Source: a virus | IMG/VR virus record: IMGVR_UViG_3300029893_000004 | Coordinates: 11,780 to 75,779 of that record | Strand: one strand, 5' to 3' | Length of the DNA: 64,000 bases | Shown here: piece after piece, positions 1 through 64,000 of the stretch | How the letters are laid out: the number at the start of each line of letters is the position of its first letter | How positions within the stretch are numbered: position 1 is the first letter of the stretch | Translations under genes and position numbers: made by a program | The notes under the pieces: model-generated | The model's input: the letters and a program-made list of their open reading frames with translations, nothing else | Told to the model about the DNA's origin: nothing | Database searches by the model: none

Positions 1-113
1 CGTCGCGCGTCGCGCTTGTCCAGCGCCGCCAGCACTCGCTCGACCAGCCCCAGCAGGAATCCCGAGAGCCCGCTCACGAACGCGATCCACTCCGCCACCG
101 TCCACTCGTCCAT
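1..113 (-). CDS. Small membrane protein, holin candidate (runs off window edge)
   Basis: ATG at 113 after AAGGTG; MDEWTVAEWIAFVSGLSGFLLGLVERVLAALDK has a hydrophobic helix; directly downstream of the endolysin. Confidence 0.45.
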   Translation of the reverse strand, partial: MDEWTVAEWIAFVSGLSGFLLGLVERVLAALDKRDAR

Positions 114-171
114 TCACCTTGATCCTCCTGGGCTGGCGCCCGGCTATCCGTGCGGCTGCGGCCGCCGTTGC

Positions 172-1038
172 TCAGTAGGCCCACTCGGGCCCGATCCCCA
201 TCTGGCGCATCTTGCGGAGCGTCCCGTGCCCGTCCCACCGGTCGCCGCTCAGGTGGCCGTGCGCGTAGACGCCCGGCGGCAGCGTGTCCGGGTCCGCCCC
301 CTCGAGCGTGTGCTCGGCCTTCGCGGTCTTGTACGGGATGCTCCACTGCTCGCACTGCTCGCGCAGCCAGGCGTCGAGCGTGTGCAGGGCCTCCTCGGTG
401 TCTTCGTGGTAGCGCCGGCCGTCCGAGGCCGGCGCGAACGGCGCGGTCGCGATCGGCCAGATCGTGTCATCGAAGTCGCCGCTCACGTCCTCGTCCACGG
501 GGTTGACGACGTCGACGCCGAGCCAGCGCTGGTTGTAGGCGCCCGCGTGACGGGTGCGCTCGACGGTCGGGTCGCTCGTGCGGTAGAGCGAGCCGTACGG
601 GCCGATGATCGCGTCGGTGGACAGGCCGCGGTTGGTCAGCACGTTGAAGGTCCGCTTGCAGGCGTGCCAGTCGACGAGCAGCTCCGTTGCCGCCGGCTTC
701 GCCCGCGTCACGGTCTGGTGCAGTACGATCCCGCGGACCGCCTTCTTGCGGGCCGGCAGACGCGGGAAGCGCAGGGCGTACTCGTCACCCGGCACACCAT
801 CGCCGGACGGTCGCACGAAGCCGGCCCAGCCCCACGTGAGCGGCCCGACGATGCCGTCGACGTGCAGCTTGTTGGCGCGCTGGTAGGCGCGGGTGGCCTC
901 GATGGTCGCCTTGTCCATGGTGCCCGTCACCTGCGACGACGGCAGCAGCCCGCGCGGCACGAGGCCGTGAAGCTGCCAGACGGACACGAAGGGCGAGGCG
1001 TCGCCAGGGCGCAGGGTCGGCGGGGTCTGCAGCTTCAT
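172..1038 (-). CDS. Endolysin: peptidoglycan-binding domain + N-acetylmuramoyl-L-alanine amidase (Amidase_2-like)
   Basis: LRPGD...YQRANKLHVDGIVGPLTW (PG-binding); GIVLHQT, HAGAYN, HGHLSG Zn-amidase motifs; start MKLQTPP after AGGAG. Confidence 0.85.
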   Translation of the reverse strand: MKLQTPPTLRPGDASPFVSVWQLHGLVPRGLLPSSQVTGTMDKATIEATRAYQRANKLHVDGIVGPLTWGWAGFVRPSGDGVPGDEYALRFPRLPARKKAVRGIVLHQTVTRAKPAATELLVDWHACKRTFNVLTNRGLSTDAIIGPYGSLYRTSDPTVERTRHAGAYNQRWLGVDVVNPVDEDVSGDFDDTIWPIATAPFAPASDGRRYHEDTEEALHTLDAWLREQCEQWSIPYKTAKAEHTLEGADPDTLPPGVYAHGHLSGDRWDGHGTLRKMRQMGIGPEWAY

Positions 1039-1304
1039 GGGGTCTCCTTGCGGCGCAGCCGAGCCGCGCGCTCTCGGGCCGCGGGGTGCCGCTCGCAGCC
1101 GTCGGTCGCCTCCTGCGGCTGGCCGTTGATGCCGCAGGGCAGACCCTGGCCCGGCCAATGCGGACACGTCCTGCACCGCGGGAAGGGGTCGCCGAGCGCC
1201 ACGGGCACCCGCTCCCGGCGCGGGCGGGCAGTCGCCCACGTCGCCAGCAGCAGCGCCGCCAGGACGGCGACGACGGCCAGGGCGAGCCACGCGAGGGTGG
1301 TCAT
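1035..1304 (-). CDS. Single-TM protein with Cys cluster (lysis-module accessory)
   Basis: MTTLAWLALAVVAVLAALLLA hydrophobic N-terminus; CRTCPHW..C...C; ATGA overlaps on both sides. Confidence 0.55.
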   Translation of the reverse strand: MTTLAWLALAVVAVLAALLLATWATARPRRERVPVALGDPFPRCRTCPHWPGQGLPCGINGQPQEATDGCERHPAARERAARLRRKETP

Positions 1305-2362
1305 CGCGGCCCCCCGTTGGTGCTGCCGTTGGCGCCCCATGTCTCCGTTGTGCCGTTGGCGCCCCAGTCGCGCGTGACGCCGTTGGCGCCCCAGACGCCG
1401 GCGGGCAGCCCCGTCGGGACGTACTCATACGCGCCCACGTCCGCCGTCCCGTCCGTGCGCGTGCCCACGCCCGTACGGTCGTCGGGCTCGCCGCTGCCGG
1501 TCGCGCCATCGATCAGGGCCGAGCCCGCTGCGAGGCGCAGGTCGCCGCCGGGCTGGTCCACGTAGCCGGGCGCTGAGGTGGTGTCGGTGCCGGCGCAGGC
1601 CGTGGAGCAGTCCGCGGGGGCCGTGTTCGCGTTGAAGTTGTTGTAGGACTCGGATGTGCCGGCGCGGAGCACGGCGGTGCTGGCCGCGTTGTTGCTGAAC
1701 GAGTTGAAGTCCGCGATCGCCACGTCGGCGACGTAAGCGCGTGTGCCCGTCTGGCCGTCGAAGGTGTTGTGCCGCGCCGTGGCCGTGTTGGCGCACTGGA
1801 GATAGGCGCCGTTTCCGCTGAACACGTTGTTCGTGACCGTGGTGCTGTTGACGCACCGCACCGTCGCGGTGCCGGTGACGCCCGTGAACGTGTTGCGCTC
1901 GATTACGCTGTTGCTGGACACGCCGTCCACGCCGTTGCCAGCGCACCCGCTGATGGTCGAGCCGGTCAGGGTGAAGTCGGCCTGTGAGCTGCCGGAGGCG
2001 TCCAGGCAGTGGCTCGTGTAGTTCTGCACCGTCACGCCGTCGACCGTGCCGTACCGCGTGAACACGATGCCGATGGCCGTGGCGTTGTTGCCGTCGAGCA
2101 CCGCTGTCCCGCTGCCGCGGATCGTCACGCCGGGGCTCAGGACGCCCGGCATCGTGAGCGTGAGGCCCGTGCACGTGACGTCGGTGAGCACGAGCTCGTC
2201 TCCGGCCACCATCGCCGACAAGCGCGTCTGCGCGGTGGCGCACGTCTCGTCGCAGCCTGAGTCGCAAACGGTGTAGGTCGCGGCCCGGGCCGGCAGCGCG
2301 AACGGCAGCAGCGCGAACGCGGCCGCAGCCAGGATCAGGGCGATGCGCAGCGCCGCTCTCAT
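1301..2362 (-). CDS. Right-handed beta-helix protein with signal peptide (choice-of-anchor-Q-like C-terminus)
   Basis: Signal-like MRAALRIALILAAAAFALLPFALPARA; repeated I/V-x-N-N-x-F rungs; PGYVD...GDLRLAAGSALIDGA...DVGAYEY. Confidence 0.75.
   Translation of the reverse strand: MRAALRIALILAAAAFALLPFALPARAATYTVCDSGCDETCATAQTRLSAMVAGDELVLTDVTCTGLTLTMPGVLSPGVTIRGSGTAVLDGNNATAIGIVFTRYGTVDGVTVQNYTSHCLDASGSSQADFTLTGSTISGCAGNGVDGVSSNSVIERNTFTGVTGTATVRCVNSTTVTNNVFSGNGAYLQCANTATARHNTFDGQTGTRAYVADVAIADFNSFSNNAASTAVLRAGTSESYNNFNANTAPADCSTACAGTDTTSAPGYVDQPGGDLRLAAGSALIDGATGSGEPDDRTGVGTRTDGTADVGAYEYVPTGLPAGVWGANGVTRDWGANGTTETWGANGSTNGGPR
1326..1393 (-). repeat. 3 x 27-bp-period repeat encoding WGANG
   Basis: ccgttggcgcccca at 1326, 1353 and 1380. 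Confidence 0.85.
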
Positions 2363-3693
2363 CGCTCCCACCTCGGGTACATGCGCCCGAGCGAGCAGGT
2401 GCCCGACGTGGCGCCCGAGTCGCACCAGGCGCGCAGGCACACGAGCCCGCCGGCCGCGGTCACGCAGTCGTCCAGAGCGGCGGCGCCGATGCTGATGGTC
2501 GTCTTGCTCGCGCTGGACACGTAGCTCGGTGACTCGCACTGCGCGCCGCCGGTGCCGATCACCTCAAGGCCAACCGTCGCGGTGCCCGTCGTCTTGTAGA
2601 CGAGCTGCGCGCTCGACGCAGCGCCCGGCGTGGCCGACCGCTGCGGCACCACCCAGCACTGATGCAGCGCCGCGGACTGCGCCGCGAGGCTGGCCGTGCC
2701 GACCGTGTAGACCTCGTGGTCCGTCGCGTCGTACGTCGGGCTGCCGAAGCTGATGTCCTGATTGGCTCCGGGCCAGTGGATCGTGAGTGGGCTCACGTAC
2801 GCATGGTCCGTCGCCACGCTCTCGGCGAGGGCGTCGCCGGCGTTGGCCGTCGTCGTCGCCGTGACGAGCTGCCCGTCGAGCTGGCCCAGATGGGCCTGGA
2901 CGGTAGTCCCCGTCGCGTACGTGAGTCCCGTGGGGTCCGCGCTGACCGCCGAAGCATCGTGCGCGTCCACCGCATCGGCGAGGTGATCCGCGAGCCCCTG
3001 CACTACCCCGTCGAGCGAGACGCCGTCGGCAGCCACGTCGCGCCCGTCGACGGTGCCCGTGAGCGTCAGGTTGCCCTGCACGTCGAGCGCGTCAGCGGAC
3101 TGCACCGCCACAAAGCCGTCCAGCACGAGGATGCCCGCAGCGGAGTGCCGCACGAGGCCCTCCTTGACGGTGCCGACCGGGTCGCCAGACGTGTGCGAGC
3201 GGAGCCGGAGGCCGGCCTCGAGGTCGCCGGCGCCAAGAGCGTCTCCGGGCGGGCCAAGGTAGAGGTACTGGTCCACCGGCGTGTCGTAGTACAGCGCGAT
3301 CCCGGGCGGGCTCGCCGCGATCGCGCTGGTGAGCACGGCGTCGGCTGCGATGCCCAGACCGAGAGACTGCGCCTTGAGCCTGAGCGCCGCGTCCTCCGTC
3401 GCCGTGCCGTCCGCGTCGCTGTTGATGGTGAAGCTCGCGGCCGTGGTCGTCGACAGGGCCGCGGTTGGGCCGAGCGAGACCCACGTGCCCGCGTCGCACA
3501 GGTAGACGAGGCCCCCGTCGTACGCGATCCGCCCGTCCGTCGCCGACGTGCACAGCGAGGCGCCCGGGGCGCCGCCGACCGGCACGAGCCGAATGCCCGT
3601 CGCCGGGAACGTCTCGAGCCCGCGCGCCACGACCTGCGCCTGTGCCGCGACCGGCGCGAGCAGCAGGAGGACCGCCAGGATGCGCGCCATCAT
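2359..3693 (-). CDS. Tail-fibre-like protein with signal peptide
   Basis: MMARILAVLLLLAPVAAQAQ signal-like; fibre-type motifs TGTVDGRDVAADG and HLADAVDAHDASAVS; Cys-rich C-terminal domain. Confidence 0.6.
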   Translation of the reverse strand: MMARILAVLLLLAPVAAQAQVVARGLETFPATGIRLVPVGGAPGASLCTSATDGRIAYDGGLVYLCDAGTWVSLGPTAALSTTTAASFTINSDADGTATEDAALRLKAQSLGLGIAADAVLTSAIAASPPGIALYYDTPVDQYLYLGPPGDALGAGDLEAGLRLRSHTSGDPVGTVKEGLVRHSAAGILVLDGFVAVQSADALDVQGNLTLTGTVDGRDVAADGVSLDGVVQGLADHLADAVDAHDASAVSADPTGLTYATGTTVQAHLGQLDGQLVTATTTANAGDALAESVATDHAYVSPLTIHWPGANQDISFGSPTYDATDHEVYTVGTASLAAQSAALHQCWVVPQRSATPGAASSAQLVYKTTGTATVGLEVIGTGGAQCESPSYVSSASKTTISIGAAALDDCVTAAGGLVCLRAWCDSGATSGTCSLGRMYPRWER

Positions 3694-4073
3694 CGGGACA
3701 CCCACGGCGTGCACCACGCGTTGATGGTCGCGGCCGCGCCGTTGGCGACGCTGATCCGCAGCCGGTCGAAGCGGTAGGGCAGCACGAAGACGTACGGCGT
3801 GCCGGCCGTGACGCTGCCGCTGGCGCTCGTCCACTCGGTGAAGTCACTGACGGCGCCCGCGGGCGTGACGCTCGCGACGCTCACGGTGACGGCCAGCGTG
3901 CCGGCCGAAGTGGTGACCGTGCACGTCGTGCTCTGCCCGTCGCCGATGGGCAGCGTGCCGACCGCCGGGTTCGATGTGGACGCGGAGATGACGGGCAGCG
4001 CCCGGGGCGTCTGGGCGAGCGTGTGCCCGGCGGCCAGCGCGAGGAGCGCCAGCGCGAGGAGGATGCGCTTCAT
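3690..4073 (-). CDS. Small beta-rich exported or virion protein
   Basis: MKRILLALALLALAAGHTLAQ signal peptide; GGAG RBS; coupled to the next gene. Confidence 0.65.
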   Translation of the reverse strand: MKRILLALALLALAAGHTLAQTPRALPVISASTSNPAVGTLPIGDGQSTTCTVTTSAGTLAVTVSVASVTPAGAVSDFTEWTSASGSVTAGTPYVFVLPYRFDRLRISVANGAAATINAWCTPWVSR

Positions 4074-4083
4074 GGGGAGTCTC

Positions 4084-5685
4084 CTATGCGGGGACGGTGT
4101 CGACGACGACGCGGAAGCCGTCGGCGACCATGTCGTCGAGCACGATCTGCAGGGCCTCGACACCGCCGCCCCCGATGTAGAACGGGTGCGCGGGGTCGAG
4201 CGTCGAGCCCGCCGTCGAGGGGCTTTCGAGGACGTAGCCGGAGCGGGTGGACAGTGGATGCGCAGCGGCGCCCGGCGCGGGCGGAGTCAGGCCCGCGTAC
4301 GTGGCCTCAGAGAAGCCCGGCACGTAGTGCGGCTGCGCGGCGTAGGCCGCTGGCAGCGCGACGTGCACGCGGATGATGCCCTCGTCTCGCTCCATCCAGA
4401 ACGGGAGCAGGTACCACGAGCGCGAGCCGGCCGCGTAGCTGGCTGCCTGCCAGTATGGCCCCTTGCCGGCGTTCAGGATGGCGGAGATCGGCGCGAGCAC
4501 GGACGTGACGCGGTGCACGCGCTGCGTGCCGTCGGTGTCCGTGATGCGCATCCAGCGGCCGTAGTGGTGCGCCTGGAAGTAGCCGCCCGGGTCGAGCACC
4601 GTGGCGCCGCTCACGCTCGATGACTGCGCCGAGCGAAACTGCGCCGTCCACGCGTCGCACACGCGGAAGATGCTGTACCACGTCCCGCGCGGCGACGTGG
4701 TGACCGCCTCGATGACCTCTCGGTAGGTGGCGTCGGTCATCCACGAGCCGCCACGCGGAACGCCGTAGGTCTCGCCCCAGGCGTCGAGCGCTTCGCCGGT
4801 GGCGAGGCTCACGTTCAGGTCGGCGCGGGCGTTCTCGAAGTACGAGCGCTGCCGCGTCCAGTCGACCACCTCGGCGCCCAGGTCCGCCGCGCGCGTCTCG
4901 TACGCGCTGCGCGTGAGCCCGGTAAGCGTGGTGGCCGTCTTGCCGGTGTACGTGATCTCCGGGTAGTCGAGCCCGGCGATGACCACCGTCCCGGCGTCCT
5001 GCATGCCGTAGGTGCTCTCGACGCTGGCCGTCGTGGCGTTGGTCGCCAAGCTGGCCGTCAGCCGCGTGCTGTAAACGCCGCCGAGCGTCGTCAGCTCCTC
5101 GCCCAGCGCCTTGACGGTCTCCGCCCGCACGCGCCGGTTGATGGTCGCGTCGGGCCCGTTGGAGTCGAGCAGCGGCTCGTCGTCGATGTCCTGCGGCCCC
5201 GTCGGGTAGACGGTCGCCGGGAAGCGCTTGCGCAGGCTGTAGACGTGCGACGGCCACTGCCGGCGCACCACCACGAGCGCGTCGGCGATCGTGGACTCGG
5301 CGCCGCCCTCGCCCGTGATGCGGATCGAGTACGTGCCGGTCTGCAGTGGGGGCGTGACGAACACGAGCCGCGTGCGCGTCTCGTCCGCCCAGCACGTGTA
5401 GCCCTCGCCCTGCACCAGTCCGTAGCACGGATGGTCGAGCGCGTCGGGGTCGCCGTAGAGCTCGACCACGTACGGGCCGGCGTAGGCCGAGAAGTCGCCG
5501 GTGAGCGTCAGGATCTCGCCGCCGTCGTCGGCAATGGTCGCCTGCGACAGCGAGCCGCCGACCAAGTACGACGGTGAGCCCCATCCGGTGTCTTCGGTGG
5601 CGCCGACGTCGTCGGGCGAGCCGAAGCCGGCGTCGTACCCGCCGAGGTCGTCAGGCGCCCCGAAGCCGGTCTCCTTGCCGCTCAT
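4084..5685 (-). CDS. Baseplate wedge-like protein (P2 gpI-like core) with Ig-like N-terminal region
   Basis: ATGEALDAWGETYGVPRG..MTDATYR motif typical of baseplate wedge proteins; located in the tail module. Confidence 0.6.
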   Translation of the reverse strand: MSGKETGFGAPDDLGGYDAGFGSPDDVGATEDTGWGSPSYLVGGSLSQATIADDGGEILTLTGDFSAYAGPYVVELYGDPDALDHPCYGLVQGEGYTCWADETRTRLVFVTPPLQTGTYSIRITGEGGAESTIADALVVVRRQWPSHVYSLRKRFPATVYPTGPQDIDDEPLLDSNGPDATINRRVRAETVKALGEELTTLGGVYSTRLTASLATNATTASVESTYGMQDAGTVVIAGLDYPEITYTGKTATTLTGLTRSAYETRAADLGAEVVDWTRQRSYFENARADLNVSLATGEALDAWGETYGVPRGGSWMTDATYREVIEAVTTSPRGTWYSIFRVCDAWTAQFRSAQSSSVSGATVLDPGGYFQAHHYGRWMRITDTDGTQRVHRVTSVLAPISAILNAGKGPYWQAASYAAGSRSWYLLPFWMERDEGIIRVHVALPAAYAAQPHYVPGFSEATYAGLTPPAPGAAAHPLSTRSGYVLESPSTAGSTLDPAHPFYIGGGGVEALQIVLDDMVADGFRVVVDTVPA

Positions 5686-5697
5686 GGCCGGCTCCTA

Positions 5698-7725
5698 TCA
5701 GTACGCCCAGCAGCCGAGCCGCCCGATCTTGCAGTCGGAGGTGCCCGACGCGCTCACGACGTAGATCTCGCCGAAGGTGTCGGAGCCGAGCGCCGACGTC
5801 GCGAACGTCACCTCGTAGCTCTGCGCGTTGGCAATGGTCGTGCCCGACGCGCCGCACTCGGCGGCCGGAATCGCGGCGTCCACGATGGTCGTGCCCGCCT
5901 CGTCCGTGAAGCGCAGCGAGCAGTTGGCGTCGTCGGCGGCCGATGCCACGCACCAGCCGGTGCAGCGCACGGTGATGGTCGCCGTGTCGAGGGGAATTGA
6001 CCACTGCGCGACGGCCGAGGCAGACACCGCGCTCGCGCTGGCCGTCACCTGCCCGCGGTCGGTGGCGATGAGCGCCGGCACCGCGTGCCGGTGCAGCGCG
6101 TCGGCGTTGCTCGAGGCGCCGCCGCGCAGCGTGTTCAGCTCTGCGGCCGTGGCGTTGACGGTCACGCCCGCGAGCTGGAAGGTGCCCGACAGGTTGGCGG
6201 TGCCCGCGACCGTGGTCGTCACGCCGCCCTTGCCGATGGAAATGGCCCGGGCCTCGGACGTGCCGATGGTGATGGCGCCGGCCGTGCCCGCGCCTCCGCC
6301 GTTGTCCGTGCCGGCCGGGCCGCCGTTGATGCTCACGTCGCCGCCGTCGGTCGCAGCACTGCCCGCCGAGCCGTCGCCGCCCCGTCCGCCCGAGATCGAG
6401 ATCGCGCCGGCGTCCGTGCCGGCCGTGGCACCGTCAGCCGCTCCGCCGTCGCCCGACGACAGGAACAGGCCGCCCGCGGTGCTGGCAGGCGTGGCGCCGG
6501 ACGCGGCTGCCGCGTCGCCCGCCCACAGGCGCAGTGCGTCGCCGTTGACGCCCGTCGAGCCGTTGGCGCCCTGGATGGTGAGCGTGGTTCCCGTGCCGTT
6601 GTTGATGGTGCGGGCGTACAGCGTCGCGGCCGCGGCCGTCGTGCTGCCGATGGCCCGGGCGTTGTCCGTGCTCCACAGGATGTTGCCGGTCATCGTGCCG
6701 CCGGCCAGGTCGAGGTAGGTGCTGTGCGTGTGCAGCGCCGCGGCGTCCGAGCCGTCCGTGAGGGTCGTGAGGTTGGCGGCCGTGACCGAAGCGCCGATGC
6801 CGTCGAGCGCTTGGTTGATCTCGGTGGCCGTCGCCGTGAGCTGCGTGGCGTTGATGAACACGTTGCCGACCAAGTAGACGCTGCCTGCCGCGCGGCCGAT
6901 GTTGGTCTTGCTCGCGAGCGTGGCGCCGATGTTGATCGTGCCCGCGCTGGCTGCGTCCAGGCCTAGGTTGCCCGTCGAGCCGATGGTTCGCGCGTAGATC
7001 GCGCTCCACGCCGCGGACGTCGTGCCGAAGTCAAACTGGTCGTCAAGGCTCACGAGCACGTCGCCCGCCAGCGTGCCGCCCGCCAGCGGCAGGTAGGGGC
7101 CGGTGGTGGTCAGGACGGTGTCGAGGTAGGTCAGGGCCTCCTCGACATTGTCGGCGTTGTTCAGGTTGGTCTTCGTGTCGGTGCCGACCATGAGCGCGCC
7201 CTCGGACGTCGCGGTCGTGTCCGCGAGGTCCGTGATCAGCGTGTCGTGCTCGCCGCGCAGCGCGTCGAGAGCGTCGGCCCAGGCGTTGACCAAGTCCCAG
7301 GTGTTGCGCTGGCCCTTCGCGGGCTTCACGAGCGCCTCGTGCTCGGTCGTGACCATGACGTTCGTGCAGGCCGCGGTGGGCTGCGCGATGAACGTGGTGC
7401 CGTTGGTCTCGGCGTCGGAGTCGGTCACCTGCAAGCAGAAGCGGTAGGTGCCCGGCAGGTCGGCCGTGAACGTGGGCGACGCGACGTTGCTGGCGCTGAG
7501 CGTGGCCGTCGAGCTGGGCGGTACGTCGACCGTCGTCCACGAGTAGGCCGTGATCGAGCCGCCGTCCGGGTCACTGCCCGAGCCCGAGAGCGTCACGAGC
7601 GCCGGGAGGCTTCCGTACGCGATCGTCTGGTCGGCGCCCGCGTTGGCGGTCGGGTTCGCGGCGCTCGCGAAGGCCGGCGCGAGGCAGATCGCGACGACGG
7701 CCGCTGCGCGGAGGGTGGTGTTCAT
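5698..7725 (-). CDS. PKD/K319L-like domain + Gly/Ala/Thr-rich fibre protein with signal peptide
   Basis: PTANAGADQTI...VTLSGSGSDPDG.SITAYSWT...PTFTADLPGTYRFCLQVTD (PKD); TATATEINQALDG and VNATAAELNTL fibre motifs. Confidence 0.7.
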   Translation of the reverse strand: MNTTLRAAAVVAICLAPAFASAANPTANAGADQTIAYGSLPALVTLSGSGSDPDGGSITAYSWTTVDVPPSSTATLSASNVASPTFTADLPGTYRFCLQVTDSDAETNGTTFIAQPTAACTNVMVTTEHEALVKPAKGQRNTWDLVNAWADALDALRGEHDTLITDLADTTATSEGALMVGTDTKTNLNNADNVEEALTYLDTVLTTTGPYLPLAGGTLAGDVLVSLDDQFDFGTTSAAWSAIYARTIGSTGNLGLDAASAGTINIGATLASKTNIGRAAGSVYLVGNVFINATQLTATATEINQALDGIGASVTAANLTTLTDGSDAAALHTHSTYLDLAGGTMTGNILWSTDNARAIGSTTAAAATLYARTINNGTGTTLTIQGANGSTGVNGDALRLWAGDAAAASGATPASTAGGLFLSSGDGGAADGATAGTDAGAISISGGRGGDGSAGSAATDGGDVSINGGPAGTDNGGGAGTAGAITIGTSEARAISIGKGGVTTTVAGTANLSGTFQLAGVTVNATAAELNTLRGGASSNADALHRHAVPALIATDRGQVTASASAVSASAVAQWSIPLDTATITVRCTGWCVASAADDANCSLRFTDEAGTTIVDAAIPAAECGASGTTIANAQSYEVTFATSALGSDTFGEIYVVSASGTSDCKIGRLGCWAY

Positions 7726-7774
7726 GGTGGTGTCGCAGGGTGGTCGGTGGGCGTAGAGGTGGATTCTACTCGCG

Positions 7775-7804
7775 AGTGTAGCGCATCCGAACGGGTGGGG
7801 TCAA
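7775..7804 (-). promoter_or_regulatory. Sigma70-like promoter for the fibre/lysis cluster
   Basis: TTGACC-N18-TACACT; spacer contains CGTTCGGAT, shared with two other promoters. Confidence 0.6.
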
Positions 7805-7809
7805 GCGGA

Positions 7810-7841
7810 GGCCCGCCCGCAACCGAAATCGCGGGCGGGCC
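7810..7841 (-). terminator. GC-rich hairpin with UUCG loop (terminator-like)
   Basis: 11-bp perfect stem GGCCCGCCCGC/GCGGGCGGGCC; the minus-strand RNA closes GAU-UUCG-GUU. Confidence 0.6.
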
Positions 7842-7842
7842 C

Positions 7843-7912
7843 GTGCCAAGCCATGCCTTGCGCTGCCACGCCATTCGTTGCAACGCCAGACCTTGCCGCG
7901 CCGAACCATGCG
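7843..7912. repeat. Degenerate pentanucleotide (NNGCC) array, 14 units
   Basis: gtgcc aagcc atgcc ttgcg ctgcc acgcc attcg ttgca acgcc agacc ttgcc gcgcc gaacc atgcg. Confidence 0.75.
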
Positions 7913-8056
7913 GCCTCGGGCTCACCACCGAAGTCGTGAACTCGATACGGCGTCAAGAAAAAAGTACATGCGCCGGCAAATCAAAACGGCCGTCAGAACC
8001 GACTATACAGGTGACGACCGACGGTGTAACATGACCGACAGGCAAGGAGGCCAACG

Positions 8057-8653
8057 ATGAAGACGACGATCAGGATGATGGCGCTGGCGCTGGCGCTGGC
8101 GCTGGCTGGCTGCGAGCAGGACGAACGCACCGCGGGCTTCGCGGGGCCGCTGAGCGGCGACGGCGAGAGCTGCGAGCGCACCGCCGACTGCGCGGCGGGG
8201 CTCGTGTGCGTGGAGCAGGTGTGCGAGCACGACGGGGCGCCGGGCGAGCCGGACGGGCTCGGGGGCGCGGATGCGGGGGCGGAGGGGGACGCGGGGGCGG
8301 AGCAGGACGTGCAGGGGGAGGACGGGGGCGCGGGGGATGCCGGGGCGGGGGATGCGACGGCCGAGGATGCCGGCGACGCGGCGGCCGAGGACGCGGGCGA
8401 GCAGGACGCGGGGGGCATGGACTGCGCGCCGATGGTTGACTGGGTGTGCGTCCACCCGAAGGGGTGCGCGTGTCTGCCGCCAGGCTCGTACAAGCACACG
8501 GAGGAGGAGGCGGAGGCTGTTTGTGTCGGGGGGTGGGGGTGCAGCGGCGACGACATGTGCTACTGCGACAGCGATCTTGCGTGGGGCCTGACGCAGGAGG
8601 AGGCCGAGGAGCAGTGCGTCTACTACGTTGGCCCCGACTGCGACGCCGACTAG
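8057..8653 (+). CDS. Cys-rich acidic lipoprotein (moron, antisense to the structural operon)
   Basis: AAGGAGG RBS; lipobox LAGC; two Cys-rich domains linked by GDAG/EDAG repeats; stop overlaps the convergent gene at CTAG. Confidence 0.8.
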   Translation: MKTTIRMMALALALALAGCEQDERTAGFAGPLSGDGESCERTADCAAGLVCVEQVCEHDGAPGEPDGLGGADAGAEGDAGAEQDVQGEDGGAGDAGAGDATAEDAGDAAAEDAGEQDAGGMDCAPMVDWVCVHPKGCACLPPGSYKHTEEEAEAVCVGGWGCSGDDMCYCDSDLAWGLTQEEAEEQCVYYVGPDCDAD

Positions 8654-9771
8654 GCCCGCTGCATCGACACCTTGCCCAGGCGCACGGTGAGCATCCCGGC
8701 CGCCGCGTTGGTCACTTCGATCCGAACCTCATAGCGCTTGTCCGAGTCGACGGTGTGCGCCGGGGTTGGCATCCAGATCTTGTTGCCGTTGAAGTTCGCG
8801 TGCACTGTGGTCGTAAACAGCGTGGTCGCGGTCGCGCTGTTGTCCACCTCCGAGATCGTGATCGTCCCGCCGGAGGCCGCGTTGGCGATGATTTGCATCG
8901 ACATCCGCGTGATCTTGTGCCCGCCGCGCAGGTCCAGCCCCAGGTAGTACGTGCCCGTCGTCGCACCGGCGCCGTCGCCGATGAACGTGACGCCGCTCGT
9001 TGCCCGGCTGATCGTCCCGCCGCTGGCCGTGGCGTTGCCGTTCATGATCGGCAGGGTCTGGGTGTACGTCTCCTCCTCCTCGAGCGTCGTCACCCGCGTG
9101 TGCAGCCCCTCCAGGTCGTCCGACGGTACATCGTCCCAATCGCTGGTGCCCTTGGCCTCCAGGATGGCCTGCGCGAGCAGCGAGAGCGTGAGCAGCACGC
9201 CGCCCACGGACGTCGGCGCGATGGTTGCGCCGAGCGCCAGGGCGTTGTTGGCCGTGAGGGTCGGCACGTTCGGGCTGCCGCCGTCCCAGGCCGTGACCGT
9301 CGCAACCGTGAAGTAGTTGGCCGTGGGGTTGCTCAGGGGCGCGGGCGCGCTCGCCGCGAACTGCAGATCGACGAGATCCACGCGCTGCGTATTCGCCGAA
9401 AACGCCGTTTCACCGCTTCCGACGTCCTTGACGCGGTTCAGCGCGTTGGTTTCAGTGGTGCCGACCTGAATCGCGCCATACAGCCGGATTCCGACCGTGC
9501 CGATGAGCGCGGGCGGGATGACGGCAGACGTCACGCTGGCCGCGGTGGTCGTGATGTTGCCCGCGGCGTCGACGAGCATGGTTCCGGCCGGGATGGTCGC
9601 CCTCTGCGTCGATGTCGAGTACACGATCGAACTCGGCAGGACGAGAATGCCCGCCCCACCGTTGAACAGCGCGGTCCCGAGCGTACGTGCGAGATCCTCC
9701 ACGCCGTCAAGCAGCAGCTCGTTGTGCACCCGGTCGTACCGCTCGCCCGCTACGACATTCAGCCTCTTCAC
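8650..9771 (-). CDS. Baseplate/tail-fibre-associated structural protein
   Basis: Follows baseplate J; AGGAGG RBS; beta-rich sequence. Confidence 0.6.
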   Translation of the reverse strand: MKRLNVVAGERYDRVHNELLLDGVEDLARTLGTALFNGGAGILVLPSSIVYSTSTQRATIPAGTMLVDAAGNITTTAASVTSAVIPPALIGTVGIRLYGAIQVGTTETNALNRVKDVGSGETAFSANTQRVDLVDLQFAASAPAPLSNPTANYFTVATVTAWDGGSPNVPTLTANNALALGATIAPTSVGGVLLTLSLLAQAILEAKGTSDWDDVPSDDLEGLHTRVTTLEEEETYTQTLPIMNGNATASGGTISRATSGVTFIGDGAGATTGTYYLGLDLRGGHKITRMSMQIIANAASGGTITISEVDNSATATTLFTTTVHANFNGNKIWMPTPAHTVDSDKRYEVRIEVTNAAAGMLTVRLGKVSMQRA

Positions 9772-9781
9772 GACGTGCCTC

Positions 9782-11140
9782 CTACGAGAGTGCCAGCGTC
9801 ACGTCATCGGACGTGATGCGGATGACCTTGTTCTGCCCGGGCGTCTGGTCTGCGGTCGGGCTGGTCAAGTCGAAGTCCAGCGCGCCGTCCACGTTCATGG
9901 CGGCCCGCACGATCTGCCCCGTGTAGAGCGTCTCGCCGATGTCCAGGCTGTTGACGAGCGCCACGATCGCCGTCGTGACGTCGTCCTGCACGGTGCTCGA
10001 CGTGTAGCCCTTCCGCACGCGCAGGGTCGCGCTGATGGTCACGGTCTGGCTGACGGCGCCCTGGACGAGAATGCTCGCGCCGTCCGCCACCTTCGGCGGG
10101 TAGGTCACGAGGTCGGCGGGGTCGCCGTAGATGAGCCGGTGCGCCTCCGCGACGAGCCCGGTCCAGTACGAGTAACCGTCATCCAGCGTGTACGCGCTGG
10201 CAGCCGTCGCGGCGCTCGCCAGGATGAAGGCGCCCGTCGCCCGGTCGCAGCGGTAGTCGGTGCCGTTCGTGAGCGCGACGCCGTCCTTGTACAGCACGGG
10301 CACCGCCACGATCGGCGCGAACTGCGTGTAGAAGACGGTCTCCGTCCCGAGCGCCGAGCCGATCAACGTCTCGCTCGCGACCACCGCCACCTTGCCGGAC
10401 AGTAGACCCGTGCCGTCGTCGACGTAGAGGATGGACTGCCCGGCCTCGCTGCCCGGGAAGCTCTTCGCGAACTTCACGCGCTCGCCCGTGTCGAGCTCCG
10501 CCTCGCGCGCCCGTGTCTCGAGCGCCGTGCGGTTGCACCCGCTGAGGCTCCGGAGGTAGGCGACGATGCGCGCCCGGAACTCGTCATCCGTCTCGCGATC
10601 GGTGCCGCCCGTGGCTGCGGTCGTGTTGGCAAACGACAGGCCGGCCGGCGACGTGCTCACGACGCGCAGGATGGACCCCACCGCGCCGTTGGCGCTCGTA
10701 CCCACCTGCTGCGCGATGACCTGCACCGCGGCGCTGGTCGAAGACCCGTCGCTGATGGTGGTGGACGCGACGCTCTGATAGCTCACGCCGTCGGAGCGCG
10801 CCACGACGTGCCCGGCCGGGATGGTCTGGGCGCCCGTGGTGCCCGAGCGGCTGAAGGTGCCGTAGGCCGTCGCTCGGGTGCCGGCGCGCCGCTGCTGGCC
10901 GTCGGGTAGCACCTCCAGCGCGAAGGCGTCGAGGTCCTCGCCGGTCAGGCGCCCGAGGATGCGCTGGTTGCGCAGCGTGAGCACGCCCTGGGCGATCTCG
11001 TGCAGGGCCTGGGCGAAGGCTCCGAGGAGCTGCGCGAGCTCTCCCGCTTCGTGCAGGTCGGTCAGCTCGGTCCGCGCGACGACGCGGGCCGCCAGGCGCC
11101 GGAAGATGTCCCGGGCCGTCGGGGGCGTGTAGGCTGCCAT
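9782..11140 (-). CDS. Baseplate J-like wedge protein
   Basis: LTGEDLD...QRRAGTRAT...IPAGHVV...GGTDRETDDEFRARI motif. Confidence 0.9.
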   Translation of the reverse strand: MAAYTPPTARDIFRRLAARVVARTELTDLHEAGELAQLLGAFAQALHEIAQGVLTLRNQRILGRLTGEDLDAFALEVLPDGQQRRAGTRATAYGTFSRSGTTGAQTIPAGHVVARSDGVSYQSVASTTISDGSSTSAAVQVIAQQVGTSANGAVGSILRVVSTSPAGLSFANTTAATGGTDRETDDEFRARIVAYLRSLSGCNRTALETRAREAELDTGERVKFAKSFPGSEAGQSILYVDDGTGLLSGKVAVVASETLIGSALGTETVFYTQFAPIVAVPVLYKDGVALTNGTDYRCDRATGAFILASAATAASAYTLDDGYSYWTGLVAEAHRLIYGDPADLVTYPPKVADGASILVQGAVSQTVTISATLRVRKGYTSSTVQDDVTTAIVALVNSLDIGETLYTGQIVRAAMNVDGALDFDLTSPTADQTPGQNKVIRITSDDVTLALS

Positions 11141-11149
11141 GGTCTCCCG

Positions 11150-12919
11150 CTACAGGTTGGGGGTGCTGGCGAGGGTGATGGCGGGCGTGGCGCGGTTGCC
11201 GCGGAGCTTGACGCGCACGGCCAGCTCGACGGACGTCCCGCCGTCGACGCCGCTCGGGTCCTCGACGCCCTCGACGCGGTCGTCGGCGGCCGCCTGCTCG
11301 GTGAGGTACGCGAGCAGCACGGCAGATGTGCCTGCCTCGTTGGGCTCGCCCACAGCGCGAGGAAGGCCCACGCGCGGGAACACGGGGTTCGCGCCGCGCA
11401 CGGTGGCGAAGCGCGCGTTCAGGCCCTGCTCGGCCGCCGGCTGCCCACGCACGAGGCGCACGTCGTCGCCCGACGCGTCGATCTCCCACTCGCCGGTCTG
11501 CTCGCTGCGGTAGACGTCGACGCCGAACAGGCGCTCCTCGACCGTGTGGTCGACCACGGGGAAGACGTCGACCACGGCGGGCGGCACGCTGGCGGCCGGC
11601 AGGATGATGTCGTCGCCGGGCCCGAGGGTGCCGGCGATCTTCACCGGGCTGATGAACGGCCAGACGAGGTTGTTCGCCGCGGCGATGGCCGGCGCCTCGG
11701 ACTCGAAGCCGTAGTACAGGAGCGCGATGCTGGCCAGCGTGTCGCCGCGCTTGATCCGGTGCACGCCGTCGCGCTTGCTCTCCTGCAGCGTCGAGACGAC
11801 GTAGGCCAGCGCCACGGAGTCGCGCGCGTTGCGGATCGCCGCGTGCGTGTCCTCGAACCACCCGGCGCTCCCGCGCTGGATGCCGAGGTCCTCGAGCGTG
11901 CGCTCCAGCGTGTAGATGGCGTTGTCGGCGAGGTCGAAGATGCTGCCGATGGTCTGCTTGACGAGCGCCCGGCCGTTGGCGATCTCGCCCGTCAGGTCCT
12001 GCACGCTTTCGAGCACGCGGTCGAGCGCCTCGATGGGCTCCAGGATGGCGGCCGTGACGTTCAGCGCGTCGGCCACGTTGGCGCGCGCGATCTGAAGCCA
12101 CAGGCTGGCCGTGTCGATGTAGTCGGCCACGTCCCGAGCGCCGTTGATGGCGTCGCCCAGCGCGCCCTGCAGGAGCGACGCGGGCTCCTCCTTGACCTCC
12201 TGGTACGCCTGCAGCCGGAACTCGAAGGACGGCGTCACCTTGTTCCGGTCGTCGAACTCCCAGCGGTACGGGTCGAGCTTGACGAGCTGGTGCATCTTCT
12301 GCCCGAAGTCGCGCCAGATCAGCTCGTACTTTGGCTGCCCCGCCGTGGCGTTGTTCGTGAGCACGAACTTGATGAACTCGCGGAGCTCGTAGAACAGCCG
12401 CGGGCTATCCCAGAAGCGCGGGGCGCCGTTGCGGTCGGTGCCGAGGCGGTACTTCAGCCCGACCTTGCCGCCCACGGTCACGTTGACGAGCCGCTGGCCC
12501 TTGTCCTCGACGACGGCCGCGTCCTGCGTGAACGTGAGCACGGACGCCGGGACCGGCTCGTAGCGCACCATCTCGGGCGGAATGGGCAGTGCGTAGACGA
12601 TCTGCGGCGGGGCGCCGGCTTGACCGACGGCGATGGGGTCGAACTTGGGGCGCGGGTCTTCGGGGCGAAGAGCGCTGTTGCCCGTGATGGGCCCGCGGTT
12701 GATGAAGACTCCAGCGCCCGGCCCGTCGACGGAGTCGAAGCCCTGCGCGTAGATCTCGCTCGGCTCCAGCACGACGAACAGGCGGCCTTCGGGCGGAACG
12801 TCGCCGACTGCCGCGTTCGCCAGATCGGCCTCTGCGATGGCCGCCTTGAACGGGTCGCTGGCCGGGACAGCGCGCCGCGCCTCGAGCACGTGCGTGAGCG
12901 GGAACGGCTGCAGTGCCAT
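11150..12919 (-). CDS. LysM-containing tube-initiator-like protein fused to a gp25-like sheath initiator
   Basis: HRIKRGDTLASIALLYYG...IAAANNL (LysM); C-terminal LFGVD...GDDVRLVRG...QGLNARFATVRG..P.FPRVG. Confidence 0.7.
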   Translation of the reverse strand: MALQPFPLTHVLEARRAVPASDPFKAAIAEADLANAAVGDVPPEGRLFVVLEPSEIYAQGFDSVDGPGAGVFINRGPITGNSALRPEDPRPKFDPIAVGQAGAPPQIVYALPIPPEMVRYEPVPASVLTFTQDAAVVEDKGQRLVNVTVGGKVGLKYRLGTDRNGAPRFWDSPRLFYELREFIKFVLTNNATAGQPKYELIWRDFGQKMHQLVKLDPYRWEFDDRNKVTPSFEFRLQAYQEVKEEPASLLQGALGDAINGARDVADYIDTASLWLQIARANVADALNVTAAILEPIEALDRVLESVQDLTGEIANGRALVKQTIGSIFDLADNAIYTLERTLEDLGIQRGSAGWFEDTHAAIRNARDSVALAYVVSTLQESKRDGVHRIKRGDTLASIALLYYGFESEAPAIAAANNLVWPFISPVKIAGTLGPGDDIILPAASVPPAVVDVFPVVDHTVEERLFGVDVYRSEQTGEWEIDASGDDVRLVRGQPAAEQGLNARFATVRGANPVFPRVGLPRAVGEPNEAGTSAVLLAYLTEQAAADDRVEGVEDPSGVDGGTSVELAVRVKLRGNRATPAITLASTPNL

Positions 12920-12922
12920 GGT

Positions 12923-13699
12923 CTACCCTGCCTTGACGGTCTCGGATGCGGCGGTGATGGCGCCCTTGATGGGCGTCGTCGGCTGCACGATGGTCGGGTC
13001 GATGGTCTTGGCTGCGGCGCCCACCTTCGCGACCCACGCCGCCCACGTCGTGTTGAGCGCCGCGTCGAGCGGGTCGACCTGCACCTCGTCGTCAAGCCGC
13101 GCCACGCCCTTGCCGTCGTCGTCGGTGTTGATCAGCACGGTCTCGCCGTGCACCTCGACACTGTCCGTGACCTTGACGCGCACGGCGCCCGCCTGCGAGA
13201 CGAGCACCTGTTCGCCGTTCGCGAATCGCAAATGCGCAACGACGGACGTGCCGTCCTCGGGCTTCCACTGCGCGCGCGGGTGCGGGCGGGAGCCGCGGAT
13301 GATCGGGTCGTCCACGTTGCCGTCGAAGAAGTCGATGACCACGTGGTCGCCGTCCATGTCCGCGAGCAGCGTGGTCTCGACCCAGCGCGGGATCTCGGTG
13401 TTGGGCGCGTAGGTCAGCGCCTCGCCCGTGTTCAGGCTGCGCGTCGTCGGCCGGGGCACCCACAGCGCGAGGCTCGCGTAGCCGCCGCGCTGCTCGACAG
13501 GCACGTGCCGCAGCACGCGACGGCCGCGGTAGAGCACCACGTCGCACTCGACGCCCACGTCGGCGCGGTTGCCCGTGGCGTTGACGAGGTACGTGGCGAG
13601 CACCACGCCCTTCGTCGGCCCCGGGGCATGGCGCGGAGCGGTTGGGCGCACGGACAGTGGCACGCTCGCGCTGTGCATCGTGCCGTCGGGGTGCTTCAC
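12923..13699 (-). CDS. Baseplate spike/puncture protein (gpV-like)
   Basis: OB-fold-like N-terminus, GDHVVIDFFDGNVDDPIIRG; position after the hub. Confidence 0.65.
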   Translation of the reverse strand: MKHPDGTMHSASVPLSVRPTAPRHAPGPTKGVVLATYLVNATGNRADVGVECDVVLYRGRRVLRHVPVEQRGGYASLALWVPRPTTRSLNTGEALTYAPNTEIPRWVETTLLADMDGDHVVIDFFDGNVDDPIIRGSRPHPRAQWKPEDGTSVVAHLRFANGEQVLVSQAGAVRVKVTDSVEVHGETVLINTDDDGKGVARLDDEVQVDPLDAALNTTWAAWVAKVGAAAKTIDPTIVQPTTPIKGAITAASETVKAG

Positions 13700-15885
13700 T
13701 TCCAGCTCTCCGGCTCGGGCGCGAGGTACGACGCCAGCGGCTGCAGGCGCGTGACCATGATCTGCGTCTGGGCGTTGGCGACGGCGCCGGTCGCGGGGTC
13801 GATCTGGAACGCCTTGACGACGCCCTCGATGTAGCCGTGGCTCGGCGGATCACCGTCGTCGCTCGTGTCGGTGAGCAGCAGCTTGTGGCCGACCAGCGCC
13901 CGGGCGTCGAGCCACGGGACCGTGACGGAGCCGCCGAACATGCGCGGGAGCGGGTGGTTCCAGCGAAAGAGCGTCTCGTTGAAGTCGCGCACCTGCTCGG
14001 CGTAGCCGCCGCCGGTGAGGTCCTCGATCTCCTCCTCGGTCAGCGTCTGGTCGTCGAGCGCGCCCACGAACTCGGGCGAGAACAGGAAGCGCGCCTCGAC
14101 GTCCATGCTGCGCAGGCCGTGCGGGTAGATGCGCGGCGCGTCGATGGCCGGGATGCGCCCTGCCCCGCCGCCGACCATCTCGTCCCAGATGGGCCCCGTG
14201 ACTTCGCTCGTGGCCGGCGGCCGCGCGAAGAAGTAGTTGAAGCGCTCGGTTCCTCCGCGGCCGAGGTCCTCGGCGAGCAGGTCGCCCCAGCGCAGCGTGC
14301 AGGCCGGGAGCGCGTCCCAGTCGGCCTTGTCCAGCGGGCGGCGCCGGAACACGACGACGGGCGCCCAGCCGCCGGTCAGGCGCGCCAGCTTGCTCGCGCT
14401 GCCGTTCGCCACGCGCCGCGTGTCGTAGAACAGCTCGCAGAAGACCGGATCGGCCTGCCCGCGCACGAACGCGTCGACCGTGGACTTGCCCATCTGGTAG
14501 AGCGTCGATAGCTGCCACCAGCGGCCGCGGATGCCGTTGCTCGGGTCGTTGTACGTGGCCAGGTCCAGGACGTCGAGCCAGTCCCAGCGCGGCATGTTGC
14601 CGAGCGGGCGGCCGGCCGCGGTCGTCGTCGGCCGGTTCGTCGCCAGCGCGCGCGCCGCAAGCGGTCCGGGCACGGCGAACGCACCGTCGCCCGACTGCCC
14701 GGGGACCGCCTCGACGGCCTCGGGCTTCGACAGGTCGGGGGCGGCCTCTGCCTCGATGGCGTCGTCGGTCGTCGGCGCGTCGTCGGTCGACGTCTCGACG
14801 GTGCCGGCGCCAGGCACGGGCTTCAGCGCGAGGAACGCCGCAACGTCCGCTGCGCTCGGGACCAGCGCCGGGTTGGTCGGCTTGCCCTTGGCCCAGATCG
14901 GCCGCGTGTCTCCGCCGTCTCCCGTCTCGCCGATGTCGTAGTGCACGAACGTGGCGTAGAAGATGACGCCGAAGCTGGCCGGCAGGTCGCCGGCGGCGAT
15001 GGCGTCGCTGATCTTCTCCGCGACCTGCAGCGGCGTGAGCCCGGCCACGCGGATGTCGGCGGCCTTGCCCAGCAGATGGCGCGAGCGGGGCGCGCTCGGA
15101 TTGATCTTCTGCTGCGCCCTCTTGCTGCGGAAGCCGCCGGCGGGCGTGATGGTCACGGCCGCGTTGTTGAAGTAGTTGTCGCGCAGCGTCTGCAGGTGCC
15201 CGGCGAGCGTCGCGAGGTTCGCCTTCTGCGTGGCGTCCGGCGGGTCGTCGCCCGGAATCAGGAACTCCCGGATGTGGAAGTTCGTCGTCAACTGCCCCTC
15301 TTTCAGGGGCGACGGCGCGGGCGGCTTCTGCGGGATGGCCGGGGCCTGCGGCGGGGTGGGCTCGTTCGGCAGCGGCGTAGCCTTGATGATGCGCCGCGGA
15401 CGGAAGACCTCCTCGAACAAGTGGCGCAGGATGTCGCGCGGCGCGTACTCGGACGGCGTGAGCACGCGCGCGACTGTCTCCATGTTCGCGCTGAGCATGC
15501 CCGGGAGCGTCGGCAGGTTCGCGTCGAAGCGGAACTCGTGCACCTCGAACGGCTTGCCGACGTGACGGGCAACGATCGTGTACGCGCGCTGCACGGCGCC
15601 CGAACGGTCGACGCGCTTGGAGCGGGTCACGGAGTCGACCAGCGCCACATGCACGCGCTCGCCGTACGGGCCTTGCTCGCGCACGATGAGCCAGTCGTCG
15701 TCAGCGATGATCCGCCGCGGGTCGGGCCGGTCGGCCGGCCACTTGAACTGGACGGCGAGCGGCCAGGAGACGCGCGCCATGTGCTCCTGGATCTGGTAGC
15801 CGGTCAGATACGGCGTGAGCTCGTGGACGGAGCCCGCGTGCGTATAGACGGTCGCCAGGACGCGTGAGTCGGGAAACATCGTCAC
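13696..15885 (-). CDS. Baseplate hub with inserted peptidase M15 (LAS family) domain
   Basis: NFHIREF...GGFRS...N....SRHLLGKAADI...FVHYDI; hub-like flanks. Confidence 0.75.
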   Translation of the reverse strand: MTMFPDSRVLATVYTHAGSVHELTPYLTGYQIQEHMARVSWPLAVQFKWPADRPDPRRIIADDDWLIVREQGPYGERVHVALVDSVTRSKRVDRSGAVQRAYTIVARHVGKPFEVHEFRFDANLPTLPGMLSANMETVARVLTPSEYAPRDILRHLFEEVFRPRRIIKATPLPNEPTPPQAPAIPQKPPAPSPLKEGQLTTNFHIREFLIPGDDPPDATQKANLATLAGHLQTLRDNYFNNAAVTITPAGGFRSKRAQQKINPSAPRSRHLLGKAADIRVAGLTPLQVAEKISDAIAAGDLPASFGVIFYATFVHYDIGETGDGGDTRPIWAKGKPTNPALVPSAADVAAFLALKPVPGAGTVETSTDDAPTTDDAIEAEAAPDLSKPEAVEAVPGQSGDGAFAVPGPLAARALATNRPTTTAAGRPLGNMPRWDWLDVLDLATYNDPSNGIRGRWWQLSTLYQMGKSTVDAFVRGQADPVFCELFYDTRRVANGSASKLARLTGGWAPVVVFRRRPLDKADWDALPACTLRWGDLLAEDLGRGGTERFNYFFARPPATSEVTGPIWDEMVGGGAGRIPAIDAPRIYPHGLRSMDVEARFLFSPEFVGALDDQTLTEEEIEDLTGGGYAEQVRDFNETLFRWNHPLPRMFGGSVTVPWLDARALVGHKLLLTDTSDDGDPPSHGYIEGVVKAFQIDPATGAVANAQTQIMVTRLQPLASYLAPEPESWK

Positions 15886-17627
15886 GACGCACCCACCATG
15901 ACGTCAGGCGCTACCGGCAGGCCCGTGATGGTGCCGCGCTCGTCGCGGATGACGATCGCGATGACCTGCTGGCCGGGGCGAACGCCGTCGAAGGAACTGA
16001 GCGGGCCGCGAAACTTCAGGCCGCCCGAGCCCATCGGCCCATCGGTCGACGGCGGGGGCGGGCCCTCCAGCACCTTCTGGATTGCTCCTCGGGCTGCGCC
16101 AACGGCGCCGCGAACGCCGCGGATGATCACCGCGGGCGCGCGCGCCGCGCCGCCCTTGAAGCTCTCCTTCGCGCGCTCCAGCGCCTCCATCTCGGGCAGG
16201 TACTTTTCGCCCGTGCCGATGCGCGCACCCTCGATCTCGGCGCGCGTGCGCAGGACGCGCAGCGCCTCGTTCAGCAGCGGGCTCGCGTCTTCCAGTGGCG
16301 CGTCGGCCACGCCGCGACGGCCACCGTAGCCGAGCAGGTCGAGCGCGGAGCGCATGGACAAGCGCCCGGGCGACTGCCCGAGCAGCGCGAACGCTGCCAT
16401 GCTTGGCGAGCCCGGGAACATGCCGCGCGCGCCGCCGACGAAGCGGTCGAGGATCGTGCCGTCGGCCTGGTCGCGGTCGATGGCGAGCATTGCGCGCACC
16501 GGGTTGCCCTCGGCCTCGCGCAGATAGCGCGCGAGAACCAAGTCCTGCAGCGCCTGCGGGGGGATGACGCCAGCGATGCGGCCGCGTAGGCCCTCGCCCA
16601 CGTCCTGGAAGGTCTGGATGGCGTCGAGCGCGCGCGTGCCCTCGAAGCGCGCGCTGCCCGTGGCTCGCAGGCCCGCCTGGACGGCGAGCAGGCGCAGCGG
16701 GTCGACGTCCATGCCGCGCGCCGCGAAGCGCGTGGTGAGGTCGGCGACGCGCGCAAGGTAGTCGGGCAGCTTGGCGTTCTTCAGGCCCTGCGCGAGCCCC
16801 TCGCCGATGGACGCCCGGAAGAACTTCGCGGTCTCCTCGGGGTTGCGCCCGCCGATGCCGCCGGCGCCTGCCCCGAAGATGGCCGCAGCGCCGCCCGACA
16901 CTTCCGCGCTGATGCCTCGGGTGCGCTCGAGGGCCAGCACGTCCATGATTCCGAGGCCGCGGTCCTCGAGTCCGGACGACCGCACGAAGCCCGCGAAGCG
17001 CCGCAGGGCGTCGGTCGGCCCGTAGCCGAGCCGCGTGCTGCCCCAGAGCCCCATGAGCAGGCCGGCCTGTCCGGCGAGCCCGCGCGCTCCGAACGGGGCG
17101 ACGCCGGCTATCGCCTCGCGATAGCCGGTGACGGCGCTGTAGCCCTCGTCGAAGCCCTGCTTGGCCGCCATGAGGCCCGCGCCGCCAATCGCCAGACCGG
17201 CGAGCGCGTAGGGGTTCATGGTGAGCGCCGACAGGCCACCCAGGATGCCACCCGGGCTGCCCGACGCCATGGCGTTGATCGTGCCCGCGCCGAGTTGCCC
17301 GGCGCCAAGCACGCGCTGCTGGCCCATGGCGACGGCGCGCGCCTCCTCGCGCTGCTGCCGGCGCTGGGCGTCGTCGGACTGCCGCGCGGCGAGACTCTCG
17401 CGCTTCTGCTTCTCCAGCTCGATGCGCTGCGCCAACTCCTGGTTGCGCATCTCCTGCGACTTGAGCATCTCCTCGGGAGACGCCGCCCGGCCGCCGGTCT
17501 TCTCGAAGCTCTCGCGCACGTCCGCGGCGGTCTTCGCCAGCTTGTCGAGACGCTTCTCGATGGCGTCGATGCCGCTCAGGTCGCCGGCGGAAATGTCGAT
17601 GACCGTCTGCTTGTGCTGCTGCGTCAT
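15882..17627 (-). CDS. Tape measure protein
   Basis: Helical Ala/Gly-rich sequence; follows the tail assembly chaperones. Confidence 0.75.
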   Translation of the reverse strand: MTQQHKQTVIDISAGDLSGIDAIEKRLDKLAKTAADVRESFEKTGGRAASPEEMLKSQEMRNQELAQRIELEKQKRESLAARQSDDAQRRQQREEARAVAMGQQRVLGAGQLGAGTINAMASGSPGGILGGLSALTMNPYALAGLAIGGAGLMAAKQGFDEGYSAVTGYREAIAGVAPFGARGLAGQAGLLMGLWGSTRLGYGPTDALRRFAGFVRSSGLEDRGLGIMDVLALERTRGISAEVSGGAAAIFGAGAGGIGGRNPEETAKFFRASIGEGLAQGLKNAKLPDYLARVADLTTRFAARGMDVDPLRLLAVQAGLRATGSARFEGTRALDAIQTFQDVGEGLRGRIAGVIPPQALQDLVLARYLREAEGNPVRAMLAIDRDQADGTILDRFVGGARGMFPGSPSMAAFALLGQSPGRLSMRSALDLLGYGGRRGVADAPLEDASPLLNEALRVLRTRAEIEGARIGTGEKYLPEMEALERAKESFKGGAARAPAVIIRGVRGAVGAARGAIQKVLEGPPPPSTDGPMGSGGLKFRGPLSSFDGVRPGQQVIAIVIRDERGTITGLPVAPDVMVGAS

Positions 17628-17630
17628 CGG

Positions 17631-17921
17631 TCAGTCTCCGCCGAAGGCCCGCTTCACGCGCTCGTGCGCCTCGCGCTCTGCGCGCATGGCGTCGAGCTCC
17701 GCCCGCTCGCGCTCCGGGTCGTCCATCCAGTCGCCGGTCGCGCTGCGCGCGTCCGCGTCGCCGATGTCGAGCGCGGCGAGCGCCGCCTGATACTCGTCGT
17801 CAGGGAGAAGCGCGATCCGCGCCTCGATCATCTCGCTCTGGCTCAGGTCGCGGACGTCAATCCCCCGTGCGCGCAACCACCACTCGGCCTGCCAAGCCGC
17901 GTCGGAACGCTTCCACGACAC
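17631..17921 (-). CDS. Tail assembly chaperone C-terminal (T) frame, probably reached by frameshift
   Basis: Overlaps G in the +1 frame, no RBS, lies immediately before the tape measure gene. Confidence 0.6.
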   Translation of the reverse strand: MSWKRSDAAWQAEWWLRARGIDVRDLSQSEMIEARIALLPDDEYQAALAALDIGDADARSATGDWMDDPERERAELDAMRAEREAHERVKRAFGGD

Positions 17922-18273
17922 TCGCGCCCGCGTGCTGGCGAAAGTAGCGGTCGGAGTGCTTCCGAGCCTCCGCAGCGAGCAGCGAGTTGACGGTCGGGTC
18001 CCATCCGAGCATGCCCGCCGGATTCAGCGGGTACCACCCGGGCGCCTCAACGCACGCCGTGAGCAGCGTGGCGATGGACTCGAAGTTGTACCGCGCCAGC
18101 GGGTCGAGGGAGTCCCACGCCGCGCCGTGCGCCAGATTGGCCCGGCGGATGGAAATCGTGGCCTCGTCCTCCGGCTCGATGGCACGGAAGACGAAGACCC
18201 CCTCCAGCACTTGGCCGCCCTCGCCCTGCAGGCGAATGGGGTAGCCCTGCTGTCTCTGGACGATGTCGCTCAT
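17857..18273 (-). CDS. Tail assembly chaperone (G)
   Basis: Between tube and tape measure genes; GGAGG RBS; ends YFR... Confidence 0.7.
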   Translation of the reverse strand: MSDIVQRQQGYPIRLQGEGGQVLEGVFVFRAIEPEDEATISIRRANLAHGAAWDSLDPLARYNFESIATLLTACVEAPGWYPLNPAGMLGWDPTVNSLLAAEARKHSDRYFRQHAGASVVEAFRRGLAGRVVVARTGD

Positions 18274-18301
18274 GCCTCCTCCTTACGCGCCGCGAGCGGC
18301 C

Positions 18302-18739
18302 TTACAGCTCGTCGCGGCCCAGGTAGTTGCGCGCCGTGAAGCTCAGGTTCTCCTCGAAGCGACCGTTGGGCGAAATGCTGCCGCCCTCCCCGGTGACGTG
18401 GAAGCCCACGACCTTGCCGATCATGACGTCCTCGTCGATGTCGTAGATGTCGATGTCCTTGCCGTTGAACGCGACGGACGCCCGCACCTGCTGCTCGACG
18501 GTCCCCGCCATGGACGGCGCGATTCCTTCTCCGGACGGCGACTGCCCCGACCCGACGCGCTTGACGCGGCCGATGCTGCCGGAGACGGTGACGCCGGTGA
18601 TGACGATCTCGTCGGCGATGAGCTGGCCCACGGGCTGCACGGGCTGCGTCGCCGTGTTCTTGTTGTACGAGAACGATTCCGCGAAGAATCGCTGGCCGTC
18701 GACGAACAGACGGCACCTCGCGTGCGTACCGGTTGCCAT
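18302..18739 (-). CDS. Tail tube protein
   Basis: 145 aa directly after the sheath; beta-rich; EENLSFTA. Confidence 0.8.
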   Translation of the reverse strand: MATGTHARCRLFVDGQRFFAESFSYNKNTATQPVQPVGQLIADEIVITGVTVSGSIGRVKRVGSGQSPSGEGIAPSMAGTVEQQVRASVAFNGKDIDIYDIDEDVMIGKVVGFHVTGEGGSISPNGRFEENLSFTARNYLGRDEL

Positions 18740-18773
18740 GGGGAGTCTCCTGTGCGCTCAGGGGTGGGATGAA

Positions 18774-20855
18774 TCAGAGGATGGTGACCGTCCGGCTGTA
18801 CTCCGGGCGGATGTAGACGAAGTCGATGGGCTCGACCGGGTTCAGGTTGTTCGCGTCGAACGTGTAGGTGACGCCCGCGTCGGTCAGGCTCAGGTTCCCG
18901 GCGGTGAACGACTTCAGCCACCGGAACTCGTTGACCTGCCGGCTCAGGCGGTTCTTGAGCGCGGCGAGCACCGCGGCGCCCGGGCTGCTGACCGCGTCGC
19001 CGCCCACGAACGTGGCCGCGAAGCGGCGCAGGTCCATCGTCGACGCGTTCATGGCGCGGACGGTGCTCGCCTGCGTGCGCAGCACGTCCGGGCCGCGGAA
19101 CGTCGTGATCCAGCGCACGACCTTGAACCCGCCGCGGTCGACGTCTTTGGCGAGCAGGCACAGCCCGGCCTTGACCAGTTCCTCGGCGTCCGCCGCGTAG
19201 CTCCAGTTGCTGCCGCCGTGGCGCACGTCCTCGACGTCCAGCCGCTTGTTCGTGAGGTTCATCCCGAGCCGCGCGAGGCCCGCCGCGGCGCAGCACACGC
19301 GCAGCGCCGTGTACTTCGGCGCCCACCAGCGCGAGGTGCCGTTGCGGTCGCGGTACTTGGTCTCGTTGGCGTAGACCGTCGCGTAGTCGCGGTTGATGTT
19401 GACGACCGTCGCCTTCGCGATGGTCTTCGTCGGCTGCGCGCTGGTCGCCAGATGCAAGTGCGTCTCGCGCCCGCCTTGGCCGTGCCGGTAGTCGAGCTCG
19501 ACCTTGACCCGCGCCAGCACGCCCTCTCCCGTGGCGTCACCGTCGGTGACGTCCTGGTCGATCCACATCTCGGCGACGTCGTACTCGCGCAGCGCCTGCA
19601 GCGCTTGGTCCCAGGTGCCGCCGACGCTGTAGGTCGCCGAGCCAGCCGTGCCGCCCGCCAGATAGGTCGTGCTCGTGATGTTCGTGGGCGTGCCGGTGGC
19701 GCTCGCGTCGCGCGTGGCGATGATCAGCCCGCTCGGGTGGATGGGCAGGGTCGGCGTGTCCGCCTCGTCGTCGCCGAACGCCTGCATGAGAAAGTCGAGG
19801 TCGGCCTTGAAGTAGGCGATCGCCGTCTTGATGTCGGACGCCGTGGTCGTGTCCATCTTCGACACGAGCCGCGTGGACGCGTCGCCGAACTGATCGGTCG
19901 CGCTGAAGCCCGCCGCGCTCTTGGCGTTGACGGCGTCCATCACGTCCTGGATGGTGTCGTAGGTCGCCAGCGGCAGGTTGAACGCCAGGCCGCTGATCGC
20001 GACGCTCGCCGTGTTGCCCCAGCCGTCCGGGTTCGTGCGCGCGATGGTCGTGACGCTCGACCACGACTTCGACGAGGTGACCGCCGTGTTCCCCGCCGTC
20101 AGAATCACGACCTCGGTGTCCGCGGCGCCCGTGGCCTTGTTCACGCCCGTGATCGTGAAGTCCAGGTCGACGCTCGTGGGGTCGGCGTTGGCCGTGAACG
20201 TGATCGTGCCGTCGAACGCCATGTTGTCGGGCGTGTACGAGTCGGTCGCGGGCGAAGCGAGCGCGCCGGTCTTCGTGTAGTTGACCGTGACGCCGCTCGT
20301 GGGGTCGACCGTGGCCGTCATGGTCGACGCCTCGGTCTCGCTGTAGCGCAGGCCGAGGATGTTGTCGCCGCCGATGTCGTCGGTCACCCACTCGTCCGAT
20401 TCGAAGCTGACGGTGAGCTTCTTGCCCTTGCTCGTGCCGGTCTCGATCTTGAACCCGATCTTGTTCGAGTCGAGCCCGTAGATGCGCGCCTTGAGCACGG
20501 CCACCGTACCGTCGCCGTTCGTGACGGTGTACGTCCCGCGCGTGCTGGACGCGGCGTTGACCACGTACACGCCGCTCGGGCGGCCCAGGTCGGGCTCGTT
20601 GGCGTCGCCGGGCGACCAGATGGCCCCCGCGTGGTCGGCGCCGAACACGGGCAGCAGCGCCTTGAGCGCGGCCTCGCTCGAGGCGAGCGTCGGGGTGTAC
20701 GGCTTGACGCGCGTGAAGTCGCTCGGGCTGACGAGCGCCACGATGCCCTGCGAGGCGCCCGGACCGCTCGGCGTCGCCGTGCTGCGGTCGGAGTACGCGC
20801 CGGGGATCGCCGTCTCGTACTTGCGGGTGCGGAGAGTCTCGATGATCTGCGCCAT
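18774..20855 (-). CDS. Tail sheath protein
   Basis: PGAYS N-terminus, ARIYG.DSNKI, NLTNKRL, EELVKAGLC, C-terminal PVEPIDFVYI. Confidence 0.9.
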   Translation of the reverse strand: MAQIIETLRTRKYETAIPGAYSDRSTATPSGPGASQGIVALVSPSDFTRVKPYTPTLASSEAALKALLPVFGADHAGAIWSPGDANEPDLGRPSGVYVVNAASSTRGTYTVTNGDGTVAVLKARIYGLDSNKIGFKIETGTSKGKKLTVSFESDEWVTDDIGGDNILGLRYSETEASTMTATVDPTSGVTVNYTKTGALASPATDSYTPDNMAFDGTITFTANADPTSVDLDFTITGVNKATGAADTEVVILTAGNTAVTSSKSWSSVTTIARTNPDGWGNTASVAISGLAFNLPLATYDTIQDVMDAVNAKSAAGFSATDQFGDASTRLVSKMDTTTASDIKTAIAYFKADLDFLMQAFGDDEADTPTLPIHPSGLIIATRDASATGTPTNITSTTYLAGGTAGSATYSVGGTWDQALQALREYDVAEMWIDQDVTDGDATGEGVLARVKVELDYRHGQGGRETHLHLATSAQPTKTIAKATVVNINRDYATVYANETKYRDRNGTSRWWAPKYTALRVCCAAAGLARLGMNLTNKRLDVEDVRHGGSNWSYAADAEELVKAGLCLLAKDVDRGGFKVVRWITTFRGPDVLRTQASTVRAMNASTMDLRRFAATFVGGDAVSSPGAAVLAALKNRLSRQVNEFRWLKSFTAGNLSLTDAGVTYTFDANNLNPVEPIDFVYIRPEYSRTVTIL

Positions 20856-20920
20856 GGGCGGTGCTCCTTGCGACGGCCGGCGCCGTCTCGGGAAGGGTCA
20901 GGGGTGGGAAGGCGGGGGAA

Positions 20921-21586
20921 TCAGTCGTCGGCGCGGTCGTAGCCCACGGTGCCGTCGATGTCGGTGCCCTCGACGGTGGTCGTGTAGCCCTCGCGCACGA
21001 TGGTCAGCGAGTCGATGAGGCCCGTCGGGTCGAGCGCCGTCGGCACGGCCGTTGCCGGCAGACTCAGCGTCTCCTTGACCTCGAAGTTCAGCATGCGCGT
21101 GTAGAGCAGCTCCGGCCCGCCGCCCGGGGCGCCCTCGATCTCGACCGGGATGGTCTCGGTGCTGCCGCGGTAGTGGACTCCGCCGCAGCCGACCCGCGCC
21201 CGCAGGATGGCCTCGTTGCTCACGAGCACGCACGCGCGCGCGAACTGGCCGAGCAGCGCGACGTCGTCGGGCGTCTTGCCCACGACCGCCACCGAAACCA
21301 TGTTGCCGAGCGTGTAGTAGTGGTCGGTGTCCACGCCGCCGGCCGGAGCGCCTTCGGTGTTGTCCTGCGGGGCGTAGACGAGGAACAGCGGCACCTTGAC
21401 CGGACGCCGCGTGTACTCCATGCGCACGGCCGGGCGCTGGTCCGCGCTCTGGTAGTCCGACCACAGCGCGTCAATCTCGGCGGTCGGCCAGCCCTGGAAC
21501 ACGGCGCGAAACGCCGTCTCGTCTGCGGCGTACGCGTCGATAGCGGCCTTGAGCGCCGCGGCGATGATGCGGTCTGCCGGTAGCAC
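20921..21586 (-). CDS. Tail completion/terminator protein
   Basis: Position immediately before the sheath; alpha/beta pattern. Confidence 0.55.
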   Translation of the reverse strand: MLPADRIIAAALKAAIDAYAADETAFRAVFQGWPTAEIDALWSDYQSADQRPAVRMEYTRRPVKVPLFLVYAPQDNTEGAPAGGVDTDHYYTLGNMVSVAVVGKTPDDVALLGQFARACVLVSNEAILRARVGCGGVHYRGSTETIPVEIEGAPGGGPELLYTRMLNFEVKETLSLPATAVPTALDPTGLIDSLTIVREGYTTTVEGTDIDGTVGYDRADD

Positions 21587-21587
21587 G

Positions 21588-22511
21588 TCAGGCCCCCATC
21601 TCGTCGGGGATGATGCGCGACTGCAGTCGGTTCATGACGCGCTCGGCGAGATTGAGCGGCTTGAACCCGGGGTGCATCCAGTTGGCGGTCCCGCGGCCGA
21701 GCAATGCGGGCTTGCCCTGCTCGTCTCGCCGCGTGCTGGGGTTCGTGCTGATGGTGCGGAAGGTCAGGCCGTACGACTGCTTCGCCTTCGCGTACAGCTT
21801 GCCCATGCGGTACATGCCCGCGTAGATGTCCGTCGCGTGGTGCGCCTTGAGCTTCGGCGCAAGACCCGCCGCCATGGTGCCGCGCTTCTTCGGCTCGACG
21901 AAGGCCGAGCCGCCCCACAGCGTGTCGCGCGACGACTCGCGCAGCCGGGCCTCTTCGCGCGCGCCCGCCTCGGGGTCGGCCTGCTTGAGCTTGTTGACCG
22001 TGGCCTGGGCGTCGACGCCGCTCTCGGTGGTGCGCAGCCGCTTGTAGGCAGCCTCGACGGCGCGTGCGATGTTCGCGCGGTCTGCCGCCGGGTACTGCGA
22101 GCCGATGGGCTTGCCCGCGTCGCCGCGCGTGTCCGCGCCCGCGTGCCGGAAGGGGATGGACAGGTACAGGTGCCCGTCCTTGCTGCGCTTGGCCTTCGGG
22201 CTCTTCAGCACTGTCTCGCGCAAGTCCCAGGGCGGCGCGCCCTGCTCCCACATGTTCGGGAGCGAGCCGAGCAGACCGATGCGGATGGACAGCTTGTCGG
22301 TCGCGGCGCTGAGGATCTGGACGTTGCGCCCGTACTCCAGGGCCGAGCGCTCGCTCAGGTGGCCCGCCGGCAGGCTGCGCCAGTAGTCAACGGCGACGTC
22401 CGCGATGACCATGAGCTTGCGTGCCAGGTCGGCGCGGGTCATGCCCACGGCGTCGACTGCCAGGGACCGCGCCTCCTCGAGTCGGCGGGCCCCGGGCTGC
22501 GCGCTCATCAC
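21588..22511 (-). CDS. Neck/virion morphogenesis protein
   Basis: LPNMWEQGAPPWDLRETVLKSPKAKRSKDGHLYLSIPFRH resembles neck-region proteins of SPO1-like myoviruses. Confidence 0.6.
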   Translation of the reverse strand: MMSAQPGARRLEEARSLAVDAVGMTRADLARKLMVIADVAVDYWRSLPAGHLSERSALEYGRNVQILSAATDKLSIRIGLLGSLPNMWEQGAPPWDLRETVLKSPKAKRSKDGHLYLSIPFRHAGADTRGDAGKPIGSQYPAADRANIARAVEAAYKRLRTTESGVDAQATVNKLKQADPEAGAREEARLRESSRDTLWGGSAFVEPKKRGTMAAGLAPKLKAHHATDIYAGMYRMGKLYAKAKQSYGLTFRTISTNPSTRRDEQGKPALLGRGTANWMHPGFKPLNLAERVMNRLQSRIIPDEMGA

Positions 22512-23305
22512 GGCACCTCGATCGTGCGGTTGTCGAGTCGGGCGAAGACCTGCGTGGGCATGACCGCGCGCGTCTGCGCGGCCCGGGCGAGCTTGACCTC
22601 TGCCATGCGCACGACGTGCGGCGCACGCTCGACCACGTACCGCGGCTTCGCGTAGTACGTGATCGAGTAGGCGCCGCCTGCGGCCGGAGCCGTGCCGCGC
22701 GCGACGCCGAGCGTCCAGTCGATGGCGCCCGCGTCCGTCACGGCGAAGTCCGTGCCCTCGACGAGCACGTCGCCGCCGAGCCCGGTCGCCGTGGCCTTGC
22801 GCACGTACATGACGCCGGACGTGGCCGTATCAGCGGCCGTCGGACCCACGATGAGCCCGCTCGGCACGATGATCGGGTCGCGCAGCGTGTCGGTCGTGCC
22901 CGATGCCGCCCGCTGGCGGATGCGCTGCAGCACGACGAACGCGTCGGTCAGGATGATGTAGCTGTGGTCGGGCAGCGCGTACTCGCCGCGCAGCGTGAAG
23001 CTGCCCGTGCCGATGAACAGGTCGCCGTGCTTCGCCTGCAGGTCGCGGTCGCGGCCGAGGTCCTGGAAGATGGCGCGAGCGCTCACGCGCAGGCCCGCCG
23101 GATACTCGAAGCGCTTGCCGTCGCAGACCGTGCAGTCGCGCCGGGGCTGGTCCGTCTCACTGCTGATGTAGCACGGGCACTCGACGGCCGGCCACAGGTC
23201 GACGCGCGTGCCCTGCGTGGACAGCAGATCGTAGAACTTCCGGGGGTCGAACTCGGCGCCGCGGAAGACGAGCGACGAATCGGGCGGGCTCGGGAATCCC
23301 ATCAC
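22508..23305 (-). CDS. Head closure protein
   Basis: CPC...CTVCDGKRFEY Zn motif; position after the adaptor. Confidence 0.7.
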   Translation of the reverse strand: MMGFPSPPDSSLVFRGAEFDPRKFYDLLSTQGTRVDLWPAVECPCYISSETDQPRRDCTVCDGKRFEYPAGLRVSARAIFQDLGRDRDLQAKHGDLFIGTGSFTLRGEYALPDHSYIILTDAFVVLQRIRQRAASGTTDTLRDPIIVPSGLIVGPTAADTATSGVMYVRKATATGLGGDVLVEGTDFAVTDAGAIDWTLGVARGTAPAAGGAYSITYYAKPRYVVERAPHVVRMAEVKLARAAQTRAVMPTQVFARLDNRTIEVP

Positions 23306-24027
23306 GCCACCGCGAAGACCGGCCCGCGCTCCGAATCGCGCAGCACCTTGTAGCGGTCCTTGAGCGCCTTCTGGAGCTCGATGATGCTCGCGCCGAAGCC
23401 GTTGTTGGTCGCGCTCGACGTCGTGCCGATCGACGTGCTCATGCCGTCGACGCCGATGGACTGGCTCGCGATGCCCGCGCCGAGGATGAGCTCGCCCGCC
23501 ACCCGGAGAATCGGGATCGCCGCCTCCATGGCGACGATCTCCTTGATGCTCTCGGGGACGTCGCTCGACTTGTAGCCGGCGGTGTACGTGAAGCGGAACA
23601 CGCCGTTCAGCCGGAAGGGGCCCCAGAGCGCCGCGTAGACGCGGGTGAACTCCCAGGCGATGTTGCCGGTGGTCGGCACGAGCTGCACGAGACCCGTCTT
23701 CGGGTCGACGACGTTGAACCAGTCGGTCGGAATCGCGCCGATCGTGTCGGTGCCGTAGGCCATCTGCACCTGCGTGATGGCGCGCACCGGGCCGTTCTGC
23801 AAGTAGAACTGATACGTGCGCCCGATCTCGTGATCGTGCTGCTCGTCCGTGAACGTCACGTAGTCTGCGTCGCCCAGCGGAATGCCGAGGCGCCGGCTGG
23901 CGCGGTCCTGCGCGGACTCGATCGACCGCGTGAAGAACGCGTCGGGGAAGGCGTTGTTGTCACTGTCGGTCAGCCGCACGCCGAAAAGCTGCGTGTCGGT
24001 CAGGTAGTCCTTGTCGATGACCGCCAT
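23302..24027 (-). CDS. Head-tail adaptor
   Basis: FTYTAGY...GAGIASQSIGVDGMSTS.GTTSSATN.GFGA.I. Confidence 0.8.
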   Translation of the reverse strand: MAVIDKDYLTDTQLFGVRLTDSDNNAFPDAFFTRSIESAQDRASRRLGIPLGDADYVTFTDEQHDHEIGRTYQFYLQNGPVRAITQVQMAYGTDTIGAIPTDWFNVVDPKTGLVQLVPTTGNIAWEFTRVYAALWGPFRLNGVFRFTYTAGYKSSDVPESIKEIVAMEAAIPILRVAGELILGAGIASQSIGVDGMSTSIGTTSSATNNGFGASIIELQKALKDRYKVLRDSERGPVFAVA

Positions 24028-24030
24028 GGC

Positions 24031-24555
24031 TCATCCGAGCGTGGCGCGCAGGACGGCGTCCGCGCTGCCCGCGACGTACGACGCGATGCGGAAGTAGACC
24101 TCCCGCTGCCCGATGGCGCTGCGGTACTCGCGATGCGACGTCACCGCCGCGTACGAGTCGACCAGAACCCAGATCCAGTCACCGGCGAGCGTGCCGTCGG
24201 TGTGCACGTCCGTGCGGGCCCAGACCTCGACGCCGACCGCGCCGCCCTTGGTGTCGACGTGCCAGATCACCTCGTCGCCGTCGCGGGCGGCGGGGAAGCT
24301 GGCGGGCGTCGTCGTCGGGCCCGGCTGGTCGGTGTTCGGGTCGTTGGTGTCCGCGGCGCTGATCGTGCGCGTGAAGAACAGCGGGCCGTCCGCCTCGCGC
24401 TCGCCCGTGAGCGTGGCGCGGTAGCGCACGGCCGGGCCCACGTTGCGCGTGACGAGCGCCCTGGTCGGGATGTCGAAGGACTGCGCGACGACGCGCGCCG
24501 GACTCGGGCGGTGGTCCGTCTGCTTGTCGCGGCCCACGGGGCGCTTGTCGGCCAT
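24031..24555 (-). CDS. Hypothetical virion protein
   Basis: GAGGA RBS; in the structural operon. Confidence 0.6.
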   Translation of the reverse strand: MADKRPVGRDKQTDHRPSPARVVAQSFDIPTRALVTRNVGPAVRYRATLTGEREADGPLFFTRTISAADTNDPNTDQPGPTTTPASFPAARDGDEVIWHVDTKGGAVGVEVWARTDVHTDGTLAGDWIWVLVDSYAAVTSHREYRSAIGQREVYFRIASYVAGSADAVLRATLG

Positions 24556-24644
24556 GGCGTGTCCTCGGGATGGGTGGGAAGGGGCCCGGGGCGCAGCGCG
24601 ACGCCAGGAGGCGGAGGCGGCGCGCTACGCCCGGGCTATCGGTC

Positions 24645-25841
24645 TCAGCTCAGAGTGATGTTGCTGTCGCCGATGAGCGCGATCTTCGGGATGAAGCCGA
24701 GCTCGACGCTCACGCCGGCCGGCACCGTGACCGTGGCCTTCAGCGCGCCGCCCGAGTGGAACTCGGTGGTCGTGGCGAGCGTGGCCGCCTTGACCGTGCC
24801 GCTGTCGGCGCTGGTGATGGTCAGGGTGCTGATCGCCGCCGTGCCCGCGACCGCGGCGGCGACCGTCACGTCGCCCGTGCCGCTCACGAGGTCGCAGGCC
24901 ACGTCCAGGCCGAGCATCTGGTAGCCCGCGTCGAGGTCGAGCACCGTCACGACGTAGGAGCCCGCGCCCGTGCGCTGGATCTCGAGCAGCGCCGCCACGG
25001 ACACGTTGGCGCCCGCGGCCGCCGTGAGCGTGGCCTTCGGGATGGCGCCGGCCGCGAGCGCCCCGGTCGCGGCGATGGTGCCCGCCTTGACGGTGGCGTT
25101 GTCGGCCATGTCGATCGTGATGCTGTTCGCGATCGCCGCGTCGGCGTCGGCCGCGTTGACGATGGCGAGCGTGCTGCCGTCGGCCCCGGCCGCGGACTGC
25201 ACGAGCGCCGAGGCGCGGATCGCCTTGCTCGCCAGCGCCGAGTAGCCGAACCACTTCGACGTGACGCTCGTGGCGGTCGCCGTGAGGCTCGCGAGCGGCG
25301 CGGCGCCCACGGCCACGGCCGTCTCGGCGCCCGTCGCCGTGCCGTAGGCCGCGCTGACCAGCGTGCCAGCCACGCCCCGGTTCAGCTCGTCGCGCACGTT
25401 CTCGACGGTCGACGTGATGGAGCCTCCGCCGTTGGTGGCGAGGCTGATCACGATGGCAGCCACGCCCGTCGCCGCGTTGAACGTCACGGTCTGGCTGAGC
25501 GGCTGGCTGTTGGCAGCGGGGTCGACGAGCGCCACGGTGTGCGCCTTGTTGTCGACGTTGCGCCCGGTGACGACCAGCGTGGCGCCCGCGCCGTCGGCGT
25601 CGATGGTCAGCGTGCCCGCCTTGTAGCGGTTGTCGATGGCGATGACCTCCGACACGAACGTCTTGGAGTCGCCGACCTGGTCGACGGCCAGACGCGCGGC
25701 CGAGGGCTGCTTCGACTCGTTCAGCAGCAGCCGCTCGAGGACGTGCAGCTCCTGGAGGTGCTGCTGCGAGCGGCGGTGCTTGCTCAGGAGTTGCTTACCG
25801 GTCGTGGAGCCGAGCCGGTACGGGAGCTTCAGGGTTGCCAT
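24645..25841 (-). CDS. Head decoration/fibre-like protein
   Basis: Ala/Thr/Gly-rich beta protein two genes after the capsid gene. Confidence 0.55.
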   Translation of the reverse strand: MATLKLPYRLGSTTGKQLLSKHRRSQQHLQELHVLERLLLNESKQPSAARLAVDQVGDSKTFVSEVIAIDNRYKAGTLTIDADGAGATLVVTGRNVDNKAHTVALVDPAANSQPLSQTVTFNAATGVAAIVISLATNGGGSITSTVENVRDELNRGVAGTLVSAAYGTATGAETAVAVGAAPLASLTATATSVTSKWFGYSALASKAIRASALVQSAAGADGSTLAIVNAADADAAIANSITIDMADNATVKAGTIAATGALAAGAIPKATLTAAAGANVSVAALLEIQRTGAGSYVVTVLDLDAGYQMLGLDVACDLVSGTGDVTVAAAVAGTAAISTLTITSADSGTVKAATLATTTEFHSGGALKATVTVPAGVSVELGFIPKIALIGDSNITLS

Positions 25842-25844
25842 GGG

Positions 25845-26354
25845 TTACTCCGTGTTCCGGCGGCGGCGGCCGCGCCGGCTCTGCGTGGGGGCGCCCTCGG
25901 AGACCTCCTCCGAAGGCTGGTCCGCCTCGACCGGCTCGCCTGCGGGCGCGTCGGTCTGCTCCGCGGGCGCGTCCTGCTCGGGCTCGGCGGGGGCGTCCAG
26001 CGCCGGCTCGGAGACCTCCTCCGGGGCGGGCTGGGAGTCGTCCGGCGCCTCGTCGGCGGGCTCGTCGACCACGGGCGGCAGGGGCTCGGGCTGGGGGGCG
26101 ACACACGGCTCGACGACGAACGTGCCGGGCACGCGCTCGAAGTGCGCCACGAGGTGCTGGTCCACCACGATGGGCAGCCTCGGGCCTTCGGACGCCAGAT
26201 GCCCCTCGGAGACGAGTGCGGCGAACGCGTCGAACTGCGGGTGATCGCCGTCGGGAGCGCACAGCAGGCCCCCGGCGTCGACCCAGTACGGCACACTGCC
26301 GTAGACGTTCACGACCTCGCGCGAGGCCGGTCGAAAGCGGACTCGGAACTGCAT
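25845..26354 (-). CDS. Acidic low-complexity protein
   Basis: GAGGAG RBS; Glu/Pro-rich C-terminus ending RRGRRRRNTE. Confidence 0.65.
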   Translation of the reverse strand: MQFRVRFRPASREVVNVYGSVPYWVDAGGLLCAPDGDHPQFDAFAALVSEGHLASEGPRLPIVVDQHLVAHFERVPGTFVVEPCVAPQPEPLPPVVDEPADEAPDDSQPAPEEVSEPALDAPAEPEQDAPAEQTDAPAGEPVEADQPSEEVSEGAPTQSRRGRRRRNTE

Positions 26355-26424
26355 CAGGGATCTCCTCGGATGGCAGACGCCGCCGCGCCCGCTCAGGGCG
26401 CTGCGCGGAGGCGGTCAGCGGTCA

Positions 26425-27936
26425 TCAGACGAGCTGCGGGCTCGCCAGCGTGCCGACGTTCTTGAACATGACCAGTCGGCGGTTGAGCCGCGCGAACGGC
26501 GCGCCGAACAGGAACATGCCGAACTGCTGGCTGTAGTTGGTCAGCCCGAAGTTGACGGCGTTCATCGTCACGCCGCCGCCCGGGATCTGCGCCGGCGCCG
26601 ACGTCGGCCCGACCTGCCCCGCGCGGTACTGCGCGAAGGCGAAGTGCGTCGGGTCGGCCTTGAGCATGAAGGCCCGCGAGGTGCCCGGGATGTCCGCGTT
26701 CAGGTCCACGATCGAGGTGTTGCCCGCGGCGGCCTTCTTCGTGCGGCCGAGGTACTTCACGGTCGACGCCGCGTCGCCGGGGTTGACCGTGCGCCAGACG
26801 TGGTAGTAGGTCACGCCCGAGACGCCCGAGTCGGTGAGCGTGATGGTGTTCTTCTCGCCGACCGCGATCGTGTACTGCGCCGAGGTGGTCGCGGACGAGT
26901 AGCCCGCCGGGCCCACGGCCACGATCTTGTAGTAGTGGGCGCCCGCGTAGGTCGCGTCGAACCGACTCGCCGCGTCGGACGCCTGGGCCGCCGTGTCGAT
27001 GGTCGGGGCGTCGGGCGCGCTGGTGCTGCTCTCCGCGCTCGGCACGCGGAAGTGGTTGTTCGACAGGAACTTGTCCGCGTACGGCACGATCGTCGAGCCG
27101 GTCGCCGCGAGGATGCCGCGCACGGGGTTGCCGCCGAGCAGGATGTTCGTGCCGTTGCCGCCCGGGATGCGCTGCATGGCCTGCGCCTCGCGCTTGAGGC
27201 TGTCGGCGATGGTAGGCGCGCAGAGCAGCGAGTCGTGCTCGCCGAAGACCTGCTCGGAGACCTCCGTCGAGACCGCCGAGACGAAGTCCGCGGACAGCGG
27301 CTTGCCGCGCAGGTCGCGCACCTGCAGGCCGGCCGTGTCGAACGCCGCGTCGGCGTCGGCGACGATCTTCCACACGCCGTCGAACTCGTTCGCGCTGATG
27401 GTCGAGTCGCCCCAGTACAGGTCGCGCGTCAGCGCGCCGGCCAGACGCATCGCCACGAGCATGCGCTCGGTGTCACCCGCGCGCCAGCCCTCCGGCGCGC
27501 CCTCGGGCCGGATCACGTTGCCGACCGCGTCGATCGCGAACTCGTACGAGCCCACCGCGTTCAGCATCTTGATCTGGGTGTAGTACCGGACGATGTCCGC
27601 CGACAGCTCGGGGGCCTTGTCCGTGTTGCCCACGGCCGCCGGGAGCAGCGGGTCGTAGGTCTTGTTGATGTTCGACCACTGGTGCACGATGGCGTTCGCC
27701 GTCGCGAACATGCCCTTGTTGAGCATGAGGCGCAGCAGCATGAGGTCGTCGTCGGAGTACGAGGCGTTCTTCAGGTACGGCTCGAGGCTCTCGACCTGGA
27801 TGGCGGCGCCAGCGCCGGACGCCGTGTTGGGCGTGGGCGCGACGGCGGTGATCGACTTGAGGACCGCGGCGGCCTGCTGGGGATCGGTCGCCCCCAGCAT
27901 TCCACCCGTCCAGAAGGTGAAATCGTTCTGCATCAT
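26425..27936 (-). CDS. Major capsid protein (Herelleviridae-like)
   Basis: LKS^ maturation-like site, then ESLEPYLK; LYWGDSTISANEFDG; DLRGKPLS; FGMFLFGAP. Confidence 0.9.
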   Translation of the reverse strand: MMQNDFTFWTGGMLGATDPQQAAAVLKSITAVAPTPNTASGAGAAIQVESLEPYLKNASYSDDDLMLLRLMLNKGMFATANAIVHQWSNINKTYDPLLPAAVGNTDKAPELSADIVRYYTQIKMLNAVGSYEFAIDAVGNVIRPEGAPEGWRAGDTERMLVAMRLAGALTRDLYWGDSTISANEFDGVWKIVADADAAFDTAGLQVRDLRGKPLSADFVSAVSTEVSEQVFGEHDSLLCAPTIADSLKREAQAMQRIPGGNGTNILLGGNPVRGILAATGSTIVPYADKFLSNNHFRVPSAESSTSAPDAPTIDTAAQASDAASRFDATYAGAHYYKIVAVGPAGYSSATTSAQYTIAVGEKNTITLTDSGVSGVTYYHVWRTVNPGDAASTVKYLGRTKKAAAGNTSIVDLNADIPGTSRAFMLKADPTHFAFAQYRAGQVGPTSAPAQIPGGGVTMNAVNFGLTNYSQQFGMFLFGAPFARLNRRLVMFKNVGTLASPQLV

Positions 27937-27982
27937 GGCGGGAATCTCCTTGAAGGCTCGTGTTGGTGGGCTTGCTGGGGGG

Positions 27983-28777
27983 TCAGATGATGTTCAGGGA
28001 CTTGGCGAGGTTGGCCCGGAGCGTGCCGCGCGACGCGGGCAGGATCAGGCCGCGGATCGTGTTGGCGCGCAGCGCGTCGCCCTTCGCGTCGGCCTCCGCC
28101 AGCGCCTTGGCCAGCGCGGGCTCGGCCACGTGCGCCGGCAGGAACTCGCCGTTGGCGTTCTCGCGGGCGTCGGCCGGGGTCGGGACCACGTCCGCCGCGG
28201 TCGTGGTCACGCGCGACGGCACGGGCAGGCGCAGCGCCGTGGCGATGGCGTCCATGCTCTTCTGCAGGGCGTCGCCCTGCGCCTTGATGGCGGCCATCTC
28301 GGCCTTGAGCGCGGCGCTGCCGGCCTGCGACTTCACGAGGCTCTTGGAGACGGCATCGAGCCGCATGGCAAGCGCGACCACGCCCTTGCGCGCGATGGCG
28401 CTGTTGGCGTTGGCCGTGCCCAGCGCGGCCTCCAGCGACTTCAGGATCGGCGCCGCGTCGAGCGGCTCGTCGCCCTCGGGGTCGACGCCCTCGAAGTCGT
28501 CACCCAGCGCGAGCAGCGTGCCGGCGGTCAGGTCGACCGGCTCGGGCTCGGGGTCCTCGGCCGGGTCCATCGACTTGACGAACGCCGCGAGCGCGTCCGC
28601 GTCGAAGCGCGACTCGGTCTCGCCCGTGAGCGACTTCTCGACGGACTCCTCGTCCATCTCGTCCATGGCCTTCAGGAGCGCCGACTTCTCGTCGCCGTCC
28701 TCCATCTTGCCGGCCATCTTCCTGAGCGCCTTCCGGTCCTCGGCGCCCGCGGAGTTGTACATCTTCTTCAGGTCCAT
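27983..28777 (-). CDS. Scaffold-like protein
   Basis: Between protease and capsid genes; helical; many KS/KA sites (LLKAM, VEKSL, FVKSM, ILKSL, VSKSLVKS, LQKSM, LAKSL). Confidence 0.65.
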   Translation of the reverse strand: MDLKKMYNSAGAEDRKALRKMAGKMEDGDEKSALLKAMDEMDEESVEKSLTGETESRFDADALAAFVKSMDPAEDPEPEPVDLTAGTLLALGDDFEGVDPEGDEPLDAAPILKSLEAALGTANANSAIARKGVVALAMRLDAVSKSLVKSQAGSAALKAEMAAIKAQGDALQKSMDAIATALRLPVPSRVTTTAADVVPTPADARENANGEFLPAHVAEPALAKALAEADAKGDALRANTIRGLILPASRGTLRANLAKSLNII

Positions 28778-28801
28778 GATGTCTCCTGGGGGAATGGGCG
28801 C

Positions 28802-29686
28802 TCAGGCCCGGGGAAAGTGGGCGAGCGCGAGTCTCGCCTGCTTCGGGGGGATCTTGTTCTCGGTGAGGTACGCGAAGGCTTCGTCGTAGGTGAGGAGCTT
28901 GCGCTTCTTCTTCGGCTTGCTGCCGCCCCCGTCGAGAGACTCGGTCTGAATGGCGGCGCCCGCGCCCTCCGCCGTGTTCGGCGTGGGAGCGACGGCCGTC
29001 ATGGACTTGCGCAGGAACGCCCAGACTTCCGCGGCGCCTGCGGGATTGACCCGCGCCAGGTCGTGCAGGGCGCCGGTGATGACCGGATCGACGTGCAGCG
29101 ACTTGAGCAGCTCGATGTAGGCGTTCGGGTGCACCGGCAGGTTGGTGACCGCCACGTTGTAGACGGTCGCGCGCGTGATGCGCCGGTGATTCTGCGGGTC
29201 GCGCTCGGGCGGCGGGCCCTCGATGCTGAATCCGAGGCTGCGGTCGGTGCCGACCAGCGACTTCCCGAACTCCACGATCTCGCGTCCGCGCCCGTCGGGC
29301 GTGTCGAGGATTGGGCCCTCGACCCACAGCCCGCGGCCATGCTCGGGGTGTTCGCGAATCTCGGCCAGAGTCGGGTAGCCGATGGCCTTGCACGTGTCCT
29401 TGGAGTGGTTGTCGTTGAACCACCCGCGCTTGAGAAACACGCGCCGGAACTCCAGGCCGTCGGGCTCGACGATCTCGTCTTGGTCGTCGACCGTGCCGAA
29501 ACTCGCCCAGCCGGCCACGTAGCCGGCGAACACGTCGTCTGCGCTGCGGCGGGCCTCGGCCGGGATGTCCGCAGCCTTCTCCAGCCCGTAGACGTGCAGT
29601 CCACCCCACAAGCCGCCGATGCGAACGGGCGCACCCGTCCCTTCCGTGGCCGCGGGGCTCACGGTGGCGTTGCTGGTGTCGGTCAT
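28802..29686 (-). CDS. Prohead protease
   Basis: GWAS...DDQDEIVEPDGL..GWFNDNH...GLWVEG...LGFSIEG...VAVTNLPVHPNA. Confidence 0.9.
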   Translation of the reverse strand: MTDTSNATVSPAATEGTGAPVRIGGLWGGLHVYGLEKAADIPAEARRSADDVFAGYVAGWASFGTVDDQDEIVEPDGLEFRRVFLKRGWFNDNHSKDTCKAIGYPTLAEIREHPEHGRGLWVEGPILDTPDGRGREIVEFGKSLVGTDRSLGFSIEGPPPERDPQNHRRITRATVYNVAVTNLPVHPNAYIELLKSLHVDPVITGALHDLARVNPAGAAEVWAFLRKSMTAVAPTPNTAEGAGAAIQTESLDGGGSKPKKKRKLLTYDEAFAYLTENKIPPKQARLALAHFPRA

Positions 29687-29774
29687 GGTCTACCGGGAGC
29701 AGGAGGTGCAGACGACGCGCCCGCCGCCCACGTAGGTCGTGGCGCGGCGGCCGCAGCCGTTGTCGCAGGGCAGG

Positions 29775-30764
29775 TCAGGAGCGGGCTTCGATGGCGGGCT
29801 CTTCGGCCGGGGCGTCTTCTGGGGCGTCTTCTCGGGCTGGGAACTCGACTCGGACCACGTTGCCTTCGTCGTCGAATCCATAGCCCTCCGGGAGCACGGA
29901 CAGCGAACACGAGCACCACGGGTGCATGGCGTCGAGCACCGGCAGCCAGTCGGCCTTCTTGCGGCCGAAGTTCGTGCCGTTGCGCACGAGCTCGGACAGC
30001 AGGAACACCCGCGGCTGCCCGTTGCCGTCGATGTATGCCTTCTCGCAGGCGTCGCAGCAGCGCGGCGAGACGCGCTTGAAGACGCGCGCGTCGCCGCCGT
30101 AGCGGGCCGCGATGTCGGCCGCCTTGCCGCGCTCGTGGACGTTCTGCGCCTCGGTCTCTGCGATGCGTCGCAGGTCGCGGGCGCCGTCGTTGGTGGCGTC
30201 CAGGATGCGCGAGGCGATCCAGCGGCCGCCCTTGCGACGCGCGACGCCCTCCTGCACGGCCTCGCCGATGGCCTCGAGCGCCTCGTCGCGGACATCCTGG
30301 TCGCCCAGGAGCACTTCGCGGCGCTGCTCGTCGAGGACCTCGATCACGAGGTTGCCGACCTGGTCGGCCAGCTTGTTGCCGAGCCCCTGGATGTACAGGC
30401 CCACGTCGCGCCGGCTCGCGTCCAGGATGGCGCGCTCTTCGGTCGACAGGGCGATCGGCCGCTTGTCGATGGCCTCGTGCCAGCGCTTGGCGTCCCAATC
30501 GGCCGCGTCCTCGCCCTCTTCGGCGAGTCGCTGGAACAGCAGGCCGGTGACGAACGCGTCGCCGACAAGGTCGGGCGCGTCGCCGCTCTCGATGGCGGCT
30601 TGCGTGTCGGGGGCCAGGATGCCGCGGTCAACGAGCCGCTGGATCGTCACCGGGTCCAGCGCTTCGATTCCGCCGGCCTCGACGGCCGCGATCACCCACC
30701 AGTCGGTCAGGTCCCGTAGGCGCTGCAGCAGGCCCGATAGCTCGTCCGGGGTCAGCGCTGCCAT
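29775..30764 (-). CDS. MuF/SPP1 gp7-like head morphogenesis protein
   Basis: RRIAETE...CCDAC...MHPWCSCSL. Confidence 0.85.
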   Translation of the reverse strand: MAALTPDELSGLLQRLRDLTDWWVIAAVEAGGIEALDPVTIQRLVDRGILAPDTQAAIESGDAPDLVGDAFVTGLLFQRLAEEGEDAADWDAKRWHEAIDKRPIALSTEERAILDASRRDVGLYIQGLGNKLADQVGNLVIEVLDEQRREVLLGDQDVRDEALEAIGEAVQEGVARRKGGRWIASRILDATNDGARDLRRIAETEAQNVHERGKAADIAARYGGDARVFKRVSPRCCDACEKAYIDGNGQPRVFLLSELVRNGTNFGRKKADWLPVLDAMHPWCSCSLSVLPEGYGFDDEGNVVRVEFPAREDAPEDAPAEEPAIEARS

Positions 30765-30871
30765 GGTCGGGCCTCGGGAGCCGCGCGAAGCGCAGCGCGC
30801 CGTCGTCCGTGCGGCGGAGCACCTCGCCGGTTGCGGGGTCGATGTCGATCGTGTACTTGCGGACCATGGCG

Positions 30872-31126
30872 TCAGTCGAGCAGACCGGACGCGCGGATCT
30901 CCGCGAGCACCTTGTCGCGGTAGATGCGGGCGATGCGGTCGAACCTCGATCCGAGCCTATCAGCCTGCTGCTCCAGCGCAAGCAGGTGGAAGCGCCGGGC
31001 CTTGCCGTCCGTGGGCAGCGTGGCGCCGGTGTCGCCCTTGCGCGGGGTCGCGCGGGCGAGCGACGCGGCGATGGCCTTCTGCAGTTCGGGCGACGGGTTC
31101 GTCAGGATGACGAAGCGCGTGCTCAT
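30872..31126 (-). CDS. Small hypothetical head-module protein
   Basis: Coupled ORF; MSTRFVIL...LQKA. Confidence 0.55.
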   Translation of the reverse strand: MSTRFVILTNPSPELQKAIAASLARATPRKGDTGATLPTDGKARRFHLLALEQQADRLGSRFDRIARIYRDKVLAEIRASGLLD

Positions 31127-31281
31127 GGCTCGCCGGGGGCTGCGTCCCGGAACGGCCCGATCGAATCCTGCGTAAGCAGGTCGTCGACAGTGTAGATCTC
31201 CGCCTCTTGCTTGCCGCTCTCATCGAACGCCTCGTGCTGTATCCACAGCGGGTGGCGCTCTTCGCCGGCCTCGCCTCCCAT
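31123..31281 (-). CDS. Small acidic hypothetical protein
   Basis: Strong GGAGGAGG RBS before ATG at 31281. Confidence 0.5.
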   Translation of the reverse strand: MGGEAGEERHPLWIQHEAFDESGKQEAEIYTVDDLLTQDSIGPFRDAAPGEP

Positions 31282-31301
31282 GGTTGCCTCCTCCTTAGTG
31301 C

Positions 31302-32963
31302 TCACGCCGCAACCTCCACCTCGACCACCTCGCCCCGGCGCTTGCCGGCCTCGATGGCCGCGAGCAAGCTCTTGACCACCGGCGAGCCGTCCCGCGCCTC
31401 GCGCTGCGCCTCGCTCATGAACCGCTCGATGTCGAGCGGCTCCGCGCCTCCTGCCTGCTCGGGCGCCTCTTCGGAGGCGTCGTCGGGGCCGCCCTCGGGC
31501 TGGGCGGGCGCGAAGGTGCCCTTGGCCTGGTGCATGGCGAGCCACTGTTGCAGGTACGCCTGCGGCACGTTGGCCGGGTTCGTCTCGTTCTCCAGGTCGA
31601 GCTCCTTGTCGTCGCGCCCGGCGCGCACCTCGTTCAGCGTGCGGAACGTGAGCTCTTCCTTGTCCCGGGCGTTGCGATCCTGCGCGCTCTCTTCGTCCAG
31701 CCCGCCGCAGACGATCTCGAAGTCCGGGTACTTCGGCTGGATGTAGTAGCGGTCCAGGCCCTCGATGATGTGCTCGGCGATCGTCAGGATGCCCTTGCTC
31801 CGGCCGTAGTCGATCCGCTCCTTGCCGGAGCCCTGCGAAATCGTCGACTTCTGGCCCTCGTTGCCGAACTGGAACCCGATGAGCATCGGGTCGATCTTGT
31901 ACAGCGCGCAGAACACTTTGAGCAGGAAGTTCAAGAACGCCCCGAACTCCATGTCCTTCATGGTCGCGGCCGTGAAGGGGATCCACGTCGGCGGCTTCCC
32001 TTCGTAGCCGAGCACGCCCACGCGGCGGTTGTTCGCGGCGCCCATGAGGGTCGCCTGAATCATCCGCTTGAGCGACTGCACCTGCGCGGGTTTCGTCGAG
32101 CCCTCGAGCGCGATGATGCCGGCCGCCGACAGGCCGTGGTCGAACCACTTGAAGTTGTGCTCCATGGCCTTCGCCAAGCCGTAGAGCACCTGCAGGCCCA
32201 TCTCCAGCTCGCTCTGTCCGTAGCCGCTCCATTCGACGGTGGTCTGCGTGTTGCGGATGCCGACGTGGCAGCGGTGCGGCTGCCCGGGCTTCCACTCGGC
32301 GAGCGGCGAAAGGCTCGTCTTGCCGATGAACACCGGGTACAGGTAGCCGCTCTCGCGCTCCTTCGCGAAGCGCACGCGCGCGCCGTCGATGGCCTGGAAA
32401 CGCGCCGGCTGCCCGAGTCGGTCGGGCATGTACTCGGTGGGGTTCAGGTCGAGCACCAGCGAGTCAATCGCGGCCTTGGCGAAGTACGTCCGCAGGTCGT
32501 CGCGATAGAACCGCTCGTCATCGTTCTTGAGCACGCCGCAGAAGTCCAGCTCGCGCTGGATGCGAAGGATCTCCTTCTGCTCGGCGTCGGTCGGCGGCTT
32601 CTTGCTGTCTCGCAGGCGGAGCTGATAGCCCGGGGCGTTCGGCCGCGCCTGCGGCATGGCGAAGCGCACGACCTCGGTCTTGATGGTCTGCAGCACGGCC
32701 GCGGCGATGAACATGCGGCTGACGGCGCGCAGCTCGAACGGGGTCGCCACGTAGCCGTAGGGGTCGTGGCGCTCCCGGATGCCGCCCATCATCACGCCCG
32801 GGTCGAACGCGAACGGGTCGCCGTCGAGCCCCCATGGCTCCTCGACGGGCGGCAGGACCTTGTCTTGCGTCTGCTCGCGCACCCGCCGCTGCGCCGCCTT
32901 GGCGAGCGCGGCGTACTGCTCGCTACCCCACGACGGGGGCGGAGGGGTGCGTGGTCGGGTCAT
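31302..32963 (-). CDS. Portal protein (Herelleviridae-like)
   Basis: KDMEFGAFLNFLLKVFCALYKIDPMLIGF; YGQSELEM; RTLNEVRA. Confidence 0.9.
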   Translation of the reverse strand: MTRPRTPPPPSWGSEQYAALAKAAQRRVREQTQDKVLPPVEEPWGLDGDPFAFDPGVMMGGIRERHDPYGYVATPFELRAVSRMFIAAAVLQTIKTEVVRFAMPQARPNAPGYQLRLRDSKKPPTDAEQKEILRIQRELDFCGVLKNDDERFYRDDLRTYFAKAAIDSLVLDLNPTEYMPDRLGQPARFQAIDGARVRFAKERESGYLYPVFIGKTSLSPLAEWKPGQPHRCHVGIRNTQTTVEWSGYGQSELEMGLQVLYGLAKAMEHNFKWFDHGLSAAGIIALEGSTKPAQVQSLKRMIQATLMGAANNRRVGVLGYEGKPPTWIPFTAATMKDMEFGAFLNFLLKVFCALYKIDPMLIGFQFGNEGQKSTISQGSGKERIDYGRSKGILTIAEHIIEGLDRYYIQPKYPDFEIVCGGLDEESAQDRNARDKEELTFRTLNEVRAGRDDKELDLENETNPANVPQAYLQQWLAMHQAKGTFAPAQPEGGPDDASEEAPEQAGGAEPLDIERFMSEAQREARDGSPVVKSLLAAIEAGKRRGEVVEVEVAA

Positions 32964-33010
32964 GGTTCACCGGGTTCGGCATGGGCCGGAGGGCCCGGTT
33001 CAGGCGGCGC

Positions 33011-33270
33011 GGCGGCGGTGCAGGACGAGGCGGAGGGACTTCTAGACCGCGCCGATCTCGTTCGCCACGGCGTCGAGCTTGTCGGCTGGGATGGTCCAGC
33101 GCCTGAAGTCGGCGTCCCACCGGCCGCCCGCGGCGCGGATGGCGTCCTTGTGCGCGAACGTGTCGCCGGACAGGCCGATGCGATCGCCCTGCTTCCTGGC
33201 GACGATTCCGGCCCTGACGAGCTTGCCGAGCGCGTCCGTTCCGTCGCTCTCGACCGTCACCTTGCCGCTG
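33011..33270. repeat. 260-bp direct repeat, copy A (copy B at 46692-46951)
   Basis: Manual ungapped alignment: 18 mismatches; 101-bp perfect core at 33063-33163. Confidence 0.9.
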
Positions 33271-34703
33271 CGCAGCCCCGGGAGAGCTTCGGTCGGCCAC
33301 ACCGTGCCACTTGCGGCGTCCATCCACTCGCCTCGCGGCGTCTTGTAGAACGTCCGCTCATCGTTGCGCAGGACGATGCGCACCGCGTGCCCGGGCGGAA
33401 GCTGCATCGCCTCCGCCGCGGTGACCGCCGCCCCCACGGGCTTGGCCTCGATCTTCGGCGGCGGCGCGACGGTCGGCGCTGGCGCGGCTGCGGTGTCCTG
33501 CGGCCCCTTGGCCGCGGCGTTCTGCGCCTCTTCTTCCGCTCGCTTCGCCGCGATCAAGCCGGCGTGTGCTGCGCGTAGCCGACCGGCGACAGCCGCTGAC
33601 GTTGCGCGGTATGTGATCGTGCGGTTGTCGCCTCCCACCCCCGGATGATGAACGACGGCTTGGTCACTCGTTGCGTAGACGTGGAATCCGTCCGTCAGTT
33701 CTGCCGGGAATGGGAGCGAATACACAGCCTTGCGTGCGCTCTTCGTCTGCCGATCGCCATTCTCCAGGCGCTCCCCCTTGGCCTTGACATCCGCGATCGC
33801 GTCCTTGACCTCCTGCTCAGCGGCGAGGCGCTTGGCCTTCGCATCCTGATCTGCCGGCTTGTCGTCGGCCTTCGCTGCGGCGTCCTTGCCCACCCCAAGC
33901 TTCCGCGCCTCCTCCTCGAGCCGCGCCACCTGCTTCTTGCTGCCCGCCTTCCGCGCCGCCTCCAGGTCGCGCTTCGCCTTGTCCGCCCGCGCCTTGATGG
34001 CGTCGGCGTGCTCGGCGTGCACGAGCTGCCGGAACTCCTCCCGGGTGAGCTTGATCGTGTCGCCCGTCTCGTCGTGCTCGACGTGGACGGTGTCGCCGTC
34101 GACCTTCCTGACGTGGAAGTGCCCGTCCTTGCCGCCGCGCTTCGCCTTGAACGCCGCGCCTTCGTGGATGGCGTCGCCATCGTGCGCCAGCCCGGCGCTC
34201 GTGACCTTGTACCAGTAGCGGTATCGCCCGTTCGGGAGCCGCTGCCGGCGAATGTACTTGTGCCCCGCGGCCTTGAGCAGCCACGTCGACTCTTCCGAGC
34301 ACGGGCGCCACGTGCCGCCCTCCTGCGCGCTCAGGCTCTTCGCGAGGCTCACGAGCGCAGGACCGTCGTTCAGCGGGTCGCTCTGCGCCTCGATCTCGCC
34401 CTCGACCAGCGCGCGCAGTTCCTCGGAGCCGCCAAGCTTGCGGATGGCCTGGTGCAGCGGCGCCTCGTACTGGCGAGCGCGGATCATGTCTCCGACGATG
34501 TCGCCGGCAATGGCGCTGTGGTCGAGCCCGTTGGCCACCCCGAGCGGGCGCGGGCCGTCGAAGCCAGCAGGCGGGCCGGCAAGGGCCCAGCGCACGCGCT
34601 GCTGCACGGTGTAGATCAGCACCTCCAGTGCTTCGGCGTCGGTCAGCGACGGCCGGCCCTGCGCGTCCACCGCGGCGCTCTTGCGGAAGAGTACGAGGCG
34701 CAT
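33042..34703 (-). CDS. Modular putative head-packaged protein (GHKYIRR module + GxTFxHKDxxRAAGGRWD module)
   Basis: Start MRLVLFRKS after GGAG; shares two modules with the 46618-50154 protein; directly before the portal. Confidence 0.7.
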   Translation of the reverse strand: MRLVLFRKSAAVDAQGRPSLTDAEALEVLIYTVQQRVRWALAGPPAGFDGPRPLGVANGLDHSAIAGDIVGDMIRARQYEAPLHQAIRKLGGSEELRALVEGEIEAQSDPLNDGPALVSLAKSLSAQEGGTWRPCSEESTWLLKAAGHKYIRRQRLPNGRYRYWYKVTSAGLAHDGDAIHEGAAFKAKRGGKDGHFHVRKVDGDTVHVEHDETGDTIKLTREEFRQLVHAEHADAIKARADKAKRDLEAARKAGSKKQVARLEEEARKLGVGKDAAAKADDKPADQDAKAKRLAAEQEVKDAIADVKAKGERLENGDRQTKSARKAVYSLPFPAELTDGFHVYATSDQAVVHHPGVGGDNRTITYRATSAAVAGRLRAAHAGLIAAKRAEEEAQNAAAKGPQDTAAAPAPTVAPPPKIEAKPVGAAVTAAEAMQLPPGHAVRIVLRNDERTFYKTPRGEWMDAASGTVWPTEALPGLRSGKVTVESDGTDALGKLVRAGIVARKQGDRIGLSGDTFAHKDAIRAAGGRWDADFRRWTIPADKLDAVANEIGAV

Positions 34704-34884
34704 CGGTTCTCCGGATGACGGGACCGCCGGGCGCCAGAAGACGCCCGACGGCTGGCGGTGGAGTGGCTGTAGCGGGATGATGGTCCGGGCTCGGTGTGTC
34801 AAGCCGAAGAGATCCCCGGTCCGGAAGGCTGGTCAGGAGTAGGATGATGGCGTCCGCGAGGCGCAACTCTCACGGATACCACCA

Positions 34885-34913
34885 CCTATACACCATCCGA
34901 ACGCCGGTGTCAA
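34885..34913 (-). promoter_or_regulatory. Sigma70-like promoter for the head/tail operon
   Basis: TTGACA-N17-TATAGG; spacer contains CGTTCGGAT. Confidence 0.75.
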
Positions 34914-34919
34914 CTGCGC

Positions 34920-35318
34920 TCAGAACGGGATGTCGTCGTCGCTGAAGCTGCCCTGCTCGGGCTCGGGCGCGCTCTGCTGCCGGCCGCCGACCCCGCCGAG
35001 GAACGTGACGACGTCCGCGACCACCTCCGTGGTGTACCGATCGGCGCCGTCCTTGTCCTGCCACTTGCGCGTCTGCAGGCGGCCCTCGACGTAGACCTGC
35101 CGGCCCTTGCTCAGATGCGCCTGGCAGACCTCCGCCAGCTTGCCCCAGACGACGACGGGGAACCACTCCGTGCGCTCCTGCTGCTCGCCGGCCTTGTCGC
35201 GCCACTTCTTGCTGACGGCCACTCTGAAGTTGCAGACGCCGGTGCCGCTGTTCGTGTACCGTGTCTCCGGGTCGCGGCCCAGGTGGCCGATGATCTGCAC
35301 CTTGTTCAGTCCTGCCAT
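34920..35318 (-). CDS. ssb: Single-stranded DNA-binding protein
   Basis: [19 protein letters not shown]...[14 protein letters not shown]...[12 protein letters not shown]...DDDIPF. Confidence 0.97.
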
Positions 35319-35323
35319 GTCTC

Positions 35324-35557
35324 TCAGTCCTCCATGCCGACCACGGCGTCGCGCCAGCGGCGGAGCATTCGCTCCACGCGTGGGACGGCGCACTCGTCGG
35401 CGTGCTCGTGGTGTGCGTTGTTCGGTCTGCGGCACGCGCAGCACCGCGTCAGGTTGCCGCGCTCGCTGTAGTGGACCTGACTCTCGGCCCATTCGGTCAG
35501 GTGGTCGGCGAGCGTCTGTCCCGCCAGTTCGAGGCGGTCGATCGGGAGTCCGGTCAT
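35324..35557 (-). CDS. Small Cys/His protein
   Basis: CCAC...H...C; coupled ORF. Confidence 0.55.
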
Positions 35558-35739
35558 GCGTCCGCGTCCTCCGGGGTTGTCATCTCCGCGGTGTCGTCCG
35601 CGCGGCGCTCGGCTGTGTGCGCCACCTTCGGCTCGTACGCCGCGCACGCCAGCGAGTCGTCCCGCACGCCGGCCTGGTAGACGCGGCAGACGCCGAGCCC
35701 GCGGGTGCCGTGGTAGTGGGCGCAGGTGGCGCAGGTCAT
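35554..35739 (-). CDS. Small Cys-rich protein
   Basis: MTCATCAHY...C...C. Confidence 0.6.
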
Positions 35740-35900
35740 AGGACGCCCAGCATGTCAGCGACGATGGCAGCGATGAGGACGCCGCCCATCAGGGCCCACA
35801 GCACCTTGGCGATAGCGACCGCGCCAAGAATGGCGGTCACCGCGGTCAGACCAGCCAGCACAGAGAGTATCACGGCCACGATGCGGCAGTACACGTTCAC
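35736..35900 (-). CDS. Small 2-TM membrane protein
   Basis: GTG start after GGAGG; almost entirely hydrophobic. Confidence 0.55.
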   Translation of the reverse strand: MNVYCRIVAVILSVLAGLTAVTAILGAVAIAKVLWALMGGVLIAAIVADMLGVL

Positions 35901-36161
35901 GGCGTCACCTCCCGCCCGTCCTTCACGATCGCCACCTCGACGTCGTAGTCGCCGATGCGCCCGGCGAGCTCGACGCCGAACGCCTCGATGACCGCCTGCG
36001 GCGACCCGCCCATGTGCTCGGCCAGCGCGCGCATCAGCTCGCTCGTGTTCATGCGCTTGGCGGCGCGCGCTGCGGCCGCGACGGCCAGCCAGCGCCACGT
36101 GGAGAGCACGGCAAGGGTCAGGACGATGCCGGCGAGCAGGCCGGCGATGATGGGGGGTCAT
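35897..36161 (-). pseudogene. Membrane-anchored protein frameshifted in a C6 run
   Basis: ATG ACC CCC C ATC ATC GCC: removing one C gives MTPIIAGLLAGIVLTLAVLSTWRW... joined to ORF 35897-36109. Confidence 0.55.
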
Positions 36162-36805
36162 GCGGTCTCCTTCGGCTGCCTCGCCAGCCACTCCTCGAAC
36201 TCCCGCTGCTGCACCTGCGCCTGGAACCACAGCACGCCGCTCATCTCGTACGCGTCCTCCCAGGTGCAGTAGTCGCGCAGCGCCCACAGCAGGCGCCCGG
36301 TCATGAGACAGTCCGCCGACGCCCGGTGCGCCTTGCCGGGCGCTTCGATGCCGAACCGCTCGCACACGGCCGTCAGCTTGTGCCGGCCCTTGCCCTTCCA
36401 CCACCGCCCGACGTGGTCCATGCGCACGAGCGCGAGCGGGTCGATGAGCGGCTTGTCCGCCACCGCGTCGTCCCACGCTCTCCCGATCAGACGCGCGAGC
36501 ACCGGGGCGTCGTAGTGGTAGAGGTTGTAGCCGACGATGATGTCGGCGGCCTGGACGTGCGTCAGGAAGCGCTCGGCGACGTCCTCGAGCCGCGGGGCGC
36601 TCGCCACGTGCGCGTCCGTGATCCCGTGGATGGCGCTCGCTTCCTCGGGGATCGGGCAGCCCGGGTTGATGAGCGTGCCCCTCCGCCGGACCGGCTGCCC
36701 GGCCTCGAAGCGGACGGCGCCCAGCTCGACCACGGCGCACGTCGCCGGGTCGGGGCCCGTGGTCTCGGTGTCGATGACGAGCCAGGAGGCGGTCCAGGGG
36801 TTCAC
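36158..36805 (-). CDS. DEDDh 3'-5' exonuclease (DNA pol III epsilon-like)
   Basis: VIDTETTG, AIHGIT, VGYNLYHYD, AHRASADC. Confidence 0.92.
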   Translation of the reverse strand: MNPWTASWLVIDTETTGPDPATCAVVELGAVRFEAGQPVRRRGTLINPGCPIPEEASAIHGITDAHVASAPRLEDVAERFLTHVQAADIIVGYNLYHYDAPVLARLIGRAWDDAVADKPLIDPLALVRMDHVGRWWKGKGRHKLTAVCERFGIEAPGKAHRASADCLMTGRLLWALRDYCTWEDAYEMSGVLWFQAQVQQREFEEWLARQPKETA

Positions 36806-37185
36806 GCCCCACCTCCCCGTGCGGCCACGCCCAGCACGAACAGCTTGATGTCGCGGTGTATCTTCGTCCCATTGGGGTCGTCGCTGCGCGAAACCATGAC
36901 CCCGAGCGGCCCGAAGAACAGCGCCGTGTCGTGCTCCCGCCGCTCGACGCGCGGGCGCTGCCACGGCGGCCCCCAGCCGATGTGCATGGATCTCCGCGGG
37001 CGGAAGATGCTCAGGCGGTAGTCCGTGCGCGCGTGCGGCCGGAGCGTGACCACCAGGTCGGTCGGCTCGTGAACCAGCGCGTGCATGACTCCGCCGTCCG
37101 CTCGCGTCGCCGTCGCGCGGTACACGTCGAGCGCCGGCAAGTGCAGCGGGCCGGGCAAGCGGTAGTGCTTGGTGATGATGCTCAT
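36802..37185 (-). CDS. Hypothetical protein
   Basis: Coupled ORF with RBS. Confidence 0.5.
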   Translation of the reverse strand: MSIITKHYRLPGPLHLPALDVYRATATRADGGVMHALVHEPTDLVVTLRPHARTDYRLSIFRPRRSMHIGWGPPWQRPRVERREHDTALFFGPLGVMVSRSDDPNGTKIHRDIKLFVLGVAARGGGA

Positions 37186-37589
37186 TGCGTCTTCTCGTCC
37201 TCCATCGCCTGCACGACTGCCTTGCCGGTGTCGGTCAAGTACGGATTGCCGAAGTTGCTGTAGGCGAGCCCACGCCGGTCGAGCGCCGCGACCACGCGCA
37301 ACGGCGTCGTCGTCTCGCCGCGCCGGCGCCACACCTGCGCGAGCTCGCTCATGGCGGCGCAGTCGGCCACCGCCCGCAGCACCTCGCGCTGCAGCGGCGG
37401 CAGCTTCGCGAACGTCTTGCGTGCTGCAGCCATGGCCTCGGCCGCGCGCACCTGCGCCCAGTGGCGGGCCGCCTGCTGCCAGAGGCTGTGCGCGTCGTCG
37501 GACAGGCGGTGAGCGATGCTGGCGATGAGCTTGAAGTCGGCTTCGCTCGCCAGCGGGTCGAAGATGAGCTTGGTGCCGTCGATGTTCAT
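37182..37589 (-). CDS. Hypothetical protein with C-terminal winged-helix-like segment
   Basis: AAGGAG RBS; LDRRGLAY...YLTDTGKAV. Confidence 0.6.
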   Translation of the reverse strand: MNIDGTKLIFDPLASEADFKLIASIAHRLSDDAHSLWQQAARHWAQVRAAEAMAAARKTFAKLPPLQREVLRAVADCAAMSELAQVWRRRGETTTPLRVVAALDRRGLAYSNFGNPYLTDTGKAVVQAMEDEKTQ

Positions 37590-37613
37590 GGGGTCTCCTT
37601 GTTCACCTCGGTG

Positions 37614-38006
37614 TCAGTCATAGTCGAACACCACCAGCAGCCGACCCTCCGGCACGTCGACGCCGTTCGCCTTGCCCGCCTCGCGGAGCCGCTCCCAGGC
37701 ATCGCGGGCGGCCTTGATCTCGCCGGGGAACTCGCTGCTCAGCCACGCCTCGAAGTCGGACAGGGGCGTCACGTCGGGCGTCAGCAGGCCCGGCCCGTAG
37801 GCGTTCGCGTTGTCGGCGATGCGGAAGCCGACCCAGTGCGTCCACGACTCGTAGCTGTAGCCGAGCCGATGGTATCCCCCGGCAGACTCGACCACGGACT
37901 CCACCCACGGCGCACGATCCCACGTCCCGTTTTCACACGGACTCTCTGTCCAGTGCGTATCCCCGATGGCGCCGAACACGACGCCCATGTAGTGTCCCTG
38001 TCCCAT
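37614..38006 (-). CDS. Hypothetical protein
   Basis: AAGGGAG RBS before MGQGHYMG. Confidence 0.6.
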   Translation of the reverse strand: MGQGHYMGVVFGAIGDTHWTESPCENGTWDRAPWVESVVESAGGYHRLGYSYESWTHWVGFRIADNANAYGPGLLTPDVTPLSDFEAWLSSEFPGEIKAARDAWERLREAGKANGVDVPEGRLLVVFDYD

Positions 38007-38073
38007 GGATGGCTCCCTTGTTGATGGTGTACGGCCGCGCCAGAGCACCTGTGCCCAGCCGTAGGTTCTTACC

Positions 38074-38700
38074 TCACCCGCCTCGACATGTCGGAAAGAG
38101 CGTCGTCTGCCGTCCACGTCGTCGGTCTGTCCTCGCCCATACCGCCTCGCCCTCCTTCCGGTCGTCCACGATCTCCACCGTCACAGTGCCGCCGCAGCGC
38201 GTGTCCACGACGTAGACGGCGCGCACCACGCGCTCGGCGCGCTCGGCGAGGTGTAGGGGGTGGGACGGCGTCCAGCTGTTCAGCGCTGCCAGCGCGCCCG
38301 CCGCCGCCTCGCGCCCGCTCCCGATGGCGCAGTGACCTTGCTCGATCTCCCAGGCGACGCCGGAGGCATCCAGGCACCACAGCCGCCCGTCGACTACGGC
38401 GATGGCCTCCGCCTCGTAGTGGCGCGCCCCGCCCGGGGTGTCGTGCGGCTTGTCGGCCACCGCCTCGCAGGCGTGACGCAAGGCCACGGCCAGCCCCATG
38501 GCGCCGCGCTCCGCCGCGCCCTCCGCGCGCCAGAAGAAGCCCTCGCAGATCGCGTTCTGCCCCACGGCGCCGACCAGGACGTCGCCGAACCGGCGGACCT
38601 TGCGGTAGCTCTCGGCCAGGATGATGTTCCCGCTCGTCACGCGGCCGTCGCTCGCCATGGCCCACCTGTCCGCTTCGCGGAAGGCGATCACTACGCTCAT
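38074..38700 (-). CDS. HslV/proteasome-beta-like Ntn hydrolase
   Basis: M-SVVIAF...MASDGRVT.G...KV...LVGAVG...AIGSG...A.GAL...CGG. Confidence 0.75.
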   Translation of the reverse strand: MSVVIAFREADRWAMASDGRVTSGNIILAESYRKVRRFGDVLVGAVGQNAICEGFFWRAEGAAERGAMGLAVALRHACEAVADKPHDTPGGARHYEAEAIAVVDGRLWCLDASGVAWEIEQGHCAIGSGREAAAGALAALNSWTPSHPLHLAERAERVVRAVYVVDTRCGGTVTVEIVDDRKEGEAVWARTDRRRGRQTTLFPTCRGG

Positions 38701-39333
38701 GGTGCGTTGTCCTCCTTCCGTGCGCCCGCCCGCCTCGTCACCGCCACGAACCCGAACGCCCACCGCGTGCCGTCTGCGCTGTCCTTCCGCGTCGGCCGCT
38801 CGAACGGCGGCCCCATGCTCACCTGCCAGCGCGGGCCGGTGAACACGATGTTGTCGGGGCTGATCGTGATGCCGCGCGCCCGACGTCCTTGCAAGGAACC
38901 GCGCCACGTAGGCGGCAACCGGGTCCGGGCGCGCGTCGTTCCGCCGGCGCTCCTCGTCGAGCTCGGCCTGCGTGAGCGTCACCTTGAGCGGTCTCCAAGC
39001 CATCATCGACCTTCCCTCCTCACCGTCCTCGCCGCCCGTCCGCGGCCGATGTCCTTGTGTGCCTGTCCGTGGTACTGCCCCCACGCATCGGGCACCTCGC
39101 CGGTCGCCGCGCTCGGCAGGGTGGCGCACCCGCGTCTCGCACCCGCCCCACGGCAGGCGCATCTCCTCGACGCACGCCTCGCCCTCGTACCGCCGCACGG
39201 TCACGCCCGCGACGTCGCACTCCAGCTCGCAGCCGTCCGCCCGCGCCGTCGTCGTCGTGGCCGTGCGCGCCGTGACCTCCGCGCGCAGGCCCCACAGGGC
39301 GGTGATCAGGCGGTGGTGGTGGGGGTTGATCAT
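38697..39333 (-). pseudogene. Patchwork of frameshifted small-gene remnants
   Basis: Protein-like text switches frame (...ARTSGAR | GITISPDNIVFTG... and ...MRLPW | LPSAATGEVPDAWGQYHG...). Confidence 0.4.
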
Positions 39334-39734
39334 CTCGCTCGCTCCCGCAGCACGGCTGTCCCCGCCTCGACCACCTCCGCCAGCGACGCGCGGGTCAACA
39401 GCAGGTCGCGGGGCCGCTCGCCGGTCATCCGCTCGTACGTGTCGCAGTACGCCTCCCATGCCGCCCGCTCCGCCTCCGTGCTCGGGCGCGTCAGCGGCCG
39501 GTGGCGCGTGGCCTCGACCATGGCCGCGAGCATGGCGTGCCCGAGCTCCTCGACGGCCGCCAGAACCTCCGCCCGGTCGTGCTCGCCGACCGGCCGGTAG
39601 CTCACGACGCCCGGCTCGACCGCGACTACGAGCGTGCGCCCGCGCGGCAGGTCCGGGCACAGGGCGCCGGCCAGCTCGTAGCGCACGCGGCCGCCGGGGG
39701 TGGTGCGGCGGGTGTAGAGGTCGGTTGCGGTCAT
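39330..39734 (-). CDS. Hypothetical protein
   Basis: GGAGG RBS; coupled ORF. Confidence 0.6.
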   Translation of the reverse strand: MTATDLYTRRTTPGGRVRYELAGALCPDLPRGRTLVVAVEPGVVSYRPVGEHDRAEVLAAVEELGHAMLAAMVEATRHRPLTRPSTEAERAAWEAYCDTYERMTGERPRDLLLTRASLAEVVEAGTAVLRERAR

Positions 39735-39895
39735 GGCGCGGGCACCTCCGCGCACCCCGGACAGAAGACCACCCCGTCCTCGCGCATGTCACACCGCAGA
39801 TTGTCACGGCTCGTGACAGCCAGAGCGATGCTGCCGCCAATGGATGCATCTGCCACGCGAAGCGCCTGCCGGACGATTTGGTCGTCCTTCTTCAT
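39731..39895 (-). CDS. Small protein ending in CPGC
   Basis: GGGAG RBS before MKKDDQ. Confidence 0.45.
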   Translation of the reverse strand: MKKDDQIVRQALRVADASIGGSIALAVTSRDNLRCDMREDGVVFCPGCAEVPAP

Positions 39896-40077
39896 CTCCC
39901 TACCCTCCTCCCCCTCGGCCTCAGCACCACCCCGACACTCAGCAGCCGATACCGCACGGCCTGCCACGTGTAGCCCGTCTCGGCCGCCAGCTCCGAGAGA
40001 CTCGCGCCAGCCTCGTAGCGGGCAGCGAGCGCCTTGCTCAGTGTGCGGCTCTTGGGGCCGGTGAGGCGCTGGGTCAC
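39892..40077 (-). CDS. HTH DNA-binding protein
   Basis: ARYEAGASLSELAAETGYTWQAVRYRLLSVGVVLRPRG. Confidence 0.8.
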   Translation of the reverse strand: MTQRLTGPKSRTLSKALAARYEAGASLSELAAETGYTWQAVRYRLLSVGVVLRPRGRRVGR

Positions 40078-40397
40078 GTGATGACCTCGCGCATGGCCGC
40101 TGCCACGTCGCGCTTGAGCTGAATCACCCGGTCGTGCAGTTGCCGCGCCGCCTCCTCGGGCCTCGAGCACCACGACGTCTCGACGTGGAAGCCCGGCAGC
40201 GACGCGACGCCCTTCCAGCCGACCGCCTCGCCGTCGGCTGACTCGACGTCCAGCGTCACGCCCGGGCCGTCGTAGGTCCAGGCGTCGCAGTCGGCGTCGA
40301 ACACGAGCTGTGCGCGCCCGACGCGCAGAACGTCCGGGTCGTCGGCCGGGCGGCCGTCGCGCAGATCCTTGACCTTGGGTCGCTTGGCGCTTGTCAC
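40074..40397 (-). CDS. Hypothetical protein
   Basis: Coupled ORF. Confidence 0.55.
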   Translation of the reverse strand: MTSAKRPKVKDLRDGRPADDPDVLRVGRAQLVFDADCDAWTYDGPGVTLDVESADGEAVGWKGVASLPGFHVETSWCSRPEEAARQLHDRVIQLKRDVAAAMREVIT

Positions 40398-40681
40398 AGT
40401 GCGTTCTTCCCGCGGTCGTGCCGCGTCGTGCCGAGCTTGCGCAGGCGCTGCGCGACGGCCGCCTGAGTCATGCCAGCCTCGTTCGCGATCTGCGGCTGAG
40501 TCGCGCCGTTCCGGTACGCCTCCGCCATGGCCTCGCTCACCGCGCGGCTCTCGGGCGTCTCCGTCCGGCCCTTGCGCAGCCGGCCCGTGATGCGCGCCGG
40601 GTCGTCGCCGGTCAGCTTGGCGATCTTCTCGACAGTCAGGCCGCCAGCGATGGCGGCCCGGATGATGGGGGCTGGGATCAT
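40394..40681 (-). CDS. Tandem HTH protein
   Basis: GLTVEKIAKLTG and YRNGATQPQIANEAGMTQAAVAQRL. Confidence 0.7.
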   Translation of the reverse strand: MIPAPIIRAAIAGGLTVEKIAKLTGDDPARITGRLRKGRTETPESRAVSEAMAEAYRNGATQPQIANEAGMTQAAVAQRLRKLGTTRHDRGKNAL

Positions 40682-40692
40682 GGGGGCCTCCT

Positions 40693-40980
40693 TCACCGTG
40701 CGTGGGCCTTGGGAAACCGGCAGCCGTCCGCGAACGGCTGGACCCAGCCGGCGGAGCACTCGAGCGGCGGCGTGATGACCTCGCCCTTCGGCGTCTCCAA
40801 CGACAGGTTGCAACTCGCGTAGCCGTCCCCGTCGCTGTCCGAGCCCTGGCACGCGACGTTGACGATCTTGTGCCCCGGGTAGTTGGCCGCGGCGTACTCC
40901 CGCGCCAGTCCCTCGGCCTTCTCGACGTTGGCGCAACCGGCCAGCGCGAGCGCCGCGATGATGAGCGTGATGTGTCTCAT
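40693..40980 (-). CDS. Lipoprotein
   Basis: MRHITLIIAALALAGC lipobox; four further Cys. Confidence 0.8.
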   Translation of the reverse strand: MRHITLIIAALALAGCANVEKAEGLAREYAAANYPGHKIVNVACQGSDSDGDGYASCNLSLETPKGEVITPPLECSAGWVQPFADGCRFPKAHAR

Positions 40981-40989
40981 GGGGTCCTC

Positions 40990-41184
40990 CTACCAGCGCC
41001 GCGCGGCGCCGAAGCCGACGAAGATGCCGATGATCAGCAGCACCACCGCGACGCTGATCCACAGCGGCGAGAGCACCCACCACCACGACCAGTCGATGAC
41101 GCTGCCGAGCTTGAGCCCGATGAACAGGATCGTCAGCAGTCCCGCGAAACCCACGCCGCCGCTGCTCCCGCTGCTCTGTGCCAT
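40990..41184 (-). CDS. Small membrane protein (WSWWWVLSPLW type, common in phages)
   Basis: LFIGLKLGSVIDWSWWWVLSPLW; GGAGG RBS. Confidence 0.85.
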   Translation of the reverse strand: MAQSSGSSGGVGFAGLLTILFIGLKLGSVIDWSWWWVLSPLWISVAVVLLIIGIFVGFGAARRW

Positions 41185-41279
41185 TGCCTACCTCCTCTCT
41201 TGAAGCTTCCCGCCCGACTGACCCGCGTCCGTAAGACGGGCCCGCCGGACGGGCGCCCGCACCGCGCGGGCGTGACTGG

Positions 41280-41462
41280 TCAGCGCCCGCCGCGCTGGTA
41301 GCCGCGCACCTTGGCCGCCTGGCCGCGCGCGATGTCGAGGTCGTCGCGCTCCACAGCCACGGCGCGGGTGTGCGCAACAGCGATCTGGCGGCACTCGGTC
41401 TCGGTCAGCTTCCGATCGCCGACGACACTCGGCGGAACGGGGCCGGTGATAAGGCGTCTCAT
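41280..41462 (-). CDS. Hypothetical protein
   Basis: GGAGG RBS. Confidence 0.5.
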   Translation of the reverse strand: MRRLITGPVPPSVVGDRKLTETECRQIAVAHTRAVAVERDDLDIARGQAAKVRGYQRGGR

Positions 41463-41613
41463 GGCCCCACCTCCGCTCGCGCCGCGACTTCGCGCACCGT
41501 GGCGCTCAGGTCCCCAATGTCGTTACCCAACGAACCCGCCTGAGATCCGTCCGCTGAGATCACGCGGGAGTGCCGTCGAACGCAGCCGGTCGCCGCTGTC
41601 CCTGTCCCCGTGC

Positions 41614-42033
41614 TCATGCCTCACTCCCTGCCGCCGGCGCAGCTCGCAGCCATGCGATGCGGTCACGCACCCAACGGTCCAGGTCCTCGCCGCTGTGCGG
41701 CAGGTACTGGAACTCGATGGTCGTCCGCTCCATCGCGTCCCGCTGCCCCGTGGTGAGCCACACGCGGATGCCGATGTGGGGCAGCACCGCCTGCTTGCTC
41801 GCGTCCTTCTCGGCCCGGTAGTCGATGATGAAGCCGCCCATGAAACTCTCGCAGGAGAAGCCCGCACGGGTGAAGCGCCGCGTGACCTTGGCTGCGAGCA
41901 GCTTTCCCAGACGGTTGTGCTCGCGTCGCGCGTGGTCGAGCGCATCCTTCCGCCGCCGGTACGCCTCCTCGGCTTCGCGGGCCACGGGGACGGGCAGAGC
42001 CGCCAGCGCGGCGATGATTTCGGCAGTGGTCAT
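41614..42033 (-). CDS. Hypothetical protein
   Basis: GGAG RBS before MTTAEIIA. Confidence 0.6.
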   Translation of the reverse strand: MTTAEIIAALAALPVPVAREAEEAYRRRKDALDHARREHNRLGKLLAAKVTRRFTRAGFSCESFMGGFIIDYRAEKDASKQAVLPHIGIRVWLTTGQRDAMERTTIEFQYLPHSGEDLDRWVRDRIAWLRAAPAAGSEA

Positions 42034-42227
42034 GGCAACGGTCTCCTCTGCATTGGGCAAGGGATCTTGGAGTCGCACAGCCCGCCGCACCCGCAAACGG
42101 CGCACGTGGCGTCGCCGTAGCGGCACTTGTCGAGCGTGCGCTTGTGCGTTTCGCAGTAGATATCCTCGCGGTAGCGCCGGCGGCGGGCGTTGCGCTTACG
42201 ATCCATCAGCTTGCCTACCCAGGGCAT
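42030..42227 (-). CDS. Small Cys-rich (Zn-binding) protein
   Basis: CETH...C...CAVCGCGGLC...C; TGATG coupling. Confidence 0.5.
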   Translation of the reverse strand: MPWVGKLMDRKRNARRRRYREDIYCETHKRTLDKCRYGDATCAVCGCGGLCDSKIPCPMQRRPLP

Positions 42228-43696
42228 CAGGCCGTCCCCCACTCGTCTTCCGCGAGGATCTCCGAGCAGAGCACCGTCGCGGCCGTCAATTCCTCGTTCG
42301 CGCCACCCGCCTCGATGTAGCCTTGGATGCGACGCACCTTCTCGGCGAGGCTTCGGGCGAACCGCCGGGCGTCTTCGAGCGGAGTTGAACCTGCCTCGGC
42401 CGCGCGGACCCTGACGTACGCTCCGTAGCTACCCTGGATCGCTCGGAGCTCGCTCGCTGTGGCTCGAACCTTCGGGGCGAGGGCTGCATCGATCTCTGCG
42501 GAGATCCCTTGGATCGCAGCGTCCATCTCCTTCAGAGTTGCTCCCAAGGCATGCTGCTCGGTGGACATCTGCTCCGCTGCGACACGAAGCTCCACCCGCA
42601 AGCGCTGAACCTTGGCCGCTTCTGCCTGGGCGGCTTCGAGGGTGGACTCGGGCGCGCGCACTTCGGCATGCCGCTGATGTTCGGGTTCAGCTCCACAGTA
42701 GTCGCACGATTTTTCGCCGTACATCTGCAGGAGATAGGCAGACTCCTTCATGGCATCGAGCCGAAGAAGGTCCGACTCATAGTGTGCGTCGAGCAAGGAC
42801 GCGCGTGCGAGCATCGCGTCGAGTTCATCCAACCGCCCTCGATGCTCGCGTTGCTGGGTAAGGAACTTGGCCCTCTTGGACTCCGCGGCGCGAAGATCGC
42901 TCAACGCCGTGCTCGACAGATCGCCCAGTTCACGCAGCTTGGCTTCGAGTTCAGACGCCAGCTCAGGCGTGATGTCCATGCTCTGGAGGAGCTCATCGAG
43001 CGCGGCCTGGTCACGCTCAAGCAGACCCTCGATCGCCTCCTTCCGCCCTGCCAACCGGCCCGCGGACGTTTTCGCATCCTCTGGCTGCACGATGGCGGAA
43101 TCATCGACACCGGTGAGCAACATCCGGATCATACTTGCCGCGGCAGTGTTGCCGGTATTCTGGGAACCGTAGAGCGGAGAGCGCTTCGCGATGATTCGCT
43201 CTTCATCGACGATCAGGGCCTTGGACAGGACCCGGAAACTGGCCTCCTGAGTCGTCCCGCTATCGTTCTTGCGGACTCGCCTGCCATCAAGGCCGCACAG
43301 GCCAAGCAAGAAGCCGGAGACAGACTCCTTGGCGTTGGTGGTCTCGCCCAGAACCTCCCACTCGATGTCGGCTCCGAGTGCATCGTCGATCGGCCCGCGA
43401 AAGAGCCCGATCTTCCCACCAACGAGCGCACGCTTCAGGGTGTAGAACTGGCCGTCGGCCGCTTCGATGCACAGATAGGCGACGTCGTACGGTCTTGCCT
43501 GCGGGATCTCTTCGGGAGGGGTGCCGGCGCCCATCACGAAGTCGATGCAGCTCAAGGCGTAGGACTTCCCCGTATCCGACGCCCCCTCGATGACGTTGAG
43601 CCCCGACGCGAAGACGAGACTCCCGGCCACCTGACCAGGGCCACAGAGACGAAGCTCCCGAAGCTCGAAACCGCGGCGAGCGCTCTCGTCTGTCAT
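42227..43696 (-). pseudogene. C-terminally truncated ABC-3C/Lamassu (LmuB-like) SMC-type ATPase
   Basis: GLNVIEGASDTGKSY Walker A, coiled coil, central CDYC; no ABC signature or Walker B half; different codon usage from flanks. Confidence 0.75.
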
Positions 43697-44193
43697 GTCG
43701 ACCTCCCTGAGCCGCGGTACTCGGCGAACTGCCCACCCCAGCGATCGAGCTCTGTATTGACGTATCGGCTGATCTCGCTGGTCTCCAACTCTCCGAAGCT
43801 CGCTGCGATCCAGCTCGCGCGGCTCCGAAGGGCTTCGACATACTTGCTGCGGAGCGAGTCCAGGAAGCAGCCGCCTCGGTCGGTTGCGCCGTAGCTGAAA
43901 CCGTTCGCGTCCATCGTCACGGAGACCAGACCGCGCCTGGCGTACAGGGCAAGGCCAGGCTCCAGCACGGCACGTCGGACGAGCACTTCGGCTCCGCGTT
44001 GTGGCACCGCAGGATGGAGACTCTCCGGGCCACCGTCCACGTCCGCCGAGTGGACCAGAAGGTAGTCGAGCAGAACGAGCCGCTGAAGGTCGTGGCGATG
44101 AGGATCGAGCTCGACGAGGATGCACAGCGAGCGGAGCCCAAGCTCGACTGGCGAGTTGAACACCCAGGATGTCGTGGCGTCCGGCGTGCCCAT
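43693..44193 (-). CDS. ABC-three-component system middle component (Lamassu LmuC-like), intact
   Basis: FNSPVELGLRSL...DLQRLVLLDYLLVHSADV.GGP.SLHP.VP.RG.E.LVRR. Confidence 0.8.
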   Translation of the reverse strand: MGTPDATTSWVFNSPVELGLRSLCILVELDPHRHDLQRLVLLDYLLVHSADVDGGPESLHPAVPQRGAEVLVRRAVLEPGLALYARRGLVSVTMDANGFSYGATDRGGCFLDSLRSKYVEALRSRASWIAASFGELETSEISRYVNTELDRWGGQFAEYRGSGRST

Positions 44194-44384
44194 CACGGCA
44201 CCCACTTGAGCCGAGCGTTGTCGGCGAGCTGGTGGCAGATGCCTGCCTTGTCCTTGACCCCGAGCACCTGACCGACGCCGCTGGTCCAGCGCACGCGCAC
44301 GACGCCGCGCCCTGCCTCCGTCTTGTGCTTGTTCTTGCGCCGGCCCTCGGTGTGACTGCGGCGGCGCAGGATGTTCGTGTTCAC
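44193..44384 (-). pseudogene. Chimeric ORF ending in the ABC-3C effector C-terminal motif
   Basis: ...KDKAGICHQLADNARLKWVP* coupled (TGATG) to the middle component; N-terminal half unrelated and basic. Confidence 0.65.
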
Positions 44385-44530
44385 CGCCCCGCCTCCGCCG
44401 TCCGCGCCCCGTCCTGCAGCCCGCGCTCGTAGCCGTGCTGCCACGCCTCGCCGAGCGCCGCTGCGCTCATCCACACGACGAACCCAATCGCCGCAATCGC
44501 GCACGCGGCAGCGGTCAGGAGTCGGATCAT
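44381..44530 (-). CDS. Small membrane protein
   Basis: GAGGTG RBS; MIRLLTAAACAIAAIGFVVWMSAAALGEAWQHGYERG. Confidence 0.55.
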   Translation of the reverse strand: MIRLLTAAACAIAAIGFVVWMSAAALGEAWQHGYERGLQDGARTAEAGR

Positions 44531-44568
44531 GCGTCACCTCGCTTTACTGACGATAAACTTGACTGGTA

Positions 44569-44597
44569 GTAATACAACGACCCACACGAACACGCAA
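44569..44597 (-). promoter_or_regulatory. Sigma70-like promoter for the accessory operon
   Basis: TTGCGT-N17-TATTAC in an AT-rich gap. Confidence 0.45.
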
Positions 44598-44606
44598 GCG
44601 AAAAGC

Positions 44607-45971
44607 TCAGGCCGCCGCGCTTTCCGCAAAACGCCAGCCGGTATCGGCACTTAGCTCCGCCTCGCGCGCTTCACCCACAAGCAGGTTGCCACCAAACAGA
44701 GCGCGTCCGTCCTCGAACGGCACGATCTGCGGCCAGACGGCGCCGTCGTCGCAGCGGGTGAGCACCATGGCGCCCTGCTGCCAGTCGACGCGCGGCGTCG
44801 CGGCCGGCACCACGCCGTCAATGCGGCAGAGCGTGCCCGGGCTCCCGCTGAAGATGCGCGTGCGGCGCCCGCCCGGGCCGTGCAGCGTGCGCCACGCGAG
44901 CTCGCAGCGGTGGATGTGCCCGTAGACCTCGGAGTGCGTGGCCTCGCCCAGCACGGCGGCGGCCGTCGCGCCCGCGCGCTTGCGTACCGTGTGCCCGTGG
45001 TGCACACGCACCTGGTCCCACAGCCACACCTCGGCGCCGTAGGGCCCGTGGTACTCGACGTCGAGCGCCGCGAGCCCGAGCAGGCGCGGGATGCTCAGGA
45101 GCGCCGGCCCGCGCGTGTCGTCGGCCGGTCGCAGGCCCTCGGCCTCGGGCAGCATGGCGACGATCGCCTTCTCGATCCGGTGCTCGTGGTTGCCCTCCAG
45201 GTAGACGATGCGCGCCCCGGGCGCCGCTGTGCGCAGGCGCCCGATGAACCAGTGCAACTCGATCAGGCTCGCCTGCGTCGTGTACCGGAGCGCGGCGCTG
45301 GCCGTGTACTTGGTCGACCACGGCGCCAGGTCGAGCATGTCGCCCAGGAGCACGATGATCTCGGGCTGCAGGAGCTGCGCGAGCTGTACGGCCAAGTCGC
45401 AGGCGCGCCGGTCGTGCAGCGGGTCGAGCGTGCCGCGCTCCCGGTCGTGCCGGAACCCGTGCTGACTGTCGGGGACGATGAGCGCCTGTCGCAGCGCCCC
45501 GGGCTCGAGGGGCCGCGCCTCGCGCCGGAGGTGCGCGACCGGCTGCACCGGCTCGAGGCCGGGCGTGCGCTGTTGCAGATGCGCCGTCACCTGCCAGACG
45601 CGCCGGTCGCCGCTCACCCAGCTATTCGCCTTCCAGCGCTCGACCGCCCAGCGCTCCCGGTCGACGTCCGCGTCGCGCATCAGGTCGTCGAGCGTGTAGG
45701 GGCCCTCATCCGTCGCAGCTCCGGCCGTCGCCCCGTCGTCGGTCTCGCGCAGGGCAGCGGGGGCCGGCGGGGGCGGCTCCTCGGCGTCCTGGGGCACGCG
45801 CGGCGGCTTGATGCGCGTCGTCATCGGGCGGCCGCTCTTCGCGGCCTCGATGCGCCCGCGCAGGGTCGAGCGCGAGACGCCCAGCGCGCGGGCGGCGCTG
45901 GCGACGCACCCGTGGTGCGGCTCGGAGTCGACGAAGCGCAGGAGCGCCTCGCCGGTCAGGGAGTCGGCCAT
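44607..45971 (-). CDS. Calcineurin-like metallophosphoesterase with N-terminal HTH
   Basis: VPDSQH, LLGDMLD, LEGNHE, HHGH, YGHIHR; AARALGVSRSTLRGRI. Confidence 0.9.
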   Translation of the reverse strand: MADSLTGEALLRFVDSEPHHGCVASAARALGVSRSTLRGRIEAAKSGRPMTTRIKPPRVPQDAEEPPPPAPAALRETDDGATAGAATDEGPYTLDDLMRDADVDRERWAVERWKANSWVSGDRRVWQVTAHLQQRTPGLEPVQPVAHLRREARPLEPGALRQALIVPDSQHGFRHDRERGTLDPLHDRRACDLAVQLAQLLQPEIIVLLGDMLDLAPWSTKYTASAALRYTTQASLIELHWFIGRLRTAAPGARIVYLEGNHEHRIEKAIVAMLPEAEGLRPADDTRGPALLSIPRLLGLAALDVEYHGPYGAEVWLWDQVRVHHGHTVRKRAGATAAAVLGEATHSEVYGHIHRCELAWRTLHGPGGRRTRIFSGSPGTLCRIDGVVPAATPRVDWQQGAMVLTRCDDGAVWPQIVPFEDGRALFGGNLLVGEAREAELSADTGWRFAESAAA

Positions 45972-46003
45972 GGGGGGTGTCCTTTGTGGGAGAGGCGGGA
46001 GGG

Positions 46004-46564
46004 TCAGGCGGCCGAGCGCTCGATGCGCTTCAGCTTCTTGTAGTAGCTCGGATCTTCGGCCAGGTGGTCCATCGCGATCTCGCGCGCGATGGCCTCGTCG
46101 TCGGTGTGCTCGCGCTCGTGCGCGATGCCCTCGGCGAGCGCCTCGGGGTCGAAGTCCTCGGGGCACCGGCCGTCCGCCGTGCCGCCGCGGAGCTTCTCGC
46201 GCGGGCGCAGCGCCTTCTCCGTCGCCTTGTCCGCCCGCTCGACGATGGCCCGGGCCCACCGCCAGCCGGCGTCACCGCCCCAGAGGTGCCACGCCTGCCA
46301 GCCCTTGCCCTGCTCGTCCCACGTCTCGCCCTGCTTGTCGGGCTCGTGACGCGGGAAGTAGGCGGCGATGTGCCGGACCTTCGCCAGCGACACCGGGCGG
46401 CCGGACGCCAGCAGGCGAGCCGTTGCGAGGCCGACGGACGTGCCGCCGCGCTCGCTCGGGGGCTTGTCCTTGCGGACCTGCAAGGCGCGCCGGGCGGCGG
46501 CCTGGACGGCGAGGGGCGGGGTGTAGGAGTCGGTGGACTTGTGGAGGTGCAGGACGAGGCGCAT
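46004..46564 (-). CDS. Head-associated protein: RGGT.VG...LWGGDAG domain + DUF5661-like domain
   Basis: YTPP..V..AARRAL...RGGTSVG...WHLWGGDAGWRWA; DFDPEALAEGIAHEREHTDDEAIAREIAMDHLAEDPSYY. Confidence 0.8.
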   Translation of the reverse strand: MRLVLHLHKSTDSYTPPLAVQAAARRALQVRKDKPPSERGGTSVGLATARLLASGRPVSLAKVRHIAAYFPRHEPDKQGETWDEQGKGWQAWHLWGGDAGWRWARAIVERADKATEKALRPREKLRGGTADGRCPEDFDPEALAEGIAHEREHTDDEAIAREIAMDHLAEDPSYYKKLKRIERSAA

Positions 46565-46617
46565 CGGACGCGCGCTCAGCGCCTTCTCCGTGTTGGCCTC
46601 AGGGATCTTCGCGCCCG

Positions 46618-49600
46618 TCACCTGCTCCGCCGCGTAGCGCGCCGCGTTGTTGCGCTGGCGCTGCCAAGCTCCGATGCTCGGTGCCCAAAGGGGCGGAGGT
46701 GCAGCACGAGGCGGAGAGACTTCTTGACCGTGCCAATCTTGTCCGCCACGGCGTCGAGCTTGTCGGCTGGGATGGTCCAGCGCCTGAAGTCGGCGTCCCA
46801 CCGGCCGCCCGCGGCGCGGATGGCGTCCTTGTGCGCGAACGTGTTGCCGGACAGGCCGATGCGATCGCCCAACTTCGTGACAACGATTCCGGCCCTCACG
46901 AGCTTGTCGAGCGCGTCCGCTCCGTCGCTCTCGACCGTCGCCTTGCCGCTGAGACCGCTCACGGGCGCAATCGCGGGCGCGGGCTTCTCCGCCTGCGCGA
47001 TCAGCCTGTCCGCCAAGTCGAAGGCGTCCGTGCTCTTGTTGTCCAGCCACCAGCCGGCGCTGGTCTGGCGCTTGAACGCCTCGGCTGCGTCCGCAAGGTC
47101 GTCCGGAGACTCCGCGGCGATGATCTGGAGCTTGCGCTCGCGCACGGCCTCGGCCGCGCGCACCTGCGCCTCGCTGCCGGTCAGCACCGGCATGGGGCCG
47201 ACGGCCTTGACCGCGTCGAGTATCGGCTTGAGCAGCGCCTCGCCGCGCTCTCGCACGGCCTGCAGCGCTTCCTCGTTCACGCCGCGTTGTGCGAGGATCT
47301 TGAGGTTCTCCGCGAAGACGTCGGCCCTCCCCTCCTTCGCGTTGCGCAGCGCCAAGTCGGCGAACTGGCCCTGCGCAAACGGCAGGGCCTTGATCGGGTC
47401 GGCGGGCTGGGCCTTGACGCCGACCTTCCGCGCCTCGCGCTCCCGGGCCGCCACCTGCTTCGGCGTGCCGTGCTTGCGCGCGGCCTCCAGGTCGCGCTTG
47501 GCCTTCTCGCGCGCCTTGCCGATGGCCTCCGCATGCTCCCGGTGCAGCATCGCGACGAACGCCGAGCGCTTGACCGTCTCGGTGTGCCCGCTCTCGTCGT
47601 GCCGGATGGTGACGTCGTCGCCGTCGACCTTCGTGACGTGGAAGTGCCCCTCCTTGCCCGCGTGCTTCACGCGGAACGCGGCGCCCTCGTGGATCGTGTC
47701 CTCGTGGCCGATGCCCTTGCCGGCGGTGACCGTGTAGTAGTACCTCCAGGGCCGCTTCGGGTTGCCCGTGCGCTCGCGCCGGATGTACTTGTGGCCGGCG
47801 CCCTTCGTGACGAGCTGGCTCAGGAACAGCAGGCGGCCGATCTGCTCGGGCAGTTCGTGCTCGATCGGGTGGGTGTGCATGCTCAGGCTCCGGAAAAGGC
47901 CCATCTGCCCGCGGCGGTCGCCCTGCTGGCCAGATGCCAGGTCGAGCAGGTCATCGGTGGACCGGCTGCCGCCCGCAAGGTCGCCCTGGCCGGCCGGGTT
48001 GCGCTTGGCGTGCGTCGCGAAGTCGCGGACGAACGCCGCCATCTGCACGGGCTTGTCGAGACGGTCGACCAGTACCTGCAGCAGTCGTTGCGACGTGCCG
48101 TCCAGCTTCGGCTTGCTCTCGAAGCCCTCGACGCCAAGCGCCGCGAAGCCGCCCGAGTCGCGGTCGTACTCGGAGACGCTCGTCAGGTTGCGCCGGCGCA
48201 TGTAGGCGTGCGCCTCGAGCGCCGTGCGCAGCGGCTTCTGCAGGTCGTGGCCGTTGCGAGCGGCCCGGACGAGGTGCGGCACGACGCCCGAGATCGCGGC
48301 CACGTGCTTCGGGAGCATGTCCGACAGGAGATCCGGATCGGGCAGGTAGTGCCCGACCAGCACCCGCTCGACGAACGTCTTGCCGTCCTCGTTCAGCTTG
48401 CCGTCCTTGCCGACGTACTGGCTGCGGTTGCGCCGATCGATGATGGCCTTGCCCTCGCGCGCGGACTGCAAGTCGCGCACGAAGCGAGCGCCTTCGCTGG
48501 ACGACAGGAACGCGTTGAGCGTGGGGTGCAAGGGCTCGCCAGTCTCCTTCGTGCGGTCCATGGCCGTCGCCAGCCCGTCAAGCATGGCCTCGGTCACCAT
48601 GCGGCCGCGCGCGACCTGGTCAACGCGTGGGTCCATGCCCTGGGTGAACGACTCGTTGTAGCGCCGAACGAGCACGCCCATCTGGGCACGGTCGGCGTCC
48701 GGGACGTCCACCTCGCGCACGAGGATGGGCGCCTTCATCGCGTCGACGTCGCCGTGCGCAAAGCCGAACTCGTGCGCGTGCTCTCTCAGGTAGTCCTTGT
48801 ACGCCTGCGCCTTGTCCGGCGCCTCGGCGTAGGCGAGCTGCAGGCTCATCGTGCGGCTGTTGCCGCCGAGCACCACGCCGCCGGCCGTCATGACGGGCGG
48901 GCCGTTGACCGCGTCCGGGTTCGTGTTCACGACGTAGGCCGGCTGCAGCTTGCGGGCGTTGGTGCGGACCTTGTCCTGCTCGGCCTTGTCCCGGTGGTAG
49001 GAGCGCTCCTGCACGCCCTCTGGGTAGTCCTCGCGCTGCTTGAATCCCTTGGTCGGGTCGTGGCTGGCCACGGCGTCCCCGGCCTCCACGAGCCGATAGC
49101 GGGCGCGCTGCGGCGTCGGGTTGCCCTCGGCGTCTGCGACGAACACGGTCGTTGCCGCGCCCTGGATGCCGCGCGCGTCCGGCTTGCGGGCGCCTGCTCG
49201 CTCTGCCCGCAGCGCGTCCCATCGTGCCTGCAGATCGTGCGCCTTGCCGACTTCCGGCACGTCGCGCAGGCCGGGGTACGCGTGCGCGAGCCGCTCGAGG
49301 CTCATGGACACGCGCGCGCCTAGCATGGCGGTCGCGTAGTCGATCATTGCCCGCCGCGCTGCCTCGTTGGAGCCGGCCGCCTCGATGGCGCCGAGCAGCG
49401 CCTCCGCCTTGCCCAGCTCCTCGGCCGCGTCGCGCCGCATCTCGACCAGCCGCTCGTCGAAGTCGGCCTTCGGCAGTCGCAGCGTTGCGGCCTCGACCAC
49501 GTGCGCGGCCCGCACCTTCGGCGCGCCGTCCGCGCCGCGCAGGTTCTCCGCGCCCTTGGTGATCTGCCGCGCGTTCGCGCTCACGCGCCGGCCGATCGTC

Positions 49601-50154
49601 GCGTCCGACGCCATGGCCAACAGGGCGCGCTTGGCGTCCTGCTCCCAGCCGGGCCGCGCCGCCAGGAAGCTCACGATGCGCTGGGCGTGCTCCGGGGGCA
49701 CCTTGGCCGCCGCGAAGCGCTGTGCGTACGCCTTCGACGTCGCCTGCGCGTCGTCGTGGTTGACACGCTCCGCCTCCCGCACGAACCGGCGCAGCATGCG
49801 CTCGGCGCCCGCCTCGAAGCGCGAGCGGTACACGGCCGCCATCTTCGCGTGCAGGTCGGCGTGCGTCAGCTCCTGCTCCTGGCCCGTCTCGCGGTGGCGC
49901 ACGCGCACCTTCTCATGGTCCGCGTGCACGACGTCGAGCACGCCGCCGGCGCGCGTGTTGATGCTCTCGCCCTCGACCGCGTGGCGCGCCGTCGACGCAT
50001 CGCTGTAGTAGTAGCGGTAGCCGCCGCCCGGCTTCGGGACGCGCCGGATGTACTTGTGGCCGGTGGCCTTGCCGAGCGCCTGCAGCGCAAACAGGCGGGC
50101 GCCTTCGGCCTCGGGCAGCTCGACCCATCTGGGCCTGGCGAGAGTGAGCCTCAC
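46618..50154 (-). CDS. Large polyvalent-type protein with ddrB-like ParB domain (putative head cargo)
   Basis: ARYRLVEA..AVASHD...YPEGVQERSY...VVNTNPDAVNGPPV...VLGGNSRTMSL; two GHKYIRR modules; QMGLF. Confidence 0.75.
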   Translation of the reverse strand: MRLTLARPRWVELPEAEGARLFALQALGKATGHKYIRRVPKPGGGYRYYYSDASTARHAVEGESINTRAGGVLDVVHADHEKVRVRHRETGQEQELTHADLHAKMAAVYRSRFEAGAERMLRRFVREAERVNHDDAQATSKAYAQRFAAAKVPPEHAQRIVSFLAARPGWEQDAKRALLAMASDATIGRRVSANARQITKGAENLRGADGAPKVRAAHVVEAATLRLPKADFDERLVEMRRDAAEELGKAEALLGAIEAAGSNEAARRAMIDYATAMLGARVSMSLERLAHAYPGLRDVPEVGKAHDLQARWDALRAERAGARKPDARGIQGAATTVFVADAEGNPTPQRARYRLVEAGDAVASHDPTKGFKQREDYPEGVQERSYHRDKAEQDKVRTNARKLQPAYVVNTNPDAVNGPPVMTAGGVVLGGNSRTMSLQLAYAEAPDKAQAYKDYLREHAHEFGFAHGDVDAMKAPILVREVDVPDADRAQMGVLVRRYNESFTQGMDPRVDQVARGRMVTEAMLDGLATAMDRTKETGEPLHPTLNAFLSSSEGARFVRDLQSAREGKAIIDRRNRSQYVGKDGKLNEDGKTFVERVLVGHYLPDPDLLSDMLPKHVAAISGVVPHLVRAARNGHDLQKPLRTALEAHAYMRRRNLTSVSEYDRDSGGFAALGVEGFESKPKLDGTSQRLLQVLVDRLDKPVQMAAFVRDFATHAKRNPAGQGDLAGGSRSTDDLLDLASGQQGDRRGQMGLFRSLSMHTHPIEHELPEQIGRLLFLSQLVTKGAGHKYIRRERTGNPKRPWRYYYTVTAGKGIGHEDTIHEGAAFRVKHAGKEGHFHVTKVDGDDVTIRHDESGHTETVKRSAFVAMLHREHAEAIGKAREKAKRDLEAARKHGTPKQVAAREREARKVGVKAQPADPIKALPFAQGQFADLALRNAKEGRADVFAENLKILAQRGVNEEALQAVRERGEALLKPILDAVKAVGPMPVLTGSEAQVRAAEAVRERKLQIIAAESPDDLADAAEAFKRQTSAGWWLDNKSTDAFDLADRLIAQAEKPAPAIAPVSGLSGKATVESDGADALDKLVRAGIVVTKLGDRIGLSGNTFAHKDAIRAAGGRWDADFRRWTIPADKLDAVADKIGTVKKSLRLVLHLRPFGHRASELGSASATTRRATRRSR
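46692..46951. repeat. 260-bp direct repeat, copy B
   Basis: About 93% identical to 33011-33270 by manual alignment. Confidence 0.9.
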
Positions 50155-50336
50155 GGCACCACCTCCACGGCGCCCGCGTCCGGCGCGCACTGGACCACGT
50201 CGGGCGCCGGGCGCTCGGCGGGCGGCTCGTAGCTGCCGAAAATGTCGTCGAGCGGCACGCCCAGCGCGAGCCCGACGGCTGCGGCAAGGAGCGCGATCGC
50301 GGTGCCAATCTGCTTGGCGCGGATGCGGTTGGTCAT
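50151..50336 (-). CDS. Small membrane protein
   Basis: IGTAIALLAAAVGLALGV TM; GTGA coupling to the large gene. Confidence 0.55.
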   Translation of the reverse strand: MTNRIRAKQIGTAIALLAAAVGLALGVPLDDIFGSYEPPAERPAPDVVQCAPDAGAVEVVP

Positions 50337-50536
50337 GGCGGGCTCCGAAACGCGGCGAGGCGCCTCGACGGGATGCCGGGCGCCTCGGTGCGTGGGGTGT
50401 CATGCTCGCGCGCGAACGGCGCAAGCGGGGCTGCTCGGGAGTTTAGCAGGAGTAGAGCGCGGAGTCGAGTGCAGGAGGGGTCAGCGGGAGGCCAGCGCGT
50501 CCGTCAGCGCCCGGTGCCCCGGGCCTCGTCAGTGGG

Positions 50537-51313
50537 CTAGTCGGCGATGAGCGCCAGCGCCCGGGCTCCGCGCATGGTCACGCCCCAGCCGTCCATGCGC
50601 TGCCCATCGCGGTACGCCTGCCAGTAACCGTCGCCGTCGTACCGCATGGTGACGACGGCTCCGTGCGGCACGCCCTCGGGCCTGTCGTCGCTGTACAGGT
50701 CCGCCAGCTCGCCCATGGTCGTCGCGAACCTGGGCGCGGGGCACCGCGTCGCGATGATGTCGTCGGCAGCATCGTCGTCGGGCTCGCAGCCGCCCTCGGT
50801 CAGCATGAGCCGGATCGCGTCGCCGGCCGTCTCGCCCTCGTACACGCCCAGCACGAATCCGCTCGTGGTGTTCTCGATCAGGTAGTGCGCCTTGGCGGCC
50901 GGAAGGTCGCGGCTTTCGCCCTCCTCCGCCTCCGTGCTGACCGCCTCGCCGATGCTCTCGCACCAGATGACGTAGGCGTCGGCGTCGTCCGCCTCGTACA
51001 GCGGAACGTCGCCGCTGTAGCAACGCCAGACGCCGCCCTGGACGTACTCGAACCGCACCGTCCCCTCCACCAGGCTCCCATCGGTCGGCATGCGGAGCGG
51101 TCTGTTGGCCACGGCGCGACGCATCTCCTGCAGCAGGGACGCCTCCACCTCGAACGTCGCCGGAGCGCAGCGCATCGCAGAGATGTTGTCGGTGACGCCG
51201 AGGGCGATCGCCTGGCTCTCCGCCTTGTCGAGCGCCTCCGCCGCGCTCCCCGCCTCGATGACCATGAGAGTCGGACCGAACGTCTTGCTGATCAGGTAGT
51301 GCTTGCTCGCCAT
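50537..51313 (-). CDS. Acidic early cargo protein with an internally repeated domain
   Basis: GGAG RBS; HYLISKTFGPTLMVIEAGSAAEAL vs HYLIENTTSGFVLGVYEGETAGDAI. Confidence 0.7.
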   Translation of the reverse strand: MASKHYLISKTFGPTLMVIEAGSAAEALDKAESQAIALGVTDNISAMRCAPATFEVEASLLQEMRRAVANRPLRMPTDGSLVEGTVRFEYVQGGVWRCYSGDVPLYEADDADAYVIWCESIGEAVSTEAEEGESRDLPAAKAHYLIENTTSGFVLGVYEGETAGDAIRLMLTEGGCEPDDDAADDIIATRCPAPRFATTMGELADLYSDDRPEGVPHGAVVTMRYDGDGYWQAYRDGQRMDGWGVTMRGARALALIAD

Positions 51314-51355
51314 CGTCGTCTCCATCTGGTTGGTGCCGCCGTCGTTCATGACCCA

Positions 51356-51405
51356 ACAATACACCACAGGTGAATCGGCGTCAAGGGCAAAGTTAACCAG
51401 AGGTG
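51356..51405 (-). promoter_or_regulatory. Promoter with two CACC-N3-GGTG operators
   Basis: TTGACG-N17-TATTGT; operators at 51362-51372 and 51395-51405; third copy at 51666-51676. Confidence 0.75.
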
Positions 51406-51659
51406 AATTTTTCTTCCGCGGCCCGGGCCGCGTCCACCGCCCCCGGCACCTCGGCGAGCACGTGGGCGAGGATGAACAGCCACTTCGGCGGCTGGTAGGG
51501 CTGCCCCGCCTCGGGGCCCGACTCGGCACGCGTGCCCCGCAGGGCGCGCGACATGGACGGCCGCGCCATCCCGACCAGGTCTGCTGCCTCGCTCGGTCCG
51601 AGCCCGGCCCGCTTCAGGGCGGCCCGGATCTCGGCCGCGGTCTTGATCGAGTCGCTCAA
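51393..51659 (-). CDS. XRE-like HTH repressor
   Basis: IRAALKRAGLGPSEAADLVGMARPSMSRAL; TTG start after GGAGGTG; own TTGACG promoter near 51709. Confidence 0.75.
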   Translation of the reverse strand: MSDSIKTAAEIRAALKRAGLGPSEAADLVGMARPSMSRALRGTRAESGPEAGQPYQPPKWLFILAHVLAEVPGAVDAARAAEEKFTSG

Positions 51660-51768
51660 GGTGTTCACCTCCGGTGCATCAGTGTCGCGTGGGCCTTGGT
51701 CGCCGTCAAGCCGCCGCGGACCGCCGAGGGGCTTGACCCCGTTCATCAGCCGATCCACCATCGCGGCC

Positions 51769-52347
51769 ATGAGCAGCAACCGCACCAAGCAGGACCGCAA
51801 CCGGGCCCGGCGCCTCGACCGCCAGCGCGCGCGCCAGGGCGCCGCGGAGGAAGCCGGCGACGGGCCCTCGCTGTACCACCTCACGGTCAACACCGCCCAC
51901 AGCCGGATCTCGCCGCGCTCCGAGGTGCGCGACGACGTCGTGGCGATGCTACGGCAGCGGATCGCGGAGGCGGACCTGGGCCATGTCCCCCTCGACGACG
52001 TCGAGCCGGGGGCCTTCGCGCGCCTGAGCGTCGAGCCCGACATCAGCGCCTACGGCGTCGAGCTCGGGCTGACCTTCGGCGGCGAGCGGCTGCCCGTGGT
52101 CATGTCGGTGCTGTGCGTCGACCCTGAGCACACCGCGGCCGTGTGGCGCCACGCCCAGCGCTCCTGGGCGAAGATCATGCGCGAGCTGCCACCCGTGCAG
52201 ATGCCGCCGGCGGACCGGCCGTGGCTCGCCGCCATGGTCCTCCCGTCGGCCCTTGCCCGCCAGGACGCGCTCTTCTGGATGGGCGATGCGGAGCGTTGCC
52301 TCGCCTGGGCGCTCATCGAGTCACGGGAGTGGCTCGAAGTCGAGTGA
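51769..52347 (+). CDS. Hypothetical protein, divergently transcribed
   Basis: LYHLTVNTAHSRISPRSEV...WMGDAERCLAWA; TTGACC-N17-CACCAT upstream. Confidence 0.7.
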   Translation: MSSNRTKQDRNRARRLDRQRARQGAAEEAGDGPSLYHLTVNTAHSRISPRSEVRDDVVAMLRQRIAEADLGHVPLDDVEPGAFARLSVEPDISAYGVELGLTFGGERLPVVMSVLCVDPEHTAAVWRHAQRSWAKIMRELPPVQMPPADRPWLAAMVLPSALARQDALFWMGDAERCLAWALIESREWLEVE

Positions 52348-52349
52348 GC

Positions 52350-52661
52350 CGGGGGCGGCCGGCGGAGCTCCCCCTTGTCCCAGCACCTCCGCCTCGAGGC
52401 GGCGCAGCCGGACGAGAAGCCGGCCGGCGTGCTCCTCGAGGAGCCCGGGCACGGACGTAGACGGCGTGGTGGCCGCTCGGGCCGACAGTAGATCCCCCGC
52501 CGGATCAACCACTGCGCGAGCGCGGCCGTGTCGAGCTGGTTGATCGGCACGAATGCGACCGGCAAATGAAGCGGGATCCTGGACAACAGGTCTCGCGGGT
52601 AGGTGTCCGGGAACCGAAGCTGTCCCGCTTCGAGCGCCTCTTCCAGCCATCGAGCCATCAC
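52350..52661 (-). pseudogene. N-terminal fragment of an ImmA/IrrE-like protein
   Basis: FPDTYPRDL...LPVAFVPINQLDT..L.QWL.RRG...RRLR breaks before any HExxH motif; frame then changes. Confidence 0.55.
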
Positions 52662-53026
52662 TGCGAGTCCTCCGAATCCTCGCGGTCGTGGGCAGCCATC
52701 AGGAGCTCGCGGTCGCCCGCATCGTGGTGCGGCGCCGCGAGTGCCGCTACCGCATCAGCGCGGCGGATGAGGGCTGCCAGCCGGTGTGCCTCGAGTCCGA
52801 AGCGCTGGGCGACGCGCGCGACGTCGTCGGCGAAGCGGTCCTCCGACGGCGCACGGCAGAGAGAGAGCCAGCGGAGCGTCTCAGACGCGCAGCCGAGCTC
52901 GTTGGCGATATCGTCGTCGGAGAGGCCTTCGAGCTCGCAGCATCGGGAAAGGACCCGGCCCAGGGTCCAGGGTTCCGTTCGGGCACGCTCGGCGGCGAGG
53001 CCAAGCCAGCTACGTTCCTTCCTCAT
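52658..53026 (-). CDS. Intact middle gene of a sigma-factor/ImmA-IrrE-like cassette (HTH-like)
   Basis: LSDDDIANELGC..ETLRWLSLCRAP...FADDVARVAQRFG...LLMAAHDRE; coupled on both sides. Confidence 0.65.
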   Translation of the reverse strand: MRKERSWLGLAAERARTEPWTLGRVLSRCCELEGLSDDDIANELGCASETLRWLSLCRAPSEDRFADDVARVAQRFGLEAHRLAALIRRADAVAALAAPHHDAGDRELLMAAHDREDSEDSQ

Positions 53027-53315
53027 CGCGCAACCTCGCTCCAAGGCGCTCGAGCACTTTGACGAGGCGGTCGCGATGGCGCTTCACCTCGCGCTGGCGC
53101 TCGAGCTGCGGAAGCCCCTGGAGCCCCAGCGCCTCTGCCAGGGCCTCCGTCGAGCGCTCCCCATCGAGGATCAGCGCCAACGCCGCGCGATCGCGTTCGT
53201 CCTGTAGTGCTCGTTCGACCTTCTGCCATAGCTCTCGGGCCTCCACGACCCGCTCCATCCTTTCCTTCGGAGCCGGAGCACGAAGTTCGACAACGACACC
53301 GAACTCCTGCTCCCG
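53010..53315 (-). pseudogene. C-terminal fragment of a sigma-70/ECF-like factor
   Basis: REQEFGVVVELRAPAPKE...ERDRAALALILDGERSTEALAEALG...EVKRHRDRL; no N-terminal region 2. Confidence 0.55.
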
Positions 53316-53519
53316 TAAGGTGGGACCGGAACTCCCACAGAGTACGCAACTGTTCAGGACAGATATTGATGGCAGCTGTGTGGAGTATGCAAAGACCGAG
53401 ACGCTTCGGTATTTCTCCGTCGGTGAGGAGATCGAGCCAGGGGACTTCGTTGAAGGAAAGAGGGTCGTTTCCGACTAGGTAACTCGACGCTGCGCAACAC
53501 ACGGCGTTTCCGACCATCT

Positions 53520-53700
53520 TCACGCGGCGTCCGTCAGTCCCCTCAGCGCCCCCGCATGCCCCGCCTCCACCGCCCAGAGCTTCTGTCGCCCGCGCACGCC
53601 CCGGATGGGCTCGCCGAGCGGCCGCACCTGGTCGAGGTGCCACAGCACAGGCCCGAAGGCCCACGGGGACACGCTTTGGATCGCGCAACCGCGCGCGATC
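53520..53700 (-). pseudogene. Frameshifted C-terminal remnant of an ASCH-domain protein
   Basis: SPWAFGPVLWHLDQVRPLGEPI then a frame change to RQKLWAV...*. Confidence 0.55.
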
Positions 53701-53727
53701 GTTGTGAAAGTGCCTATCCTGGGCCCT

Positions 53728-54156
53728 TCAACCCCGCTCGTAGATCCGCCGCACCGTGATCACCTCCACCAGCCGCGGCTTGCGCTCGGGCTCGCGCGGC
53801 GGCACGGGGTCGCTCTGCCGCTCCATCATCCGTCGCCTGCGACGCGCGGGCTGTTCCTCGCGCGCGTTGCCGGGCTGCGCCGGGGGCTGCCAGCCGTCGT
53901 GCGGCGGACGAACGGTGATGAGCTGCGGGAGCAACCCCTCCTCCGACGGCACCGCCACGATGAAGCGCCAGCGCGGGCCCGTGCCTCGGTGGACGTACAG
54001 CAGCGCGCCCGAGTCGAGCTGCTTGCGCAGGTCTGCCGTCTGCGACGCCGAGATCAGGCGGGTAAGCGCCCCCTCGTAGCTCATGCCGCCGCCCGTCAGC
54101 TCGATGAAGCGCTCGACGGCGTGCGGGGTGATGAACCAGCGGCCGGATGCGGTCAT
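53728..54156 (-). CDS. Small protein with a WFITPHAVERF motif (RelE/DUF4258-like fold candidate)
   Basis: ATGA-coupled to the radical SAM gene; GGAGG RBS. Confidence 0.6.
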   Translation of the reverse strand: MTASGRWFITPHAVERFIELTGGGMSYEGALTRLISASQTADLRKQLDSGALLYVHRGTGPRWRFIVAVPSEEGLLPQLITVRPPHDGWQPPAQPGNAREEQPARRRRRMMERQSDPVPPREPERKPRLVEVITVRRIYERG

Positions 54157-55616
54157 GGGGTCCTCCGTTCGTTGGCGCGGCGCCAGATAGCCGCCTCTGC
54201 CTTCGCGAGCAACGCCGAACGCACGCTACGGACGCGCGACCATGGCACCTCTGCGTCGAGCGGGATGTCCGCGATCACGTCGCGGTCGTAGTCGATGCCG
54301 GCCGTCATGGCCCACGCGCGGACGCGCTCCCATCGGCGATCGGGCGATCCTTCCGCGGCCACGTCTCCACGCGGCCGCGCTGCGAGGTAGGCGAGCCCGT
54401 CGCCCCGTCTCATACGCTTCCACACGTCGGCCTCAGTCGTGTGCTGGTCGACCATGACCGACCGCCACAGCGGCTCGCTCTTCTGCATCGCCGTGCGTAG
54501 CCGTCTGTACTCGCGCGCAGCCGTGATAGACGGCCCGACCCCGAAGCGCTGGAGCGGCGTCAGCGGCTGCGGCGACAGCGGCGTGATCTTGACGTCGCAC
54601 GCCTTCCAGTGCCGGAATCCGGCGCGGCGGATGATCGACAGCAGATCGCCGGCGTGCCTGCGGTCGCTGGCTGTTTCGGTCGGCAGTCCCGCGATGAGGA
54701 ACATGCGCCCCATGCGGTAGCCCTCCTCCTGACTGCGGGCGAGCGCCGCCGCGATGTCTCCGTCCGTCATCGGCTTGCCGATCATCGTCCGGAGCCGCTC
54801 CGTCACGCCCTCGACGCCGAACCGAATGCGGCCCTTGTCGGCCCGGCTCGGGCGGCTCTTCAGGTACGGGCGGATCCGCGTGCTGCGCCAGCGCGGCGTG
54901 TAGGTTCCGTCCGCCACGATTTCATCGAACCAGTCGATCCCGTCGGTGTCGGGTGCCGACAGCACGGCGCGGCCCTTGCCGTAGGTGGCCTCGATCTGGC
55001 GCAAGTGCGCCTCGGCGTCCTCCCGGCTGCGCTGCCAGTACGTGTACGCCCACCCGATCTCGCAGAACGTGCAGGACGAACGGCACCCGCGGGCCACCTC
55101 CAGATAGACGGTCTCGCCCACGCCCTCCTTGCTGCCCTGCGAGTAGTGCGCCCGGCGCTGGCTCGGGTCGGTCGCGAGCCGGAACGTCACCTCGCGTGCA
55201 TCGCCGGTGTCGATCCCCTCGACCGAGGCGAGGCGGTCCCGGTCAGGCGCGGCCCCGATGATCTCGCCCATCGCGTCATCAGCTTCGCCAACGAAACACG
55301 CGTCAAAGACGTCGAGGAACGGCGACGTGTTGACGACCGCGTGCCCTCCGAGGATGTAGCACGTCCGCCCACCACGCGCCGTGCGCTCCATCGACTCGCC
55401 GACAGCCTCAAAGAAGTCGCGGATGCGCCATGCGTTGCCGGCGTACGGCAGCGAGACGAGCCACACGTCAGGCCGCGGACGCGGGGTCGTGTCGCCGAGA
55501 GGAACGTAGGTCACCGCATGCCCCGCCCTCTCAGCGCCGTCCATGACGATGCGGATTCCCCACCCGGCGAGTTGATCGGCGTCTCCCGCGAGCTCCGTTG
55601 CGTAGACCGTCTTCAT
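54153..55616 (-). CDS. Radical SAM enzyme with B12-binding-like N-terminal region
   Basis: LEVARGCRSSCTFC (CxxxCxxC); ILGGH...FVGEAD; RFGVEGVTERLR..IGKP; MFLIAGLPTET..D. Confidence 0.92.
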   Translation of the reverse strand: MKTVYATELAGDADQLAGWGIRIVMDGAERAGHAVTYVPLGDTTPRPRPDVWLVSLPYAGNAWRIRDFFEAVGESMERTARGGRTCYILGGHAVVNTSPFLDVFDACFVGEADDAMGEIIGAAPDRDRLASVEGIDTGDAREVTFRLATDPSQRRAHYSQGSKEGVGETVYLEVARGCRSSCTFCEIGWAYTYWQRSREDAEAHLRQIEATYGKGRAVLSAPDTDGIDWFDEIVADGTYTPRWRSTRIRPYLKSRPSRADKGRIRFGVEGVTERLRTMIGKPMTDGDIAAALARSQEEGYRMGRMFLIAGLPTETASDRRHAGDLLSIIRRAGFRHWKACDVKITPLSPQPLTPLQRFGVGPSITAAREYRRLRTAMQKSEPLWRSVMVDQHTTEADVWKRMRRGDGLAYLAARPRGDVAAEGSPDRRWERVRAWAMTAGIDYDRDVIADIPLDAEVPWSRVRSVRSALLAKAEAAIWRRANERRTP

Positions 55617-56314
55617 GCGGCGCCTCCGTCGGGAAGGAAGACCGGACACCGGCGCGAGGGGTGCCAGTACGGAGCGCGGAGCCCGGCCAGCCGCACGTGC
55701 CCGCGAACGCCCGGCCACGATGTCGGCAAGGCGCGCACTGGGCGACCTTGCCAGACGCAGGATCGATCATCGTCGATCGGCTCCACCGTCCACTCGAGCA
55801 CCTCGCCGGACCCGTGGTTGCGCACGCGTCCAAGGTGGTGGACGTCACCGAGCAGATCGCGCACGGCGTCGATGTCGCCGAGCGCGTACCACTCGATCGA
55901 CTCCGCGAGCCGAGCAGGAAGAGCGATGTCCACCGCCTTGCGGGGCCCCGCTGCGATGTTCTCCGTCCCTCCGTCCGTGTAGCGGGCGTAGGCATCCATC
56001 GGCGGACGTCGGCGCACCGCTCGCGTCTCCTCTGCCGTCCATCTCGCGTGCATGCTCGACCCGCACCATCCCCACACGAGTCCGTCGTCGTCGAGCAGGG
56101 CGGCACTTGCGCCCGCCGGCGCCGCACATGCCCATCGCGCGAGAGGCACGTCGACGTCGATCGGGCGCGCCGTGTGTTGTGGCAGCGGCAGTGCGTCCCG
56201 CTCGTCTCGCGGCAGGCGCCCAAAGGCAGCAGCGGCAAGGATCCCGTCGATGTGCGAGATCCCGTCCGTCGTCACGACGCTGTTCGCCATGCGCGCGGTG
56301 ATGCGCATGGGCAC
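55613..56314 (-). CDS. csf3: Type IV CRISPR Cas5-like RAMP (Csf3)
   Basis: HIDGILAAA...GPRK....P.....IEWYALGD...VRDLL..VHHLGRVRNHGSGEVLEWTVE...RAPYWHP. Confidence 0.82.
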   Translation of the reverse strand: MPMRITARMANSVVTTDGISHIDGILAAAAFGRLPRDERDALPLPQHTARPIDVDVPLARWACAAPAGASAALLDDDGLVWGWCGSSMHARWTAEETRAVRRRPPMDAYARYTDGGTENIAAGPRKAVDIALPARLAESIEWYALGDIDAVRDLLGDVHHLGRVRNHGSGEVLEWTVEPIDDDRSCVWQGRPVRALPTSWPGVRGHVRLAGLRAPYWHPSRRCPVFLPDGGAA

Positions 56315-56337
56315 ATGCCCCACCTCCCGCCGGACAA

Positions 56338-57720
56338 TCACGACAACCTCCCGAGCGCCCCAAGGATGTCCCGCCGGTGCTCGCGCAGGTGCGTCTCGTA
56401 TCTCGCGTGCATAGCCCGCGCAGCGCCGTCGTTCTCGCCGAGTTCCGGCGGAAGCTCCGCCCGGCGCCACTCGGGATAGCGCAGCGCGATCGGCTCGCTC
56501 GCCTGAATGGTCAGCGCAGCCTCACCGTTGCCGACCGCCTTGCCGGCGCCGATGAACGGCAGGCGCATCCACTCGTTGACCGCCGCCCACAGCGCGGCCT
56601 CTTCGATCTCGGTGAGGTCCTTCGTGTAGACGCGGCAGACGAGCTGCGTCCCCGCAGCCAGCACCTGGCGCTCGTAGATCATCTGTTGCGAGTCGCCCTT
56701 GTCGGTGTGCTCTTTGGCCTCGCGCTTGGCGAGGGCCTCGCGCTTGCCGTCCTCCAGCAACCGCATCTCGCCGGCCGTCAGGTAGCGCTGCACCTCCTGC
56801 TGCCGCAGCGGGTCGTGCCGCGTGCCCATCTGCACGTCGTACAGGTGGCCCACCGGGACGCGCAACAGCCGACTGTCGATCGCGTCGCTCGGATCGATGC
56901 GATCGGCGTGCTCGGCGCACACGGGGCGCGCGTCGCCGACGGAGATCCGGCTCTCGGCCATGAAGTTGCCGAGTGCGCCTCCGCACAGGCTCAGGACCGG
57001 GATGTGCTCACAGATCGCCCGGTAGGCGCCCAGGTCGATCGCGCTGCCCTTCGTCGTCAGGGCCCCTCCCGACCACAGCAAGTGCACGGCCGCCTTGCTC
57101 AGAGACCCGTCGGGCACCTCCAGCACGCGCAGCATGTGCCGCACGCCGGGCTCGCGGATGACGACGTGCTTGATGGCGTTGCCCGTCACGTAGGGCACGT
57201 CCTGCGGCTCACCGTCGACGATGAAGCGCCCGGTGCGGAACAGCGAGACGTTGCCCTCGGTGCCCTGCCCGTGGTGCAGGGCGGAGAGCATCGTGAAGGT
57301 GAACTGACAGCGGAGAGACCGACGGGTGGTCGGCGCGGGTGCGCTCGGCGTGTCGAGCTCGACGAACAGGGCGGCGTCGGAGTCGCGTTGCCTGGCTAAC
57401 TGCCGATCAAGCCACTCCCGGTGCCGATCATCCCATTCCGCAAGCGGGACGAATACGTACTTGTCCCGCGGCTCGCAGCCACCCCACCGCGGATTGACCT
57501 TGCCGGTCCCTGGATCGGCCATCCATCCGCCGATGGATCGGGCGAGCCGATGCGCTCGCGCAACGCACGACTCGCCAGTCTCCGCTCCATGGCGCCCCGA
57601 CTCGTATACGATGTGCTCCACGTCCGCGAGCCATCCCGCGCAATTGTCGTGCGAATACTCCTCCATCGCGTCGAGGATCATGCGTTCGATGTCTTCACGA
57701 CTAATGTCGATGCTGCTCAC
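56338..57720 (-). CDS. csf2: Type IV CRISPR Cas7-like backbone (Csf2) with about 125-aa N-terminal fusion
   Basis: TMLSALHHG, VPYVTGNAIKH.VIR, LWSGG, IP.LSLCGG, QQMIYERQVLAAGTQL, IGAGKAVGNG. Confidence 0.88.
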   Translation of the reverse strand: MSSIDISREDIERMILDAMEEYSHDNCAGWLADVEHIVYESGRHGAETGESCVARAHRLARSIGGWMADPGTGKVNPRWGGCEPRDKYVFVPLAEWDDRHREWLDRQLARQRDSDAALFVELDTPSAPAPTTRRSLRCQFTFTMLSALHHGQGTEGNVSLFRTGRFIVDGEPQDVPYVTGNAIKHVVIREPGVRHMLRVLEVPDGSLSKAAVHLLWSGGALTTKGSAIDLGAYRAICEHIPVLSLCGGALGNFMAESRISVGDARPVCAEHADRIDPSDAIDSRLLRVPVGHLYDVQMGTRHDPLRQQEVQRYLTAGEMRLLEDGKREALAKREAKEHTDKGDSQQMIYERQVLAAGTQLVCRVYTKDLTEIEEAALWAAVNEWMRLPFIGAGKAVGNGEAALTIQASEPIALRYPEWRRAELPPELGENDGAARAMHARYETHLREHRRDILGALGRLS

Positions 57721-58106
57721 AGGGCACCTCCTTTCTGCGCCCGTGCCTCATCGCGGGCCGCGCGCACTTGGACTGCGATGTAGGCCGCCTCGTCCTTCAC
57801 GAGCCGGCAGAAGCGGCGGAAGGCCGCGGGATCATAAAGGTCTTCACCAATCGAAGAGATTGAGTTGCTCGCTCCCTCGAAGAACTGCGGGATTTGCAAC
57901 GCCCGGCGCAGACCCTCCACCATCTGGCCGTAGGTGGTCGCCATCATCGCCCGCGCCTTGAACGCCGCCGGCATGCGCTCCCAGTACGTCCGCGGGCTCA
58001 CTTTGTCCCAGTCCACGGACTTGTGCACGGCTGTCATCAGCCGCACGGCCAGCGCGCGCAGGTCGTCGTCCGTCAAGGACTGCGGCACACTCGTCTCTCC
58101 ACTCAT
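57717..58106 (-). CDS. cas11: Cas11-like small subunit
   Basis: All-helical 129 aa between csf1 and csf2, as in type IV-B; RTYWERM...LRRALQIP; GTGA coupling to csf2. Confidence 0.72.
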   Translation of the reverse strand: MSGETSVPQSLTDDDLRALAVRLMTAVHKSVDWDKVSPRTYWERMPAAFKARAMMATTYGQMVEGLRRALQIPQFFEGASNSISSIGEDLYDPAAFRRFCRLVKDEAAYIAVQVRAARDEARAQKGGAL

Positions 58107-58779
58107 CGGTTCCTTCCTTCCGCAGCAGGCTCGCCGCGAGGCGCAGAACGGGACCGCCCCGGACTGCGCGCAGGTGTTGATCGTGCTCGCGCCAGACGTC
58201 GACGCCGGCCCGGTGCAGCGCATTGACGTCGGGCTGGCCCGTCAAGATGTGCTCACGGGTGTAGCCCGCGACGTAAAGCGCAGCGGCGCGGTAGGCCACA
58301 CGCGCGAAGTGCAGCGGCTCCGCCGCCACCGTCTCCCGCTCCATCCGAATCTGCCACGCGCCCGTGCCCTCGTTGACGGGCGTGAACGGCAGCAGGTGGA
58401 TCTGCCCCGAGTCCGCCAGCGCGAGGAACCACCGGCAGTCCGGCGGGTCGAGCAGGTAGCGCCACGCCGGCGCCGTCTCGCTCTTGTTGAAGCGGTGCCA
58501 CCCGTCCCGCTCGCTCCACGCGTGGCTGAACATGCGCTGCGGCGGGTTGTCCTTGCTGGGCTTGCCCGCCATCACGGCGAGACACCCGGCGCACACCCAC
58601 TCCGACCACGGCGCCCGGGCCTCGGCCTGCGACGTGAAGCTGGGCCCGATCGCCTTGCCCGTCGCCTGGCCGGACGTGCACGCGCCGCCGCACGTGTAGC
58701 AGAGGGCGTCGCAGCGCACGCAGCCCGGCGGGGGCGGGAGGGGGCAAGCGGCCGCGACGATCTGAGGCGCTGTCAGCAT
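57844..58779 (-). CDS. csf1: Type IV CRISPR Cas8-like large subunit (Csf1)
   Basis: CYTCG...F......S.WVCAGC Zn finger; YLLDPP..WFLALADSGQIHLLPFTPVN; AGYTREHILTG. Confidence 0.85.
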   Translation of the reverse strand: MLTAPQIVAAACPLPPPPGCVRCDALCYTCGGACTSGQATGKAIGPSFTSQAEARAPWSEWVCAGCLAVMAGKPSKDNPPQRMFSHAWSERDGWHRFNKSETAPAWRYLLDPPDCRWFLALADSGQIHLLPFTPVNEGTGAWQIRMERETVAAEPLHFARVAYRAAALYVAGYTREHILTGQPDVNALHRAGVDVWREHDQHLRAVRGGPVLRLAASLLRKEGTDEWRDECAAVLDGRRPARAGRAADDSRAQVRGLGQSEPADVLGAHAGGVQGAGDDGDHLRPDGGGSAPGVANPAVLRGSEQLNLFDW

Positions 58780-58841
58780 CTACCACCTCCCCGCCACCAA
58801 GTTGATGAGCTCCGTTCGGTCGTCGACGTGATCAGAGTCAT
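58773..58841 (-). pseudogene. Internally deleted first gene of the csf operon
   Basis: GAGGAG RBS + MTLITS, then the protein-like frame DDRTELINLVAGRW* is out of register. Confidence 0.45.
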
Positions 58842-58889
58842 CGTCTTGTCTCCTCGGTTGCCGTTGCTGCCGTCCGTCTTCATGCTCCC

Positions 58890-58941
58890 AATGTAGCGCC
58901 GCGTTACCTGCCGATCAAGCGAAAAAGTAACGTGGCGCTAC
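58890..58941 (-). promoter_or_regulatory. csf operon promoter with two operators
   Basis: TTGATC-N17-TACATT; GTAGCGCCGCGTTAC at 58893-58907 and GTAACGTGGCGCTAC at 58927-58941. Confidence 0.8.
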
Positions 58942-59144
58942 TTTTCTTGGAACGCCCGCAGGATCGCGGGGTTGTCGGCCAGCACGCGTGCCATGTGCAT
59001 GGCCCACTCGGGCACCGGATGCGTGCCGAGCTCCCACCGCGTCACGCTTTGCCGGTGTACGCGCATGGCGTCGGCGAGCTCGTGCTGCTTCAGGCCCATG
59101 CGCTCGCGGAGCTGGCGGAACACGTCCGCTTGATTCTCTTCCAT
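58938..59144 (-). CDS. XRE/Cro HTH repressor (Aca-like position)
   Basis: FRQLRERMGLKQHELADAMRVHRQSVTRWELG; GGAGGTG RBS. Confidence 0.92.
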   Translation of the reverse strand: MEENQADVFRQLRERMGLKQHELADAMRVHRQSVTRWELGTHPVPEWAMHMARVLADNPAILRAFQEK

Positions 59145-59167
59145 GGGGTTCACCTCCTGCCCCCCCC

Positions 59168-59197
59168 ATGGTAACGCGGCGCTACGTCCGCCGTCAA
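59168..59197 (-). promoter_or_regulatory. HTH gene promoter with third operator copy
   Basis: TTGACG-N18-TACCAT; GTAACGCGGCGCTAC at 59171-59185. Confidence 0.7.
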
Positions 59198-59394
59198 CCC
59201 CGCTCGGCATCCTCCCGCGCCTTGCACACGGCGCACGGCTCGCCGTCGGGGTCGACGCCCCGCCGGCAGCACACCCGGGCGCGCTTGTCGGGCTCGCGCC
59301 GAACGGTCTCGTAGGTGTCGGTCTGAAAGGTCTTCCGCAGCGGCCGGGGCCCGTAGAAGGGGCACGGGAACACGCTCTTGTTGTCGTCGGTCAT
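59194..59394 (-). CDS. Small Cys-rich protein
   Basis: CPFY...CCRRG...CAVC; follows terL. Confidence 0.55.
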   Translation of the reverse strand: MTDDNKSVFPCPFYGPRPLRKTFQTDTYETVRREPDKRARVCCRRGVDPDGEPCAVCKAREDAERG

Positions 59395-59396
59395 GA

Positions 59397-60944
59397 TCAC
59401 ACCTCGTCCCATGTGGTGTCTGCCTCGATGCTGCCGAACCCGCCGCCGCCCAACTGCGCCTGCGCCCGCTCCCAGACGTCCGCCATGCCGCGCACGGGGC
59501 CCCGCGCGCGCACTTCGTCGGCCAGGAACGGGTCTTGCTCGGCCAGCTCGCGCAGGTTGCGCGGGCTGTTGCCCAGGTCCTCGAAAAACCCCCGGTGCTC
59601 CTGCGCGGCGCACAGCGCCATGAGCATGAGCGCAGTGGCCCGGTCGGCGTGGCCGTCGTCGGTGCGGTCGACCGTGTAGCTGATCTGCGCGGTCTTCGTC
59701 ACGACGCGGCGGATGGCGTTCAGCTCGCCGATGGTGTCGCGGTCGTCCGGGTCGAGCCCGAGCCGCCGCTGCTCGAGGAGCATCTTCGTCGTCTCGACGA
59801 GCTCGCGCTTGAACCCCTGCTTGCTGAAGTTCGCGGGGTAGACGGTCCCCGGGAAGCGGCGCCGCAAGTTCTCCGCGAGGTGCATCCCGAGGCCGGTCTC
59901 GTCGACGAGCACGCGCGAGGGGCGCCGACCGATGAACGAGCCTGCGAGCCACTCCTCCTGGTCGTCGAACGCCATCTTCTGCTGGACGTCGACGCGCTCC
60001 TGCAGGATGCGCCCCTTGCTGGTCCGCCCGCCGTAGCACAGGCCCGTCAGGTCGTGCCGCCGGCCGATGTCCACGCCGGCGAACCACTCCATGACGAGCT
60101 CCTGCTCGCGCTCGATGGCCGCCTCGATCTGCGCGTAGGTCGCCTGACCGGCCTCGAGCAGCTCGCGCGGGAAGTACGACGCGGCGTCGGACAGGAACGC
60201 GCACTCGTACTCCTGCGCGAAAGCGTCCGCCGTGCGCTCGGCGCGCAGCTTGGCGATCGGCAGGTCCTGGCCGTCGCGCACCGCCTCGTGGACGGTCACC
60301 GTGTGGTGTGACCAGTCCTTGCCCAGCGGGCCGCGGGCGTAGTCGTAGAACAGCCCGCGATCGCCGAGCGGCGTGCTGGCGAGGATCTTCCGGTAGTGCG
60401 CGAGCGAGGCAATGCCGAACGCGGCGTCGCGCATCTCGTCCGCGCTCGGCAGGAAGGCCGCCTCGTCGATCATGACGTCGCCCGTGTAGCCGCGGGCGCT
60501 GTCCGGGCTGCTCGGGAGACTCCGGATCTCGCTGTCGTTGCAGAGCGTGATGCAGCTCTTGTTGTTCTCGCCGGACTTGTTCAGCAGGTCGCCGCGGCCC
60601 AGCACCTTGCCGATCCAGCGGACCCACTTCTTGCACTTGGCCATGAGGCTGTCGGCCTGCTTCTGGGACTTGCTGATCAGGTACTGGTGCCGCTCGGGCT
60701 CCGACAGGCCCTGCAGGACGGCGCGCAGAGCGAGCAAGAAGCTCTTGCCCACCTGGCGGCTGGTCGTGATCGTGATGTTCGGCGCGTCGTCGAACAGGAT
60801 GCGGAGCTGGTACGCGTGCAAGAAGGCGCACAGTGCGAGCAACAGCGCGGGCGGCAGATTGCCGGCGATGGCGCTGCGCTGCGCCCAGTGCTTCGCCCGC
60901 TCGTGCACGTCGTCGGGCACGAGGAGGCCGTCGAGGTCTTTCAT
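59397..60944 (-). CDS. terL: Terminase large subunit
   Basis: SRQVGKS Walker A, VMIDEAAF Walker B, ASTP, GVDIGRRHD, GHADRA. Confidence 0.96.
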   Translation of the reverse strand: MKDLDGLLVPDDVHERAKHWAQRSAIAGNLPPALLLALCAFLHAYQLRILFDDAPNITITTSRQVGKSFLLALRAVLQGLSEPERHQYLISKSQKQADSLMAKCKKWVRWIGKVLGRGDLLNKSGENNKSCITLCNDSEIRSLPSSPDSARGYTGDVMIDEAAFLPSADEMRDAAFGIASLAHYRKILASTPLGDRGLFYDYARGPLGKDWSHHTVTVHEAVRDGQDLPIAKLRAERTADAFAQEYECAFLSDAASYFPRELLEAGQATYAQIEAAIEREQELVMEWFAGVDIGRRHDLTGLCYGGRTSKGRILQERVDVQQKMAFDDQEEWLAGSFIGRRPSRVLVDETGLGMHLAENLRRRFPGTVYPANFSKQGFKRELVETTKMLLEQRRLGLDPDDRDTIGELNAIRRVVTKTAQISYTVDRTDDGHADRATALMLMALCAAQEHRGFFEDLGNSPRNLRELAEQDPFLADEVRARGPVRGMADVWERAQAQLGGGGFGSIEADTTWDEV

Positions 60945-61003
60945 GGTGGTGACTTCGGGAAGGGGATGTTGGGGGATCGGAGGAGCGGACGGGCGCGGTC
61001 AGG

Positions 61004-61212
61004 TCACCGGTCCGCGAACTCCCGCCACGGTGGCAGGTTCTTCGCGCTCGGATATGGCTCGTTCAGGGCGGCCCACAGGGCCTCGGGATCGGTCGTGCTG
61101 CCGATCGCGAGCGTGACCGACGCGTCGAACGTCGCGCTCGACTCCAGTCGCCGCTCCAGTTCGTCCGCGCGCTTCCGCTGTTCGTCGGCCTCCGCCCGCA
61201 GTCGTCTTCCAT
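61004..61212 (-). pseudogene. Frameshifted small gene
   Basis: GGAGGTG + ATG GAA GA, with the protein-like coiled-coil frame RLRAEADEQRKRADELERR... out of register. Confidence 0.5.
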
Positions 61213-61304
61213 CGCCTCACCTCCTGTTGTCTCGCTCGCGCCCGTTGCGCGCCCCGTGCAACGCGGTGCGCCGGGGCAGCGGGCGGAAGTCTCGCAACAG
61301 GGCC

Positions 61305-61333
61305 ACCGTACACCCGCCCCGCTTTACTGTCAA
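61305..61333 (-). promoter_or_regulatory. Sigma70-like promoter upstream of terL
   Basis: TTGACA-N17-TACGGT. Confidence 0.65.
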
Positions 61334-62037
61334 TCAATTTTCGGGACCGCGAACCCTCTCCCGCGCGTTGGCGGCGCGGGCGCGGGCTCGTCCGGCTCCG
61401 GCTCCACGTCGATGACGTCGCCGGCCGGCGCCTCGATCTGCGCGGGCGTCGAGCGGTCCATCGCACGAGGCCCGAACACGTCCTTGCTCGCCTTGCCCAC
61501 GAGCTCGGCGAGGCTTCCGGCGATGCGTTCGGCTGCCTCAGGGCTCAGATTCTCTTTCGTCAGCGCCACGACCGCGCCCGTGCACTGGACGAGGTCCTTC
61601 GCGGCGCCGCGGCGCACGGCGGCCGGGATGGGCACCTCCACGACGCCCGAGCGCGGGTCGTAGCGATGGTCGGTCACGGCGCCCGTCGCGATGTCCTCGA
61701 GCACGCGCAGGCCAGCCTCGATGCGGCGCATGCTCTCGCCGACGGTCGAGCGCACGTGCTCGGCGACGGCTTGGCGGGCGCGCGCCTCTTCGCGTATGGC
61801 CTCGGCGGTTCGGGAGCGCGTCTCGGTGTCGCGCTCGACGGCCTCCACGTCGCGCGCCTCGCGCATCTCGCGGCGCTCGGTGTCGATCTGCCGGAAGTAG
61901 CGCCCGACCGCCGCAGCCGACAGGGCGATGTTGTGGTCGGCCTGCAGGCGGCGCGCGATCTGCACGTTGGTGTAGTGCCCGCGCCACTGCAGCACCTTCT
62001 CGCGCAGGCCGGCGAGGTCGATGACGGAAGTGCGCAT
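61330..62037 (-). CDS. Terminase small subunit-like protein (Mu gp27/DUF3486-like)
   Basis: N-terminal HTH TNVQIARRL...LSAAAVGRY plus coiled coil; upstream of terL. Confidence 0.7.
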   Translation of the reverse strand: MRTSVIDLAGLREKVLQWRGHYTNVQIARRLQADHNIALSAAAVGRYFRQIDTERREMREARDVEAVERDTETRSRTAEAIREEARARQAVAEHVRSTVGESMRRIEAGLRVLEDIATGAVTDHRYDPRSGVVEVPIPAAVRRGAAKDLVQCTGAVVALTKENLSPEAAERIAGSLAELVGKASKDVFGPRAMDRSTPAQIEAPAGDVIDVEPEPDEPAPAPPTRGRGFAVPKID

Positions 62038-62078
62038 GGTCTTCAGCCCGTCGCGAACAGGTCGAGTTGCGAGGCGCC

Positions 62079-62495
62079 CTACGTCGGGATGGGCGGGCGC
62101 GTCGTCGCCAGCGGCTCGGGACGCCGCTGCGCAAGCTCCACGACGGGCGCCACCGCAGCCGAACGCGCGCAGCGCTCACGGGACGCGGCGGCCCACTTCG
62201 GGTCGAGCTCTGACAGGATGACCGACCGGCCCAGCGTCAGCGCCGCCTCGCCGGTCGCGCCCGAGCCCGCGAAGACGTACAGCGAGCCGTTCGGCCTGAG
62301 CACCCGCTGCCACTGCTCGCAGAGCTGCCCGATCCACGCGACGAACGCCTCGGGCCGATCCCACTGCCGGTCCCACGCCTCGCCCTTCACCCGGTAGAAC
62401 GGCGGGTCGGTCAGCACGAGGTCGACGCTGTTGTCTGGCAGCGCGCGCAGCACGTCCAAGGCGTCGCGCTCGTGCACGGCGTAGGTGGTCCCCAT
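62079..62495 (-). pseudogene. Beta-class N4/N6 DNA methyltransferase with an in-frame internal deletion
   Basis: SVDLVLTDPPF...RVLRPNGSLYVF joined directly to AGSGATG..A..LGR..I.SELD. Confidence 0.8.
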
Positions 62496-62532
62496 GGGTG
62501 CCCCGGTGGTCTAAGCGTTCGTTGCGCGCGGG

Positions 62533-62731
62533 CTAACGCTATCGCATTCCCGCGTAAGTTCCGGTACTTGGCGCGCGCGCGCGGTTCAGAGGATGCGCGG
62601 CTAACGTTATCCAGGCGCGCCCCTGACGTTTAGCGCCCGGATCGCGTGCATTTTGATGTCAGGATAACGTTAGGCTACACGTATCCGAACGAAATTGCAA
62701 GGGAACCGGATAACGTTAGCTAACGTTATCC
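62533..62731. repeat. GGATAACGTTAG iterated site including a 24-bp perfect palindrome
   Basis: Copies at 62601-62612 (rev), 62662-62673, 62708-62719 and 62720-62731 (rev); degenerate copy at 62533-62544. Confidence 0.9.
62672..62700 (-). promoter_or_regulatory. Sigma70-like promoter upstream of methylase/terS
   Basis: TTGCAA-N17-TAGCCT; spacer contains CGTTCGGAT. Confidence 0.55.
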
Positions 62732-64000
62732 CTCCCGCTGCGTCAGGTTGTCGAACCGCGAGAACTCCCCCGTGAACCGCACCTTGACGGTCCCCGTTGG
62801 CCCGTTCCGGTGCTTCGCCACGATGATCTCCGCGATGCCCTTGTCGTCGCTGTCCGCGTGGTACACCTCATCGCGGTACACGAAGCAGATCACGTCCGCG
62901 TCCTGCTCGATGGCGCCCGACTCACGCAGGTCGCTCATCATCGGCCGCTTGTCGGCTCGCGACTCGAGGCCGCGGTTCAACTGCGAGAGCGCGATGACCG
63001 GGATGTTCAGCTCCTTCGCCAAGCCCTTGAGCCCCCGGCTGATCTCGCTGATCTCCTGCTCGCGCGTGCCGTTCTTTCGCGTGCTACTGGCCCGCATGAG
63101 CTGTAGGTAGTCGACCACGATCAGGTCGAGCCCGCCGTCCATGGCGAGGCGGCGCGCCCGGGCCCGAACGTCCAGCACGGTCACCGCCGGGGTCTCCTCG
63201 ATGTACACCGGAAGCTGCGTCAGCCGCTCGTATGCGCCCGTGAGCCGCGGCCACTCGCCGTCAGACAGCCACCCGGACCGAACGCGGTTCAGCTCGATCT
63301 TGGCCTCGCTGGCCGCGATGCGGTCGGCGAGCTGCAGGTCGCCCATCTCCAGCGACCACACGAGCGCCCGGGCGCCGGCAAGCCGCGCCGCGTTCATGGC
63401 GATGTTCACAGCGAACGTGGTCTTGCCCATCGCAGGGCGCCCGGCGACGATGATCAGGTCCGAGGGCTGCAGGCCGAGCAGCATCTCGTCCAGGTCACTG
63501 AACCCCGTCGTCGTGCCCGTCACGCCCTGACCGCGCCGGTCGAAGCGCTCGCGCATGACCTGCCAGTGCCGACCCATGAGCGTCTTCAGGCTCTTCGCGC
63601 CCTTCGCCCGGCTGTCGACCGCCTCGAGCATGACGCGCTGCGCCTGATCGACGAACTCCTCGGTCGGCACCTGCTCGTCGTACCCGACGCGGATCGTCTC
63701 CTGCGCCGCGTGCAGGATCTCCCGGCGCCGCGCCTTCTCGCGCACCTTGCGCGCGTAGGTCTCGACGGCAGACAGCGACGGACACTGTTCGAGCAGCAGG
63801 CTCACGTACGTGAGCCCGCCGCAGCGGTCGAGGTTGCCGTCCTGGCGGAGCTGCGCGGCGACCGTCAGCGGGTCGATCGGCTCACCGCGGCCCATGAGCG
63901 CGCACATGGCCTCGAACACGAGCTGGTGCGACTGCCGATGGAAGTCACCGGCCTTGACGTGCTCCAGCGCCACGGGCAGCAGCTTCTCGTCGAGCAGGAT
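62726..64000 (-). CDS. dnaB: Replicative DNA helicase (5' end beyond window)
   Basis: AGRPAMGKT, LIVVDYLQL, LSQLNR, DLRESGAIEQDAD, KHRNGPTG. Confidence 0.97.
   Translation of the reverse strand: MLLDEKLLPVALEHVKAGDFHRQSHQLVFEAMCALMGRGEPIDPLTVAAQLRQDGNLDRCGGLTYVSLLLEQCPSLSAVETYARKVREKARRREILHAAQETIRVGYDEQVPTEEFVDQAQRVMLEAVDSRAKGAKSLKTLMGRHWQVMRERFDRRGQGVTGTTTGFSDLDEMLLGLQPSDLIIVAGRPAMGKTTFAVNIAMNAARLAGARALVWSLEMGDLQLADRIAASEAKIELNRVRSGWLSDGEWPRLTGAYERLTQLPVYIEETPAVTVLDVRARARRLAMDGGLDLIVVDYLQLMRASSTRKNGTREQEISEISRGLKGLAKELNIPVIALSQLNRGLESRADKRPMMSDLRESGAIEQDADVICFVYRDEVYHADSDDKGIAEIIVAKHRNGPTGTVKVRFTGEFSRFDNLTQREG

Follow-up and report, generated by a model that had tools for sequence, protein, structure and literature searches.

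A radical SAM enzyme and a clamp-binding-type Csf1 tail in an array-less type IV-B-like operon of an uncultured tailed phage

Introduction

What could a type IV-B CRISPR-Cas complex do for a phage when the enzyme encoded with it is a radical SAM protein? Among CRISPR-Cas subtypes, type IV-B is, to our knowledge, alone in having a solved complex and no known function. According to reviews, its CysH-like partner is strictly conserved and holds the key to this question (PMC8175902). The operon described here lies in the window, a 64,000-nt stretch of IMG/VR record IMGVR_UViG_3300029893_000004 (positions 11,780 to 75,779). The record is 82,095 bp long, 54% complete by CheckV, and comes from an uncultured tailed phage. 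No description of an array-less IV-B system with a radical SAM partner was found in the literature. Also new here is a csf1 tail that is overprinted on cas11 and ends in a clamp-binding consensus. Enzyme and tail together are two testable clues to the role of a long-unexplained subtype. We favor a clamp-tethered Csf particle that would deliver radical chemistry to nucleic acid, a proposal built on sequence comparison and structural models to which we give an even chance.

Operon organization and gene identities

The tightly coupled operon csf1-cas11-csf2-csf3-radical SAM(-orf142) occupies 53728–58779 on the minus strand. It encodes Csf1 (Cas8-like large subunit, 311 aa, 57844–58779), Cas11 (small subunit, 129 aa, 57717–58106), Csf2 (Cas7 backbone subunit, 460 aa, 56338–57720), Csf3 (Cas5, 231 aa, 55613–56308), the radical SAM enzyme (487 aa, 54153–55616), and orf142 (142 aa, 53728–54156). 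Stop and start codons overlap at cas11/csf2 (GTGA), at csf3/radical SAM (ATGA; the preliminary description had already stated an overlap here), and at radical SAM/orf142 (ATGA). The five-gene operon of that description was retained; a 134-aa N-terminal extension of Csf2 and the continuation into orf142 were added to it, and csf1, which had been drawn as ending before cas11, shares 263 nt with that gene in another frame. The product of orf142 is basic (pI 10.9) and translationally coupled to the radical SAM gene. It has no Pfam, PHROG, or PADLOC match and no homologue among the related loci, and is judged specific to the window's phage. A putative upstream control region (58893–59185, no strand assigned) was located by repeat search. 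There, a perfect 16-nt inverted repeat (58893–58908 and 59170–59185) flanks a small ORF between terL and csf1. HTH genes lie upstream of csf1 in five relatives (L019, L021, L008, L009, and L004).

All four Csf proteins were recovered by PADLOC: type IV Cas8/Csf1 (3.9e-24, aa 22–222), Cas11 (2.7e-5), Cas7/Csf2 (1.1e-50, aa 135–413), and Cas5/Csf3 (3e-36). NCBIfam models TIGR03114/5/6 gave specific matches to Csf1, Csf2, and Csf3 that fall below the equivalog cutoffs (TIGR03114 for Csf1, 5e-14). The best PDB sequence match of Csf2 is the IV-B Csf2 of 7jhy (7.5e-7), the only solved Csf2 matched by sequence, and Csf3 matches Csf3 of 7xfz (3.4e-9). The Csf1 core (residues 1–222) carries a four-Cys zinc motif whose C27, C30, C63, and C66 are invariant in the alignment, and is followed by a tail of ~89 aa. 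These matches bear out the Csf/RAMP identity proposed earlier, and the presence of csf1, csf2, and csf3 assigns the locus to the type IV effectors. The gene order is likewise assigned to type IV-B, as had been proposed, on comparison with canonical IV-B loci that carry a PAPS-reductase gene; cas11 between csf1 and csf2 is a trait of the subtype, and cas11 homologues are present in seven related loci.

Csf2 is longer in the window than in its relatives (460 aa vs 260–338 aa). Its extension (first 134 aa, 57319–57720, minus strand) lies outside the Cas7 core (aa 135–460), is unique to the window's phage, and has a GC3 of 0.76 vs 0.92 in the core. In a 13-row Csf2 tree built without IV-A or IV-C outgroups, the main radical SAM clade is sister to the canonical IV-B rows.

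Other IV-B traits are the lack of an array, cas6, dinG, and cas1/cas2, and the presence of a cysH-like accessory gene. Across the whole 82,095-bp record (54% complete), there is no CRISPR-like array and no match to PAPS_reduct (PF01507), Cas1, Cas6_C, DinG-type Helicase_C_2, or DnaN. The record thus agrees with the subtype in all of these traits except the cysH-like gene. Absence from the record is not absence from the phage, and a cysH gene or an array could sit in the unseen half or so of the genome.

Recurrence in related phages

Metagenomes yielded 22 relatives of the radical SAM protein, at 46–58% identity. Its gene adjoins csf genes in all 13 loci with readable context, always in phage-like DNA. 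Recurrence of the link between csf3 and the radical SAM gene had been named as a check, and the link extends across two divergent Csf2 lineages; Csf2 has diverged to ~33% identity, and the flanking genes are wholly different. A search of 185,579 species genomes found no relative of the enzyme away from loci of this kind. Neighbors in the relatives are replication and recombination genes (RusA, RecU, YqaJ, helicase, clamp, ThyX, and MazG).

The radical SAM enzyme had been proposed to stand in place of CysH. This holds for the window's record and for a near-complete relative (43 kb, 89% complete), neither of which has a PAPS-reductase gene. It fails for L011, the only one of the 13 loci with a cysH-like gene, which carries the closest radical SAM relative in the order csf3-cas6-cysH-like-radical SAM. 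In most cases, then, the radical SAM enzyme takes the place of CysH, but the two can occur together. The absence of array, cas6, dinG, cas1, and cysH, stated earlier for the window, holds for the 82-kb record but not throughout the clade; bona fide cas6 genes are present in L011, L020, and L021 and absent from the window and nine other loci. The clade is therefore not uniformly free of RNA processing, and the cas6 genes of these three relatives hint at processed guides in some members. No CRISPR array was detected in the 43-kb relative or in any related contig. A possible repeat pair was seen at the end of the L005 contig.

The three cas6 genes and the possible repeat pair speak for guide-dependent interference. 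Here, Csf would load crRNA-like guides, from a Cas6-processed phage transcript or host arrays, and the radical SAM enzyme would substitute for a nuclease, damaging or marking matched DNA or RNA of competitors or host. Such a role would suit type IV systems, which are known from conflicts between mobile elements (10.1101/780106, PMC12669027). However, the records surveyed offer no array to supply guides, most loci lack cas6, and the solved IV-B complex holds heterogeneous RNA (PMC7937560), which by analogy argues against precise guiding. We regard guide-dependent interference as unlikely.

The radical SAM enzyme

The 487-aa protein is identical to a database protein. It matches Pfam Radical_SAM (PF04055) at 29.6 bits against a cutoff of 29.5, and Radical_SAM_N2 at 8e-6. 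Three residues, C178, C182, and C185, are the only invariant cysteines among 22 homologues; they form the CxxxCxxC motif of the [4Fe-4S]/SAM cluster, encoded at 55062–55085 on the minus strand. The AlphaFold model (pLDDT 92.8) has an N-terminal Rossmann-like domain of the B12-binding type, a radical SAM barrel, and a helical C-terminal domain. The predicted fold agrees with the B12-binding-like N-terminus read earlier from the sequence; Pfam gave no B12-binding match, only Radical_SAM_N2, in the phage protein. The enzyme is accordingly placed in the radical SAM superfamily with a predicted B12-type fold. Structural matches include MgmA, TsrM, TokK, AprD4, and MiaB, as well as MJ0966 (TM 0.69/0.75) and unnamed radical SAM clusters (TM 0.73–0.80).

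A methylthiotransferase of the MiaB/RimO type was considered and rejected, as second-cluster cysteines are not conserved and the C-terminal domain is helical rather than TRAM. Thiomethylation, one of the activities first suggested, is unlikely because no auxiliary-cluster cysteines outside CxxxCxxC are conserved among the 22 homologues.

The nearest sequence family is TIGR03960 (24–29% identity, E 1e-16 to 1e-11), which has the Radical_SAM_N2 N-terminal domain in common with the phage protein. TIGR03960 is fused to DUF2344, which folds like the catalytic domain of pseudouridine synthase. This fusion points, by analogy, to nucleic-acid substrates for the wider radical SAM clade. Counting against a nucleic-acid substrate, the closest solved folds act on protein (MgmA) or small molecules (TsrM, TokK, and AprD4), at 13–16% identity.

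The enzyme might instead modify a protein. Candidates are a Csf subunit, the sliding clamp, or some other member of the replisome, and the precedent would be MgmA, an enzyme that C-methylates a glutamine in methyl-coenzyme M reductase. MgmA is the top solved fold match (9ccb, E 8e-15), NCBIfam gives weak matches to the MgmA and MJ_1487 families, and a clamp tether would place the enzyme beside replisome proteins. The likeness to MgmA is nevertheless distant (TM ~0.5, identity ~15%), the nearest sequence family is the one tied to a pseudouridine-synthase-like domain, and no conserved precursor peptide adjoins the gene in the related loci. A protein target is therefore given a low probability, on the order of one chance in eight.

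The overprinted Csf1 tail

The Csf1 tail (57844–58106, minus strand) is encoded entirely within the overlap with cas11, in the other frame. It ends Q-L-N-L-F (57853–57867, minus strand), followed by D-W-stop. The same arrangement recurs in 10 of the 13 loci, where csf1 runs ~260–300 nt into cas11 (257–302 nt in the seven loci measured) and terminates in Q-x-[N/S/D]-L-F, the consensus for beta-clamp binding. QL[S/D]LF is a clamp-binding pentapeptide of bacterial replisome and repair proteins. In the Csf1 frame, Q, L, and F are invariant in 10/10 loci, while the overlapping Cas11 residues vary, and one locus uses a rare AGG codon at the motif. Being better conserved than the residues it overprints, the clamp-type motif is judged to be under selection. 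GC3 in the overlap is 0.86 in the cas11 frame vs 0.49 in the csf1 frame; therefore, cas11 sets the codon usage. The motif is missing from L019, L010, and L007, and canonical Csf1 proteins (221–245 aa) have no such tail. No report of a clamp-binding motif on any Cas protein was found in the literature. Because of the overlap, gene callers overlook either csf1 or cas11 at most of these loci, and this probably hid the family from surveys.

Docking was modeled for the Csf1 tail of the L009 homologue and the clamp of its own phage. The pair scored 0.64, and the best control scored 0.03; the mark it passed was also passed by 51/78 solved complexes and 2/108 mismatched pairs. In the model, Csf1 residues 320–329 lie in the C-terminal pocket region of the clamp. 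The predictor may here be repeating solved clamp-peptide complexes that it has memorized. No clamp gene is present in the window's record (54% complete) or in the 89%-complete relative. Motif and model together predict that the terminal peptide of the large subunit would dock on the sliding clamp of DNA replication.

The clamp is a known phage target, and the retained motif and the docking result would also fit a host take-over, in which a multi-copy Csf particle would mainly block or redirect the host sliding clamp via the Csf1 tail and the radical SAM enzyme would be secondary or regulatory. This is improbable, since class 1 complexes contain one copy of Csf1 and a large, strictly conserved radical SAM enzyme, present in 13/13 loci including the three without the motif, would go unexplained. 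Chance neighborhood, with the enzyme an independent phage auxiliary gene, would accord with the frequent shuffling of accessory genes in phage variable regions, but is very hard to credit given unbroken adjacency across divergent Csf2 and changed flanks, the stop/start overlap with csf3, and no family member found apart from csf genes.

Proposed function

In the clamp-tethered particle that we favor, Csf2 and Cas11 would assemble on RNA as a filament with Csf3 and Csf1 as caps, judging from the homologous solved IV-B complex. Csf1 has gained a disordered tail ending in the beta-clamp-binding pentapeptide, and conservation and the docking model suggest that the particle would be held at sliding clamps, and so at replication forks or primer ends. 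The radical SAM enzyme, with its B12-type fold, would be a dedicated accessory enzyme of the particle, usually displacing the CysH-like protein; coupled translation from one message would supply it in stoichiometric amounts. A SAM-derived radical, possibly with cobalamin as in C-methylases, would covalently alter nucleic acid held or scanned by the filament. Nascent phage DNA would be the likeliest target and RNA a possible one, and the phage could benefit by protecting its own genome or by handicapping competing elements. The CysH-like and radical SAM genes side by side in L011 would be expected if both serve the same process, and the replication and recombination genes near the operon in relatives also speak for this reading. 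Counted against it are the loci that lack the motif, the records that encode no clamp, the heterogeneous RNA of the solved complex, and cas6 in three relatives. Modification of nucleic acid had also been suggested in the preliminary description, with sequestration of host crRNAs as another possible role.

A more specific version is offered tentatively, at somewhat better than one chance in five: a replisome-riding platform, on which Csf1 clips the particle to the clamp and the enzyme installs a novel radical-derived modification, e.g. C-alkylation, on new phage DNA. If true, this would be the first function for IV-B and the first Cas-scaffolded DNA hypermodification, and the CysH-like protein and the radical SAM enzyme would represent interchangeable chemistries carried by a single delivery platform. 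The swap of the CysH partner for a radical SAM enzyme, with the two once joined, itself implies that the Csf particle is a platform accepting different enzymes. The activity of a radical SAM enzyme is traceable by SAM cleavage, cluster mutants, and nucleoside mass spectrometry. The conserved tail suggests that the system acts at DNA replication, and peptide binding and motif mutants offer an inexpensive further test, independent of the first.

Comparison with known systems

Canonical IV-B, represented by the Mycobacterium sp. JS623 Csf complex (PDB 7JHY; PMC7937560, PMC8175902), has the same four effector genes in the same order as the window, no array, and no adaptation genes, and is likewise found on a mobile element. 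Its "ubiquitous" accessory protein is CysH-like, whereas that of the window is a radical SAM protein. The ~90-aa Csf1 tail over cas11 with its clamp motif and the Csf2 N-terminal extension are absent from the canonical system. Array-less csf1-cas11-csf2-csf3 loci are also found in Skermania phage SPI1 (KR011061, Orf40–44) and in plasmids of Mycolicibacterium, Rhodovastum, and Thermococcus nautili, with Csf2 23–28% identical to that of the window. Unlike the window, all of these have a PAPS-reductase-family gene and no radical SAM gene, and their csf1/cas11 overlap is a few bases or none.

TIGR03960 with its DUF2344/TIGR03936 partner is uncharacterized and widespread in bacteria; the phage enzyme lacks DUF2344 and travels with Csf proteins. 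Class B radical SAM enzymes (MgmA 9ccb, TsrM 6wte, TokK 7kdx, CysS, OxsB, and AprD4) share the Rossmann-like domain and radical SAM barrel; identity to these methylases and their relatives is 13–16% and TM ~0.5. The phage enzyme may bind cobalamin. The QL[S/D]LF pentapeptide of clamp-binding proteins is resembled by the Csf1 motif, a C-terminal Q-x-[NSD]-L-F on a flexible tail that is predicted to reach the clamp pocket region and is borne by the large subunit of a CRISPR-Cas complex. PCNA-bound DNMT1, in replication-coupled DNA methylation, would be a functional analogy for a clamp-tethered enzyme.

The parent viral record is linear, 82,095 bp in length and 54% complete by CheckV. Its tail and baseplate genes, DnaB helicase, DNA methylase fragment and large terminase identify it as a tailed phage. 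The window has ~70% G+C content with nearly all genes on the minus strand, and no host was clearly assigned by TerL or DnaB similarity. Nine sequencing runs contain operon DNA; they belong to four metagenomic studies of subsurface and rock samples.

The operon is tightly packed and follows immediately after terL and a short control region. It encodes, all on the minus strand, csf1 (57844–58779), cas11 (57717–58106), csf2 (56338–57720), csf3 (55613–56308), a 487-aa radical SAM protein (54153–55616) and the basic orf142 (53728–54156). PADLOC matched type IV Cas8/Csf1 (3.9e-24), Cas11 (2.7e-5), Cas7/Csf2 (1.1e-50) and Cas5/Csf3 (3e-36), and the NCBIfam Csf1, Csf2 and Csf3 models gave specific matches with scores under the equivalog cutoffs. 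These profiles bear out the Csf identities read from the sequence in the preliminary description. The sole match to Csf2 among solved chains is the IV-B Csf2 of 7JHY, and solved-chain matches to Csf3 are type IV-A Csf3. Stop/start overlaps couple cas11 to csf2 (GTGA), csf3 to the radical SAM gene (ATGA) and the radical SAM gene to orf142 (ATGA). The orf142 start codon (ATG) overlaps the stop of the radical SAM gene, and the very basic product (pI 10.9) has no homologue in related loci and no family match.

A perfect 16-nt inverted repeat (58893–58908 and 59170–59185) flanks a small ORF between terL and csf1, and family searches with the small ORF upstream of csf1 gave no match. An upstream ORF of 22 codons extends 7 nt into csf1, and several relatives have HTH genes upstream of csf1. 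Csf2 has an acidic N-terminal extension of 134 aa (pI 5.1; 57319–57720, minus strand) that is absent from 12/12 related Csf2 proteins and has no Pfam or Atlas match. GC3 is lower in the extension (0.76) than in the Cas7 core (0.92). Cas7 subunits polymerise, so several copies of the extension would be exposed. Elsewhere in the window, a 1268-aa protein (46618–50424, minus strand) has a ddrB-like ParB domain (3.6e-19) and is followed by a metallophosphoesterase-like gene (44607–46259); a metallophosphoesterase also adjoins the csf–radical SAM operon of locus L004.

Relatives of the radical SAM protein number 22 (46–58% identity); all are metagenomic and without telling names. The next-nearest proteins are TIGR03960-family enzymes (24–29% identity). 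A pattern scan of 185,579 species genomes detected no relative, scans of viral contigs and of metagenome contigs each added one radical SAM locus, and GenBank phages gave a single weak partial match. Twelve further distinct loci were read for context (L002/L006, L004, L005, L007–L011 and L018–L021). In all 12, csf1, csf2 and csf3 directly adjoin the radical SAM gene and the setting is phage-like, so the csf3–radical SAM adjacency first noticed in the window is recurrent. Across the relatives, nearby genes include those for RusA, RecU, YqaJ, helicases, integrases, MazG, ThyX and a sliding clamp. The Csf2 tree groups the window with six other loci in a supported clade (98/96). Loci L010 and L007 fall apart from it, and the enzyme is therefore tied to two divergent Csf lineages.

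Measured in seven loci, the csf1 frame extends into cas11 by 257–302 nt, and three later-found loci have the same overlap. Because of this ~260–300-nt overlap, gene callers lose csf1 or cas11 in most loci (automatic calls omit one or the other in L002, L004, L005, L008, L009, L018 and L020), and surveys built on called proteins will under-count the csf–radical SAM family. DNA this rich in G+C is expected to have an open alternative frame, so conservation was tested codon by codon. Third-position G+C in the overlap tracks cas11 (0.86 in the cas11 frame, 0.49 in the csf1 frame). The initial alignment of seven loci has identical Csf1-frame residues at Q, L and F (7/7) and at W (5/5), whereas Cas11 residues from the same bases as Q, L and F are identical in only 4/7, 3/7 and 6/7. 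Csf1-frame identity never exceeds 5/7 in the rest of the overlap, and in one locus cas11 has a rare arginine codon, AGG, that keeps the Csf1 glutamine. The motif is thus under selection in the Csf1 frame.

With the three added loci, Csf1 ends in Q-x-[N/S/D]-L-F in 10/10 overlapping loci, which fits the bacterial clamp-binding consensus QL[S/D]LF. The motif is absent from L019, L010 and L007. Locus L009 carries its own clamp gene, and a model of its clamp dimer with the last 40 Csf1 residues scored 0.64 (best control, 0.03), a mark reached by 51/78 solved complexes and 2/108 mismatched pairs. The modelled interface comprises Csf1 residues 320–329 and the clamp C-terminal pocket region. The model supports a putative binding of the Csf1 tail to the clamp, and its score may reflect memory of solved clamp-peptide complexes. 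The motif was rejected as a general IV-B feature: canonical Csf1 has no such tail, and only 1/49 homologues of a Rhodovastum plasmid Cas11 has such an end. The canonical IV-B Cas11 on the Rhodovastum atsumiense plasmid (L013:3474–3941) terminates in the clamp-binding-like FQLELFEAA.

Most likely, a clamp-tethered Csf ribonucleoprotein delivers the radical SAM enzyme to the nucleic acid of replication forks. The analysis shows gene linkage, coupling, a selected motif and the folds. Beyond that, the Csf proteins would assemble into a complex that recruits the enzyme, binding of the Csf1 tail to a clamp would tether the particle at forks, nucleic acid would be the substrate and the phage would gain a benefit.

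Guide-dependent interference is the leading rival. Locus L020 encodes a clear Cas6 (PF09559, 3.6e-27) between csf2 and csf3, L021 a Cas6e-family gene (1e-16) 3′ of the radical SAM gene, and L011 a Cas6-like gene; by sequence, some members may therefore process RNA. Searches for CRISPR-like arrays were negative for the window, the full record, a 43-kb relative and the other contigs, and an Rfam search gave a single match at chance level. The end of the L005 contig has two perfect 25-nt direct repeat copies 74 nt apart (L005:11869–11967), ~2.4 kb from the radical SAM gene on its downstream side, with an integrase and a Thg1-like gene in between. The pair could be a CRISPR array start, an attachment-site repeat or host DNA. 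The L020 radical SAM gene is followed by a gene (L020:5401–5991) that overlaps its stop codon and is cut by the contig end; the product of this second gene has weak methyltransferase-like matches (N6_Mtase, 0.011).

The radical SAM enzyme just reaches the Pfam Radical_SAM threshold and matches Radical_SAM_N2, and its model is confident (pLDDT 92.8). Solved fold neighbors (TM ~0.5) are MgmA, TsrM, TokK, CysS and OxsB (cobalamin-type), AprD4 and MiaB/RimO. Predicted-structure neighbors, all uncharacterised, are MJ0966 (TM 0.69/0.75) and unnamed clusters (TM 0.73–0.80). CxxxCxxC provides the sole invariant cysteines among 22 homologues. Auxiliary-cluster cysteines are missing, so the enzyme is not a methylthiotransferase, and MiaB-like thiomethylation was rejected. 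TIGR03960 is often fused to DUF2344 (PF10105), a widespread partner domain with 8,706 cluster representatives at E≤0.001. The DUF2344 model (m8d838a69e206; residues 619–790 of source protein P0024; pLDDT 96.5) is similar to pseudouridine synthase catalytic domains (TruA, Pus1 and Pus3; TM 0.6–0.66), and its alignment (A4) has no invariant aspartate. We know of no published annotation of DUF2344 as a pseudouridine-synthase-like fold. DUF2344 was rejected as a RAMP-like partner, with an empty profile comparison with Csf3 and this pseudouridine-synthase-like fold. The fusion and its modelled fold hint at RNA as the substrate of the wider clade, bound through a dedicated partner; Csf proteins could fill that role for the phage enzyme.

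Protein modification is a second rival, in which the substrate would be a protein. Clamp sequestration, a third, would use the Csf1 tail, with the particle withholding the clamp; the csf–radical SAM link extends to the three loci without the motif. Chance adjacency has the recurrence in 12/12 loci against it.

A literature search, excluding subscription-only papers, found no paper linking IV-B or Csf proteins to radical SAM enzymes or clamp-binding motifs. The finding offers two direct experimental entry points into an open question. The CysH-like gene of type IV-B is described in reviews as strictly conserved (PMC8175902). PAPS-reductase, Cas1, Cas6, DinG-type helicase and DnaN had no match in the record, and the 43-kb relative (89% complete) lacks both a PAPS-reductase gene and an array. 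The preliminary description of an array-less Csf operon with a radical SAM gene and without cysH was confirmed for this 54%-complete record, with half of the genome unseen. Replacement of CysH by the enzyme fails in L011, which has the closest radical SAM relative (58% identity) and where the order is csf3, the Cas6-like gene, a PAPS-reductase-domain gene (1.6e-11) and the radical SAM gene. Presence of the radical SAM enzyme thus does not exclude CysH. The main clade has overprinted csf1/cas11, whereas L010 and L007 lack the clamp motif and have csf1 joined in frame to a C-terminal half that is helical and Cas11-like (L010:4062–5039 and L007:4310–5350; 325–346 aa). The canonical IV-B loci used for comparison, those of Skermania phage SPI1 and of Mycolicibacterium, Rhodovastum and Thermococcus plasmids, lack a radical SAM gene and all encode a PAPS-reductase-family gene.
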